From: Octopus vulgaris
Taxonomy: Eukaryota
DNA: 64,000 nt
Reading direction: 5' to 3'
Assembly: GCA_951406725.2 (NCBI GenBank)
Contig: OX597831.1
Coordinates: 83,514,001 to 83,578,000, forward strand
The notes under the pieces: model-generated
Told to the model about the DNA's origin: nothing
Seen by the model: the letters and a program-made list of their open reading frames with translations, nothing else
Databases searched by the model: none
Shown here: positions 1 to 64,000 of the stretch, one piece after another
Position numbering within the stretch: the stretch's first letter is position 1
Layout of the letters: each line of letters begins with the position of its first letter
Program-made: the position numbers and the translations under genes

Positions 1-509
1 GCAGTATCGCCCGGCGTTGCTCGGGTTTGTAAGGGAAATAACTATATAAGCATTTTTAGAGAGTTACTTCCCTTATAGATGCCAATTCGGGCTTTCTTAG
101 CCATTTCTGTTTTGGTGTCTTCAAGCTATGAAGTCGTTGTTCTAAAAGAACGCTGGTCTCCTTGACAACGCTTTACGACGTTGATTTCCTTACACTCCCT
201 TCCCCACAGCTTCACGAGGGAGGGAAGAAGGGGGAGAAGCAAACAGGTGCAGGTGTGACCATGGACGCCAACTCCGCCGCCATCGACACACGAAAAATTA
301 TGCATTAAAATGGAATAAAAAATGATGTTAAATTATTTTTAAAATCGTAGACTCATCGTAGACGCGCGCTAATACTCAGACGGGCTCGATATGAATCACG
401 ACTATAAGATACCCGAATTTGGTTAAACTGCACCGCAAAATGTGGGAGTAGTTAGGAATCTAAATCGAAGGGGACAGACACTCACACAACTACAGTTTTA
501 TATATATAA
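1..509 (-). mobile_element. Probable non-autonomous Helitron (~0.5 kb; 3' terminus at or just beyond the window edge)
   Basis: The minus strand reads a GC hairpin CCCGAGCAACGCCGGG followed by CGATACTGC at the window start, matching a Helitron 3' hairpin with a short spacer (the expected CTAG would lie outside the window). The other end reads TATATATATAAAACTGTAG, a common Helitron 5' style. No ORF. Confidence 0.5.
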
Positions 510-559
510 TAATATAAAATAAGATCTTACCGGCCAAAGCTATGTCAGTGGGCCCATTA

Positions 560-1297
560 AACAACTAACAGCGCATTTGAATAAATAACGATGTCATTAA
601 AAAATTAACGTGCCATTAAATAAATTTGGAAAATCATGGTAGAAATGTTTTATGAAATGACAGCTGGTGTTGAAAGTCAATTAGTTTCAAAACTTACGGT
701 AAATGAGTTCTCACTTCAAATAGATGAATCAACTCTACCTGATAATTCTGCTTTTTTAATGCCATTTGTTAGGTTTCTTAATGTCAATGATTTATGTCAA
801 GAATTGCTTTTTTGCTTTGAAATTAACGACCGACACAAAAAAGGAATCCATCTTCAAAAACTTGAAGCCTATTTTGAAGAAAATAACATTCCATTGAAAA
901 ACATTTTGGCTTGCGAAACAGATGGCGCTGCTGCTATGATAGGAAGATATCGGGGATTCAATGCTTACTTTAAAAAAGTTGTTCCTAATGTGCTTTGTGT
1001 TCACTGGGTTCTTCATTGACAGAATCTGGTTGCCAAACACATAGCAGGACGTTTGAGTGATGCACTTATAAATGTTATCGAAGCTGTCAACATGATAAAA
1101 AAAAGAATGCACTGCAAGATCGCCTCTTGAAGCAATTATGTAAAAATAACGACGAGGAATTTGAACGACTTGTGTTGCATACCGAAGTCAGATGGCTATC
1201 CAAGAGTAATTGCCTGCATCCACTTTGTTGCACTTTGAGACACTGTAATCTCTTTTTTGAGTGAAACAGAGCTTGGAGACAAACTTGTTGAAGTAAA

Positions 1298-1300
<3 letters not shown>
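560..1300 (+). pseudogene. hAT (Buster/Charlie, SCAND3/ZBED-like) transposase remnant
   Basis: Motifs FSLQIDEST, TDGAAAMIG, VHWVLH (CxxH position), and downstream LHTEVRWLSKSNCL. Contains frameshifts and a stop. Confidence 0.85.
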
Positions 1301-1332
<32 letters not shown>

Positions 1333-1375
1333 GTAATAATAATAATAATAATAACAATAATATATATATATATAC

Positions 1376-1422
<47 letters not shown>
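1299..1422. repeat. (AAT)n followed by (TA)n microsatellite
   Basis: Directly visible. Confidence 0.95.
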
Positions 1423-1427
<5 letters not shown>

Positions 1428-1429
1428 AA

Positions 1430-1618
1430 TGTGACCGTGTGTGTACCGTTGGCGATTTGTTTTCCTCTGTCTTCCTTTCTCTGGATCTTTCCTTCTCCTA
1501 TGTTTCAGACGAAGAGCTCCGCTCGAAACGTTAAACCCTCTTTCTTTCCTTCTTTTCTGAGGGTCCAATAATACTCGCGTTGTTGTGTTTTTTTGTGCTT
1601 TCTTGTTTGGATTAACTA
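1430..1618 (+). mobile_element. ~190 bp dispersed repeat (PLE pLTR-like) with minimal hammerhead motif, copy 1
   Basis: Near-identical to 3760-3960 and flanked by (TA)n. HHR-like GTTT-CAGACGA-a-GAGC-tcc-GCTC-GAAA-CGTT-AAAC at 1502-1536. Confidence 0.7.
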
Positions 1619-1632
1619 TATATATATATAAT

Positions 1633-2284
1633 TATTTAACAATTAATTATCAGGTAGATAGCGTGAAAAGACTAAATTCCTTTTTAAATGTCTTGCTTTG
1701 GAAAAATTGCATTGGGTATGATTAGTAAAATTTTTTGGTAGAAATGACTAATGTCCCTCTTAGCGTGTGACATGTATGTGTAATAATGCCCTCTATATAT
1801 AAATTAATATGTTCAATAAGAAAGAATTATTTTCGAAATTTTTCTCCTATGAGGTTTTTCACGCTATCTATCTGATAATTTCTTGTTAAGATTCCTTATT
1901 AAGAAGTTATCCTTAATTGTTAAATAATTTTATTCCGAAAAAACTTTTCCTATCCGAAATGCAATTCGAAGAAGCCTGCCATTTACCGGATGTATTATAT
2001 GTAAACTTCCCCATGTGCGTCGTTGGGGTTGAACAGATAGCTGTTCGGCTTTGACGGTACAGGTTCGTTTATTTATGATGTGTTCAGAATCAGTCTTGCT
2101 GATGAGTACGGTCGAATCTGCGATAAGTACGAAATCACAGGTGATACAAGACTAAATTCCCTTTTTTAAATGTCTTGCTTTGGAAAAATTGCATTGGGTA
2201 TGATTAGTAAAATTTTTTGGTAGAAATGACTAATGTCCCTCTTAGCGTGTGGCATGTATGTGTAATAATGCCCTCTATATATAA

Positions 2285-2290
<6 letters not shown>
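1633..2290 (+). mobile_element. Retrozyme-like element: ~480 nt unit plus ~140 nt terminal redundancy and a short 5' inversion
   Basis: 1668-1810 is repeated at 2148-2290. 1633-1667 is the reverse complement of internal segments near 1855-1880 and 1914-1925. Contains a full hammerhead, sits in (TA)n, and has a homolog at 42217-42735. Confidence 0.75.
2092..2153 (+). ncRNA. Type I hammerhead ribozyme with intact core
   Basis: Stem I AGTCTTG/CAAGACT, core CTGATGA (2099-2105), stem II GTAC/GTAC, GAAA (2131-2134), stem III TCAC-ag-GTGA, NUH triplet AUA. Predicted cleavage after 2146. Confidence 0.85.
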
Positions 2291-2343
<53 letters not shown>

Positions 2344-2489
2344 TGGGTTAAGTTAGAGGTTATAACAACCGTCTAAAGGATATTTGTATCCAATGAATCA
2401 ACTGGTGTATTACCCATGTGTGATTATGAGTATTGGTATTAAGGCTCATAAATGATAGGTAATGACAAGAATAAACCTAAGTTTATATT

Positions 2490-2704
2490 TAAGGAAAAGA
2501 GAAAATGGAGATAAAATTGATGATTCATAATTGATGAACATCCATTATCATTTATTGATTATAAAAAGACAAAATCTCATCTGACAACTGTTTCAGTGTG
2601 CGCCAACAGAAACAGCGGTCAGATTTTGTCTCAATAACAAAAATTATAATGGATGTTCATCAATTATGAATCATCAATTTTACCTCCATTTTCTGTTTTC
2701 CTTA
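2490..2704. repeat. Long imperfect inverted repeat (~105 bp arms, 14 nt spacer)
   Basis: TAAGGAAAAGAGAAAATGGAG...CTGACAACTGTTTC is mirrored by GAAACAGCGGTCAG...CTCCATTTTCTGTTTTCCTTA. Confidence 0.85.
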
Positions 2705-2707
2705 TAG

Positions 2708-2774
<67 letters not shown>

Positions 2775-3449
2775 GATACACACGAATACATAAAAATATA
2801 TCTGTATGCATAAACATAACTTAGGTTGTTTGTTTACATAAAATGTATAGCATTTGTCTTGTATATGTATAAACTTGAATATGTCAACATAAATAGAAAC
2901 ATGAAGGCAGTTTATCATGGACGGATATTTTCGTAGATTACTTCAACAGTTTCAAATTCCCAGGCAGGGCTTGACTCTGTTTGGGCAAGCCTAGTAATAT
3001 TATTGGGAAGAATTTATCTCTTGTGTAAAAGTGGATGTTTGATAAAAGCGGAAGAGCTGAAGAGAAAGAATATTTCAAGGAGTGTTTTGTTTATTTCACT
3101 TGATAAGAAAAGACAGAGTCAAGAAGGATATAAAGTCTGTCTAATATGATGTCTTAAGTGAAATTGTGACAGGCAAATGAATGGGGCGAAATGGAATGGG
3201 AAGAGTCCAGTTTGGAAATATTCTTGACATTTTGACTGAGAATTATACAGTTTGCCAAACCACTCTTCGTACGACAAGTTAACGAAGGAAATGTTCTAAT
3301 TAACAATATAATCAAAGCAGACGTGATTAGATAGTAATGAACACAAATGGAATTCTTCATTCTTTAAAAATCTATCGAGAAATAAACACAAATAAATCAA
3401 AGAATATTCGGTTCCTGGTAATAGATGATGGAGCCCGACTTGTATATGT

Positions 3450-3482
<33 letters not shown>

Positions 3483-3759
3483 CCTTCGAAACACGCATTG
3501 AGTTGAAACAGGGGCAGCTGAAGAAGGGGAATGTTCCTTGTGTTGTTTGTCTTGTACCCTGTTTTTTCGTTGTTAAAAAAAGTCCGGTTCCTTGTTTGTT
3601 TTATGTTTTCGTTTCGCGTTCTGTTCTACGTTTATTTGTGGTGTCCTGTACTCATATATGCATGTATATATACATATAGATGTAGGTATATACATATATG
3701 TATGTATGTATGCATATGTTTTATTTATTAAATTGTTATTGTATATATATATATATATA

Positions 3760-3960
3760 TGACCTCGTGTGTACCATTGGCGACTTTTTTCCTCTGTCTT
3801 CTCTTCTCTGGATCTTTCCTTCTCCTATGTTTCCGACGAAGAGCTCCGCTCGAAACGTTAAACCCTCCTTCTTCCCTTCTTTCCTGAGCGTCCAATAATA
3901 CTTTATTTGTTCCACGTCCTTGCGTTGTTGTGTTTTTCTATTTTATTGTTTGGATTAACT
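3760..3960 (+). mobile_element. ~200 bp dispersed repeat with minimal hammerhead motif, copy 2
   Basis: Homolog of 1430-1618. GTTT-CCGACGA-a-GAGC-tcc-GCTC-GAAA-CGTT-AAAC at 3829-3863, with (TA)n on both sides. Confidence 0.7.
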
Positions 3961-4173
3961 ATATATATATATATATATATATAATGTTGTCACTTACTAA
4001 TGGAAAAATATCTATATCTGCCATTTTCTGAACGAAGACCACGCATTGCTTCTTCAGTTTATAGAACAACACAACTTCATGGTCAACAGTAAAATGCCAA
4101 TGATAGGAAGAACTTCAGCTAAAATTGATATGTGAACAATTCACACACATATACGCACACACGCACACGCACG

Positions 4174-4207
<34 letters not shown>

Positions 4208-4809
4208 AAGAGAATTATTCTAAATATTCAATTATCTCTGTGCCTAATGACTGTAAAGCGAATGGGCTACACAAAACAACAACAACTACTACTACTACTA
4301 TTACTACTACTACTACTACTACTACTACTACCACTACCACCACCACCACCACTGCTGCTACTGCTGCGACTCTTACTATAACTTATAATTCATATATTTT
4401 AATAGGGTTGAACTCATTATTGCTTCTATTTTGTTGTCGCTTCTTGGTGAAACCGATTTGGGATGAAGATGAACTAATTATTATGTTCATTAAATCAATA
4501 AAAATTCTAAATTATAATTAGGAATGAAAATTGAACTCAAAGTTCAAAGATATTGTATTAAATAACAAGAAATTCTTTGCCAGTCCTGAAGCTGTAAGTT
4601 ACCAATTGTTTCTTTGTGTTTGATTACATTGTCACAGTTCAAAACTCCACTAGTAACACACACACACGCGCGCAAACGTGTATATATATATATATATGCG
4701 TGTGTGTATGTGTGTGTGTGCGCGCGTGTGTAGTCAGTCAATCATAAATCCGAAAAAGAAGCACTGTAAGTTATACAACAGTAGAGTATATAGATAAAGA
4801 TAGATATGG

Positions 4810-5310
4810 CCTGCCGATGGGGTTACCCTGTGTTTCACACCCATCGAGCGCTTAGCTTTACAGCGTTTCTTCAGACCTTTCAGACCCCATGGTCTTTTTA
4901 GCAAGTGGCCTCTCTAGAAAATGAAGGAGGAAAAGACTTCGTTACTTCGTCAACAAAAAGGGATTGTCTCTTCTGACCGCTATTAGTTGACCATGTTGGT
5001 TTGTGAATCCCAGGGCAATAGCAGGAATTTTTTGATGTGTAAGCAGCATACGAAGGCCTCCGCCCTGGAGTTAAGGATGTTCCCGGGTCGAGGGAGTCCT
5101 GTGATATCCTCATCCGGTTGGCTATGCACAGTTTACAACGCTCGAACCCATTTATATAGGGGCCTGGATTTTCTAGGGTCTTCCATGATATTACGTGTGA
5201 AGTTCTTTCAGCCACCATACATGGCTGGCTAAGGACGTAGCGTATCTCCTTTCTGGAATTCTGAAAGAGGATCTGTGGTTGGAGAGGCGCTGTTTGAACG
5301 TGTTACCGGC
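4810..5310 (-). mobile_element. Penelope-like element 3' fragment (GIY-YIG C-terminal region plus 3' UTR with degenerate HHR)
   Basis: TFKQRLSNHRSSF...TSLASHVWWLK and ISWKTLE..PY....RCKLC match PLE endonuclease C-termini. HHR-like motif at 4821-4877. Confidence 0.7.
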
Positions 5311-5519
5311 ACCAACAACAACAGTAGCAGTAGCTTCAACAGAAACAGAAACAAAATCACCAACACCTGCACACGGTGGCACATCGGACGTTCCGGTTGC
5401 TGGTGGAGGGCAATGCGACGAGGCTTTTTGAATTAAGAGAGCTCCCGCTGTTTTCCAATATATGGTTGAGTCGGTGGGATGGTTGAACTGTCGAAGCACC
5501 CGGCTGTGTGCACATAAGA

Positions 5520-6560
5520 ATCTCAGATGGAGAAATTTTGGAATGTCTTACAAATCTTCACTGTGCTACTAATAGACTTGATTTGTCAGTTCTTTTTGCT
5601 CTTTTTCCATATAACCGAATATTTCTAAGGTTTTGAGCAAATGTGTTGGTACATAACATAATGCATCCATGGTGATAGGTACAAATGAGGATTCATAATC
5701 ACGGTACAAGAGCCGTAAGTTCTGCATTAATCCGCCAGATGTCTTTCTCCTAGACTTTTCACCGAACATTCACATCTGCTGGGCAGCTGTCCTCTGCATG
5801 ACTCTTGTTCCCTGTGTCACAGAGAAATATCAGGTTTGTTACGTTTGCACCGCACTGATGCTTTTATCGGGGTGTTCCACCATAAATCTTATTCCTTGTT
5901 TTTAAAGGTGTGGATACCTTCTGGTTCTGACATGTCTTTAATGTATACGTCAGGGTAATCATTCCAGCAGATAGCATTGTAAATAGCCTTTGCAACTAGA
6001 TCAGGCCTCAGGGGTAAGCAGTAGACATTTTGGGGTAGCTGTTGATGATGTGGTCGATATCTTCCACACTGGTATAGCAGAGCCGACATCTTTTATCATA
6101 ACGTGGAGGTTTGATGATATCTTTGTCTCTCGCTATCCTGTTCCTGGATAGCGATGGCATATCGTTCTAGATGGGATGTAATATATTTATCACAAGTCCA
6201 GGAGAGGTTACTCTTCCTGTCAATACTGCTGATGTCTTCTATCTTGTGGGATATGTACCCAAGCATTGCTTTTTGTGGGCATAATACCTGCTTCTTTTCC
6301 AAGCTTATGTTTAGGTAGGTCAGCCCAGTCCCCTTTGGGTTGCATGAGACAGTTATATTCTCAGAGTACATGCACAGTAATTCTCCAATTCTGTAGATGT
6401 TGCCTTCACTTTTGGGCATGCATAGACTGTATTAATTTCTTTCTCTATTGTTCAGCAGGTGATGTCTACGAGATACAATGCACATTCAAAGGCTGTTTAG
6501 ACTGTCATCTCTTCGTCTCACATAAATCTTATTAGTGTCGCTGTTAATGTAGAAGTTACC
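5520..6560 (-). mobile_element. Decayed R4/Dong-like non-LTR retrotransposon (restriction-like endonuclease end)
   Basis: Frameshifted pieces AIAIQEQD, VAKAIYNAIC, WNTPIK..RCKRNKPDI and FVPITMDALCYVP resemble an RLE-clade C-terminus. Confidence 0.6.
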
Positions 6561-7699
6561 AGTGGTGGTCGGTACCGTACTGATTTTGATGTCCAGATGC
6601 GTATCTCATCACGTGAATGTACGTTATAAGAGAAAAAGAGAGGGGAGAGAGAAAGAGAGGGAGGGAGAAAGAGAGAAATATATGTTATCTTCATCTATGA
6701 ACCAGCGTTACATAGGCGGCAGTCTTATCTCCGGAAATATCGCTGTCGATAAACAACAATACAAGATTAATTCCCTGCAACACAGAGTGAAACAGATAAA
6801 TCTTCAATAACAATAAATTAGATTCCTTTTAGAATCTATTTCTCTTTATTTTCTATGAATTTTGTTGACATTTGCTTCGCTTTATAATGTTACGACTAAG
6901 TATTATTGGGGTGTGATAAGCAACTTTGACATCTTCCAGCAGCTGTCATTAAGTAAAATCTGTGTCTTTCAGAGAGATTTGAAAAATCATGCAAGGACTT
7001 TTTAGACGGTACGAAGATTCGGCGCCACCATTAGAAACTGCAATCAGTTAACAAGTTTCTTGATTACCAAAGTTGTTAAAACGGAAAGAGAAAGCAACTT
7101 TAAGAACAACAGTAGCAACAACATCTACAACAACAACAATGATATTGAGAAAAACGTAATAAAAACACGGAATGCTATTTCAGTGAAAAAGAAAAAGAAA
7201 ATACCAAACATTTGAGGGAAAACAAAGAAAGAAAAAAAGGGTTTAAAAGTTGAATGAGAAATCAGGAGACATGTTTGTCCGTTTTCTGTGAAAACGGGAG
7301 AGATTAGGGTTAGGGTTAGGGAGAGATTATATCCAAGGTAATGGAACGACGCAAACAGGAGATAGGTTATAAGGAATTTGGTAGAATTTTATTGTAAACA
7401 ATGTTTAGGTACATGACAACAGCACTTCTGTTGCAACTAAGTAGCTTTGTTTTCGCAATCATACAACTAAATGTGCATCGAATATTGCAGTCGTGTGTCG
7501 AATATCCACAGAGATACAGAATAAACTGAGTCCAATTACGGTATCGATGACAATTTTATCGATTTTTGTATTGAATAAGTAGAGGAGAGGAAATAGATTT
7601 GTTGGAAATATCATCTTGTAACATTCCTACGTTTTCAAAGTTCTATAAGGTGACATAAATTTTGCTGGAGAATTTCTTACAGTATTTAGTTGTGTTACT

Positions 7700-7790
7700 T
7701 TACTTTCTGAGTTCGAATTCTAATGAAGTCACTTCCATCCTGCAAGAAATTGTCTTTGTTTTTCATTGTTTTAACGTCGATAAAATAATT
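7700..7790 (+). mobile_element. Degenerate tRNA-derived SINE fragment (Nin/Deu-like core)
   Basis: TTCTGAGTTCGAATTC B-box followed by CTTTGTTTTTCAT...GTCGATAAAATAA. Similar to 22150-22290. Confidence 0.45.
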
Positions 7791-8130
7791 ATTTTAGTCA
7801 ACATAATCCTGCCAATGCATCTATGGTATTTAGTTTAAACTTGATTTACTTTCTTCAGAGTGTGATGCTGTCTTGATAGACTTTTGACCAACACCGTCAG
7901 TTCCATAGTTTGGCACTGAGCACGTTCTGTCGGCGTTGAACACTGAGTACGTCTTCAAAGAGACGATTCACTGCAAATCGTGTTGAACGGGAGGCGGAGA
8001 AGCGAACTTTCTCCTATCTTCTTTGATGAAACACCGACTTGAACTTTCAATAGTCACTAAAGTCATGTCTATTCCCTGCTTACCACACCCAAACACCCTC
8101 ATCTTCATACCACCACTGCTGCTGCTGCTG

Positions 8131-8188
<58 letters not shown>

Positions 8189-8677
8189 ACAGGCTTCAAC
8201 GTTTCATTTAATACAATAAAAATGGTGGATGCAGTGGATACATCTGTTCGCTGGCATCATCAGCATCGCAGTTATCACAATTAAAGCTATTAGTAACACT
8301 ATCACCGCCGCCACCCTCACCACCGCAACCCTTACTAATACCCCTACTCCTCCACCATTACGCATCTATGATATGATCTCTCAATGTGTGAAATACCAGA
8401 TAATCGTGTCGGCTGCTAAAATGGTGGATTGCAAGCAAACGTCAGCCATGAATATTAGGAGATAACAAAAGTTGGTTGAATCACAGGATATCTGCATATT
8501 AAAGGTAGACGACGCTTTATACTTGGTGTGTGTGTGTGTGTGTACATGCGTGTGCGCGTGCGAGTATGTGTGAGCGTGTGAGTGTGTCTTCGAGCTTGTT
8601 ATGAGAGTCTGTTTATGTGTGTATATACATGTGTATGTGTGTATGTGTGTATATATGTGTGTATATATGTGTGTATA

Positions 8678-8730
<53 letters not shown>

Positions 8731-9476
8731 TATACTGTCTATATATGCATATGCACATATAAACGCACAAATACACACAGTCACACAGAAACACACACAC
8801 ACTCACATACATACATATATACAAACATACATACATACATACGTACATACATACACGTTTCCATTTTATGATAACCACATTTTCTGATAACAGTGTGTAT
8901 AAAATAATCGAGAATTTTAACTGCTGCCTTTCCCACTGTTAAACACTCTTAAGGTGATAAATTCAAGCTTAAGACCATGTTTATATACGTACATAAAACA
9001 CACACACACACACACACACACGCACATGCAAAATGTACTTTCCTGCTACTCTGAGCAATTTTTTATTTCCAAAAAAGTATTTGTAAATAAGCTATTATAC
9101 TCACGAGACAAACGTAATAGGTGATCAGCAGAATTTTGCCATCGCAACCTCACGAGAAGGGTAAAGGTCAAACAACTTGATGATTGCTTTCTTCTGTTAA
9201 AGAAAATTTGCCAATAAATGTTTCAGCTTTTACATTTTTGCAGTCCATATCCGTGGTCTTTTCGGGTAAATTTTTCGATGTGGTCGATACTGTGACACAC
9301 AGACATACGCACACACACACACATATACACACACACACATACACACACACACACACATACACACACACACACACGCACGCACACAGGTTGTGATAGTTAT
9401 TCTGAAAGTCCGTCGTCAGCTATTTACTAATCTCTTTACTAATCTGTTAAAATTGGCCGTAGTAATAGGAAAGTAC

Positions 9477-10575
<1,099 letters not shown>

Positions 10576-10649
10576 TGTGCGTATCGACCAGACTGTCGGA
10601 TATTGCTATACATCGCTTTGTTTCAATACACTTTACATCGTTTTAGCTC

Positions 10650-10845
10650 TTTCGAATGGTACCATTCGGATTGCCGGACTAGCAGAGTCCAACACTCCTC
10701 CTGATCGGAAGGGTGACCCATTTACAGCTGAATGAATTAGAACAACGTGAAATGAAGTGTTTTGCTCAAGAACACAACACGCAACCGGACTGAGAATGGA
10801 AACCTTGATCTCACAATCATGAGTGCAGCAATTCTAAACACGAGG
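10650..10845 (-). mobile_element. CORE-type SINE (Octopus OR-like), degenerate
   Basis: TGAAATGAAGTGTTTTGCTCAAGAACAC resembles the reverse-strand CORE/MIR domain, with a tRNA-like remnant to its right. Confidence 0.55.
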
Positions 10846-10984
10846 TTCTGAATTTCACGTTTTATTTATCTATTTACTTATTTTGTATATTTCACAATAT
10901 TACTTATGACTTGTAAGTCCCTTCATAACTTCCGCAATTTTCAGGTTTATGTAGTAGCATTATATGAAGGCGCGTGGCTTAATG

Positions 10985-11015
<31 letters not shown>

Positions 11016-11060
11016 GTATGTATGTATGTATACACAAACATGCACGTGCGTTCACATATA

Positions 11061-12290
11061 CAGGGTGCGTAAGGTATTCGAGGACATATGTTAATTTTAC
11101 TATAGCAGTATATTTATCAATAATAATATTTCCTATATTTCAGAATTATCAATGGCAGACCCAATGATTTCACAAGAAATGAAGAGGCACGCAGTCATCA
11201 TGGCTATAAAGGTTGAACATAGCAATTTAGAAATAGCACGATTTTTAAAAGTTGCTTGCTCCTTCGTCTACAAACTTCGCAAGGAGTTAGAGGCTAAAGA
11301 CGGAAGTGTATCACCAGTATCAAAACGCAAGAAACATTGTAGACGCACTGATACTATTAGAACACCAGAATCTATTCAACAAGTAAAGCTGACCGTTGAT
11401 GACAATCTCAGAAGATCTATGATGTTGATTGCAAAATAATACCATGTGTCAGAAGGAACAATCCGAAATATTATCCACAAGGATATCAGATACAAATCTT
11501 ATGCGATGAACAAAGGTCATTCCATGTCAGAAACAGTGAAGGAAAATCGCTAAATCAGATCTAAAAGACTCCTGAACAAACTTAAAAACCCAGCAGAGAA
11601 AGATATCATTTGGTCAGACGAGAAAAACTTTGATCAAGATCAGAAAGTCAACAGAAAAAAATGACAGATGGCGATGTACAGACCCTTCCAAAGTTCCAAG
11701 AGTGATGCATACAAAATTTTCTGCAACTGTCACGGTTTTAGGGGGTTGTCAGCAATGAAGGACATGTGATGCCTCCTCACTTCTTTCCACAAGGTCTTCG
11801 ACTAAACTCTGCTGCCTATATAGATGTTCTGATTACAGTGGTTAATCGATAATGTACGCAATGGAAGACCTTATGTGTTTCAACAAGACTCGGCACCATT
11901 ACACAAGGCTACAGCAACGCAGGAAAGAATGGCGGAACATTTCCATGACCACATAACCCCTAATATTTAGTCTCCTAGCTCCCAGATCTTAATCCATGGG
12001 ACTACTATGTATGGAGCGTAGTTGCGAAAGAAGTTAATGAGCACCCTCATGATATCAAAGAATCCATAAAAGCCTCCACAGTCAGAGTAGAGTCCAATAT
12101 GACTACAGACCACTTCATCCTAGCAAATAGGCGATTCAGACCTCGCATAGAAGCTGTTATTGAAGCTGAAGGAGACTTTATTGAATAAAATGACGAAACA
12201 ATATGTTTATTGTTGTCCTGAAAACCTTTTTTCAGTAAAAAAGCGTTATTGTCTGTTTTCCAAGAGTCATTTTTGTGTAAGTATAAAACT
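11061..12290 (+). mobile_element. Tc1/mariner-superfamily DD37D (maT) transposon, pseudogenised
   Basis: TA|CAGGGTGCGTAAGG left terminus. Transposase 11152-12188 has SDEKNF, FQQDSAP and SPDLNPWDY, with 37 positions between the second and third D. Contains stops and frameshifts. Confidence 0.9.
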
Positions 12291-13029
12291 GTCGATTAGA
12301 AGTAGAGTAACACGGTGTGCGAGGAAGTTGGACAACAACCAGAGTTAATCCAACAGATAATGACGCAGCCTCCATCAGTCCACTTTCACTGGGTTGACTC
12401 CAACTATGATATGAGATACTTGCTCAAGATATCACGCAGGTGGCTCGAACAGAATTTCATGATTTGCAAGGACATTTTTATACATACGTCTGTGTGTGTG
12501 TGCGTGCGTGTATATGTGAGTGTGCATTTATGTGTGTATGTGCATTCATGAATGTGAGTGCACGCGCGCGCTGTGGGCGGAATTATTGAATTGATAGTTC
12601 AATGAGACATTGAAAGAAGTCAAATTTAATTAAGGTTTTTCTTTTATTACTTAAAACGGCTGTAAACCATCGCCTTTTGCCCTCAAAGTGTCAAATTGAT
12701 TTGCTTTAATTTTTTTCAAAGCAACTTGTTTGAAAGTCAACTTCGCCATCTTCTTTTATGTTATGGTGCAAGATGAGGAAACCCATAAAAGGAAATTGCG
12801 ACATTGGTCAATGAATTACCAATAAAGTTATTCGTTTCGTTCTATTCTTTGTTAACGATTTCTTTCTATTCCGTTGAAGGCTGATATGTGTGTATATATA
12901 TATGTGTATATATATATGTGTGTGTATGTATATATATATATATGTGTGTGTGTATGTATATATATATATATATATGTATGTATATATATATGCACATATA
13001 ACATTTATATATACACATATAAATGTGAT

Positions 13030-13400
13030 ATCTTTTACTGGTTTCAGTGCAGGGCTGGGGTATGCTGGTGCACCACCTGAGGTTACTCGGTGTTGTTTCC
13101 GATATTGTTTTTGGTGAAGTAGCCATTCCTTGAATATTTCCACATCAACTCCATGTAGATCTCTAAGGTTGCCTGGAAGGATGTTGAACAATTGCAGGCC
13201 CTTGAAACCCAGACTATTGCGGTACTGTGTCCTTATTTTAGAGGGGAAGACGGGATACTTGGTATGATGCAGTGCCGTCCAGTTTGGGGGTTGGTATAGC
13301 TGTCAATTCCAAAATTGGGAGCTAAATCCTCCAAGATCTTCCAAATATATATCACCACATATCTCTCTCGTCTTCTCTCCAGCGAAGAAAGACTCAGTAG
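13030..13400 (-). mobile_element. CR1-group LINE 3' fragment
   Basis: [19 protein letters not shown] and FNILPGNLRDLHGVDV, plus a 3' GGTGCACCAGCAT motif. Confidence 0.85.
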
Positions 13401-13414
13401 TCTTATTTTTATCA

Positions 13415-13615
13415 TGTGTTTTCACTTCACTACCGAGTGCAGCTCTGTCTGCCTTGGGTATGTGCTGTGGTTTGTTGTGGTGATCTTATTTTAACTGTAT
13501 CGAAAATGTTTTACGTAGAAGGTGTGCAGTGCCTAGTAATATTTTCTGTACTTGTAAGTCCTGGCGTTTTTGTTAAGTATTTTGTCTGAATAATTTTATC
13601 ATACCTACTACGCCT
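13415..13615 (-). mobile_element. R4/Dong LINE extreme 3' fragment
   Basis: Minus strand encodes KYLTKTPGL and QKILLGTAHLLRKTF, the Dong-type terminal motif. Confidence 0.65.
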
Positions 13616-13619
13616 AGGA

Positions 13620-14005
13620 ATTATTATTATTATTATTGTTGCTGTTGTTGTTGTTATTGCCTTTCCACAGCTTCTAACGCTGGAGATGTACTACGATGTC
13701 CGCTGTTCACTACCAGTGATCTCAGGTAACGCCTCTTATTTTTCGAGCACCTTCCGGAGTATTCGAGCGGTTCCAAGCAGTACTCTTTTCTGCAAGTGTT
13801 CCACCCTTATTGCAGTCCCTCTTTGTTCCATGTACTTCTCGGGACTTTTGCTCACTGTTCCCAGGGCTCTGACAATTATTGGTACTACTGCTACTTTTTT
13901 CATCGACCACAACTGCTTAACTTCCCAAGCTAACCTGTCATATCCCTCGATTTTTCTTTCTTCCTTATCGCATACCTTGTTGTCTGCTGAGCATGCTTTC
14001 TCCAT
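13620..14005 (-). mobile_element. R4/Dong LINE 3' fragment with (AAC)n/(AAT)n tail
   Basis: VVPIIVRALGTV...LQKRVLLGTARILRKVLE. Same family as 34178-34620. Confidence 0.85.
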
Positions 14006-14019
14006 GGAACTGTGTGGAA

Positions 14020-14950
14020 AACAACAGCAGCAGCAACAGCAACAACAATTACATAAAGAACCATAACAACGCTATAACCTTTTCGAGGGCAGCTGGCCAG
14101 TGGATCGTCGTCCATTCGGTTCAAGATTTGAAAGGTAAAACATTTCAATATAATAATGACATTTCGAAACCAGGTGTTATGTGCTTTAGTGAGGACGAAG
14201 GAAAAACCTCCGAACGACGATCTATTGTTTATAAATGTGTTTCTCGCAAGGAGAGGAAACTTAAATTTCTTACTCCGGCAGAAACCGAAAATGCCTCCAA
14301 GATGTGTGGCCCTCAGTGCTACGAATATGCAAAGGTAAACAGTAGAGGACGGTAGCTTTTATATGCAACAATGCGCAGGAAGCCAGAAGAATGGCAACCA
14401 TTACTTGCTCGTCCCAGACTTTTCTGATGATTCCTCATTATATAGGTAAAAAGTTGACTTGAATTCGAGACAAGAATGTGCCGGCTCATCGTGAACCGGC
14501 GAGAGTTTTAGCTATTCTGGAGGAGCATGGGGATATTGGGAAAATGAAGTCCACCTCACAACTCAACAGGAATGGAATTCTTATGGAATTCCAGAAATTA
14601 GTTTCTCCATTCCTGATTTTTTTCTGCTTCGGAGAGTGCGAACAGATACCTGTTTATATATAAGGGGAAAAACCGAACTGCTTTTTGAGGGAACACGAAC
14701 CACCTCAAAGCCAATTGCCCCGTGGTGGAGAAAACTCGAATTTCTCCACCTTCGCTACAAACTCCTCAGGGTGAAAACACCACAACTAACTTACATCCAC
14801 CTCTTTTCTCCGTATCAGGCCTCACAAAAGCAAAGACCTCATTGAAATCGCACCAAAAAGCCTTTATCGGGGATAAGAGAAAAACTGAGACAAACAGAGA
14901 CCGGCCCAAATTGAAGGCTTTAAGACATGATGGTAAAATACAAAATCGTT
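14020..14950 (+). pseudogene. Divergent Tx1-like ORF1 (gag-like) remnant
   Basis: IPHYIGKKLT..DKNVP aligns with IPYYKGQRVSQISIKNVP of the ORF1 at 31123-31530. Broken knuckle KPNCF...NHLKANCP near 14670-14722. Confidence 0.5.
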
Positions 14951-15329
14951 GAAAAACAAATTGAAAAAAACACCAATATGAACACCTTAATTACCACAAG
15001 AAGACTGCTTCAGTCTTTAAAACGAAAATAATGCCTAACGATTTATTTCAGCGGTGTCTCTGTTCATGACTTGGGATGGATAAAGGATGACTACTACTAT
15101 CCTACTTGGTCAGGACAACGAAAAGACTTTTTTTCTCCACAAGGCCTTCTCTACTGAAAAGAAAATCTCAAAACGTCTAGAATGCACCTTGTATACGTAG
15201 ATGAAAACATTTGTTAATACTACGATAACAGATGTCTGCCACGCTGTTCAAAATTATAGACTATTAAACCTATGTTTATGTTTTTATGGCTATTTTTTTT
15301 TACCGTTGTGAAGTCTAAAGAAAAACGTG

Positions 15330-16340
15330 TCTGTTATACAGTGCATCATTCAAATTAAATGTGATGATAAATTATGCGAAAAATTCTAGAGAAACCAAAC
15401 AAGCTGAGAAAATGATTCGTTCTTGGTCAACACGAAGAATTAAAAATCAATTTAAGGTGATAAATACATTTTCCAACTAAAAAGTGCCATAATCTTGATG
15501 ATGAACATTATGATTGATCTGTAGATCAAAGAAGACGAAGAATTTCGGCGTCTGCAAATAAGATTATTTTTAAAACCAAGAGATTTGAAATATTTTACAT
15601 GGCGTATTGTTTTATGAAACACAAAATGTCTAGCAATGAAAGCTAAAATGGAAATTACCTAATGTCAATTGAAAATTTGTCCTTTTCCCGAGTATTTTAC
15701 GGAATTTAGAAAAGTTAGCAAAGATAAATACAATTCCTTTGACTTTACATGTTCAAGTAGTAAATCTACCGATATAAAATGCATTAGTACTATTCCTGTT
15801 AAGTCTACTGGACATTATACAAAGGTATTAGCATGTTGCGTAGATGAGGAAAAATTATCTTCACCATCAGTTTTTTAAAAGAAAATCAATGCCTAACGAT
15901 AATTTATTTCAGTGGTGTCTCTGTTCATGACTTGGGATAGATAAAAGTGGAGGAACACTAATTTGGTTAGAAAATAAATGCCTAAACGTTCAGCCTGCGT
16001 TAAGACAAGCTCCCTATTTTTGTCCAGACAACAAGGAAACCCTTTTTTTTCTCTCCATGGCTTCCTCTACTCACAAAACAAATAATAAAGGAAAATATTA
16101 ATAAACTAAAGGGTACAACTGCAGCAACTTCATTCTATCCACTCAAAATTTCTGTTTATAAACCATGTAAAACTTTCCTGAAAGAAGAGCGGAACAGCTC
16201 TATGGAGGAAGAAGATTTTGTTCCGTTCCCAACCGAATGAAGGAAGAAGCTGGTGTCTGCTCAAGTGCGAATGACACTGAAGAACTTGTAGGAAAAAAAT
16301 GAGAAGTGACATAACGATAAAGACATTTAAAATACACTGT
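15330..16340 (+). pseudogene. Heavily decayed pogo/Tigger DDE_1 transposase remnant
   Basis: VKSTGH.TKVLACC.D.EKL...FKRKSMP and a degenerate PLxISVYKP (QPLDVSVNKP-like) motif. Partial duplicate at ~15015-15160. Confidence 0.5.
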
Positions 16341-19300
16341 ATGCAAATGGTTAATATAGTATTTCTTGGAAATGATAGTTCATCCTATGAGCAATTTCAG
16401 ATTCTTCTACAAGTGATGGTGAAAAAGCAGCGAATATTTTGTAGGTTTTGATGGGAGCTAAATAAATCTTTTCATGGGTTAAGAAAGTCTTTTTTTTTTT
16501 TGCCTATTTCTATGTTTTGAACATTCTGTGTTTGAAAACGTAGCCTCTTTAACAATATATCTTTCATTCCCCTCTCTCTCTCTCCCTTTCTCTCTTTCTT
16601 TCACTCCCTCGATTTCTCTCCTCCTCTCTCTATTCTTTCTCTCTTTGTCACTCTACTCGATGTTGGTTCAAATACAACATTTATTAAACATTATATTAAC
16701 ATTACCATAATTAACATCTCGATAACATCGCTCACTGCACTTTGAATACAACATTTGGCTTCTTCTTTCGTTATTCTTATTTTTCTCTTGTCCCTTTCTA
16801 GGATTTTTTGCTGAAATTTGTAACTTTGGGTCCTAAAGTAATTATAATTGCTTAATTGATATTCTTGCTATTTCATATAAAACATATTTTTGAAAATATA
16901 CTATTGAAATTTTATCTTCTGATTAGTTCAACATCTGTCCAGTCGATTAGAGACCGCAGATATCCTTAATCATATTGTTATTATTTGTTTCTCCCTCTTC
17001 TACACCTCCTTCATCCCCCTATTACACACTATAAATTGATATCCTATTTCTATTGCTATAACATCTGTAGTTTACTAACTCCATATTTCCAAACTATGAC
17101 TTGCAACACTCATACCTCACCTCCACCTTTTCTTCTTCCTCCATATCAATTCTAGTCTCCCGAGGCATTGCAATATCAATTATTTCCTCTTACTAGTATC
17201 GTTGTTGTTGTAGTTATTATTATCATTATTATTAATATTATTATTGTTATTATTGAAACTATTTGCTAAAATATTGCTAGTGGCTATAAAAGTTATAAAC
17301 TATCACTATCGTCCATACAAACACACACACACAGAGTCCTAGCAATTTCTTAACGCCTTACCGCTTCTTTTTCAATCATCTTCTGTCGCTTCACGCGTTG
17401 TTTCTCGTTTCTCTTCTCTCTTCTTTCTCTCCATATTGTTCACTAAGACTCGTCCACCATTTTGTGTTTTTCACTTCCCTTGTTTATGGACATAAGTGTG
17501 TGTGTGTGTGTGAGAGTGTGTGTGTGTGTGTGTGTGTGTGTGAGTGTGTGTGTGTGTGTGTGTGTGAAATACACACATATTAATATATATACATATATAT
17601 ATATATATACACATTTATATATACACATACTCACATACAGTTATAAACATAACTGCAAAGAGATAAACATACAAACAACTACACATTTTATATAACTGAA
17701 TATAAACATCACACAAACACACAAAGAGATACGCATTATAGATATCCCCATATGTATTCATTCACGTTGGAATGTTATGGAAAAAACCCCAGATATAATG
17801 CGTAAATGAATAGATCTAAATATAAAAATCTATTTTCTCTACATATTCTTCTAACACGTTTTTACTTATTTTGCGGGTCTTTTATTTATATGATCGAAAA
17901 TTGTGATTTCCAATTAGAGATTGTGCTTATTAATCAGTCAAGCATGCTAATCTATTTAATTTACCAATTAACAGTTGCTATCTGAATATCTTCACACTAC
18001 TTTGTTAGCACGCAGAGTGGCAGTTTTATCACGCAAACTGTTATAATATTGTCAGATATTTCAGAAGTGGGCATAACAGTGGGGATAGAATAACACATTG
18101 TTAGTTATGGCCGCGAAACTAGAAATCAACTAAAGAAAGCTAAAATAAAAGAAAATAACAAGAATACGAGAAGCATTGGAATTAAATTTCCGGCATTAAT
18201 TCTCAAGACGGAAAGAATTACAATATTAACAATAACACAAATTTTTTTTTTTTTTAAATAATTGGTGCTCGTTAATCATTTCAGTGTTGCAACCTACTTA
18301 GTTTTTCATCAAATTTATGCATGCTCTTACAAAAACAAATCAGATACAAATCACAAGCACGAACATTTTATTTGAATTTACGTAATATCTAAACATAATA
18401 AAAATGGGACAGCCACTGGAGGAGAGTCAATACATCGAAAATTTAGGATGCATCCTCAAAAACGACAAACCATTTTTCAATATCAAGTTAGCCATACGAT
18501 TTGTTAAATCCCTCAAACAGAGAAAACAATGTTTTTATATTTGACTTGACTGAGAGCTGAATTTCCTTTGAAATTTTGAAGGTGTTCTTACATACCTCTG
18601 TTGTTCAGGCCCTCTTTTAACAGTTCCATCATTAGCATTCTGCTGTGTGTCCATAGCATAGAGATTTATCGGACAATAATCAATTCAACTTACTGTAAAT
18701 ATTGTTGTTAAGTGTGTCGTAGAAATAAAGTCCTGACGAATATTAAGCTATTAAGAGTCAGTGGAACATAATCTTGAATAAGCATCAACTTCCATTATTT
18801 AGTGTTGCTTCATAAAGAAGAAGACCTATTCCAACTGCTTACTTCTTGGAAAGTTGAGATAAAAACTACCACACATAGATTATTAAATAGAGCTGCTCAT
18901 TCATACAAGTAAATTGGGATACTCAAACAAAATTCAGATGAGGAATGCATTTTATTATTTCCTCTGATACTTGAAGATCATCACCTTTCTTCAAAATTCG
19001 CTTCATCCCAGACTCCCACTCCATCCTTACACTATATAGATTCATATGTTGAATGTGCTTACCGTTCAGAAATCTCCGACTGGTAAACTGTGAAGGAAAC
19101 TACCCCAAAAGACTGGCAGATAACCATCTTGATCAAGTGAATCAGTGACTCAGCTACGAAATTCCATCCTTTCTGAGACAGAGTGCTTCTTTGACTACTT
19201 TGAGCGCCATCATCGTACTCCGACGAACGTCAGCGACTAACGTAAAAAGGAAACCATGATATATTGGAGCTCAAAATGCATTGCTATGTATTCAACAGAA

Positions 19301-19909
19301 AAATAAAATTATATGCAAGATTATTCTTCTATATTTAATACAATCGTGGGCCTTTATTATATTTTTATAACGATAAAGAGAACTAACTTTCAAAAAATAT
19401 TCAAAACAATACACACAGGACTTCCCGCAGGGCAAAACACTTAGACATAATAGAAAATGTTTTAACATTAAAAGCCTCTTGCAAAACTGCTGCTCTTTCT
19501 TAACTTATCTAGAATTATCTCCAAGCTATAACTATCGATGCCATTGCATAATATTCAATATATATTTTAGCAAAACTTTCTCTCGGGGTTTAAATAATAT
19601 CAGATAGGTCAACTAAACATCTTCATACATCTATGTTTCTCTCGCCTTCTCTCATTATATATGTACAAACGAAGAGCAAGGGAGGGAGAAGCCAAAACAC
19701 ACACAGAGCGAGAGAGAAAGGGTGTGAGAGAGAGATAGAGAGTGAGAGAGACAAACAGAAAAAGGGAGGAAGGGGAAGAGAGAGAGAAAGTTAACTGGAT
19801 AGATTTCGGTATGCATCGTGACAGTGTAATGGAAGTAGAGTGCATCCATTAAACTATTACAAAGTAATAATGATAATGGTTTCTCATTTTGGTACGAAGT
19901 CAGCAATTT

Positions 19910-20090
19910 TGAAGAAGGACGTTAGTTGATACAATCGATTCTGGGACTTGACTGGTACTTTATTTTATCGACTCCAGACAGATGAAATGCAAAGTTGCTT
20001 TCTGCGGGATTTGAACTCTCAATGTAAAGACTCGGAATTAATACACTAAGGCTTTTTTGTCGATGCCCTAAAGAGTCTGCCAATCCATGC
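19910..20090 (-). mobile_element. tRNA-derived SINE (Nin/Deu-like core)
   Basis: ACTGGTACTTTATTTTATCGAC...GATGAAATGCAAAG...GGATTTGAACTC, a reverse B-box plus core. Confidence 0.7.
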
Positions 20091-20577
20091 CCTCCAAAAT
20101 AATAATTCTATCTTTCTTACCTACGACAATGCAAATGCAAAACTATGCATTATATGAAGTTACAAAACGTTTGAAGAGGCATAGAACACACACGCACATA
20201 TGTAGCACCATATATTTAAACAAATCAAGCCTTTAATATCCAAAACCAAATAAGAGCGATCCCTCTTCAAAAGGTAAGTAGTCACCATTCACATATTATC
20301 AGAATACTCACCTTCAGCTCCTTCTAACTTGGTTCACTTAATTTACTCTGAGTATCTTTGGTTTTATCTAAACCGTGAATGTTCCACATTTTCTGAGCCG
20401 TATTTAATGTCGTCGAGGGACAGTTTCCAACAAGCATCTTTCCTCCGCGGCTCCTGATTTCCTCTGTTGCCATCCTCTCAATCATCACAGTTTCTGTTAA
20501 TCAATTTCGATTCGTAAAATTCTGGCACCACATAGTGAGTTGAGAAATTCGCAATGGATTTCCAGCCAACCTTCTAC

Positions 20578-20650
<73 letters not shown>

Positions 20651-21324
20651 CAGAAGGCTTTCAGTTGTCCCCACCAAACACATAGCAACTGGGTGTTCTC
20701 TGTTGAATAACCATTTTCATTAACTTTGCCACTCTCACCATTGCTCACACCTCCAGGATAGCCTTGAGGTCCTCAGACGTCACCAAGAGCTAGATATTCA
20801 TGCAGATTTCACTGAACCATTCGTTGCGACCGATTACCTCAGAGCTCACCTCTGTAAGATGCTTATGTATTGCGGCACCTGAGCGAATGACACACTATCT
20901 CTGACTGTTTTCTCACTTCGCTCTCACTCTTAATAAAAGTAAGGTACATTTGCACATACAATAACACATATAGATGAAGGCTGAAACTGATGTAGTTTAT
21001 ACGAACACGTGACTTCATTGCCACACGAAATATCTTGGATAAATATAATGATGTGGAAATAATTAAACTGAATATATATTTAGATACACTTTAGAAATAG
21101 AGACTAGAGTACAACACACATACGCATGCACTCACACATACGCGCATACACACACACAGAGACACATACACACACAATTACACGTACATGAAAAAATGGT
21201 TAAAAATGGAAAGAGATTATTATTGTAGAGGCATTCGATTAATTTTTACGACAGAGCTAAATGCTTGAAATAGATAATATTGGTTGTTCCAGTAGTAACG
21301 TTTTAGAAAGAGAGATAGTGAGAG

Positions 21325-21367
<43 letters not shown>

Positions 21368-22139
21368 AAGAAAGAAAGAAAGAGAGAAAGAGATGGGGAG
21401 AGAGGAAGAGATTTGATAACAGCCCTGGTGACGAAGAAAAACAAAAGGATTGTGACAGACTGACAGACTGATTGGATATGTAGATCGACAGAATAGACTG
21501 ACAGACAGATACATAGATACATACAAACATACAAACATACATACGTAGGTTTGTATTTGAGAGAATAAAATGTGCTTCGTTTATCTAAGAGTGAAAGAGT
21601 GAAAGGAAGGTGAGGAATGTAACACTCCAGGTGATGACAGCTAAGTTAAGTAACTTCCGTAATATTTTCAGTTTGTTTCCTGACATGTGTTTTATGTAAT
21701 GAAAAAAAAAATGAAAACAGAAAAATAGTCGAACCAATTGTTTTAGCGCCGAAATAGTGTATCATGACGATGTTATAAATTTCCATATAGTATTAGCATA
21801 AACAACTGACACAGTCACGGGTGGACGAGTTTGTATATTGGACGTCAACATGAAATGTTATATTTTGACGCTGTGTAAAGTTGAGGAGAAGTCAGTTCAT
21901 ATGTGCCATTGTATGGAGGGAGCACTTTGATGGAAACTGCTTTATTTCACACTGTTTTATTTCCACACTAACGATAAACAATATCACTGTCACTAATGGA
22001 CACTGTTGGGACCAGTTGATGAAAAATTGTTAAAATTGATGTTAATAGAAATATTGTGTTCAAATAACCATAAACGATAGAGAAGGTTAGTTGGTCTGAT
22101 GTATGGGAGATGTACAACGTGGGACTATATTCTTTTCTA

Positions 22140-22292
22140 CTGTAGGCACAGGGCCCGAAAATTTGGGGATTAGATCGATCCCAATACGCAACTGGTACTT
22201 AGTTAATCGATCCCGAAAGGATGAAAGGCAAAGCCGACCTCGGCAGAATTTGAACTCAGAACGAAATACTGCTAAGCATTTCGCCCGGCGTG
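22140..22292 (-). mobile_element. tRNA-derived SINE (Nin/Deu-like core; Octopus OK-like)
   Basis: Reverse complement reads GAGTTCAAATTCTGCCGAGGTCGGCTTTGCCTTTCATCCTTTCGGGATCGAT..AAGTACCAGTTG. Confidence 0.8.
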
Positions 22293-24150
22293 AATGTGGA
22301 ACTATATTGTTTAACTGTCGCTGCTCGGCTGCTCAATGGATTATGGAACTCCATTCACAGAGTACATTGCTAACAGATATTTCTAAATAATTTTACCTAA
22401 ACTCCCTCACCCACCACTATCTTCTAAACCGACACTTCGTTTGTATATTGAATAATTCGTTGGGTCTGTCTGTAATTAAATTTGTTGGAATAGAGATCTG
22501 TCTTGGATATCGTAGTCATGATTTGCAACCAATATGAAATAACAGATTTGCGAACACTCACCCATCATCTCTAACAATATAAATCAAACTTTGGCCTTCT
22601 GCGTGATGCCACCAACTTCACACAAGAGGACTTTCAAAGTAATTATCAAATCAAATGTAGCGACATATTCATATTTGCTCACAGTGTACTAACAATGTGA
22701 CACTGTAGTATGGAATGCCAAGTCAATTAACATCTCATACATTACCTTCTGTTAAATAAACCGTGTAGAACACTAATCTAGAGCTGAACTCGGTCAAACC
22801 AATTCATCTTAATATAAACAATCATAGATAGAAAATGAAATGTTGATATGTTGTCCAGTAAATAATTGACTCCACGCAATACCCAACAAATACCCATTGG
22901 ATTAAATATATTGTCGGAATTAGCTTTGGTTTTTCACACTTTAGAGTTGGAAACTCTATGGAAGCAGCCCTTTCATTCCTCCCCCCAAAATTCTGTTTTT
23001 GTTGAAGACAGAGGCAACACAAAACAAAACTGATTGTGGTAGAATTTGAACACAAAACAATAGTAATAAACTTACGTAAAGAAAAAGGATTATCTCTACT
23101 TTTTTTCTTCGTTATATTTCAATAAAAAACGACCATGCTTGTTATATGATCGTGCTGAAGAGCTGACATCAAATCTTGGAACTTTGTTGTAGTGTTTGCG
23201 TTTATGTGTAATAGTTAAGAAAATCAAACAATTAACAAACAAACAGGTATTGAGGATAATAACCTGACAAGTAGAGAGCAAGTAGACGAGAAGAAATATC
23301 GAGAAAAGTGTCCAGTAAGTTCTATTTGCCGGAATTACTAAAGGAAATGCAATTTATTGATTAAAATAGGACGTGAAGCTTTTATAACATTCGTAAAGTA
23401 TTTTAATAGAGCAGAGGACAATAAGCTAACTTTTGAAGATATAATAAACTAGTGTATCGAAGGAGAAAGGGCGCTTTTAATGCTAAAGTAGGTTGACATT
23501 TATGCATCGGACTCTCGGAATTCAAGTAGACGAACAAGAAATGAACGGTGTGTTCTTGATGTTTGGAAGAGAATCTTTTGAAAATCCGAATGAATATATA
23601 TTTATTGAATTCTTTCAAACATTTCTGTCGTCTCTGTGTTCTAAGATGCTTGAAATCAGAAAAGTGCTGGTCGTTTCTGTTGATTCTATCTTGGTACAAG
23701 TACCGAAATAATTTTTGGAATTGGCACATGACCAGAAATTTGGAAAAGTGAGGGGAAAATATTCTATTAAATCTAGTACGCTATTAGATCGAAACAGTTT
23801 CGTAGACACAAAAACAACCGAAACTCTAAACGGATATATTTCAGAACCTAAAAGTGCACAGCATTTAGTTCGACGCTGCAAGAACTATGTCTGTCTACCA
23901 TTTTAATACCAGTTCCAAAAGATGGAAGAGGTAGAGAAACAGGAGTATACCAGATTAAAGGCCCCTGCAGACGTTGCCGCCCTTCGTGATTCCTTTATTA
24001 CCTCAATACAGAAGATGAGTGCACTCAAACCAAACAACGTGCCAGGTGTACTCAGCCGCCATGAACAGGAATGATCTTTTAATGGAAACGCAACAACTCG
24101 GTCCTATTCAACGACACAAATACAGTCAATACATACACACACAAGCACAT

Positions 24151-24220
<70 letters not shown>

Positions 24221-24393
24221 GCACATATATCTCATTAGAGTACTGCTGCCTCACGTCAGAAGACAGGTACCTGACGTCATAACACCTATGCCTCATATTA
24301 GAGTACACCTGTTTCAGTTTTGTATTCCTTCCTCGATTTAGGGAACTCCTCATTCTAAATTGAGACACCAGTATTCTTACAGTTCTATTTTTA

Positions 24394-24586
24394 AGGGATG
24401 AGGAATTATGTACACTATTTACATTATTTACATTTGACGGATATTTTTTCTCATCTTGCTTGTTGTTAACACAACGTTTCGGCTGATATACCCTCCAGCT
24501 TTCATCAGGTGTCTTGGGAAAATTTCGAACCCGAGTTTTCATTCCTAAGATATTTTTCGATGTTGTTGTTGTTGTTGTTATTATTA
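24394..24586 (-). mobile_element. Inverted copy of the hammerhead-bearing tail of the tRNA-HHR element
   Basis: Reverse complement of 24735-24890. HHR at 24469-24512 reads ACAC-CTGATGA-a-AGCTG..CAGCC-GAAA-CGTT-GTGT. Confidence 0.85.
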
Positions 24587-24593
24587 TGCCCAC

Positions 24594-24697
24594 GGGCATA
24601 TGGCGTAGTGGTTAAGAGCGCGGGTTACTAACACTAAGATTCCGAGTTCGATTCCAGGCAGTGACCTGAATAATAATAATAATAATTATTATTATGA

Positions 24698-24737
<40 letters not shown>

Positions 24738-24890
24738 TATTATTATAACATCGAAAAATACCTTAGGAATGAGAACCCAGGTTTGAAATTTTCCCAAGAC
24801 ACCTGATGAAGGCTGGAGGGTATATCAGCCGAAACGTTGGGTTAGCAACAAATAAGATGAGGACAAATATCCATCAAATGTAAATAATAT
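24594..24890 (+). mobile_element. tRNA-headed element: tRNA-like head, (AAT/ATT)n, and hammerhead tail
   Basis: A-box TGGCGTAGTGG (24601-24611), B-box GAGTTCGATTCC (24644-24655), HHR at 24799-24842. Homolog at 47318-47575. Confidence 0.85.
24799..24842 (+). ncRNA. Minimal (PLE-type) hammerhead ribozyme
   Basis: ACAC-CTGATGA-a-GGCTG-gagggtatat-CAGCC-GAAA-CGTT-GGGT. Palindromic AACGTT replaces helix III, and this copy has one stem I mismatch. Confidence 0.75.
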
Positions 24891-26200
24891 AGCAGTATTC
24901 TTGTTCAGGAATAGAATAACTAAAAGAGAACAAAATAAAACAGGAAAATATAGAGCAAGGATTGAAGCAAGCGCAAAAAGACAAGGCAGCAAAAATAAAC
25001 TCATTTCTGACTTGTACTCAACTAGTAGAAGATACAATTCTAAACATACAGTTGTCGTAACAGTGAACATGTTAACAAAGCAATTGTGATGCAGATAGTT
25101 GAGCGGGGTGGTTCTTTCAAATCATTGGGTGTGAAACCACATAACAATAATAATTTCATCACGAACCTACTCCAAGTGACTATACTAAAAAGTTACCTTA
25201 ATAAATAGATGTAGTGTGGGAGAAACATTCATGTTACCCAGTGGTCCTTCAATATTTTCAGTTCAGCTCCCAGGGTCTTTTATCGTTACGGAATCAACAT
25301 TTGCGTATATGTCTTAATATAAAATGTCGATATTGGCTTTTAATATTAGCACAACGACCGGCAATTTCGAACAAAGGTACATTGTTGCAATGGAGAGATT
25401 TGGACTCAAAATAGAAAATAGTATTTCAAAATATTACAAGGAATTTAATCCGGGACACTAACCCTTTATCGTTCCTAATCTGGCACACTAATCCGGCTCA
25501 GTTTTTCTCGCTCCATCGCCCTTTAAGAAGCCAAAATAGATTCTTTTAAAATGGGGGAAATGCTTTTGAGAGATGAGTGTAATCAAGGAAATTAACAGCA
25601 ACTGTTAGAACTTATTTAACCCAACCCGGAAGGAACAGAAAGCAAATTTGGCCGAGGTAGAATTAAAACTGAAAACCTATCAAACTTCTCCAGCCGCCGC
25701 CGCCGCCGCTGCACTTCACAGATCAATATTAATCACGTATTCAGAGATGTCCTTAATTGCTCAGAGAATCAACAGGAATTGCTGATTTTGAAACCATACC
25801 TAAAATACTTTAACTTGCAATTGGCGATTCCATGTTTCAGGTATTTTTTTTTTCTTTTTTTCTCCAATTAGAATTATTGCTGTCAGAAAAGTGGAATTGT
25901 TATTGTTCATAAAATCCATTAGTTTTTGCATTCTGGACAACTGCTCCATGCCTTACATTAAGGTGTCTAACAATGAAGATGGCCAGCATTTGTTGTATTT
26001 CTAAAAGCTACAATGTTGTCAGTCAGCAGTGTAGGTCACTAATAGAATGAGAAGACCAAACAACAAATATTTTAGCAGTGATATGAAGAATCGACGTCAG
26101 TTAAAATATAAACAAATCCCAACCAATAGAATTTGTCTTTAAATAATGGCTACTCTATGGAGTACAATACCGGCATACACTCACAACACACTTCCACACG

Positions 26201-26240
<40 letters not shown>

Positions 26241-26624
26241 CGGAAGAGAGAGAGAGAGAGAGAGAGATAGAATTTACATAAATGCAAACACACGTATACT
26301 TTCATGGAATATGTTTGGGTATATACAAATGTGTATAGCATGAATATAAGCTTACATATAAGTCTGTTTCTATCTATATGCATGCGTGTGTGGGGGGTGT
26401 ATACGTGTGAGTATGAGTGTGTGTATGTGTGTGCCTATGTGAGTACGCGTGTAACTGTAGATTGTGAATGACAAAGTGGCGGTGTGTGAAGAGCGACTAA
26501 CGGAAACAAGTAGAAAAAATTTGCAGATGGGTTAACTTTGCAAACTCTATTCTTTTAAGTTTACAGGGTGTAGACACAGCAATCGCAGAAAAGAAAGATA
26601 GAGAAGTGGAAGAAACAAAGTGTA

Positions 26625-26916
<292 letters not shown>

Positions 26917-27203
26917 TTTTATTGTAGCCACACAGGGCTAAACACAGAATAAAAATGGACGAAATACAATGTAGAATTTTTTCTTTTCGAGGTGGGATGG
27001 GTGGGGCACAAAAAAAAACGTTTGATCAATAGGGATCTGTGGGTTGTGTGGTGTATAAAAAACCAATATATATATAAATATAAGGTTCACAGTTTAGGTG
27101 TAGCCTTGGAAAGAAAAACCTACAAAAAAGACCAAGGTCACCTCAGACAGTTCGAAAAAAGAACACATGAGTAAGTCGCCTTACTTCTCGTTGTCTCTTT
27201 TGG

Positions 27204-30200
27204 TTACAGATTTATGCTTAAAATAGTGTCGTCTTTCATACTGACCATTTTTGCCACTTTTACCCACTTTTTATTAAAACATTCGTTCGACACAGCCTTC
27301 CTCTCTATTCTCATCCTCCTTTTCAAGTGGTACTTGAAAAAGTTGACGAGAGATTGACCAGAGAGGAAGGTGTTTGTTTGCAGTCTTTTCAAACGCGTCC
27401 ACCACACACATTCTTTCGCCATAGCCATCAGCGTAACGAAAACCGTTTTCCCTTCCCGTTTAAAGGAAGGTGGTGGAACAATATTCACGATAGACTCGGC
27501 CGATAGGTGGGCCCGTCCTACACGCGACAACAGCTGTTCGACGAAGGTCCACAGCTCTAAAATATCTGGACACTGCACGTGTGCGTGCAGAACGGTTTCG
27601 TCGCTCTGACCGCATCTCGGGCAGGTCGGTCCGGTGATGGTTTTCGAACTGTGCCTGTAGCTCTTCTCTCGAACAGGTAGTGCGTCTCGATAGCATTGCT
27701 AAGCCAGGGATTTCTGGAAGTTATTCATAGGCCCCGGCCCGAACGTCGTCCTGAACAGGCGGGTTAAGAATTTCTCGTCGACGCCCAGGTTTGCCCCGAG
27801 TGTGTCGTCGGACCTCCCCTCCACTAGTCCTCTATAGAACGCTTTAGTCGTTTGTAAGATGCACAAGTTTGACCCCGGGCGGCAGAGCCGCTGTAGAGCT
27901 TGGCGACACTCTCGGTGCCAATCGCCCAGTTTCAGTCTCTTCTTGATCCACGTTTGCAGTTCGGTCAGTGAGACGAGTTGCAGGAAGGCACGCCTCACAA
28001 ATGGCGCCCACACCTGTTCACCGTCGTCGATGAAGTTCCAGAGATGTCGCAGTCTCAGCGCATGCCTGCGCATCATCAACCATGGCATGCCCAGTCCTCC
28101 ATTCAACGGATGTTGACAGCAAATAGATCGCCTCACCATCGGAACGCCACCCTTCCACAGGAAGCGGAAGAGTATGCATTCCAGTTTGGTGATGGTGACG
28201 TCGGGACAAGGCACGACGGTCAGGCGGTAATCGATGACGGATGCGATGTACGCGTTCGCCACCTCCACCCGGCCTTTTAGAGACAGCAGTAGCGGCTCGA
28301 GAGTCAATACATACAGAAGCGCCGACAGGGGACACACCTGACGGACCGAACGCGTGATGTCAAACGGTTTCGACAGGTGGCCGTTCACCCGAATCACCGA
28401 TCGGATGCCGCTATACAAGGCAGCGATCCAACCGCGGAAGACGGGACCGAAGCCAGCCGCCCTGAGGACGGCCGCCAAGTACCGATGGTCGACCCTATCG
28501 AAGGCTTTAGACTGATCCAAATTGATCAGCGCCCCACCCATGCCAGGATCCTTAACTACTCTGTTCACAATGTAGCGCATCAGATGGAGGTTGTCATGTA
28601 TAGTTCTGCCGGGCACGGCGCATGTTTGCGCCCTGTCGATCAGTTTACCAATCACAAGCGCCAACCTCTCGGCTATTACTTTGGCCAAAATTTTCAAATC
28701 TGCGTTGAGCAAAGTGATGGACCTGAAATTATTTATAAAATTTCCCTTGTTTGGGTCTTTCTTCAGCAACGTCACTGCATCTCGGCTCACGAAACCGGGG
28801 ATTCTCCTGTTTTGTTGCCAGTTGCAGTAGACTGATGCCAAGAGGTCGCCAAACAAGTCTGGCATTTGACAATACAGCTCGTAGGGTAAACCATCCAATC
28901 CAGGCGACTTATCCCTCGCGCAGCCCGCCATCGCATCCCGCACGTCAGCGACTGTGATGGGACTTTCACAACACTCCGCTTCTCTTGCCGAGAGCCGCGG
29001 CAGGTCGGTCAGGTAGGCACTGAAATCCATCCTGCGTTTCGACCAACCGCTCACACCAAACAGTCGAGCAAAGTGCTGGTGAAAGGCCTCACACATCCTT
29101 TCGGGCTCGAGTAAACTGCATCCCTGTTGATCTATTAGAGACCGAATGGTGGCTCTGTTGCCACGCTGCGCCTCCGCTACCCGGGCCTCTCGCGCAGCTT
29201 CGATCTCTTCGTTCCTTAACGCACGCATTTTAACTCTGACGACGCAACCTTCGTGCTTGGCGTTGAAGTGTTGGTCAAGGGCCATCCTCGCAGCCAGCAC
29301 GTTGGTTGCGCTGCCAGTGGTAAGTGCCTCTTCTAGCTTCTTAACCAGGTCTCCCTCTACTCTGTTTCGATCTATCGCTAATTCCTTGCTAAACCTAATT
29401 GATTCCGATTTTATTGCCATTTTCAGGGCGAACCCCCAGAGGTTGTTAACGACGGCTCCTGCAAGCGCCCTCTTAATTAACTCGCTAATCCGGTTCCTGT
29501 AAACCTGTCGCGCTAAGAGCGACGTGTTCAGTTTCCAGTAACCGGGACCCTGTCTATGTGTCTTATCTAAGTCGAGCGTACACGTCACAAATTTGTGATC
29601 TGTGTAGCTGACTGTTTTAAATTGTGGACATCCTACACTATCCCTATCCGCTGTCCTGCATAGAATTCTATCTAGATAAGATCTCGACGATCCGACGCGG
29701 TTTGTCCAAATCCACGTTGGCACGTTCGGATGGTCGAGTCGGAACCTGTCAGACAAATGGAAACGTCTGAGTAGGTCTTTGAGGCACTTACACCCCCTTC
29801 TATTCCTATCCATTCCCACATAATCTAGATGCGTGTCCAAGGTAGCGTTCCAATCCCCTACTAACAGTAAAGGTCTAGACGTACCCAGGAAAACCTCTAG
29901 ACGTCTGAAGAAATCCGCCTGACCCGTTAAGGACGGTGCATAAACTGCCATCAGACAGAATGCACACCCATTTCTGCCATCCACGTCCAAGACAACCAGC
30001 CTACCCTCCAGGTCTAGGAATATTGTTCTTACTTTTACATTTAAGCTCTTTCGAAAAAGCACCGCGGTACCTCCACCACCCATGTTCGGCAGACAGGGAG
30101 AAAAATAAATGTCGAATTGATCTCCAAACATGGACGCGAGGGCCCGCGGCTTGCTGAGTCTGGTTTCACTGATAGCTACTATATCCACATTCAGTGACTT

Positions 30201-30275
30201 GATGTCGTTTAGAAGGTAACCTTGCTTCCAAGCCGACGCCAAGCCACGCGCATTCACACAACCTAATTTAAGCAT
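27204..30275 (-). pseudogene. Tx1 ORF2: APE endonuclease, reverse transcriptase and Cys motif (defective)
   Basis: CVNARGL, ISETRL, GDWNA, SYLDRI, TDHK, YWKLNTSLL, DQSKAFDRVDH, QVCPLS and CPRCGQSDETVLH. The YADD segment is missing and there is a stop at 27699. Confidence 0.92.
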
Positions 30276-30344
30276 AATTGACGTTTACGAAAATTGTGTT
30301 TCACACACTACATTGGAAGAAACAAGAGGCAAGAGGGAAGGTCA

Positions 30345-32204
30345 CTTACTCACTTCGAAAGTTTCATTTTTTTCTTCTTCTTCTTTTGTAGTGTCTTTGA
30401 GGAGGTGTTTGTATAGTTTTTTGGAGAGGTATCGTTGAAACCCGCCTACCGCATTTGGAAATATTGTTTTCAGTGTATGGTGTTGTGTTTGTGTTATGTG
30501 TTTCGGTGGTGTGGTGCGCGGATGATTGTTTGTCTTAAAGTCATCTTCACAGATTTCCGTGTTGGATGCAATGTAATCTATTAATTTTTTATTGGCTGTG
30601 TCTCTTGCAGTTAGTTGTGTGTGTGGTTTTGCGGGTTCATTGATTTTTTTATTGTCTAGGGGGATGCTGTCCGAAGTTAAATATCTCCCTGCTTTACTTA
30701 CTTGTTTGGTGGGCTTTTTTTATCTTTTCCTTTTACCCCCTCTGGCTATTTGCCATTCCGTCGAACTTTCGTCGTTGGACGACGAGTCCGACGAATCAGA
30801 AGGGGGTAAAGGCAAAGCATTTGCGTTAATATGTATGCTTGTAGAAATTGTTGATGTTTTGTGTGGTGTTTGTGTTGTTGTCGTGTTAGGGGTAGAATTT
30901 GTCTTCTCGTCACTGTTTTCTGTTTTTTTAGTTGTCGTCCTCGGTGTTGGTGTTGGTCTATCTTTTGTTGGTTCAGTATGTTGAGTCAACGGTGATTGTG
31001 TTGGTGCTGTTTCTTTTCTTGGTGATGTTGTTGGGGTCTCTTTGCTGGTTTGTTGTTTTTCTTGGCATTGTTCCATAATTGAGTGTGTTGGTGTTGGTGT
31101 TGGTGTTGGTAACAAGGGTTTTTTATTTGTTTTCTGATTTGTTCTTGTTTTTCTGTGCCAGAGCGCACTTGGCAATTAAATGTTCTGGGCTGCCACAGTT
31201 GTAGCATCTTGGCTTTTTGCCTTCTGCCACAACGTATAGGCTTTGCCCATTCTCTACAAGAATCTTATCGGGAAGTTTCTCGATAGAGGACCCATCAATC
31301 TGGATGCTGACTTCTATTGATTTACCACCCCAATTGTCGTTTTTGTATACGGCAATCTCTAAAATATTTATAGTTTTCAAATGGTAACAGATCGCTCCTG
31401 TTATCCATTTGTTAGGTATCTCGGGTGGTACATTTTTAATGCTAATTTGACTCACTCTCTGGCCTTTGTAATATGGGATCTTGATGATTTCATCATTTTG
31501 CAGAGACTCCGTAGAGTGAGCTTTTGCCACTTCCTAGTTAGGGAAGCGGACCATCACTGTATTAAACTGGGGACCCCAGTTTATATATTCTTTTTTTTTT
31601 CATTATGTTTTTAAACACTTTTCTATGTCCGTTTTTGTAATGTTCATTTTGTTTTTTTTATAATTTTATATATAATTGTCTTATTGTCTATTTGTTCCTT
31701 TATGTGTTGAGGTGTATGCAATACTAAATCCTGCCTTTGGGTTGTAAAGAGTGCTCTCGTTTCTATTAACTCTTCATTCGTCAATTTTATTATTTCTTTT
31801 TTCTGACGCAGGGCGTCAGCGAAATTTACTGTTATATTCTGGCAGTTGTTGTCGTTGTGTGTTTTTGTTGTTGTTGTATCCGAAATATTCTTGGACGTGG
31901 CTTTTACAGGTACTGTTGATTCTGTTATATTAATATCTTCACTATTAGATGATAAAATATTTATTTCATTTTTGTTGCTGTTCTTCTTGTTGTTGTTGCT
32001 TTTGTTAATAGTATTCGCGTGAGTTTCATTTTTATCATTTATGGTGGTGGTGGTGGAGGTGGTGGTGGTGGTGGTGGTGGAGGTGGTGGTGGTGGTGGTG
32101 GAGGTGGTGGTGGTAGCAGTAGTAGTCTCGTTGTTGTTGTTAGCGGTGGTGGTGGTGGTGGTGACAGGGCTGTTACCGCAAGTGGTTGCAGCGTTCACTA
32201 CCAC
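30345..32204 (-). pseudogene. Tx1 ORF1 (gag-like, CCHC zinc knuckle), frameshifted
   Basis: CYNCGSPEHLIAKC knuckle and Thr/Asn low-complexity tracts, split over several frames upstream of ORF2. Confidence 0.8.
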
Positions 32205-32311
32205 GTCACTCAGGTTTGTCTTTGTCGAATGTGTGTGCGTGCATAAATTCTTTTTTCTCCTAGCGTTTCAAGTCTAGGAAAAATAATAATATTTTTATTA
32301 TTGTTGTTGTT

Positions 32312-32425
32312 ATATTCAAATTCCAACAAGGTCCACTTTGTCTTTCATCCTTCCACTGGGGTCGATGTAATCGACTAATCCGGTCCCCCAAAATTGCTGC
32401 CCTTGTGGAAAAATTTGAAACTATT
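32312..32425 (+). mobile_element. SINE fragment (Nin/Deu-like core and tail)
   Basis: TTCAAATTCC..AGGTCCACTTTGTCTTTCATCCTT..CTGGGGTCGATGTAATCGAC. Confidence 0.7.
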
Positions 32426-32429
32426 ATTA

Positions 32430-32482
<53 letters not shown>

Positions 32483-33018
32483 CAAGGTGTCCCCAAAAAT
32501 GGGTTATGGTTAGGCGCTAACCCTAACCCCTTATTTTCACACCTTAACAATATATATTCACAGCCAAAAGCGTATTGTTGTGTTTAGAGCTCTTCAAAAT
32601 GTGCAGTTGATCCACTTGTTTTTGTTGTATCTAAAATGTTGTTGAACCTACAGTGTATAAAATAGTGGCTTGAAATTATATACTCAGGACTGTATATTTG
32701 TATACGTAATGACGTCAGTAACAGAAAGACACGTGACTGCCGCTCAGTTCATCAAACTGATTAGCAGGTTTATAAGCAAAGATTTATTTTCAAGGGCATT
32801 CCAGCCGTGACCATTCCATCTTCTTGCGATTAAATTATGCAATGTGTTCATCCTTTTTAAACAATGGATTGAATACGATTTGACTGTTATTTCTAACGTA
32901 GCAAATTAACTACGTAGAGATTCCACCATTGGCTCAATAATGTAGAGTAAATGATGACTGTTTTGACAGCCTCCACAGACCAGTTATATCATTACAGGCG
33001 CGCGCAGGTACATCTTAA

Positions 33019-33227
33019 CCCATTAAGTCCCATTGTCCTATGAATAGGACACTAAATGAGAACCTTAAATAAGCTACATCACATTGTCTCAGTGTCCTAT
33101 TTATAGGACACCGAGTATTTCCATTTTACTTGAAGTAAAGGAGTTTTAATAATTTTTCTTTTTTTCGTTTTAACCTATTTTCAATCAAATAATATTCACA
33201 AATTTAAGTACTGTGGGACTTAAAGGG
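33019..33227. mobile_element. piggyBac-derived MITE (209 bp)
   Basis: TTAA|CCCATTAAGTCCCA ... TGGGACTTAAAGGG|TTAA gives a TTAA target duplication and 14 bp TIRs with one mismatch. Two internal TGTCCTATnnATAGGACA palindromes. Confidence 0.9.
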
Positions 33228-33765
33228 TTAAAACAGTCATTAGAGATTACAATTAACTTGAATTGCTGCACCGCTGAAGTGTCAAATAGTTAATTTTTGC
33301 AACCGCAGCCATATTTCAATCTGACAACAAACCACCACCACCACCACTACTCTCCTCTTCCTCTCCCTCTCTGTTTGCCAAGAATCTACTTAACTGACAA
33401 TCTGTTTCTGTCAAATCGGACAGGTTTTATCAATCGTTAAGTGCCAAGATTTCCACAAACGAACCTAAACACAACCACCGTAAGCATCAGTCTAAAACAA
33501 GAATTCCAGCTTCCGCTAACAAGATTCGGCACTTCAACAAAATGATAATAATATGATATGTTCAAATGTTATGAGCATGTCACATGTCACAACTATGAGT
33601 CACATTTCTCTTCTAAATAATAAAATGACGAGAACAAACAAAATGAAGAAAGGAAGATGATGACGACAATAGTATGGATGAGGATAATGTACTAGAGGGT
33701 GTTGTTGCTAATAATACTGATGTTGAAAGGGACAATGAAACAACCACAACGAAAATAATAATAAT

Positions 33766-33836
<71 letters not shown>

Positions 33837-33839
33837 TTG

Positions 33840-34620
33840 TAATTGGTTCTTAATGCTTGCATTTACGCAGCACATATTAGAGCCGCCGTTTCCGGTTTTA
33901 AATCACTTTTAGTCATCCATAGCCATTTTATTTCTCTCTTTGTCTTATCTTTAGCATTCCTATGAAATTGTCCACGAATTCTTTTCCTTGTCCACCTATT
34001 TTCAGTTTCATTCATTCCCAAGTGCTTGTACAATGATTTATCTTTGCAATCTTCCAGCTTAATTCCAATAATAGCTTACTTCCAACATACTATGTTGTTT
34101 TCTTCTGTTCTAATGCTGTGTTCGCATCCAATCAGTCCTCTTTCCCCTCTTTTTCTTGGTACATACAGTTTGTCTGCAAATATCCTATGGGATTTTATGA
34201 TTCAGTGCGACCATGAGATAGAGAATAAGAAACCAGATATAGTCTTAATTGAGAAACAAAGCAAACGATGCTGGATCATAGATATAGCATGTCTAGCTGA
34301 CAAGGTATGCGATAAGGAAGAAAGAAAAGTCGATAGACGTGACAGGTTAGTTTGGGAGATTAAGCAGCTGTGGTCGATGAAAAAGGTGGTAATAGTACCA
34401 ATAATTGTTGGAGCCCTGGGAACAGTGAGTTAAAATCTTGTGAAGTACATGAAACAAATAGGGGCTGAAATAATGGTGCTCTTGCAGAAAACAGCACTGC
34501 TTGGAACTGTTCGAATATTCCGGATGGTGCTCGAAAAATAAGAGGTATTACCTTAGTTCATTGGTAGTGAACAGCTGACACCGTAGTACATCTCCAGCGT
34601 TAGAAACTGTGCAAAGACAA
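33840..34620 (+). mobile_element. R4/Dong LINE 3' part with inverted 5' segment
   Basis: 34178-34540 (+) encodes ILWDF.IQCDH...KPDIV...IIDIAC...VPIIVGALG, followed by a (TAC)n(TAA)n tail. 33840-34177 (-) encodes DKLYVPRKRGERGL, which normally lies upstream. Confidence 0.85.
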
Positions 34621-34647
34621 TACTACTACTACTACTACTACTACTAC

Positions 34648-34692
<45 letters not shown>

Positions 34693-34713
34693 TGATGATG
34701 ATGATGATGATGA

Positions 34714-37700
34714 TTTCTTTATTAACCACTAAGAGTTTACATAAAAAAAGCATTATGGATAAATCCAAAGTGGTATTACTTGAATGTCGTGTAAACAATG
34801 AAAAGCAAAACCATCAATCGAATATAACAGAATTTCCCAAAAGCGAGAGACCTCCTAGGACTGTTCGTGAAAATCCCACAAGTCCACAACAGTCCTGACC
34901 ACCAGGGTAAGTGCCCTTTGTCTACAGGCACATGCTTAGAGTAGGCCCAGTTGCTTGGGCCATTCTTGCGACATTCATCCACCTTTTTAGCAAAATTGCT
35001 GGCTGGAGGGGCAGAACTTCCCTCTCCACCCTCACTTTCCTTTTCAAGTGAAATTTGAAAAAGTTGAGGGCTTGGACAAAGAGGAAAGTATCTGTCTTCA
35101 ACCCTTTCAATCTCTTCCGCTACACAACCTCTTTCGCTAAGGCTACCAGGCAAAGAAAAACAACTTCCCTCCCCGGCCAAAGGAAGGCGGCGGGACTCTC
35201 CTCGCAGTGGACTCAGCCGATAACCAGATTCGTGCTACACGCAGCAGCAGGTGCTCGATATAAATCCACAGCTTAGAAATTCTCAGGTACTGGATGAGAG
35301 CGTGCAGAACGGTTTCGTCGCTCTGCACGCATCTCGAGCAAGCCGACTGACTGCACCCCGTGCCTGTAGAGTTTATCTCGAACAGGTAGTGCCCTGGTAA
35401 GGATTTCAGAGAGTGCCAGGTCAAGGATTTCTGAAAATTAGCCATTGGCCCTGGCCCTTAAAGTTCTCCGGAACAGACCAGCCGACTCGTTCCTGTCGAC
35501 GCCCAGAGTCTCCCCGAGAACGTCGTCGCACTTATTCGCCACTGGCTCTCTATAGAACGCCATGGTGGAATTTCGACCGACCGCATTGACCGACTGGCGG
35601 AGGAGTGTGAGCACTTGACGTTACTCTAGGTGCCAAGCACCTTGCCTCGATCTACGCTTGATCCAGGACTGCAACACAGTCAAAGAAACAAGCTGTGGGA
35701 AATCGCTTCTGACAAACGGCGACTACACCTGCTCACTGTCTAGGACGCGATGCGATGCTGTAACATCAGCATGTCTGCGCATCAATAGCCACGGCATTCC
35801 CAACCCTCCATTTAGCAAGTGTTGACAGCAAATGGACCACCTGACCAGTGAAATGCGTCTCCTCCACAGAAAGCGGAATAGTAGGCGCTTCTTTTTGGTC
35901 AGACTCGAACCAGGACAGGGCAAGACAGTGAGGCGGTATTAGGCATCAGAAGCAAGGTGAGCATTCGTCACCTCCACCCGCCCTTTTATAGGTAGCGATC
36001 TCTCAGCCCATTTCTGAGTGAGATTGGCCACCTTGTTCGCTACCTTGTCCCAGGTCTTCTCCACTTGGAGATTTGGACCGAACCAGATACTGAACGATTT
36101 AACAGGTCCTTCCGTCTAGCATCCTACAATACTGTTGGAAGGCATCGACCTGCTTTCCCATGTGCCGAGTTGCAGGCCCACTGATTTCTCCTGATTAATT
36201 TTTGCTCCTATCTCCGCCTCGTATTCTTTTAGAGCGGTGCCGTCCAGGTTTATGTGGTTGGTGTTCGACATTATGACGGTGACGTCGTCCACGTATGCTG
36301 ACACTGTACTACCATGTCCTAGTTCGCGCGGGATGCCTCCCAATACCTCCAGTTTCCGAGTAGTGGCTCTATAGCCATCACATACGTGACGAGAGCGGAC
36401 CTCCATGACGGGCCGAACGCATTGTGTTGAATGGTTCCGAAAGCCCCGTCCATGCCAGCGTTATTCCTCATCCAGTTATGATGTGTCGCATGAGGTGGGT
36501 GTTGTCGTAGATGGATCTGCTTGGGATAGCGCATGTTTGCACATCATCAATCATTTCCTCAACGACAAGTGCCAACCCCTTCGCTTGGCCAAAGTTTTGA
36601 AGTCTACGTTCAGCAGCGTTATGGGCCGAAAATTTTCTATTTCATCCCCCTTGTTTGGGTGCTTTTTCAGCAGTGCCACCATTCCTCGGCTCACAAAACT
36701 AGGAACTCTGCTCCTAGTTGCGGTAGATATCCGCCAAAAGACCGCCAAATAAGTCTTGCATATAGTAGTAAAGCTCGTAGGGCATAGCATCCAAACCAGG
36801 CGATTTACCCACCCACCCCCACCGTTTAGCCATCACCGCATCCTGTATTTCCGCGGCTGTTGGGGCGAGGCAACGAGAGTTGCGGCATGCCGTCAAGGTA
36901 GGCACTAAAGTCAATGCTGTGTTCCGGATTGCCCCTCATCCCAAAAAGTTGGGCGAAATGCCGCTGGAATACCGCACACATCCGCTCGGGCTCAAGCATC
37001 GTGTGCCCACCCGGGTCCACTAAACACTGAATTGTGACTTTGTGTCCACGTTGAGCCTCTGTCACTCGGGCCCATCGAGTGGCTTTAATTCCCTCGTTGC
37101 TTAGAGCACGTGCCTTAGCTCTTACAATGCATCCTTCGTGCTTAGCGTTGAAGAATCTTGCAGCCTGCACTTCGGTTGCAATGTCTCTCCTAAGCGCCTC
37201 TAACAAGTCCCTAACAAGCTTCCCTTCCATTTTATTTATTCTATCGCCAGTGCCTTGCTAAACCAAATTGATTCTATTCTAAGTGCCCTTTTCAGGGCGT
37301 GCCACTATTTATTGTTAGTTAATGCTCACTTACCTAATTCACTAATTCGGTCTCTGTAAGCTTGGCACGCAGGGAGTGACGCGTTCAGTTTCCAGTAATA
37401 GTCCCTACCTACGTGGTCTATCTAAGTCGACCGTACAGATCACAAATTTGTGGTCTGCAAAGGTGACGATTTTGAAAAGTAGTCAACTTACACTATTCCT
37501 ATCTACTGGCTTAGAGAAAATTCTATCTAAATACGACCTGGATAACCCGCTGCGTTTAGACGAGGTCCACGTTGGCGCATTCTGGAAATCTAGCCTGTAT
37601 CTGTCAGACAGTTGAAAACGTCTGAGAAGGTTTGTTAGGCTTTTGCACCCACCTCCTCTATCCGCTAGTCCCACACGGTCCAGACGTGGCTCTAACAGCG

Positions 37701-38032
37701 TTCCAGTCGCACATAATTACTAAAGGACAAGACATTCCCAGGAAAACTTCAAGGCGTCTGAAGAAGTCCGCAGCCATTCTCTTGTCGGAGCATAGACAGC
37801 CACCAGCCTGAAGGCACCTCTGTCACTACTGCTCACATCCAGGGCCACCAGCTTACCTTTCTATGTCCAGTCTTTATCTAGATATCCAGGCCTCTCCGGA
37901 ACAACACACCAGTTCCACCTCCCATTCCTGGCTGACGTGGTGATAAATACATCTCGTATCCACCGAAAATGGGCTTGAATTCTCGTCGGTCTGAGAGCCT
38001 AGTTTCACTGATGGCCACCACATCGACATATA
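34714..38032 (-). mobile_element. 5'-truncated, decayed Tx1 LINE (same group as 26915-32280)
   Basis: VVAISETRL, SYLDRI, NFRPITLLNVDFK, AYVDDVTV, GGLGMPWL and CSRCVQSDETVLH. 3' AATAAA followed by (ATC)n. Confidence 0.9.
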
Positions 38033-38039
38033 GTGACAA

Positions 38040-39018
38040 TAAGGCGAACGTACACAGGCTGAAGATGTGTAAAGGTGGACGCGGGGTGGTTAGCGTGCGG
38101 GAGTACATCAACAGTGAAAGAAGAAATATGGCAGAGTATTTTGTAAATAGCAAACAAGACCTGCTACAGTATGCTGCTAATGCAGAAAGATTTGCCAAAA
38201 ATGGACTTGAGAGGGCTGAATATCCAATGAGAGAGAAGAAACTCTACTCCGCATGGAATTACAAGGTGAGTCCCACCATGAAACTAGCAACTTAAAAGAC
38301 CTGGAAGAAGCATCATGGAGGTGGCTCAGCAAGGGTGAGCTAAAAAAAGAAGACTGGAAACCTAGTCATTGCTGCTTAGGATCAGGCATTGAATACCGAC
38401 TCAGTAAAAAGAGATATATACCACACAAGGGCAACGAACCTCTGAAGAATGTGTGGGAAGATGGTTGAAAGCATGACTCACATTGTTAGTGCTTGTGAAA
38501 GTCTCGCGCAGAAAGAGTACAAGTGTAGACATAAGAAGGTAGCATAAAACCGTCACTGGATACTATGCTGGAAGTATGGATACGAGGTAATTGGTGCTCG
38601 GTACCAACATACACCAGAAAAGGTAATGAACGAAAAGGGAAAGGCAAAAATCCTCTGGGACTTTTCACTTCCAAACAGACAACATGTTAGAGGTATAGTA
38701 ACCAGATATAGGAACCTTTAGAAGGAACAAACAAGAGTACCTAATAATCGATGTGGCAGTACCAGGAGATCAACATATTCTCATAAAAGAAAGAGAAAAG
38801 ATCGATAAATATGGGGACCCGAGAACTGAGATGGCCAAGATGTGGTTAGGGTACAAGAGTCAAACATAAAGTTTGTCCCAGTTGTCATTGGAGCACTGGG
38901 TTCAATACCACCCAAGCTGAAGAAACATCTGGAAACTTTAGAAATACCCTACAGTCTAGGTGTCCGAGTCACAATATCTTCAATCAGTAACATATTGGAT
39001 ACTGTGCGACTTCTTATC

Positions 39019-39020
<2 letters not shown>
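38040..39020 (+). mobile_element. R4/Dong LINE fragment ending in (TAA)n
   Basis: KGGRGVVS, ESMTHIVSACESLAQKEYK.RH, IIDVAVPGD and VPVVIGALGSIP. Tail is (TAA)n at 39020-39115. Confidence 0.85.
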
Positions 39021-39115
<95 letters not shown>

Positions 39116-39300
39116 CGCTACCTAACTCAGATACCAGGAAAATCGCTACCTAACTCAGATACCAGGAAAATCGCTACCTAACTCAGATACCAGGAAACCC
39201 CAAAATGGCAGAAATTCAAAAGATGGTGCTCATGGGAACTGCTCATATCCTACGCAAAATACTTTCTATGTAATCTCAAGTTTTAAAACAAACATAATTT
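39116..39300 (+). mobile_element. Dong 3' fragment preceded by a 28 bp tandem triplication
   Basis: CGCTACCTAACTCAGATACCAGGAAAAT repeated about three times, then EIQKMVLMGTAHILRKIL*. Confidence 0.75.
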
Positions 39301-39508
39301 TCGTTTTTTTCTTTTGTTATATCCCTAATATCCCAGAAACAGCTGTAAGACTACCTTTCTTTATAAATGTCCAATAAATTCCACACAGCCTTGGCTTTGT
39401 TGTCTCATTTTATTTAACATATACATGCTCACACGAGATCAGCATTAGACTCCTCACTAGTATTATTATCGAGTGTGTACATAGCCTTACCCATCTTGGG
39501 TCTTCTTG

Positions 39509-39572
<64 letters not shown>

Positions 39573-40669
39573 GAGATAGAGAGAGAGATGTATTTGTATG
39601 TCTGTATTGTAATCAAATTAAACTTATCGGGACCCTAAAGAGAAATTATTGGTTTAGAAGTGGCATTGCTTTCAGTGATCTCTCTGTCGTTAATAAATAA
39701 AGTAGTTACTGCTAGCATGATGATAAAATATCTACCTTTAATACGGTTAAAGTAGCGTGACGCATTGTTTGACTGTATCTGCTGGATTGAACACACACGC
39801 GCACACACAAAGGACATTGTGAGAAGCAGAAATTATGTGACGACAACAGTCTCAAATGTCGCTGATTCTATTTTATGTCGATAACCAAGATAACGAGTCT
39901 TGATTAACCAATTCCATGAGTTTTAAATAAATACAAGTCACCTTCGTAAGACATATGAATTTTTATGAGTGAGTGAGTGAGAGCAGCATCTAACTGATGA
40001 GTTTTTATTTACCTTATTGCACCTTATTTTTACCCAGATAAACTACGTATCCGGTATTGTAAATGTAACCTCGAATGCAGAGGCGAACGACGTTCCTGTC
40101 TGAACTCAGGTGTGAATCACTAAGCCTCATACGAAAAGAAATCAGACAAGAATCATATCAAGATATGTGAATATGCATGTCTACAGGTAAAACAGTCGAA
40201 ATTTGTATATCGGCTGGTGTACGTTTTACGAAAATCCGGTGCATCAGAGCGAGTGTGTGAGCGCGTGTCGAGGCTGAATGCATCCAGCTGGGAGAAGATA
40301 TACACGCGAGTAAGCGCAAAAATACAAATAATGTACATGAGCGTACGAACACGCACAAATAATGAGCACGTATCTAATTATGATTCTATCAATTATTCAA
40401 ATCTTTATTACCCACTCATTCTTCAGTCATCAGTTATTTATTATCCATCATTTTTATATCATCCATTATTTCCGTAATTATCACAGTAACGTTCACGTTC
40501 ATGTAGTGAGTGATGTATCCATTGGTTATGGACGCGAGAACTTCTAGGTGTATGTGGGAGAATGTAAGGTGGGAATAAGTTATTTGGCTAAATGCTGTAC
40601 AGTCAGTTCCAAATGTGTGTGTGTGTGTGTGTGTGCGTGCGTGTGCGCGTGCTCGCATGTATGTGCATA

Positions 40670-41544
40670 CAGGCTGTATAAGATATCTTAGAACAGATTT
40701 ATGTTTATAAATACGCAGATATATAACAGATAATAACTTTATTTAGCAAAAAATGCTATGAGGACAAAAATATTTTCTATAATGTTATTCAATAAAGCCA
40801 CCTTCAGCTTCAACAACTGCTTCTAAATGAGATCTAAATCATCTACATGCTCGAATCAAGTGGTCCTGGTTCATTTTGGACATTACTCTGACTATGGCAG
40901 CTTTCAAAGAATCTTTGGTGTTATGGGCGTGTTCATTGACCTCTCTCTCAGCAACGCTCCACATGTAATAAATAGTCCAATGGATTGCGATCTGGAGAAT
41001 TGGGAGGCCAAATGTTAGCGGTTATGTGATCATGAAAGTTTTCAGCCATCCATTCGTGTGTTACTGGAGCCATGTATAACAGTGCAGAGTCTTACTGAAA
41101 CACATGTGGCCTTCCATTGCATACAATGTCTATCCAGGGATTAATAAAACTTTTCAGGACCTCAATGAGGCGGCAAAGTTAATTCTAAGTCCCCGTGGAA
41201 AGAAGTAAGGAGGCATCACATTGCTGACAACCTCTGGATAAATTCAGGTATTCTAATGATTTCAGAGTGTTTAGAATGCTTTTTATGGTTTGATACTGGT
41301 AACATTTCCCATCTTCAGTCTGTAGCTCCTTACAAACTTTGTAGATGAAAGATCTGGCAACTTTTAAAAATTGAGATATTTCTAAATCGCTATACTCAGC
41401 CTTTATAGCAACAATAACAGCATGCCTTCTCATTTCTTGAGTAAGCTGAGGGTCAGCCATTATAATTTTCTGAAACAACGATTATAGAGAGTTAGCAAAA
41501 AATGCAGCAATGACTCAAAAAATGGTATGTCCTTACGCACCCTG
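40670..41544 (-). mobile_element. Internally deleted maT (DD37D-type) transposon
   Basis: Right end CCTTACGCACCCTG|TA is the reverse complement of the 11061 terminus, and the left end is TA|CAGGCTGT. MADPQLTQEMRRHAV is homologous to the 11152 ORF. Confidence 0.88.
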
Positions 41545-41658
41545 TATATATGTATATATATATATAGTAAGAGGAGGGATATGATATCGAGGCAGATACT
41601 TGGACTATTTATTATGAATAAACTAACTGTTCAAATTCTTCATTCTTTTCATTCTCTT

Positions 41659-41721
<63 letters not shown>

Positions 41722-42160
41722 GGAAGGGGGGAGGTGATTTACTTTCATTCACCCTTTGAATTCGTTGGTACTGGTAAGGCTCACGCTCGCTCTGATACCA
41801 TGAGTTGAGGTGATGTCTTCTAGTGCCTTCAAATTTAATACACAATTATTAATAATTGAGACGCAATTATTTATAATTGAAGAATCCTACGCTGAGGAGG
41901 AAAATAGTCAGGTAAGACATAATTATTTAATTTTTATGCTCTGAATTGACTTGATTCCGAAACGTACGTCCGTAGGTGACTTAATATAGAAAGATTTCCG
42001 TCATTTCTTTCTCTTTTGCCTGCGTAGTTTGTTTTTTAAAGTGCTTTGGTTTTACTGGGATCGCCCTTTTAAGTAGAAAGAATAGCCAAAACTTTTTGAC
42101 TGCTATTTCTAAATTCGGTATGTGGTGAGGCAAATCGTTGCTGAACCCCTTAATTAATTA

Positions 42161-42216
<56 letters not shown>

Positions 42217-42220
<4 letters not shown>

Positions 42221-42733
42221 TAAAAATAGGATAAAATCTTAATAAGAAATTATCAGGTAGTTAGCGTGAAAAACCTCATAAGAGAAAAAATCTGTAAATT
42301 TTTTCACTTAAAAATATTTATTTATATTATATAGAGGGCATTATTACACATAAATGCCACACGCTAGGAGGGACTTTTAAAGTCATAACTACCAAAAATA
42401 AACAAATCGTACCGAATGCAATTCTCGAAGCGAGTCATTTAAAAACAGAATTTAGTTCCAGATCACCTGTGATTTCAAAATTAACGTATTATCTATGTCT
42501 CTTGCTCTTTAGTGAAACGAATTCAAAATATATCATGAATGAACAAAACCAACATACCAGGCGGAACCAGACAGACAGCCGTCGCCTCCATCCTAGCACA
42601 TGAAAATGTTCACCCCTCATATATTTATGTAAATGGCGGGCTTTTTCGAATTGCATTTCGGTAAGAAACGTGCTTCTTCGGAACAAATTAAAAATAGGAT
42701 AAAATCTTAATAAGAAATTATCAGGTAGTTAGC

Positions 42734-42735
<2 letters not shown>
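42217..42735 (-). mobile_element. Second retrozyme-like copy: 468 nt unit plus 51 nt terminal redundancy, degenerate HHR
   Basis: 42217-42267 is repeated at 42685-42735. Homologous to 1633-2290. HHR at 42455-42518 (GTTTCA-CTAAAGA...GAAA-TCACAGGTGA-TC-TGGAAC), flanked by (TA)n. Confidence 0.75.
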
Positions 42736-42795
<60 letters not shown>

Positions 42796-43886
42796 GACTG
42801 GTTTAAAATATCCCACATAAGCGACGAGTTATAGAAGAAAATAAAGTAAGTGCATAATTCCTTTTGTACTGAGTTAATATAACAATGAGAAATCTAGCTC
42901 CTTTGTTCCGATCAGAATATCGGCAGCTACCACACAAACACACACACACACACACACACACAATGCGCGCGTGCTTATTGCCCTTGGTTCTGACAAAGAT
43001 TTTATATTTTCAAGAAAATCTAATCCAATTTCTTGTGAAAGTGTTGTTTCTGCAAATAAAATAGATTTACTGACTTTTTATTGATTATAGTCAAAGGGGT
43101 CATGCAGTAAGTTTGCTATGAAGTGGAAAGGTTGCATGCATAACTGCCTTCTAAACTGACGTTCAATTGTCCTCTGCCACCTTTTTTTCTTTTTTACGGT
43201 TGTACAGTTGCTGAGTATCAAAGTTATTGTTATGCGTAATGGTTGCTTGGCAGATTTCTCCTATTAAGGTCTATATAATGTTTCATTATGCATGAAGGAA
43301 TCATATGCTGTGACCAACACTAAAGAGTCGTCGTAAAAGCATTACTTTAAAAACATTTTAACTCTCAAAATATCCATTTTCTAACTCTCAATCGCATATT
43401 CTTCTCGTATGTTTTCAATTGTCTCCAATTACTTGTCGATAGCTGAACTGTTCATTACTCGTTCCCACCTTCCTTACAGTCCCCATCGTCTGCTCAACTT
43501 ATTTGACTACCGCGCTATATTGTCACCTCCTTAAACTTTTTCATTGTAATGCACAGCTTAACAATCGTTGCTAAACTATTTAGCGATATCGAGAAGATTC
43601 CAAAACTGGAGATCATTTGCAGCATACAATTTTAGGTCATCCAAGAAGAGACAATAGATAAATATAGTACTCACCCCTCTCTCTCCCCCACCCCTTTTCT
43701 ATCTATCTAGCTATCTATCCACCTATTTTTCTTTCTTTTCCTCACTTTCATATATCTCTCTCTCTCTTTCTGTCTCTCTCTTTCTGTCTCTCTCTCTCTC
43801 TCTATCTGCCAGTCGGTCTCCCTATTACTCTCTCTCTCTCTTTCTCTCTCATTGTTTCTCACTCACTCACTCTCTCTCTCATTCAT

Positions 43887-43935
<49 letters not shown>

Positions 43936-44009
43936 ATGCTGGTTATTATTATTAACCAACTTGGAAGGTAATAGATTAAAGATTAGCCTAATCGTTAAAG
44001 CGTTGGATA

Positions 44010-44172
44010 TAATAACTTGCGTTTTGAGTTCAAATTCCGCTGAGGTAATCTTTGTCTTTCATCTTTCAGGGTCGATAAAGTTATTTTCTAATCGGGTACT
44101 GGGTTCGCTTTAATTGATTAACTTCTCCCCTTATATTTCTGTCCTTGTACTTATGTTAGACATCATTATTAA
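44010..44172 (+). mobile_element. tRNA-derived SINE (Nin/Deu-like core)
   Basis: GAGTTCAAATTCCGCTGAGGT..CTTTGTCTTTCATCTTTCAGGGTCGATAAA. Confidence 0.7.
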
Positions 44173-44707
44173 CCAAGTGAAAGACACTAAACAATGAAAG
44201 TACTACGAATGCTGACCTTGTGGAACATCATATTCCCGCGAGGATGGTGTTTAAAGCCACAGTAATGAAGTCCAACAACTGGACACCATTCCAGTGTTGT
44301 CTCAATGATGCTCACTATGTTCTTTTCAAATTGATGCACTTCCGGCATTAACATAGCCATAAAAAAACAAATGAAGGGGTCTTCTAATCAATTCGGGCTC
44401 ATGCCATGTACTTTTTGCATAATTCAGCCTCACCCTGTTCACAATGAAGTGGTTGGCTGAGACAGAGACCTTGGGCAAACGCCACTACAACTCTACAAAA
44501 ACAACACTGCTTTTAACAGATGTTTAATAATCCTGTTGGAAGGTGTTTGGGGAGTTAGCGTATGGATTAGCGGCAGACAAGTGACACAACAGAAGTTAGA
44601 TTGGTCATCTATTGATCCTTTCTTTAGGACAATTGTTGTTCTACCGATGTGGAACCATCTAGTCTATTATTTCAGATTGTTAAGAGAATGTTGAAATCTG
44701 TTACACA

Positions 44708-44708
44708 G

Positions 44709-44772
<64 letters not shown>

Positions 44773-44798
44773 GGATAGATAGATAGATAGATAGATAT

Positions 44799-44883
<85 letters not shown>
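44708..44883. repeat. (GATA)n microsatellite
   Basis: Directly visible. Confidence 0.97.
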
Positions 44884-47317
44884 CCCAATATAGGTAGAAT
44901 TAACAAAAAGTACTTGATTCAGTAAGAGATAGATTTCAATTTAATATACAATTGAAAGAGCTATAAATGATTTCATGCTTTTATAATACTTTAACTCGGC
45001 TAAATTATAACTCGGCTAAATTATAAAATACGACAGGTATCTCCAAGTAATCTTTCAGGCCCTGATTATGCGTTATATATATTTTAAAAACAAAGGACGC
45101 CGGACAGTGAGAAAATAAGAAAAAAAAACTTGGAAAAAAATGCGAAGAAGTTTGATGCAAAACAAAGAAGGAGAAGAGAGAAGCAAAAAGCTAAGATCTC
45201 CGTTCTCACTGATTGCAAAAACCTCAATTAATGCAGCTGGTTGTCAAAGTCCAAGAGACAGCAACTCAATCCTGAGTCGGTGACATAGAAAAAAATATGT
45301 CCAAAGTCTACAAAACAGCAACTCAGTCCGGAGTCGGTGAAGTAATTTTTAAATCATTCAAATTTTACCATAGATCTAATTTCTGTAAAGCAATTATTTC
45401 TAATTCTCGCTAACATATAGTTTAGATATCAGGTATTATAAGAGCCTCACTTAATTAAATCAGTCTATTCACAATATCATCGATATATGTGTTTAGCCTT
45501 TATTTTTTAGATCCTCAGTCTCTCCTTCATTTCGTATTTAACGATTCCCACCTAGATTATAACTAATAGAATATCCTCACAGTTACAACACTCTTGTAAT
45601 TAGTAGAACACCTCTACGCCGTTTCTTCGCGTGGACAAAGTAAATTCATTTACACATCTTTAATTATAAATTACAAATGTTTCCGTACCATCTCCATTTG
45701 CAATGCCAGTTTACGCAAAAATTCTAAAAGAAAAATTACGTAATAGTTGCGGCTTCAGGCTTTGGAGAGGCACTTCCTTAGACTTGCATCAAAGGCGTCC
45801 TATTACATTGAGCGTCTATCAGACCTTGTTGTTAGGAAAGTACCGGGAGGAAATAAAAAAGAAAAAATTGTGTTTACGGGATGAGCTTGTAAGGAAGATA
45901 TTATGTAGCGGCGGGAAATAATAGGAGGGAGAGGGGGAAGGAGGGGGGAGAAAACGAATAGAAGAAGGCGATAGAAATGTTGAAGGACACACATACAGGA
46001 GCGGGTGCAGAAAAGTTTCTGACTTCTGTAAAAGAAAATATAGGAGGATCCGTTGATTATGATTTTATTCAACATGTTCCCCTCTTCGAGTCACATATCT
46101 ATTGCAACGGTCCTTCAGTTTTTCTAAGCCCTGTAAAGGAACTCGAAATGTTAGGTCTCCATCCAGGACTTTCGCGACACCCTTAAAGCCAGGAATTTTT
46201 CAGCACCCCCTCATATATATACATGCGCATATCTTTAATCTTACCTGTAATGGGTGTGTGTATATATATGTATGTGTGTGTATACATACACACGCGCTCA
46301 TACACACACGAGCCATCTACTCAAACGTTCTTGAACACATACATGCATATACAAAAACGAACATCCGTATACAAGTCATGATATATAACTAAGCAGTAAC
46401 TTGAATATAGGCACACGAATCAGACGAGCTTCACATATACATTTGCGTACATTATATTTCTTCTCTCCTAAATAAATAGTTAAGCGACTGTTATAAGTGA
46501 ACTGAATGAGGCCAGAATTTGATTAACAAAGCTGGAGGTATTGAATAAAATATCAAAAGCTGGAATTTATTCAATAAAATAGATTTCTATTAAATAGAAA
46601 ACACGTATTCGTGTACGAGCGATAAAGAAATAAAATAAAATCTGTTGGAGACAGTAAACATGGCGGAAATAAAGTTAATGTCTTTTTAAAATGATTAGTT
46701 GTGTATATTTAAAAGAGTAACTTTAATTTAATGTTGAATGCCGTATAACTTGCCTTGGATTACGTAAATATAATTGCTATATTTTATTTAGACGATGACA
46801 TGCAAGTCGACGAATAAGTAGACAACTAAAGTGGAATAAAGAAACCTAGTTATAAGGATTTCAGCACGAACGAAGCACTCGTATATATCTATGACTGATA
46901 TTAAAAGGATTCAGTCGTATGTAGCGCACAGCTGTAAATAGTTGTACAAGTGACAAATGTTTCGTAATAATGGTGGAGTAAATTCAGGTTAATCGTGGGT
47001 TCCGATGTTCAACACGACACTACTGCATTCAATTCTATCAAATCTACTTTCGAATAGGTAAGAAAATAAATACTCTCTGGTCAATATATATGGACAGCTA
47101 ATATTAATGTTTCGTGTATCAGTTAGTAAAACCAATATTGACATAATCAAACAAGAAATTCTAATATTACATCCCATTGATGGAGTTTAATTTAATTCTG
47201 ATGAACAAAGGTGGGGATATAACCCTGAAATCTTTAAATTCAAAATAGAATGGGAATGATGCAATAAGGAATAAGTGTTATCTTTGCAGCAGGATGGCAG
47301 TTCTAGGCATTATTTAA

Positions 47318-47949
47318 GAGATGAGGAATTATGTACATTATTTACATTTAGCGGATATTTGTCCTCGTTTTGTTTGTTTCGGCTGATATACCTTCCAGCC
47401 TTCATCAGGTGTCTTGGGGAAATTTCAAACCTGGATTCTCATTCCTAAGGTATTTTTCGATGTTGTTTTCATTATTATTATAATTATTATTATTATTATT
47501 CAGGTTACTGCCTGGAATTGAACTCGGAATCTTGGGGTTAGTACCCCGCACTCTTAACCACTACGCCATATGCTCGTGGTCAATTATGGAGTGAATTTTA
47601 GGGCTTATAAATCTAATATTCTCCTATCCTTCCTAAAAACCGGTTCCCATATGCTGTTCATATCTGTACTCGGTCTGCTTAGGAGGTTGTTGAGACCTAG
47701 CATATGTGCTGATGCTTTTAGTTTTCGCATTTTCCAGTGGTGTTCCCTGTCTATTATCTTAACTTCATCCCACAGAGGGAGGTGGTCTCCATTTTTCCAT
47801 ACATGATCAGCTATAACCGATTTATCAATATCTCTCCGTGTCACAGCTTTGCGATGTTCCTCTACCCTTATTTTAAGGAGGCGGCATGTTTCGCCTTTAT
47901 ACAACCTACCACAGCTGCATGGGATGGAGTACACGCAGTTCTTGGTCAT
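47318..47949 (-). mobile_element. Penelope-like element 3' end: GIY-YIG endonuclease, tRNA-like sequence, (AAT)n, HHR remnant
   Basis: ORF 47605-47949 CVYSIPCSCGRLYKGET...RVEEH...IADH. tRNA-like sequence at 47503-47575. HHR at 47376-47412 lacks its cleavage-site segment. Confidence 0.88.
47503..47575 (-). promoter_or_regulatory. tRNA-like sequence / internal Pol III type 2 promoter
   Basis: TGGCGTAGTGG A-box, GAGTTCAATTCC B-box, and anticodon-arm-like GGGG-TACTAA-CCCC. The acceptor stem is imperfect, so it is not called a functional tRNA. Confidence 0.7.
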
Positions 47950-49922
47950 ATGGGAGTTTCAGGTTATCCTCTCTTCCGAAGTGGATTAACTCAAATTTGT
48001 CTTCGTTCTTTTCCGACCATTGGATGACAGCCAGTAGATCTGACTGAAGGCATGCCCGGTCATCCAGTTCATTGATGACCTTGTGGATCTTGGAATCATC
48101 TGCAATGATTTTTGTTACTATGCTTGATGTCAGTAATGTCATTGATATAGAGGAAGAAAGGAAGTGGGCCTATTGACTTTGGCTGGGCTTGATTTCAGTG
48201 TCTTCCCGTTCTGGCATTGGTGTAGCTTTCAATGCCAAAATTTGGCACAAGTCCTTCCAGGATCTTCCAGATGTATATTACTGCACACCTCTCCCACCTT
48301 CTCTCCAGGGAGTAGAACTTTAGCTGTTTCAGCCTTTTCCAGTAGCTGAGCAGTTGCAAAGAGACGATCTTCTTTGTGAATCTTCTCTGGGTTACTTCAA
48401 GGTCCACTGTTAATTTTACACTGGTGGGTGACCATAGCTGTGAGCAGTAATCCAGGCGGCTGAGGACGAATGGCTTCCAGAGGACCATCATGGTTTCCTT
48501 ATCTCTGGTTCTGAATGTTCTCAGGATCCATTTAGCCAGTCGTCTGCACTTTGTCGCGATCCTGGTAATGTGTACTTGAAAGAGGTATCATCACTTATGT
48601 TGATACCCAGGTCCCTCACTGATTTAGGCTCTGGGATTGAAATTCCCTGTGGACCAGTGTACCCTGTAAGTTCCATATTCAGTTTCGGACGCTGGTAGCG
48701 CAGGGCTTGGAATTTTTCAGCATTAAACTGCATATTATTATCCTCAGCCCATCTGTAAATTGAGTCCAACACCTGCTGCAGATGTGCAATATCGCTGGAG
48801 TTCCGTATTTTCTGAGAGACTTTCGTATCATCTGCATAGCTTGCAAGGGGGGGGGGGTATCCGGGCACTTGAGAGCATATCTGAGAAGGCCACTATAAAA
48901 AGCAGAGGTCCCAAGACAGTGCTCTGTGGAACACGGCTCACTATTAGTGTTGTCATAGAGGTGGCTCCATCCTGACTACAGCCTGACTTCTATCTTTCAG
49001 AAAGTCATGTAACCACTCTCCAAGTTTTCCAGCTATGCCGAGATCATACTTTGTCAAAAGCTTTTGCAAAATCAAGGTATATTACTTCCACATTTGATTT
49101 GTTGAGTAACTGCCTCAACACCCAGTCATAATGCTGGAAGAGCTGGGTCAGGCAGCTCCTACCTGGTCGAAAGTCATGCTGTGTATCACTCAGCAAGTTA
49201 TTTTCTTCAAAGAATGCGATTAGTTTCCCTCTGACTATCCGTTCCATGACTTTGCAGATGTGGGAAGTCAGAGAAATAGGCCTATAGTTTTTAGCATCTG
49301 CTCTGCTTCCCCCTTTATGGATTGGGCATATAATTCCCTCCTTCAGCTTGCTTGGCAGTTTGACATTTGCAAGAAAGCTCTGGAAGAGAATCTGGAGGGA
49401 TTTTGCCAGGGCATGCTTACACGATTTGAAGAGGATTGCTGGGAAACCATCAGGACCAGCAGTTGAGTTTGTGTCCACTTCATCTATGGCTAGTAGAATA
49501 TCTTCTTCGCTAATATCGATGTATTCCATTGTAATTGCCTCGCTGGTTATAGGTGAGGCGGCAAAGAAGTCCACTGGTTCGTTCACTTGTCTGTGTTCCA
49601 ACGGGGTGATAAAGACACTTTTGAACTGGTCATTCAGTACCTCACTAATCCTAGTTGGACTGTCTTTGAGGGAGCCATCCTTTTGGAAGAGGGGTCCTAT
49701 CTTGCAGCGTACTGAGGCTGTTTCTTTCGCGTAATGAAAGACGGCCTATGGGTTTGATTTAATGTTTTTTATAAGCCAGGCTTCTTTGTCTGCTTTCTCT
49801 TTCACGTAGGATTGTTGCAGGCTTTTTTCAATCTCCATCAGTGTTGTTTTTAGGCAGGACCTTTCGCTACTTTGGGGATGTTGGTTGAGTCAATTTGCAA
49901 CCTTCGTCCGTCGGCTCATGAC
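47950..49922 (-). mobile_element. CR1-group LINE ORF2 fragments
   Basis: AGPDGFP, NYRPISLTSH, YLDFAKAFDKV, YADDTKV and SRLDYCSQLWSP. A separate ADDSKI piece lies at 47950-48150. Confidence 0.9.
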
Positions 49923-50180
49923 CTGGAACACACAAAAATAAACAAGAGAGACAGACAGAAACAAGGAAAATGTCCCTTGTATTTGAATGCTATGCAAATA
50001 TTCTTTTAAAATACTTTTCTTTTAATTTTTCCAAAATTGAAATGTTTTCCATACTAAAAGTTGAAAAAAGTCTCAATCACTGAAACTGGTACTGAAATGT
50101 TTTTTTAGAAAAATATTTTAGCATTTTCAACCTTCACCTTTTTCCATATATGTCAACTCGTGTGCTCCTTTTCAGCCTTC

Positions 50181-50270
<90 letters not shown>

Positions 50271-51029
50271 AGATGGCGCCGAAGTAACAAGACGTGTGTT
50301 AATGTGTCTCTCCTAAAGTTTAAAAAGACCTTCAAGAGATCGATGTTATCAGAAGTGAAATTTGTCAGTAAAGCAAATATAAGTGAAAGTACGACAAGAC
50401 ACTGTATTTGAGAAGAATATTTTCGCTTTTGATATAGTATTTGTGACTAGAACATACCTCGCGTACATACATACCTAGCGAGCACATGTGTTGAAAGCAC
50501 GTGTGTTACTTCCTGAAGTCAAAGTGAATTTTTGTCTGTGAAGCAACGACAAGGCACTGTAGTTTTGAGAAGTATATTTTCGCTTTTGGTGTCGTGTATC
50601 TGCATATTTTGAAAATTTGCTGCCTAATACCAAATTGCTTAAGAAAATTTGAAACTTTTTGCATATACGAACATCGGAACTCTATTCTTTTCTTTTGTTT
50701 ACAAAATACAAGTAAGGAATACAGGAATATCGAAGATCTGTCTTTTTATCTTTCTTTCTTTCTTTCTTTCTTCTAAAACGGAGTGAAAGGTAAGAAGAAT
50801 ATTTATTATTAGTGTTTCTCTCAACCAGAAGATAAAAAAAAAGCGAAAACAAACAAAAAAAACATTATTTATTATTATTAATAATCGACGCTCTTACGGT
50901 TCTAAGATCGCCTAATAATACATAGATATAATCGCGATTATAGATATAAAAGATATAAAAATACGCGCTATTTCATCTTTAACACTTTTGTTTGTTTATA
51001 GACTCGTATATTGATTCGTCCGTGGTACA

Positions 51030-51775
51030 GTTTCTCTCTCCCTCTCTCTCTCTCTCTCTGCCATCGTTTCTCTTTCTGCATCTCTCTCTCAGATCAACTT
51101 TCTCACATCTCACCCCCTCTCAGTTCCTCTACTTCACTCTTTCTCTCTTGTATCTATATCCCGCCCTCTCTCTTTTTCTCTCTGTTACTCTTCCTCCCTC
51201 TCTCTGCCTCTCTTCTCTCCGCTCCTTCACAGGTCAAACCCCTTTCCCTCTTCTCCTTCTATCCCCTTATTTCTTTCTCTAAACCACCCTCCCTGTCCTT
51301 TTACTACACTCTCTTGCACCTCTGTCGCAGCCCCTCTTTCCCTCTCCCCTTTTTTCCTACCTTTCCTCTCCCTGCTCCCTCTAAGGCTCACCCCCTTGTC
51401 TCTTTTTCCTCTCTCTGTCTCCTTCCCCCACACCACCCTCTCTGTCCCTTTACTTCACTCTCGTGTACCTTTATCCCGCCCTCTCTCTCCCTCTCCATTT
51501 TTCCCTCTCCTCTTCTTTCCCTGCTCTCCCTAAGGTCCATCCTCTTGTCTCTCTTTTCCTCCCTGTCCCTTTACTTTCTCTCTACTACACCTCTATCCCG
51601 CTCACTCTCCCTCTGTTGACCTGCCATTCTTTCTCGTTTCTCTCAGGACAAACCCCTCGTCTTTCTCTCTCTCTATTCCCCCCTGGCTTTTCTCCTTTCT
51701 CCTCTCCCTCTCAGGTCAACCATCCTATCTTTCCTTCTCTCCCTCTGTTCCTATATTTCACTCTCACTGTATCTC
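51030..51775 (+). repeat. Polypyrimidine (CT-rich) low-complexity tract in the LINE 5' UTR
   Basis: Recurrent TATCCCGC and CAGG(T/A)CAA motifs within a CT-rich tract. Confidence 0.85.
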
Positions 51776-51783
51776 GGGCGAAA

Positions 51784-52685
51784 ATGTCAAGAAACTGGTC
51801 TGCGAGAGAGTTGCAACTGTTAATCCGCGCCTGGAAGATTGCAGAGGGCGACTCGCCAAACAATATCATTGCAGCGGCGCTGAAGAGCAATAATTTTTCA
51901 AGGACCACCGCCCAGATAGAGCGAAAGAAACGAGAATTTCTCCGGTCATACGTTCTAATCAGGCAACACATAGACACTCTGGACATCATCCTAGGAGGTG
52001 ACTGCCCCAGTGAAGGCCAAAAGGATGAAGAAAACATCCAGGACCCAACAAAAGACAAAACCGAGGAACCTAGAACAAAGGGAAACAATGACACATGTCC
52101 AGCTCCCAACACAACTGAAGACCAAAGAGGTGCGATGGCCGCAAAAAAAGAAAAACACCCTAAAACTGATGAGAAACAGGAGGTTAAAAGACAAGAAAAT
52201 AAAAGCTAAAACAAACCCTGTTCAGAAAAAACAAAAGAACCCCAGCAAGAACTATAAGGGAAAAGGCAGAAACATCTGCAAATTCTACCTGAAGGGGGAC
52301 TGCTGGTACGGCGTCGAAGGTGCGAACTGTCGCTTTGCACATCAGAAGCCCTACCAAAACCGCTCGGACACAAGACAAAAACCCCTCCCTCGGGGAGAAC
52401 AAAAAGAAAAAGAAAAAGAAAAATATAAAAGAAGGAAAAATAGCGCACGGACCACTGAAAGACGATATGCAGATGTGGTTCGCGGTAACCCAACAAATGA
52501 CCAGCTTCACCCAGTTTGCTGAACAGCAAACGTTTTTGTGCATGGCACAAAAAATTGTTCAGCAGCTGACATGGCTACAAGCACAAAGCTGGAACTACCA
52601 CCACATAAGGCCACCACCAACAGATGCAGGATGGCCACCACTGACACCAACACCAAGACACACACCACAAAATTATTTCTACTGA
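51784..52685 (+). pseudogene. CR1 ORF1 with Myb/SANT-like N-terminus and CCCH zinc finger (frameshifted)
   Basis: MSRNWSARELQLLIRAWK...RTTAQIERK and ICKFYLKGDCWYGVEGANCRFAH. Confidence 0.65.
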
Positions 52686-55632
52686 ACGTAGGAGGGCTAC
52701 TGCGCGGCAACTGTAAAAGGAAAATCTCATTCCTGAGAGAGCTTGTGACGTGCAATCAAGCTATATGCATGGCACTCACAGAAACGCATCTTGGACCCGA
52801 TATAGGGGATGCAGAAATACACATACCGCAATATGCAGTCATACGCTCAGATAGAAAAGGGAGGAGCCATGGTGGAGTTGCAATGTACATCCGAGATGAC
52901 CTCACGCTCCAGGTCCTGTTGTCATATTCAAACTCAGTGTGTGGCACTCAAATCGTACACATAAGACAACTGAATATCGTCATATGCACTACATATCGCC
53001 CACTAGATGCTCAAAATCACCCAGGCATGTTTGAAGACTGCCTAGCATAAATAGAAGAAGTCCTCACCAACCTTGAACAACACAACAGTGTATTCTTCAT
53101 GGGTGGCTTTAACTTCCCCAATGTGGAATGGCCTGGGGGCAGATACTCTCAGGGATGACACGCCATCAGCAGGCACAGGCAGAGTCCCTGCTCCATCTCA
53201 CAAATGCCTCTTTCATGGAGCAAATAGTTCTGCAACCAAAAAGGGCAGATAATATACTGGATCTCTGCTTCACAAACAATATGGATATTATCCATAATGT
53301 TAAAGTGATGCCGACAATGATCTCGGATCACAACATAATAGAGCTGTCTATGTATGGACCAAAAGCCCCCGTAGACATACAGCCTATACGAAGCATCCAC
53401 CATCTCTCCAACTTAAACTTTCATAAAGCAAACTGGAAGTTGATTGAGAAAGAGATCCTCAAACAGGATTGGCCTAAATGTCTCTCTACACCGGACGTTA
53501 ACATGAAACACAAACACTTCATGTCCATAATACAAGCCATATGTGACAAATACGTCCCAGTGTACAGGGCCAGCACACACAAAAACAAAAACAGGATCCC
53601 TAGAAAAAGGAGGATTCTTATGAGACGACGGAAAAGGATTGCGAACCGCCTGAGCAAGCACACCAAAAGTGGTGAGAAGTCTCGGCTCGAGAGAATGCTA
53701 GTGGAAATTGAGAAAAGTCTGCATCAATCCCATGAAAAGGAGAGAGCAGATAAAGATGTTTGGGTAATAGAAAATAGAAAATCAAAGCCTAAAGCTTTCT
53801 TTAAGTTTGCCAAAGAGACAGCCACAGTGCACCAGAGAATAGGACCTCTCTTCCAAAAAGATGGATCTCTAACAGGAAATCCCACGAGGATAAGTCAAAT
53901 ACTGAACGAACAATTCCAAAGTGTGTTCACTACACCTCTGGGACACAGGCAAGTAAATAACCCAGAAGAATTCTTTGCCACTTTACCTGCGGCCAAAGAG
54001 GCAAAAATTGAGTACATCAACATTGAAGATGATGATATCACACTAGCCATAGATGAGATTGACACAAACTCAGCTGCTGGACCTGATGGGTTTCCAGCGA
54101 TCCTGCTCAAATCGTGCAAACGAGCCCTTTCAAAACCGTTACAGCTTCTTTTTCAGAGCTTCCTCGCAAGTGGTAAGCTCCCAGTCAAATTGAAAGAGGG
54201 GGTAATATGCCCTATCCATAAGGGAGGTAGCAGAGCAGATGCTAAAAACTATAGGCCTATCTCTCTGACCTCACACATCAGCAAAGTCATGAAACGAATA
54301 GTCCGCAAGAAACTAATCATGTTCCTTGAAGAAAATGACTTCCTGTCTGACACCCAGCATGGATTTCGACCAGGTAGAAGCTGCCTAACACAGCTCCTGC
54401 AAGAATAATGACTGGGTGTTAAAACAGCTACTAAATGGCTCAAATGTGGATATAATATATCTCGACTTTGCAAAAGCCTTTGATAAAGTCGACCATGGTA
54501 TTATATGTCACAAACTGCGTGGTCTCGGCATAGGCGGAAAACTTGGAGAGTGGTTGCACAACTTCCTAAAAGGCAGAAGACAGGCAGTTGTGAGCAATGG
54601 AGCCACCTCCAAGGAAACACAAATAACAAGCGGTGTTCCACAGGGCACTGTCTTGGGGCCACTGCTGTTCATAGTGGCCCTTTCAGACATGCCTTCAGTT
54701 GCTACGATGGCCACCCTTGCTAGCTATGCAGATGACACAAAAGTCTCCCACACAATACAAAACACTGAAAATATTGCACATCTGCAACAGGAGTTGGATA
54801 CAATATACAGGTGGGCTGAGGACAACATGCAGTTTAATGCAGGTAAGTTCCAGGCCCTGCGCTACCCGCACACAAAGGTAAACGACATGCAGACTGGATA
54901 CACTGGCTCAGGAGGAATTGCAATCCCTGAGTCAAAATCAGTGCGTGACCTGGGCATTGACATGAGCAATGATGCATCTTTCCAAGTGCATATTACTAAT
55001 CTGGTGATAAAATGCAGACGGCTAGCTGGATGGATTCTCCGAACTTTCAGAACAAGAGAGAAGGAGACACTGATGGTCCTCTGGAAAACATTCGTCCTCA
55101 GCCGCTTGGACTACTGCTATGGTCACCACACAATATAAAACTAACAGCAGAACTCGAAGCAATTCAGAGAAGTTACACAAAGAAAATCGTCTCAATGCAA
55201 AATATCAGCTACTGGGAAAGACTGAAAGTATTAAACCTCTTCTCCCTAGAGCGGAGGCGGGAGATATATGCGGTGATATACATCTGGAAAATCCTGGAGG
55301 GTCTTGTCCCAAACTTTGGCATTCAAAGTTACCCAAACCGCAGAACGGGGCGCCACTGCATGGTGCCAAATATTCCAGCATCACCATCAAAATACAGGAC
55401 CAGATACTGCAACAGCTTGAGTTTCAGAGGACAACAGTTCTTTAACATCCTCCCTAAATGCTTAAGAGACTTACATGGTGTGGATGTGGGTTTCTTTAAA
55501 ACTAAACTGGATCTCTTCTTGTCGGGAGTCCCAGATGAACCTACCTCACGACAGGAGACGCAGATACGGGCAGCAGCATCGAACTCCCTTGTTGATCAAG
55601 TGCCACGCATCAGAGGTGGATTCACATATTAG
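52631..55632 (+). pseudogene. CR1 ORF2 APE endonuclease / reverse transcriptase (disrupted)
   Basis: LTETHL, RSDR..HGGVAMYI, LDLCF, SDH, DFAKAFDKVDH, GVPQGTVLGPLLF and YADDTKV. Stops near 53050 and 54408, and a frameshift near 55120. Confidence 0.93.
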
Positions 55633-55953
55633 TGTAGCTCATTCAGCGGTGGTGCCCCAGCATGGCCGCGGCCTTCGGGCTAAAACATTTTTAAGGATTT
55701 AAGGATATACATACATACATATACATGCATATATATATACATATATATATACATACATATATACATACATATATATACGTTTATATATTTGTTGTGCAAG
55801 ATTTTTTATGTGAAGTCGTGTGTTGAAACAGATATTGTTGTATTTTGGAATGGTCATTTTGCCAGTTTAGCCAATAAAAACACACGCACTATATATTTGG
55901 TGTTACTTTGCTTCAATGTTATTTATTTTTTACATTAATCTTAATCTTATTTC

Positions 55954-55998
55954 GGCCAGAGTTCTTTCGTCACACTCCTGTGACCGCATCAGTGGTCC
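55954..55998 (-). ncRNA. Variant hammerhead-like motif
   Basis: GGACCA-CTGATGC-g-GTCAC-aggagt-GTGAC-GAAA-GaaC-TC-TGGCC. The A9 position is C. Confidence 0.5.
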
Positions 55999-56309
55999 TT
56001 TGTTTTCTTCTCACTTATTTGTGTCTCTCCTTACTAACCGTCAGCCATTTTGTATTTCTATTGTATGTCTTCATTTGTGCATGCTTATATCTCTATGTGC
56101 GTTTATGTTTATTTAGTGTGTGTGGGGGGGGATGCCTGTAATATTTGTATCTTCTGTTTATATAAGTTCATGTAATTTGTTTTTGTTGTTGTTTTTGTTT
56201 ATTCTTATTTGTTCATGTGTTTACATCCTCTTATTATTGTTATCATTACATATACTTGTATGTATGTATAACAACAATACTAGTAATAACAATAATAAAT
56301 CAAAAAACT

Positions 56310-58505
56310 ATAGCTAGGACCAAACTTAGAAAGATTTTAGGACTATACACTAAGAGACAGAGACAGAATAAGACAGAGGCCCAACAACTCGGGATTAAAC
56401 CTGCATGTGGCCTACATAAGCTCATTCAGCGCACGAGGAACGGAGAGGTGGTATGCCTTCCCACAGATAAGTCCGGCAGGATGTCAATAGGCAGCTTACC
56501 GAACTACATCCAGGCAATGCAACCTCATATTGCCAATACAAAAATAACAATTTTACAGGCGCATGAGGAGAGAGAAAAGGTCCTCAACGCCCACATGATG
56601 ATGTGGACAACTGTTTTGGGACCCTACAAACGTACAGCAAACAATTTCCAAGCCTGGAACAATGATATCCCGGCACTGTATGGACTTCGCAAGGACCATA
56701 AAGTAACCACTGACCCTATAGCAGGACCACCAACAAGACCAGTCTGTGGAGCGAATATGGCTTGCAACTACAGAATCTCCTACTTCCTCTCAATGATCAT
56801 ACGCCCTATAATCCGGATGTCACATGATGTTTGTGATAGCACAGAAGATCTCCTCAGCAGGATCAATGACTGTAACAACACTTGTGACCTGACAGCATGT
56901 ATGGTGGGTAGCATGGATGTGGTATCCCTATACCCATCGATCGACGTAGATTTTGCGGTGGAGAAGTGCGTGGAGATGATCAACGAGAGCCAGGTGGAGT
57001 TCCGTAATGTCAACACAGAGGAACTGGGCCTCCTACTTAGACTGACATGTGACAATGAATACCTAGATAAGCATGATCTTAGTAGTTTTTGCCCCAGTAG
57101 ATGTTTAAGAGGTAGACCGCCCACAATTACTTCTATGGCTAGGAAGACCCAAATAGAACGATGGCGCGGATGGACCAGAGCCATACGGAGCCCCGCAAAT
57201 GTCCATCAGGTAAAGAAAATGATCGCACATGCACTAGGAGCTAGTATAAGAGTTACTCTCAAAGGCCATACATTTAAGTTTAACAATAAAATATATGCCC
57301 AGGACGAGGGGGCAGCCATCGGTGTTAGTATCGCTGGTGATGTGGCCAACCTTTTCATGGTATGGTGGGACAGAAGGCTTAAAGAACGCCTAACACAGAA
57401 CTCCATACTCGTAAACATGTACTCTCTCTATGTTGATGATATCAACATAGTGGTAAAGGCACCCCCACAAGAGAGTACTGTTGATATAGTAATAGAAACT
57501 AATACTATGGAGAGCATCCAGCAAATAGTTAACTCCATCCACCAGAGTATAAAGGTCACAATAGACTACCCCACTAAACACCCCAACCATAGACTACCAG
57601 TACTAGACACTGAACTCTGGCTAGAAATTGTGAATAATAAAACCCAAACACTTCATTTGTACTATGCCAAACCTATGGCCTCAAAATACTTGATCCACCG
57701 GGACTCAGCCATTGCGGACAATGCCAAATTCAATATTTTGATGACAGACCTCGTCAGAATAATGAGAAATGTGTCACGCATGTGCGAGCCTACAGAGTTA
57801 AAGAGACACATACAATATTTCATTCACCGCATGCAGTTCTCAGGTTACAGCCATAAAGAAAGGATCAGAGTATACAAAGGAGCCATGAAGAAATTTGATA
57901 ATATATTATGTAATGATAGGAATGGGATTTGACCACTCTATAAGAACAAGTCATGGAACACTATAGAAAGGACAAAAAAGAAAATAGGGAAGGCCAACTC
58001 TTGGTATGATAGCCATAAATACCAGAGTGTCATGTTTGTTGACACCACCCCTGGAGGTGAACTGGCATACCGCTTTAGAAGGAACCTAGACAAACTTAAG
58101 CTAAGGATTAAGGTTGTTGAAAGGCCAGGCAACCCTATCAAATCTATAATCGATAGAACCTATCCTTTTAGTAGAACCCCCTGTACGGATAAGTACTGTA
58201 CTGTATGTAGATTTAGCCCACAAACAAACTGTAAAGCCAGAAATGTAGTCTATAGTATAAGATGTATAGAGGGACGATGCAGTAACAAGACAATGACATA
58301 CGTAGGGGAAACGGCAAGAAGCATAGCAGAGCGGGTAAATGACATATGAAAGAACTCAAGGAAGGTAAAAACTCATCGATTCTGTAACAACACGCCGAAC
58401 AGGAACACGGGGGATCAATCAACAACATAGAAATTAAAATATTGTCCACACATAGAACAGATGCAACAATCAGACAAATTACAGAAGCTACACACATAAT
58501 AGAAA
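56310..58505 (+). mobile_element. Penelope-like element, RT plus Cys-rich linker plus GIY-YIG (5'-truncated)
   Basis: PTDKSG, YGLRKDHK, RPV, SMDVVSLYPSID, QDEGAAIG, YVDD, LPVLD, then C..YC.VC and VVYSIRC...YVGET.RS..ER. In-frame TGA at 57930-57932 and later lesions. Confidence 0.92.
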
Positions 58506-58562
58506 TATATATATATATACATATATATATATACATATATATATATACATATATGTATATAC

Positions 58563-58593
<31 letters not shown>

Positions 58594-58617
58594 CATATAC
58601 ATATATATATACATATA

Positions 58618-59622
58618 TGATTGATTGATTGATTGATTCTAGTTTCAGCTTATGAGCTGTGGCCATGCTGGGGCACCGCCATTTGGTGTTGCTACTTGGT
58701 TTCACTTCATGGAGGCTTTCTAGCAACTGCTATTTGGTGCATGAGAGAGTTCGATGCAGCTGCCCTCATCTGCCCCTCCTGCCGTGAAGTTGGTTCATCT
58801 GGGACACCTGACAGGAAGAGATCCAGCTTCATTTTAAAGACATCTGTATCCACCCCATGCAGGTCTCTCAGGTTCTTCGGGAGGATATTGAAGAGCTGTG
58901 GGCCTCGGAAGCCCAGGCTATCACAGAATCTTGTCCTACATCTTGATGGCAGGTTTGGAGTCCTAGGCACCACGCAGTGGCGCCCAGTTCTGGCATTTGC
59001 GTAACTCTCGATGCCAAAGTTCAGGACACTTCCCTCCAGGATCTTCCAGATGTATATTATGGCATATCTTTCCCGCCTACGCTCCAGGGAATATAATTTT
59101 AATCTCTTGAGTCTTTCCCAGTAGCTTACATTCTGCATAGAGGCTATCTTCTTTGTGTAGCTTCGTTGGATCGCCTCAAGTTCTGTGATCAACTTGACAC
59201 TGGATGGTGACCATAGCTGAGAGCAATAGTCAAAGTGGCTTAGGACAAGTGTCTTCCAGAGGACCATCATGGTTTCTTGTTCTCTTGTTCTAAAGGTTCT
59301 AAGAATCCAGCCAGCCAGCCGTCTACATTTCATTGTCAGTTTAGCAACATGTACATGAAAGGTCGCGTCATCACTCATGTGAATACCCAGGTCACGCACT
59401 GATTGTGCCTCTGGGATTGCAATCCCTCCGGGTCCAGTGTATTCATTGGGTATTGCATTGTGCGTGATAGGTCTATAGTTCTTGGCTTCCGCTCTGCTAC
59501 CTCCTTTATGAATGGGGCATATTTTACCTTCCTTCAGTTTTCCTGGAAGTTTGCCAGCTGCAAGGAAGCTCTGAAAGAGGAACTGCAGTGGTCTTGCTAG
59601 GACTCTCTTACATGCTTATTGA
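58618..59622 (-). mobile_element. CR1-group LINE fragment with internal deletion and (AATC)n tail
   Basis: VRDLGIHMSDD...SHFDYCSQLWSP...LERRRERY and 3' GGTGCCCCAGCATGGCC. 59627-59683 is an inverted copy of 59350-59406. Confidence 0.9.
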
Positions 59623-60254
59623 GATACACAATCAGTGCGTGACCTGGGTATTCACATGAGTGATGACGCGACCTTTCATGTACAATATTAAACTATATTA
59701 AACGTTATTTAATTTAATCCTAAGGCTAATTTGACGGTATCAATATTAAACGTTATTTAATTTAATCTTAAGGCTAATTAGAAGATAGAGTATCTGGAAA
59801 ATTATTATATCGAGAACAGTTATTGAAAATGTAAACAAACCAAATGACGATCGCAACTTTAACTAAGATGTGGGCCTAAGTGAAAGATAAAATAGAATAA
59901 TAAATAAAATATGAAATAGATGAAATTGATACTTAATCCAACAATGTGGTCTGGATAATTTTTTTTTGGTTTACGGGATTTTTTTCGGGAGAGATGCTTC
60001 TTTTTTCTTTCTTGCAGGAGATAACTTGATTCAGTTATTTTTGCACCATGTGCGTTTCGGCGAAAATGAAAATTACTGTGTATATGTATATATTTATATA
60101 TATATTTTTAAAAATATTTTTAACCAAAGTGTTGTAGTGATCTCTATGACTTAGAGTTTTACGTTTTGCAACTACAGTGGGTTATTTCGCCGTTCTATGC
60201 AAACTTTTTCACAGAGCAAAGGCAATCACGTCTTTCTCTGCTGAAAACGGAACC

Positions 60255-61455
<1,201 letters not shown>

Positions 61456-61906
61456 TTCTCTTTTACTCTTTTACTTGTTTCAGCCATCCGGCTGAGGCCA
61501 TGCTGGGGCACCGCCCTTGTTGCTACCCTCTCTAAGTCCAGTTTGCCGTGGCTGGCCACTGATCTAAGAGAGAGTTTGTAGCTGCTGCCCTTAGGTTACC
61601 TTCGTACCTTGCAGTGGGTTCATCTGGGATCCCGGAAAGCAGCTTGTCTAGATGTTTTTTGAAAATGTCCACATCCGCATCATGTAGATCTCTTAGTTTT
61701 CTTGGCAGTTTGTTGAACAGCTGAGGGCCCCTGAACCCCAGGCTATTACAGTATCTGCTCCTTACCCTGGATGTGGAAGACGGGACCTTTGGCACCACAC
61801 AGTGACGTCCTGTACGGGGATTGGAACAGCTCTCAATTCCAAAATTTGGTGCTAGTCCCTCCAGGATTTTCCATATGTATATCACTGCATATCTCTCTCG
61901 TCTTCG
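61456..61906 (-). mobile_element. CR1-group LINE 3' fragment
   Basis: [17 protein letters not shown]...PDEPT and a 3' hairpin with a TAAAAGAG tail. Confidence 0.9.
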
Positions 61907-62542
<636 letters not shown>

Positions 62543-62789
62543 AAATGAGAAAATGGAGAAACATACCTAAATCAATCATCAACCATCAGATAATACCCAA
62601 TCAATACTTTATTAAACCATTACACAACAGCAGTTATATTATACATAATATATTACAAATATAACAAGACATAGAAATAGAAATAGAAAATACATTTATA
62701 TTATTTATATACACATACATATATATATATGAGATCGTTTGTTCCGACTGACATCTGGCAGCCAATATCTCTCGCGGGCGAGGACCTCG

Positions 62790-62945
62790 GCAGGAGACAC
62801 AGATCGGGCAGTGGCATCGAACTCCCTTGTTGACCCAGTGCTACGTATCAGAGGTGGATTCACATATTAGTGTAGCTCATTCAGCGGTGGTGCCCCAGCA
62901 TGTTTGCAGCCTTCGGGCTGAAACATTTTTAAGGATTTAAGAATT
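62790..62945 (+). mobile_element. CR1 3' end fragment (subfamily of 50270-55707)
   Basis: Matches ~55552-55707, including the TTTAAGGA tail. Confidence 0.85.
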
Positions 62946-62966
62946 TATATACATACATATATATAT

Positions 62967-63326
62967 GTGGTGCCTAGGACTCCAAACCTGCCATCAAGAT
63001 GTAGGACAAGATTCTGTGATAGCCTGGGCTTCCGAGGCCCACAGCTCTTCAATATCCTCCCGAAGAACCTGAGAGACCTGCATGGGGTGGATACAGATGT
63101 CTTTAAAATGAAGCTGGATCTCTTCCTGTCAGGTGTCCCAGATGAACCAACTTCACGGCAGGAGGGGCAGATGAGGGCAGCTGCATCGAACTCTCTCATG
63201 CACCAAATAGCAGTTGCTAGAAAGCCTCCATGAAGTGAAACCAAGTAGCAACACCAAATGGCGGTGCCCCAGCATGGCCACAGCTCATAAGCTGAAACTA
63301 GAATCAATCAATCAATCAATCAATCA
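62967..63326 (+). mobile_element. CR1 3' fragment, inverted duplicate of 58618-58973
   Basis: The translated overlap with the 58707-59399 ORF is identical, and the 3' UTR and (AATC)n tail are the same. Confidence 0.9.
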
Positions 63327-63490
63327 TATATATAAATATATATATATACATATATATACATAGATATATATATTTATATTTAAATAATGAGGGAGATAAA
63401 TTGAATATTAATTTAATTAATATCAATTTAAAACCAGTAGCCTAGCATATAAAAATTTGAAAAATCCAAGAAAATTCCAATACATGTGTA

Positions 63491-63730
63491 TATTTAGGGC
63501 TAAAAAACCACTATGTGGACAGCCATATGCTAGAAGTAGATCACATACGATCTAACTACAAAGAAAGAATGTTCTCCAGAGAAAATTCAGCGAACACCAG
63601 AACATAGGCGGGCAAGACAGATGAAAATTATATAAAAACCAATAATTAAGCGTATGTGACCGAATAAATTACTTACGTAACCCTTCGTCCATAGTATATA
63701 GCTGTCCACATAGTGGTTTTTTAGCCCTAA

Positions 63731-63733
<3 letters not shown>
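63491..63733. repeat. Fold-back element with ~42 bp inverted arms
   Basis: TATTTAGGGCTAAAAAACCACTATGTGGACAGC.. and ..GCTGTCCACATAGTGGTTTTTTAGCCCTAAATA. Confidence 0.75.
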
Positions 63734-63777
<44 letters not shown>

Positions 63778-63778
<1 letters not shown>

Positions 63779-64000
63779 GAGGACAACAACATGCAGTTTA
63801 ATGCAGGTAAGTTCCAGGCCCAGCGCTACCCGCACACAAAGGTAAACGACGTGCAGACTGGATACACTGGCCCAGGAAGAATTGCAATCCCTGAGTCAAA
63901 ATCAGTGCGTGACCTGGGCATTGACATGAGCAATGATGCATCTTCCCAAGTGCATATTACTAATCTGGTGATAAAATGCAGACGGCTAGCTGGATGGATT
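63778..64000 (+). mobile_element. CR1 ORF2 fragment (runs off the window)
   Basis: Nearly identical to ~54817-55036. Confidence 0.9.

Follow-up and report, generated by a model that had tools for sequence, protein, structure and literature searches.

The window analyzed here, a 64,000-nucleotide stretch of the Octopus vulgaris genome (GCA_951406725.2, contig OX597831.1, positions 83,514,001 to 83,578,000 of the forward strand), contains near its left end a short repeat with a hammerhead ribozyme motif. The original prediction took this repeat for a retrozyme, copied for more than one unit length from a self-cleaved RNA, and took the element to begin at its own cleavage site. The locus raises the question of how such a unit is mobilized, and in particular whether the ends of its copies are set by ribozyme cleavage or by the enzyme that inserts them.

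Organization of the Element

The element is a dispersed copy of a family of 480-nt, protein-free repeats with a conserved hammerhead motif. Its features are as follows, with unit positions numbered from the base after the predicted cut (+1), and with A and B denoting the two 3′ ends described further below.

1617–1630, no strand: left (TA)n target tract, located where an unrelated Penelope-type terminal-repeat relic (1424–1616) has its 3′ end
1631–1669, minus strand: inverted arm, unit positions ~+192 to +260, ending at site B and lacking the 34-nt hairpin body 1880–1913
1668–2292, plus strand: forward arm of 1.3 units, starting +2 to +4 past the hammerhead cut and ending at site A
1668–1810, plus strand: first copy of the terminal redundancy, with a private A>C change near +13 common to both copies
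1789–1801, plus strand: internal copy of site A, CCCTC then TATATATA, directly 3′ of a conserved predicted hairpin
1874–1926, plus strand: predicted hairpin (1874–1911) and internal copy of site B (end ~1926); the tail from A to B is ~120 nt
2087–2159, plus strand: type I hammerhead motif with core 2099–2105 and 2131–2134, predicted cut 2146/2147 and palindromic helix III
2148–2292, plus strand: second copy of the terminal redundancy, ending at site A
2291–2341, no strand: right (TA)n target tract
42217–42735, minus strand: older copy of the same family, 70–80% identity, 1.1 units, ending at site B, in (TA)n

The predicted 480-nt unit with about 140 nt of redundancy is borne out by the direct repeat of ~143 nt, 1668–1810 and 2148–2292, whose copies are 97% identical at a period of 480. 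The unit is of the retrozyme type, being short, low in GC (34%) and protein-free; the longest stop-free frame inside the element spans 73 codons, in keeping with the claim that it contains no ORF. The TA tracts on both sides likewise agree with the (TA)n setting that had been proposed. The element holds one hammerhead only, and the hammerhead core of the older copy at 42217–42735 (minus strand) has decayed.

The first reading had overlooked the segment to the left of the forward arm. Positions 1631–1669 are the reverse complement of 1856–1879 joined to 1914–1926 and form an inverted arm, so the cut site is not where the element starts. Because the AA at 1668–1669 is common to the inverted and forward arms, the start of the latter is given as 1668–1670 (+2 to +4).

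Several other elements lie in the same window. Short relics with minimal hammerhead-like motifs, ending in GAAACGTT, are found at 1424–1616, 3760–3960, 24508 (minus strand), 24803 (plus strand) and 47408 (minus strand), and apparently represent terminal repeats of other Penelope-like families. A broken Penelope-like frame at 56166–58349 (plus strand) shows a weak reverse transcriptase (RT) match and, by eye, a GIY-YIG-like end, followed by a TA tract. The 70-nt inverted repeat 2484–2553/2641–2710, 93% complementary with its halves 87 nt apart, is probably a small DNA-transposon or head-to-head relic.

Conservation of the Hammerhead Motif

The motif contains the elements expected of a type I hammerhead, namely the CUGANGA and GAAA core segments, an NUH triplet, three helices and an open helix I. 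Helix I pairs AGTCTTG (2092–2098) with CAAGACT (2147–2153), with an extra distal helix at 2087–2090/2156–2159; the core is formed by CTGATGA (2099–2105) and GAAA (2131–2134), helix II is GTAC/GTAC, and helix III is ATCA-CAGG-TGAT, with AUA as the cleavage triplet and a predicted cut at 2146^2147. The Rfam search proposed along with the original prediction recovered no hammerhead in the window, either at the gathering threshold or at E values up to 10; hits to snoR09 (weak, E 0.086) and, on the TA tracts, to miRNAs were attributed to chance. Given that the Rfam models are silent, the motif itself and its covariation form the basis of the identification.

Covariation was assessed on 24 rows, one for each hammerhead variant; the selecting pattern fixed the core and helix III and left pairing in helices I and II free. 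Overall, 92.1% of cells are paired, and double changes occur in 13 of 23 pairs, a number reached in 13 of 500 shuffles. Compensatory changes affect all six pairs of helix I and three of the four pairs of helix II; the distal part of helix I is less well paired (77%). Counted as motifs rather than insertions across the 2.8-Gb genome (227 contigs), the pattern of the window subfamily has 70 exact matches compared to 0 for a control, the family-wide pattern has 2,184 compared to 2, and a 19-mer at +110 to +128 has 1,422. Core, helices, AUA triplet, pattern counts and covariation together uphold the intact type I hammerhead predicted at 2092–2153, and the hammerhead of the family is almost certainly under selection.

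In monomer folding, the hammerhead fold scores −13.5 versus −17.0 for the lowest-energy fold. Helix III had been described as near-palindromic, which holds in all five common variants: it does not fold alone, and its pairing as a dimer is worth −10 to −16 kcal/mol, matching the double-hammerhead model (PMC4209133).

Two further loci carry hammerhead-like motifs with a similar helix III that the family profile does not match (L205:4814–4863 and L206:4755–4792, both minus strand); at L206, an upstream stretch is complementary to the motif. These are possibly further retrozyme families.

Copies of the Family in the Genome

The genome contains over a thousand fragments of the 480-base repeat, with a family unit of 460–500 nt. 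As the retrozyme prediction implied, the copies inspected are not attached to an RT/GIY-YIG frame: an RT frame joined to an arm was found in 0 of 240 family loci (duplicates included), and the tblastn matches to Penelope-like elements (PLEs) in 15 of these loci are in no case contiguous with an arm in sense. Two loci that had appeared to be ORF-bearing versions of the family were rejected. At L228 the frame belongs to a neighboring insertion, and at L271 to a secondary LINE insertion in an arm, a 5.3-kb LINE-like element (L271:2470–7754) with an open frame of 1,133 codons and a short duplication at its insertion site.

Tandem copies with a hammerhead in each unit occur at the family level as dimers, one 4-mer and one 31-mer; in the window subfamily, the complete list of 70 matches includes at most two hammerheads in tandem. 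The 31-unit, 15-kb array belongs to a sister subfamily (G000:C1:64,639,650–64,655,250; L201, L202) and is itself bounded like an insertion, with an inverted arm ending at A, the forward array ending at B, and TA on both sides. Its 30 complete units differ by a mean of 0.58 substitutions (99.9% alike), and shared variants are nested and recur at an offset of 16 units. This nesting indicates that the array grew at least partly as DNA, or was mis-assembled, and rules it out as proof of rolling-circle reverse transcription.

Four public runs, whose kind was guessed, each gave 27–51 family-like contigs, which carry no information on end, strand, level or circularity. In one run (X1, kind guessed), a 238-nt contig aligns to window positions 1901–2127 with 38 differences, largely T>C, and 32 of 76 changed places in the run are T>C, a pattern that resembles A-to-I hyper-editing of the antisense strand. 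Such editing marks are absent among the genomic copies (A>G 50, T>C 74, G>A 76).

Insertions End at Two Fixed 3′ Sites

Mapping of 200 loci, drawn from best matches, hammerhead patterns and 3′ patterns, yielded 158 unique insertions, of which 156 do not run into a locus edge. TA tracts flank 126 of the 156 on both sides, 29 on one side and 1 on neither; with (TA)n tracts as targets, target-site duplications, which are long in metazoan non-LTR retrozymes when present, cannot be delimited.

Relative to the hammerhead strand, the 5′ ends of the arms are variable and the 3′ ends are fixed. All but 4 of 239 outer 3′ ends fall at one of two sites, 126 at A (~+128 to +144 from the cut, at an internal TATATA) and 109 at B (~+260 from the cut, about 110–130 nt past A). 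The distance from CCCTC to the TA tract is correspondingly bimodal (n = 230), with 119 values at 0–29 nt, 7 at 30–109 and 104 at 110–149.

By type, the 156 insertions comprise 85 head-to-head copies, 68 scored as single arms and 3 others, with a short inverted B arm present in at least 4 insertions scored as single, the window copy included. The 85 head-to-head insertions pair their ends as A+B in 78 cases, A+A in 2 and B+B in 1, with 4 having an unclassed end, so that 78 of 85 carry a one-sided tail of ~110–130 nt. This near-strict rule of one A and one B end is the Penelope footprint of an inverted arm plus a tail. Among the 74 strictly two-armed A+B insertions, 40 have the A arm contained within the B arm and 11 have the B arm contained within the A arm; 22 of these 51 nested cases have 5′ ends within 15 nt of each other. 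In the remaining 23, neither arm contains the other, which requires two primings; very likely, a third or more of all events involved two primings.

The 5′ ends of many arms lie at unit positions −85 to −92 (window ~2055–2062), which belong to the 3′ side of a long hairpin in the predicted fold. This is a possible RT stop or junction hot spot.

Arm Starts and the Predicted Cleavage Site

To relate arm starts to the cut, as the original prediction had suggested doing, end statistics were taken from 117 insertions (182 arms) picked by 3′ patterns alone. Only 5 of the 182 arms start at 0 to +2 (L001, which is the window copy, L004, L081, L113 and L143), where simple arithmetic from the observed end rates gives a chance expectation of about 1–2. 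In the 25 positions on either side of the cut, ends are found in 22 of 107 arms at risk at +1 to +25 versus 4 of 85 at −24 to 0 (p 0.001, an excess that counts non-independent arms). For the window subfamily alone the figures are 7 of 49 versus 2 of 42 (p 0.17), and the excess is absent at the second crossing of the cut. Arm ends concentrate at short palindromes, near +8 to +20 and near +60 to +80, and most ends at +1 to +25 other than the five sit on the first of these. On these grounds a start at the cut site was rejected as a family rule; for the forward arm of the window copy, the claim stands only roughly.

The cut site is passed by 85 of the 104 arms that reach +20. Cleaved linear RNA is therefore a minority template at most, and the main template would be either circular or uncleaved RNA. 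What sets the terminal redundancy is the fixed 3′ site together with read-through, not the cut. The original description of a retrozyme-type family is supported, whereas the start at the cleavage site is incidental to most copies.

Circle or Multimer

Tandem repeats within an insertion diverge by 1.9% and opposite arms by 2.3%, compared to 4.4% between young insertions. Private variants are common to both tandem passes in 7 of 71 cases, one of them in the window copy, and to both arms in 16 of 114, for which gene conversion could be an alternative source. No arm junction recurs in another insertion (0 of 97). Circular folds are more stable than shuffled sequences in all 7 units folded, with z values from −2.6 to −9.6 against 15 shuffles per unit. 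For the non-hammerhead fold the covariation term is +0.76, which is not favorable, and double changes occur in 11 of 76 pairs among 7 sequences. Read-through, shared private variants, non-recurring junctions, the lack of long arrays in the window subfamily and the stable circular folds were counted in favor of a monomer template, and a circle is probably the main template. The 31-unit array could serve as a supply of uncleaved linear templates.

Penelope-Like Enzymes in the Same Genome

The genome holds 6,136 GIY-YIG candidates; a small sample of PLE families was compared with the retrozyme family. Open frames of 781 amino acids with RT and GIY-YIG matches exist in many copies. A homolog search returned 583 relatives, the few named ones coming from bivalve symbiont assemblies. 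The clade looks Neptune-like from a CxxC preceding the nuclease motif, an assignment that follows the description in PMC8557442 and not a tree. In L251:434–5665 and other copies, the open 781-aa RT/GIY-YIG frame is part of a Penelope-like element with an upstream frame of >300 codons and a 34-nt tail, whose terminal repeat contains a degenerate minimal hammerhead-like motif.

The genome's own PLEs have TA tracts as targets and terminate either at an internal TATATA or ~34 nt beyond it. Of four head-to-head copies inspected, three have a short end on one side and a 30–40-nt tail on the other, and in the fourth the two ends are alike. Searched against PLE terminal regions, the family profile returned no real match. 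In the pairwise comparison with the repeat of the 781-aa element, p 0.005 was reached in only two of four subfamilies across 36 comparisons. This likeness of ends is weak and unreplicated, and the 781-aa element is a candidate partner. That an enzyme of the Penelope type mobilizes the family is highly probable; the prediction of such mobilization is strengthened by the A and B ends, the inverted arms and the one-sided tail.

A Model for Mobilization and Its Alternatives

Based on these data, the favored reading, to which we assign a probability of roughly 0.6, is that the family is a retrozyme which a Penelope-like RT mobilizes in trans, with a circle as the likely template. Tandem transcripts would self-cleave, best as double hammerheads, and the cleaved monomer would be ligated into a circle. 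A Penelope-like RT/GIY-YIG protein would then nick both strands of a TA tract, with one nick priming at A, where the internal TATATA mimics the target, and the other priming at B. Each cDNA would extend for a variable length, and the 3′ ends would join by microhomology. For the window copy, an A-primed cDNA would have made 1.3 turns and stopped at the cut site, and a B-primed cDNA of ~70 nt would have skipped the hairpin. A more specific version is put forward tentatively, in which a dimeric Penelope RT is hijacked by the ribozyme-made circle; from the two nicked strands of a TA tract, its two active sites would prime at two points of one circle that are defined by structure, and would roll around it.

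The same two-site priming could instead act on an uncleaved linear multimer transcribed from tandem arrays, with circles absent or a side product. The 31-unit array demonstrates that such arrays exist in a sister subfamily, helix III is weak as a monomer, and for the one PLE assayed in vitro, from an anole, hammerhead mutants were without effect on insertion and unprocessed RNA was the dominant substrate (PMC11167929). However, tandem hammerheads in the window subfamily number two at most, though collapsed or unplaced arrays could hide sources, compensatory changes have kept the hammerhead across subfamilies, and no junctions are shared among the 97 examined. We regard this alternative as unlikely, although it is the most probable of the four. 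A single primed cDNA that folds back and copies itself into the inverted arm, with the second fixed end arising from hairpin resolution, would account for the 51 nested insertions, including the 22 with nearly coincident 5′ ends; the palindromes on which ends cluster would suit it, and self-priming is discussed in PMC3846280. The 23 non-nested insertions (e.g., L059, L171 and L174) would need a further template switch, which makes fold-back copying improbable.

Two explanations without a retrozyme fare worse. If the copies were 5′-truncated terminal repeats of an ordinary ORF-bearing Penelope-like element, their insertion anatomy, which is that of PLEs, would be expected, and the loci inspected are a few hundred out of over a thousand. 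Yet long arms run into more 480-nt units, up to 31, and never into an ORF, the few PLE matches (15 of 240 loci) are nowhere contiguous with an arm in sense, and the hammerhead is canonical rather than of the minimal PLE type described in PMC4209133; this origin is very improbable. Slightly less probable still is spread as a satellite at the DNA level, by unequal exchange or rolling-circle DNA, with the hammerhead incidental. The block-like shared variants within the 31-unit array are what such a process would leave, and array growth may still have occurred in this way. For the dispersed copies it is largely refuted by strand polarity, that is, by 3′ ends that are fixed and 5′ ends that vary with respect to the hammerhead strand, and is further opposed by the inverted arms, the hairpin-skipping deletion in the window copy and the covariation of the hammerhead.

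Comparison with Known Systems

Judged from its genomic copies, the family is a conserved retrozyme-type family with the genomic characteristics of a metazoan non-LTR retrozyme (Cervera and de la Pena 2020, PMC7229834; Li et al., bioRxiv 10.64898/2026.07.22.740005). PLE mobilization of animal retrozymes has been a proposal from co-occurrence and terminal-repeat likeness (PMC7229834; bioRxiv 10.64898/2026.07.22.740005), and the preprint, which proposes a PLE origin as well as mobilization, covers 35 genomes, with no mollusc among the groups named in its accessible text. Here, the retrozyme insertions themselves carry a countable PLE footprint, and their anatomy is stronger evidence for Penelope-type mobilization than a start at the cut site.

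No cephalopod retrozyme, inverted-arm or two-site analysis of a retrozyme, or ~120-nt tail was found in the openly available literature searched; subscription papers or repeat databases may already list the family as an unclassified or Penelope repeat. The word "inverted" occurs 0 times in the main text of PMC7229834, and inverted arms are not described in the accessible text of the preprint.

The origin of PLE inverted arms and the one-sided tail is called unresolved in PMC8557442. If the reading of a circle copied by a dimeric RT is true, hundreds of insertions record both the life cycle of a retrozyme and the origin of the Penelope inverted-arm-plus-tail structure, and the 120-nt tail makes the two cDNAs separately visible. 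A small, complete in vitro system for distinguishing a circular from a linear template and twin priming from fold-back is offered by a 480-nt RNA, a TA target and the open-frame PLE proteins that this genome encodes.

The family shares with metazoan non-LTR retrozymes a canonical type I hammerhead, a short, low-GC, protein-free unit, an organization in monomers, dimers and arrays, a PLE-holding genome and a highly paired predicted circle. Its unit is 460–500 nt, versus the 150–450 bp quoted for those elements, and unlike them, as described in the sources cited above, most of its copies are dispersed, shorter than 2.3 units and set in (TA)n, and they show inverted arms and two fixed ends. Circles and cleavage have been demonstrated for coral and mussel retrozymes; for the Octopus family they are predicted.

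Similarities extend to endonuclease-bearing (EN+) PLEs. The Penelope/Poseidon, Neptune and Naiad groups have inverted arms and one-sided tails of 30–40 nt (PMC8557442, PMC3846280), and share with the family 5′ truncation, partial tandems, an inverted 5′ arm, AT-rich or (TA)n targets and two internal initiation sites. For the anole PLE, cutting and extension affect both strands of the target, reverse transcription begins at two internal sites that bound the tail, a dimer is predicted, and cleavage is dispensable in vitro, with uncleaved RNA as the main substrate (PMC11167929). In contrast to these elements, the family has no ORF, a canonical rather than minimal hammerhead and a 480-nt period, and its tail of ~110–130 nt is 3–4 times longer than the 30–40 nt of the PLEs described. 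Non-autonomous Chlamys elements such as MRC1 (PMC8557442) resemble the family as probable PLE passengers with pLTR-like redundancy and head-to-tail copies. However, their 3′ ends resemble those of their autonomous partners and their clade is said to lack canonical hammerheads, whereas the hammerhead of the Octopus family is conserved.

Follow-up and report, generated by a model that had tools for sequence, protein, structure and literature searches.

The closest described counterparts of the elements reported here are the animal non-LTR retrozymes, short, non-coding, low-GC units that contain a canonical hammerhead of type I (helix I of 6 bp, helix II of 4 bp) and are predicted to fold stably; they form tandem arrays, accumulate as circles and co-occur with Penelope-like elements. 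The accessible parts of the literature give their unit length as 170–400 nt for invertebrates in 2020 and as 51–972 bp in a preprint (10.64898/2026.07.22.740005), which argues that they are non-autonomous Penelope derivatives and by whose criteria, as far as its available text goes, single-ribozyme copies would count as monomer derivatives. According to the accessible accounts of the published retrozyme model, the template is a monomer circle: circles accumulate, and cDNA of more than one unit has been proposed (PMC7229834, PMC7761336). The plant LTR retrozymes described in the same two papers are non-autonomous, hammerhead-bearing elements with terminal repeats; in the available descriptions they carry type III hammerheads in both LTRs, PBS/PPT and 4-bp target duplications. 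Penelope-like elements, as presented in the accessible text of PMC8557442, PMC3846280, PMC11167929 and PMC4209133, leave partial tandems and inverted 5′-truncated pieces at (TA)n targets, with 5′ ends that vary, alternative 3′ ends located downstream of a minimal hammerhead, and a 30–40-bp tail.

The two octopus loci examined here, A and B, share with animal retrozymes each of the unit properties named above and the co-occurrence with Penelope-like elements, and their unit (468–480 nt; GC 32% in A) lies within the range of the preprint while being longer than the figure of 2020. They differ in lying dispersed rather than in tandem arrays, as a 1.3-mer (A) and a 1.1-mer (B) that each contain a single complete ribozyme, and the accessible retrozyme descriptions mention neither (TA)n targeting nor inversions nor a pair of fixed 3′ ends, all features of the A/B family. 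Since no two-ribozyme locus was seen and RNA circles lie beyond the reach of the DNA sequence and contigs from which the family is known here, we do not class A and B as retrozymes proper. Compared with Penelope-like elements, the family shares the partial tandem, the inverted 5′-truncated piece, the (TA)n target, the variable 5′ ends and, as far as seven ends suggest, the alternative 3′ ends downstream of the hammerhead, whereas it has no ORF, its hammerhead is canonical with a 4–5-bp helix III rather than minimal, and its 3′ sites lie about 125 nt apart, as against the tail of 30–40 bp in the accessible descriptions. The likeness to plant LTR retrozymes extends to non-autonomy, the hammerhead and terminal repeats, but A and B have a type I ribozyme, placed outside their terminal repeats.

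Two permuted copies of one unit

The window, that is, the whole 64-kb stretch of Octopus vulgaris DNA that was analysed, contains both loci. Locus B lies on the minus strand, a strand that the original prediction had left unspecified. The parts of the two loci and their surroundings are as follows.

1630–1669, minus strand: 5′-truncated inverted piece of locus A, equivalent to A positions 1856–1929 with an internal deletion of about 34 nt
1668–2290, plus strand: direct copy of locus A, a unit of about 480 nt with a 143-nt repeat (1.3 units); its 5′ end lies 1–3 nt after the predicted cut, and its 3′ end lies at the first recurrent site, an internal TATA-rich run, against (TA)n
2093–2152, plus strand: intact type I hammerhead motif with 6-bp stem I, CTGATGA, 4-bp stem II (2106–2109 / 2127–2130), GAAA and helix III
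42162–42216, no strand: (TA)n tract at the 3′ end of locus B, bordered at its far end by a hammerhead-bearing element unrelated to B
42217–42735, minus strand: locus B, a non-coding 468-nt unit with a 51-nt terminal repeat (1.1 units)
42217–42267, minus strand: 3′ copy of the 51-nt repeat, ending at the second recurrent 3′ site (A-equivalent about 1930), against (TA)n
42412–42661, minus strand: predicted rod enclosing hairpin and ribozyme, with arms 42661–42645 and 42429–42412
42455–42518, minus strand: degenerate type I hammerhead, with stem I formed by 42518–42513 and 42460–42455, a near-palindromic helix III and a predicted cut after C42461
42526–42626, minus strand: long hairpin just 5′ of the ribozyme, with a structural match at A 1988–2085 (about 60% identity)
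42685–42735, minus strand: 5′ copy of the 51-nt repeat, starting at the equivalent of A position 1861, unit position about 195 after the cut
42736–42794, no strand: (TA)n tract at the 5′ end of locus B

The minus strand of locus B aligned with locus A in two blocks, 42735–42314 with A 1861–2292 at 70% identity (score 346; 300 shuffles gave a mean of 30 and a maximum of 50) and 42456–42230 with A 1671–1926 at 77% identity. These two alignments indicate that A and B are permuted versions of one unit, offset by about 195 nt, in agreement with the original prediction of a single family with permuted units (70–80% identity overall). The 51-nt terminal redundancy with a period of 468 that had been described for locus B was recovered as an exact match between 42217–42267 and 42685–42735 (0 of 51 sites differ, upper 95% bound 5.7%). 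Both loci exceed the length of one unit, and the claim that the template was longer than a unit is also supported. The terminal repeat of locus A is 143–145 nt long (1668–1810 / 2148–2292; 97% identity), its copies differing at three places, and at the internal unit junctions of A and B no bases are lost or added. Within locus A, the inverted piece and the direct copy meet head-to-head through a common AA, and the 3′ end of the inverted piece faces (TA)n. We regard the reading of A and B as copies of a mobile hammerhead element as well supported. No third copy of the family was found within the 64-kb window.

The 5′ ends of the A inverted piece (1856–1861) and of B (42735) lie at most 5 nt apart in a conserved predicted helix, which perhaps marks a stall site of the reverse transcriptase (RT) or a unit boundary. 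Around the inverted piece (1633–1676), run X3 showed the form without the hairpin of about 34 nt at high depth in organism B, and the DNA run of organism A left it uncovered, hinting at a deletion subfamily.

The ATG ORFs of locus B comprise only 55 and 41 aa, in a frame that is not kept in A. An ORF start common to A and B was rejected as coding, as it opens 31 and 55 aa, respectively, in diverging sequence. The window contains no tRNA gene. Exact-pattern scans gave no match in metagenome contigs, prokaryote genomes or viral contigs; a single viral match (L001) was rejected, its alignment to A being at chance level (scores 39 and 47). No description of such a family in cephalopods was found in the literature searched (mostly open-access main texts, without Repbase or supplements), and the words "ribozyme" and "retrozyme" are absent from the accessible main text of a 2026 octopus repeat annotation (PMC13282606).

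Hammerhead motifs and predicted fold

The hammerhead motifs were found by a custom descriptor scan, the relaxed form of which (it misses B) gave four matches in the window against 0–2 in eight shuffles; Rfam reported no hammerhead family, whether for the window or for either locus. The cut in locus A is predicted after A2146. In locus B, the core reads CTAAAGA, with A at the G5 position (42510), and the G10.1–C11.1 pair that closes stem II is missing, so that the defects noted in the original prediction, which had called this copy probably dead, are both seen. A G5A change inactivates hammerheads. Judged by its sequence, the B ribozyme is probably inactive, and it may already have been inactive at the time of the B insertion.

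Stem I is formed by GTCTTG/CAAGAC in A (2093–2098 / 2147–2152) and by GTTTCA/TGGAAC in B. Three of the six pairs are changed on both sides, one is changed on one side to give a G–U pair, and two are constant, which reproduces the three compensatory changes and one wobble of the original prediction. When the seven substitutions were placed at random with the observed spectrum, all six pairs were kept with a chance of 0.011, while a shuffle control of stem I gave 66 of 500, the floor for two rows in a comparison of two sequences only. Across the whole fold, covariation between the two sequences was borderline (p 0.066 and 0.050): changed pairs were kept in 21 of 31 and 21 of 34 cases, where 16.7 and 16.5 were expected, and the number of double changes, 5 of 8 in one case and 4 of 6 in the other, did not exceed the null. 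Maintenance of the ribozyme fold by selection in the ancestors of the A and B copies is supported, and to this extent the earlier claim of selection stands; its extension to "both lineages" assigns more than two sequences can.

Position 2096 was C in 61% and 84% of the contig depth in two DNA runs. The matching G in the 3′ arm of stem I occurred at one contig end from run X12, the pairing with the 2096 C being suggested across molecules rather than seen on one. Since the T–G pair of stem I in B is one step from this contig-suggested C–G pair, the wobble may represent decay from C–G.

The 15-mer GAAATCACAGGTGAT is identical in A and B, as are three further blocks of 17–22 nt; its proposed invariance applies to these two loci and does not extend to the contig ends, which carry other helix III loops. 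Helix III is near-palindromic and forms no hairpin alone, and its intermolecular pairing is predicted at −10.2 kcal/mol. We liken this pairing to the hammerhead dimer model in the available text of PMC4209133.

Folded as circles, the units gave MFE z-scores of −4.54 (A) and −3.61 (B), and their antisense strands −2.81 (A) and −2.18 (B), with 40 shuffles each. The hairpin 5′ of the ribozyme had z-scores of −2.96 in B and −2.26 in A, and the 5′ arm of the predicted rod has the same sequence in both loci.

Insertion ends, (TA)n tracts and copy number

Contigs were compared with locus A as the only reference in 4 of the 24 listed runs, the RNA status of X10 and X12 being presumed. Two DNA runs from two organisms yielded 1070 and 1098 contigs matching locus A, which indicates that the family is high-copy. 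None of the matching contigs spans the whole unit; one from X12, with a depth of 185, reads across the cut site.

One 238-nt contig of X10 (record 13, presumed RNA run) covers 1901–2127 with 38 differences, mostly T>C on the plus strand. The X10 run contained 31 T>C and 7 A>G changes in total, compared with 15 and 14 in the DNA runs (p 0.016). This T>C excess suggests that an antisense transcript underwent A-to-I hyper-editing; on the 21 listed sites, the neighbour and G–U-site tests were not significant (p 0.10 and 0.12).

All four outer ends of A and B adjoin (TA)n. Among the 24 loose-end rows listed (of 203), five continue into (TA)n. One of them shares its 3′ end with B and three share theirs with A (X10 after 2281, X12 after 2281 and 2287), while the fifth is a 5′ end, with its start at 2097. 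The 3′ ends of B, of the A inverted piece and of one X10 contig lie no more than about 2 nt apart, in front of (TA)n. Taken together, the seven known 3′ ends, whose contig members come from the 24 of 203 rows listed, define two sites about 133–141 and 263–265 nt past the predicted cut, and in those listed rows all four 3′ ends into (TA)n fall at one or other site. Two of the three contig ends at the first site are pure TA to the end of the contig. Since the first site lies in a TATA-rich run inside the unit, its ends may be due to TA microhomology, to slippage or to breaks in the assembly.

The 5′ ends, in contrast, vary, with unit positions 2, 190, 195, 431 and, weakly, 66. Counted from the predicted cut, the A direct copy begins at 2 and B at 195, and they end in the following unit at about 141 and at 265, respectively; the A inverted piece covers 190 to 263. 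A 5′ end within 1–3 nt past the predicted cut, as in A, has a chance of about 1% for one locus by rough estimate. The head-to-head inverted, 5′-truncated piece is present in one of the two loci (A), and a weak contig joint with 22 letters on its short side was seen in X3.

The original prediction had read the two loci as permutations of one circle and had held that fixed termini shared by all copies would speak against this. We found termini that are fixed in part: the 3′ ends cluster at two sites and the 5′ ends vary, which differs from free permutation. The 5′ end of A at the predicted cut is, moreover, what is expected for run-off on a cleaved linear multimer, and partial tandems, inversions, internal starts and (TA)n targets have been described for Penelope-like elements without recourse to circles. 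The single circle is thus not supported in the form in which it had been proposed.

Other hammerhead-bearing pieces occupy the same TA tracts as A and B. Two related pieces of about 190–200 nt between (TA)n tracts (1423–1616 and 3760–3959, plus strand) carry a minimal hammerhead-like motif and, on inspection by eye, resemble Penelope-type repeat ends; the piece at 1423–1616 has a TA tract in common with locus A. On the plus strand at 41720–42161, a second element of about 440 nt between (TA)n tracts has one tract in common with locus B. It contains a type I hammerhead-like motif (41886–41976) with the core CTGAGGA, a long stem II and a palindromic helix III, and has no terminal repeat; its homology with A or B was ruled out (alignment scores 33–40).

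Template and mobilising enzyme

We consider it probable that the family is a non-autonomous, Penelope-type, retrozyme-like element that is copied from linear multi-unit RNA and inserted in trans by a Penelope-like RT and endonuclease. A and B display the insertion features of Penelope-like elements, namely pseudo-terminal repeats (51 nt in B, 143 nt in A), a head-to-head inversion (in A) and a (TA)n target; the accessible text of PMC8557442 and PMC3846280 presents (TA)n targeting, the partial tandem and the head-to-head inverted piece as Penelope-like anatomy. According to the available part of PMC11167929, the Penelope-like RT of a lizard element starts in vitro at two internal sites downstream of the hammerhead, and cleavage is dispensable. 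A gene of the corresponding kind lies in the window.

56166–58505, plus strand: broken gene for a Penelope-type RT with a C-terminal GIY-YIG-like end and a CX4CxxC linker, interrupted by a stop

The best homologue of this ORF is an Octopus vulgaris protein (93%). Its GIY-YIG-like end was assigned by motif reading and by Atlas neighbours, of which only 13–21% of members carry GIY-YIG, and Pfam detected no GIY-YIG domain in the gene. The CX4CxxC linker has been proposed to direct (TA)n targeting, as far as the available text of PMC8557442 goes. Within the 64-kb window, no DNA similarity was detected between the gene with its flanks and A or B. The gene shows that the genome has a driver of the right kind, which is not to say that this gene is the partner, and the failure to find an autonomous partner in the window counts against the preferred reading.

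Upstream of this gene and in the opposite orientation, a minimal hammerhead-like motif with the core CTGATGC (55780–56005, minus strand) is possibly an inverted repeat of the gene. Two minus-strand pieces (4898–5547 and 47605–47958) resemble Penelope-type GIY-YIG ends by eye and have no Pfam match. The window also contains LINE remnants with AP-endonuclease and RT matches at 27699–30284 (minus strand) and 53113–55632 (plus strand), and a further remnant at 48196–49919 (minus strand) with BLAST similarity to the latter.

Under the preferred linear multi-unit template, a tandem source locus would be transcribed into multi-unit RNA, which the hammerheads would cut only partly, probably as dimers formed through the near-palindromic helix III. 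The endonuclease would nick a (TA)n tract, and reverse transcription would begin internally, at either of two favoured positions about 135–140 or about 265 nt past the cut. The RT would then pass an uncut ribozyme, continue into the preceding unit and either stop early, as may have happened in B 51 nt beyond one unit, or run off at a cleaved 5′ end of the RNA, as in A. Two fixed starts combined with variable stops would thus give the appearance of permutation. The distance of about 125 nt between the two 3′ sites, beyond the described tail of 30–40 bp, counts against this scheme, as does the fact that neither of the two loci contains two complete ribozymes, so that the tandem source is hypothetical.

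A possible but doubtful alternative is that a Penelope-type RT copied a monomer that had cleaved itself and been closed covalently into a circle by a host ligase, going round for more than one turn from the same two internal starts. It needs no tandem source, and it agrees with the length of both loci and the scar-free read-through of the cut site; the stable predicted folding of the units as circles and the abundant X12 contig across the cut site are explained equally well by this template, even though contigs cannot reveal circularity. An endless template, however, does not account for the second-pass stop of A at the cut site. Once copied, the junction would lie in an RNA:DNA hybrid, and Penelope-type RTs are not known to have an RNase H. 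The B ribozyme, furthermore, looks defective although the B repeats are identical. We prefer the linear multimer because A stops at the cut on the second encounter and not on the first, and because the repeats of B are identical while its ribozyme carries several defects.

Linear self-cleaved monomers could also have served if the RT, having started internally, reached the 5′ terminus and then switched to a 3′ terminus, either of the monomer being copied or of a different one. The structure of A is exactly what such a jump predicts, with 143 nt joined at the cut site to a full monomer that ends at the cut, and two template molecules would allow for the three differences between the A repeat copies and for the deletion that separates the inverted piece from the direct copy. 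The internal junctions of A and B nevertheless show no lost or added bases, and three differences in 143 nt also fit ageing after insertion. We regard the jump as quite improbable. Movement as DNA, through extrachromosomal circles from a tandem array or recombination between TA tracts with the ribozyme as a passenger, has very little to commend it as an explanation. Tandem arrays can yield permuted ends and short terminal repeats, and target-site duplications would be unreadable in (TA)n, but this route does not account for a 5′ end located where the RNA is cut, for the head-to-head inversion, for 3′ ends that are fixed while 5′ ends vary, or for the covariation of stem I.

The kind of element and its link to Penelope have already been published. 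In the A/B family, which is dispersed and high-copy, a canonical hammerhead unit occurs together with insertion scars of the Penelope type. The mobilising enzyme of animal retrozymes and the circularity of their template are still argued from co-occurrence and phylogeny in the accessible literature, and because the family is dispersed and high-copy with insertion scars, a genome-wide table of its ends would test both questions cheaply. It is rather unlikely, though conceivable, that thousands of dispersed copies record Penelope-type reverse transcription of a ribozyme-made RNA circle from two fixed starts for more than one turn, with subfamilies that move with a dead ribozyme. If this were true, the ends of the insertions would for the first time show directly, from the genome, how animal retrozymes move and whether cleavage plays a part.
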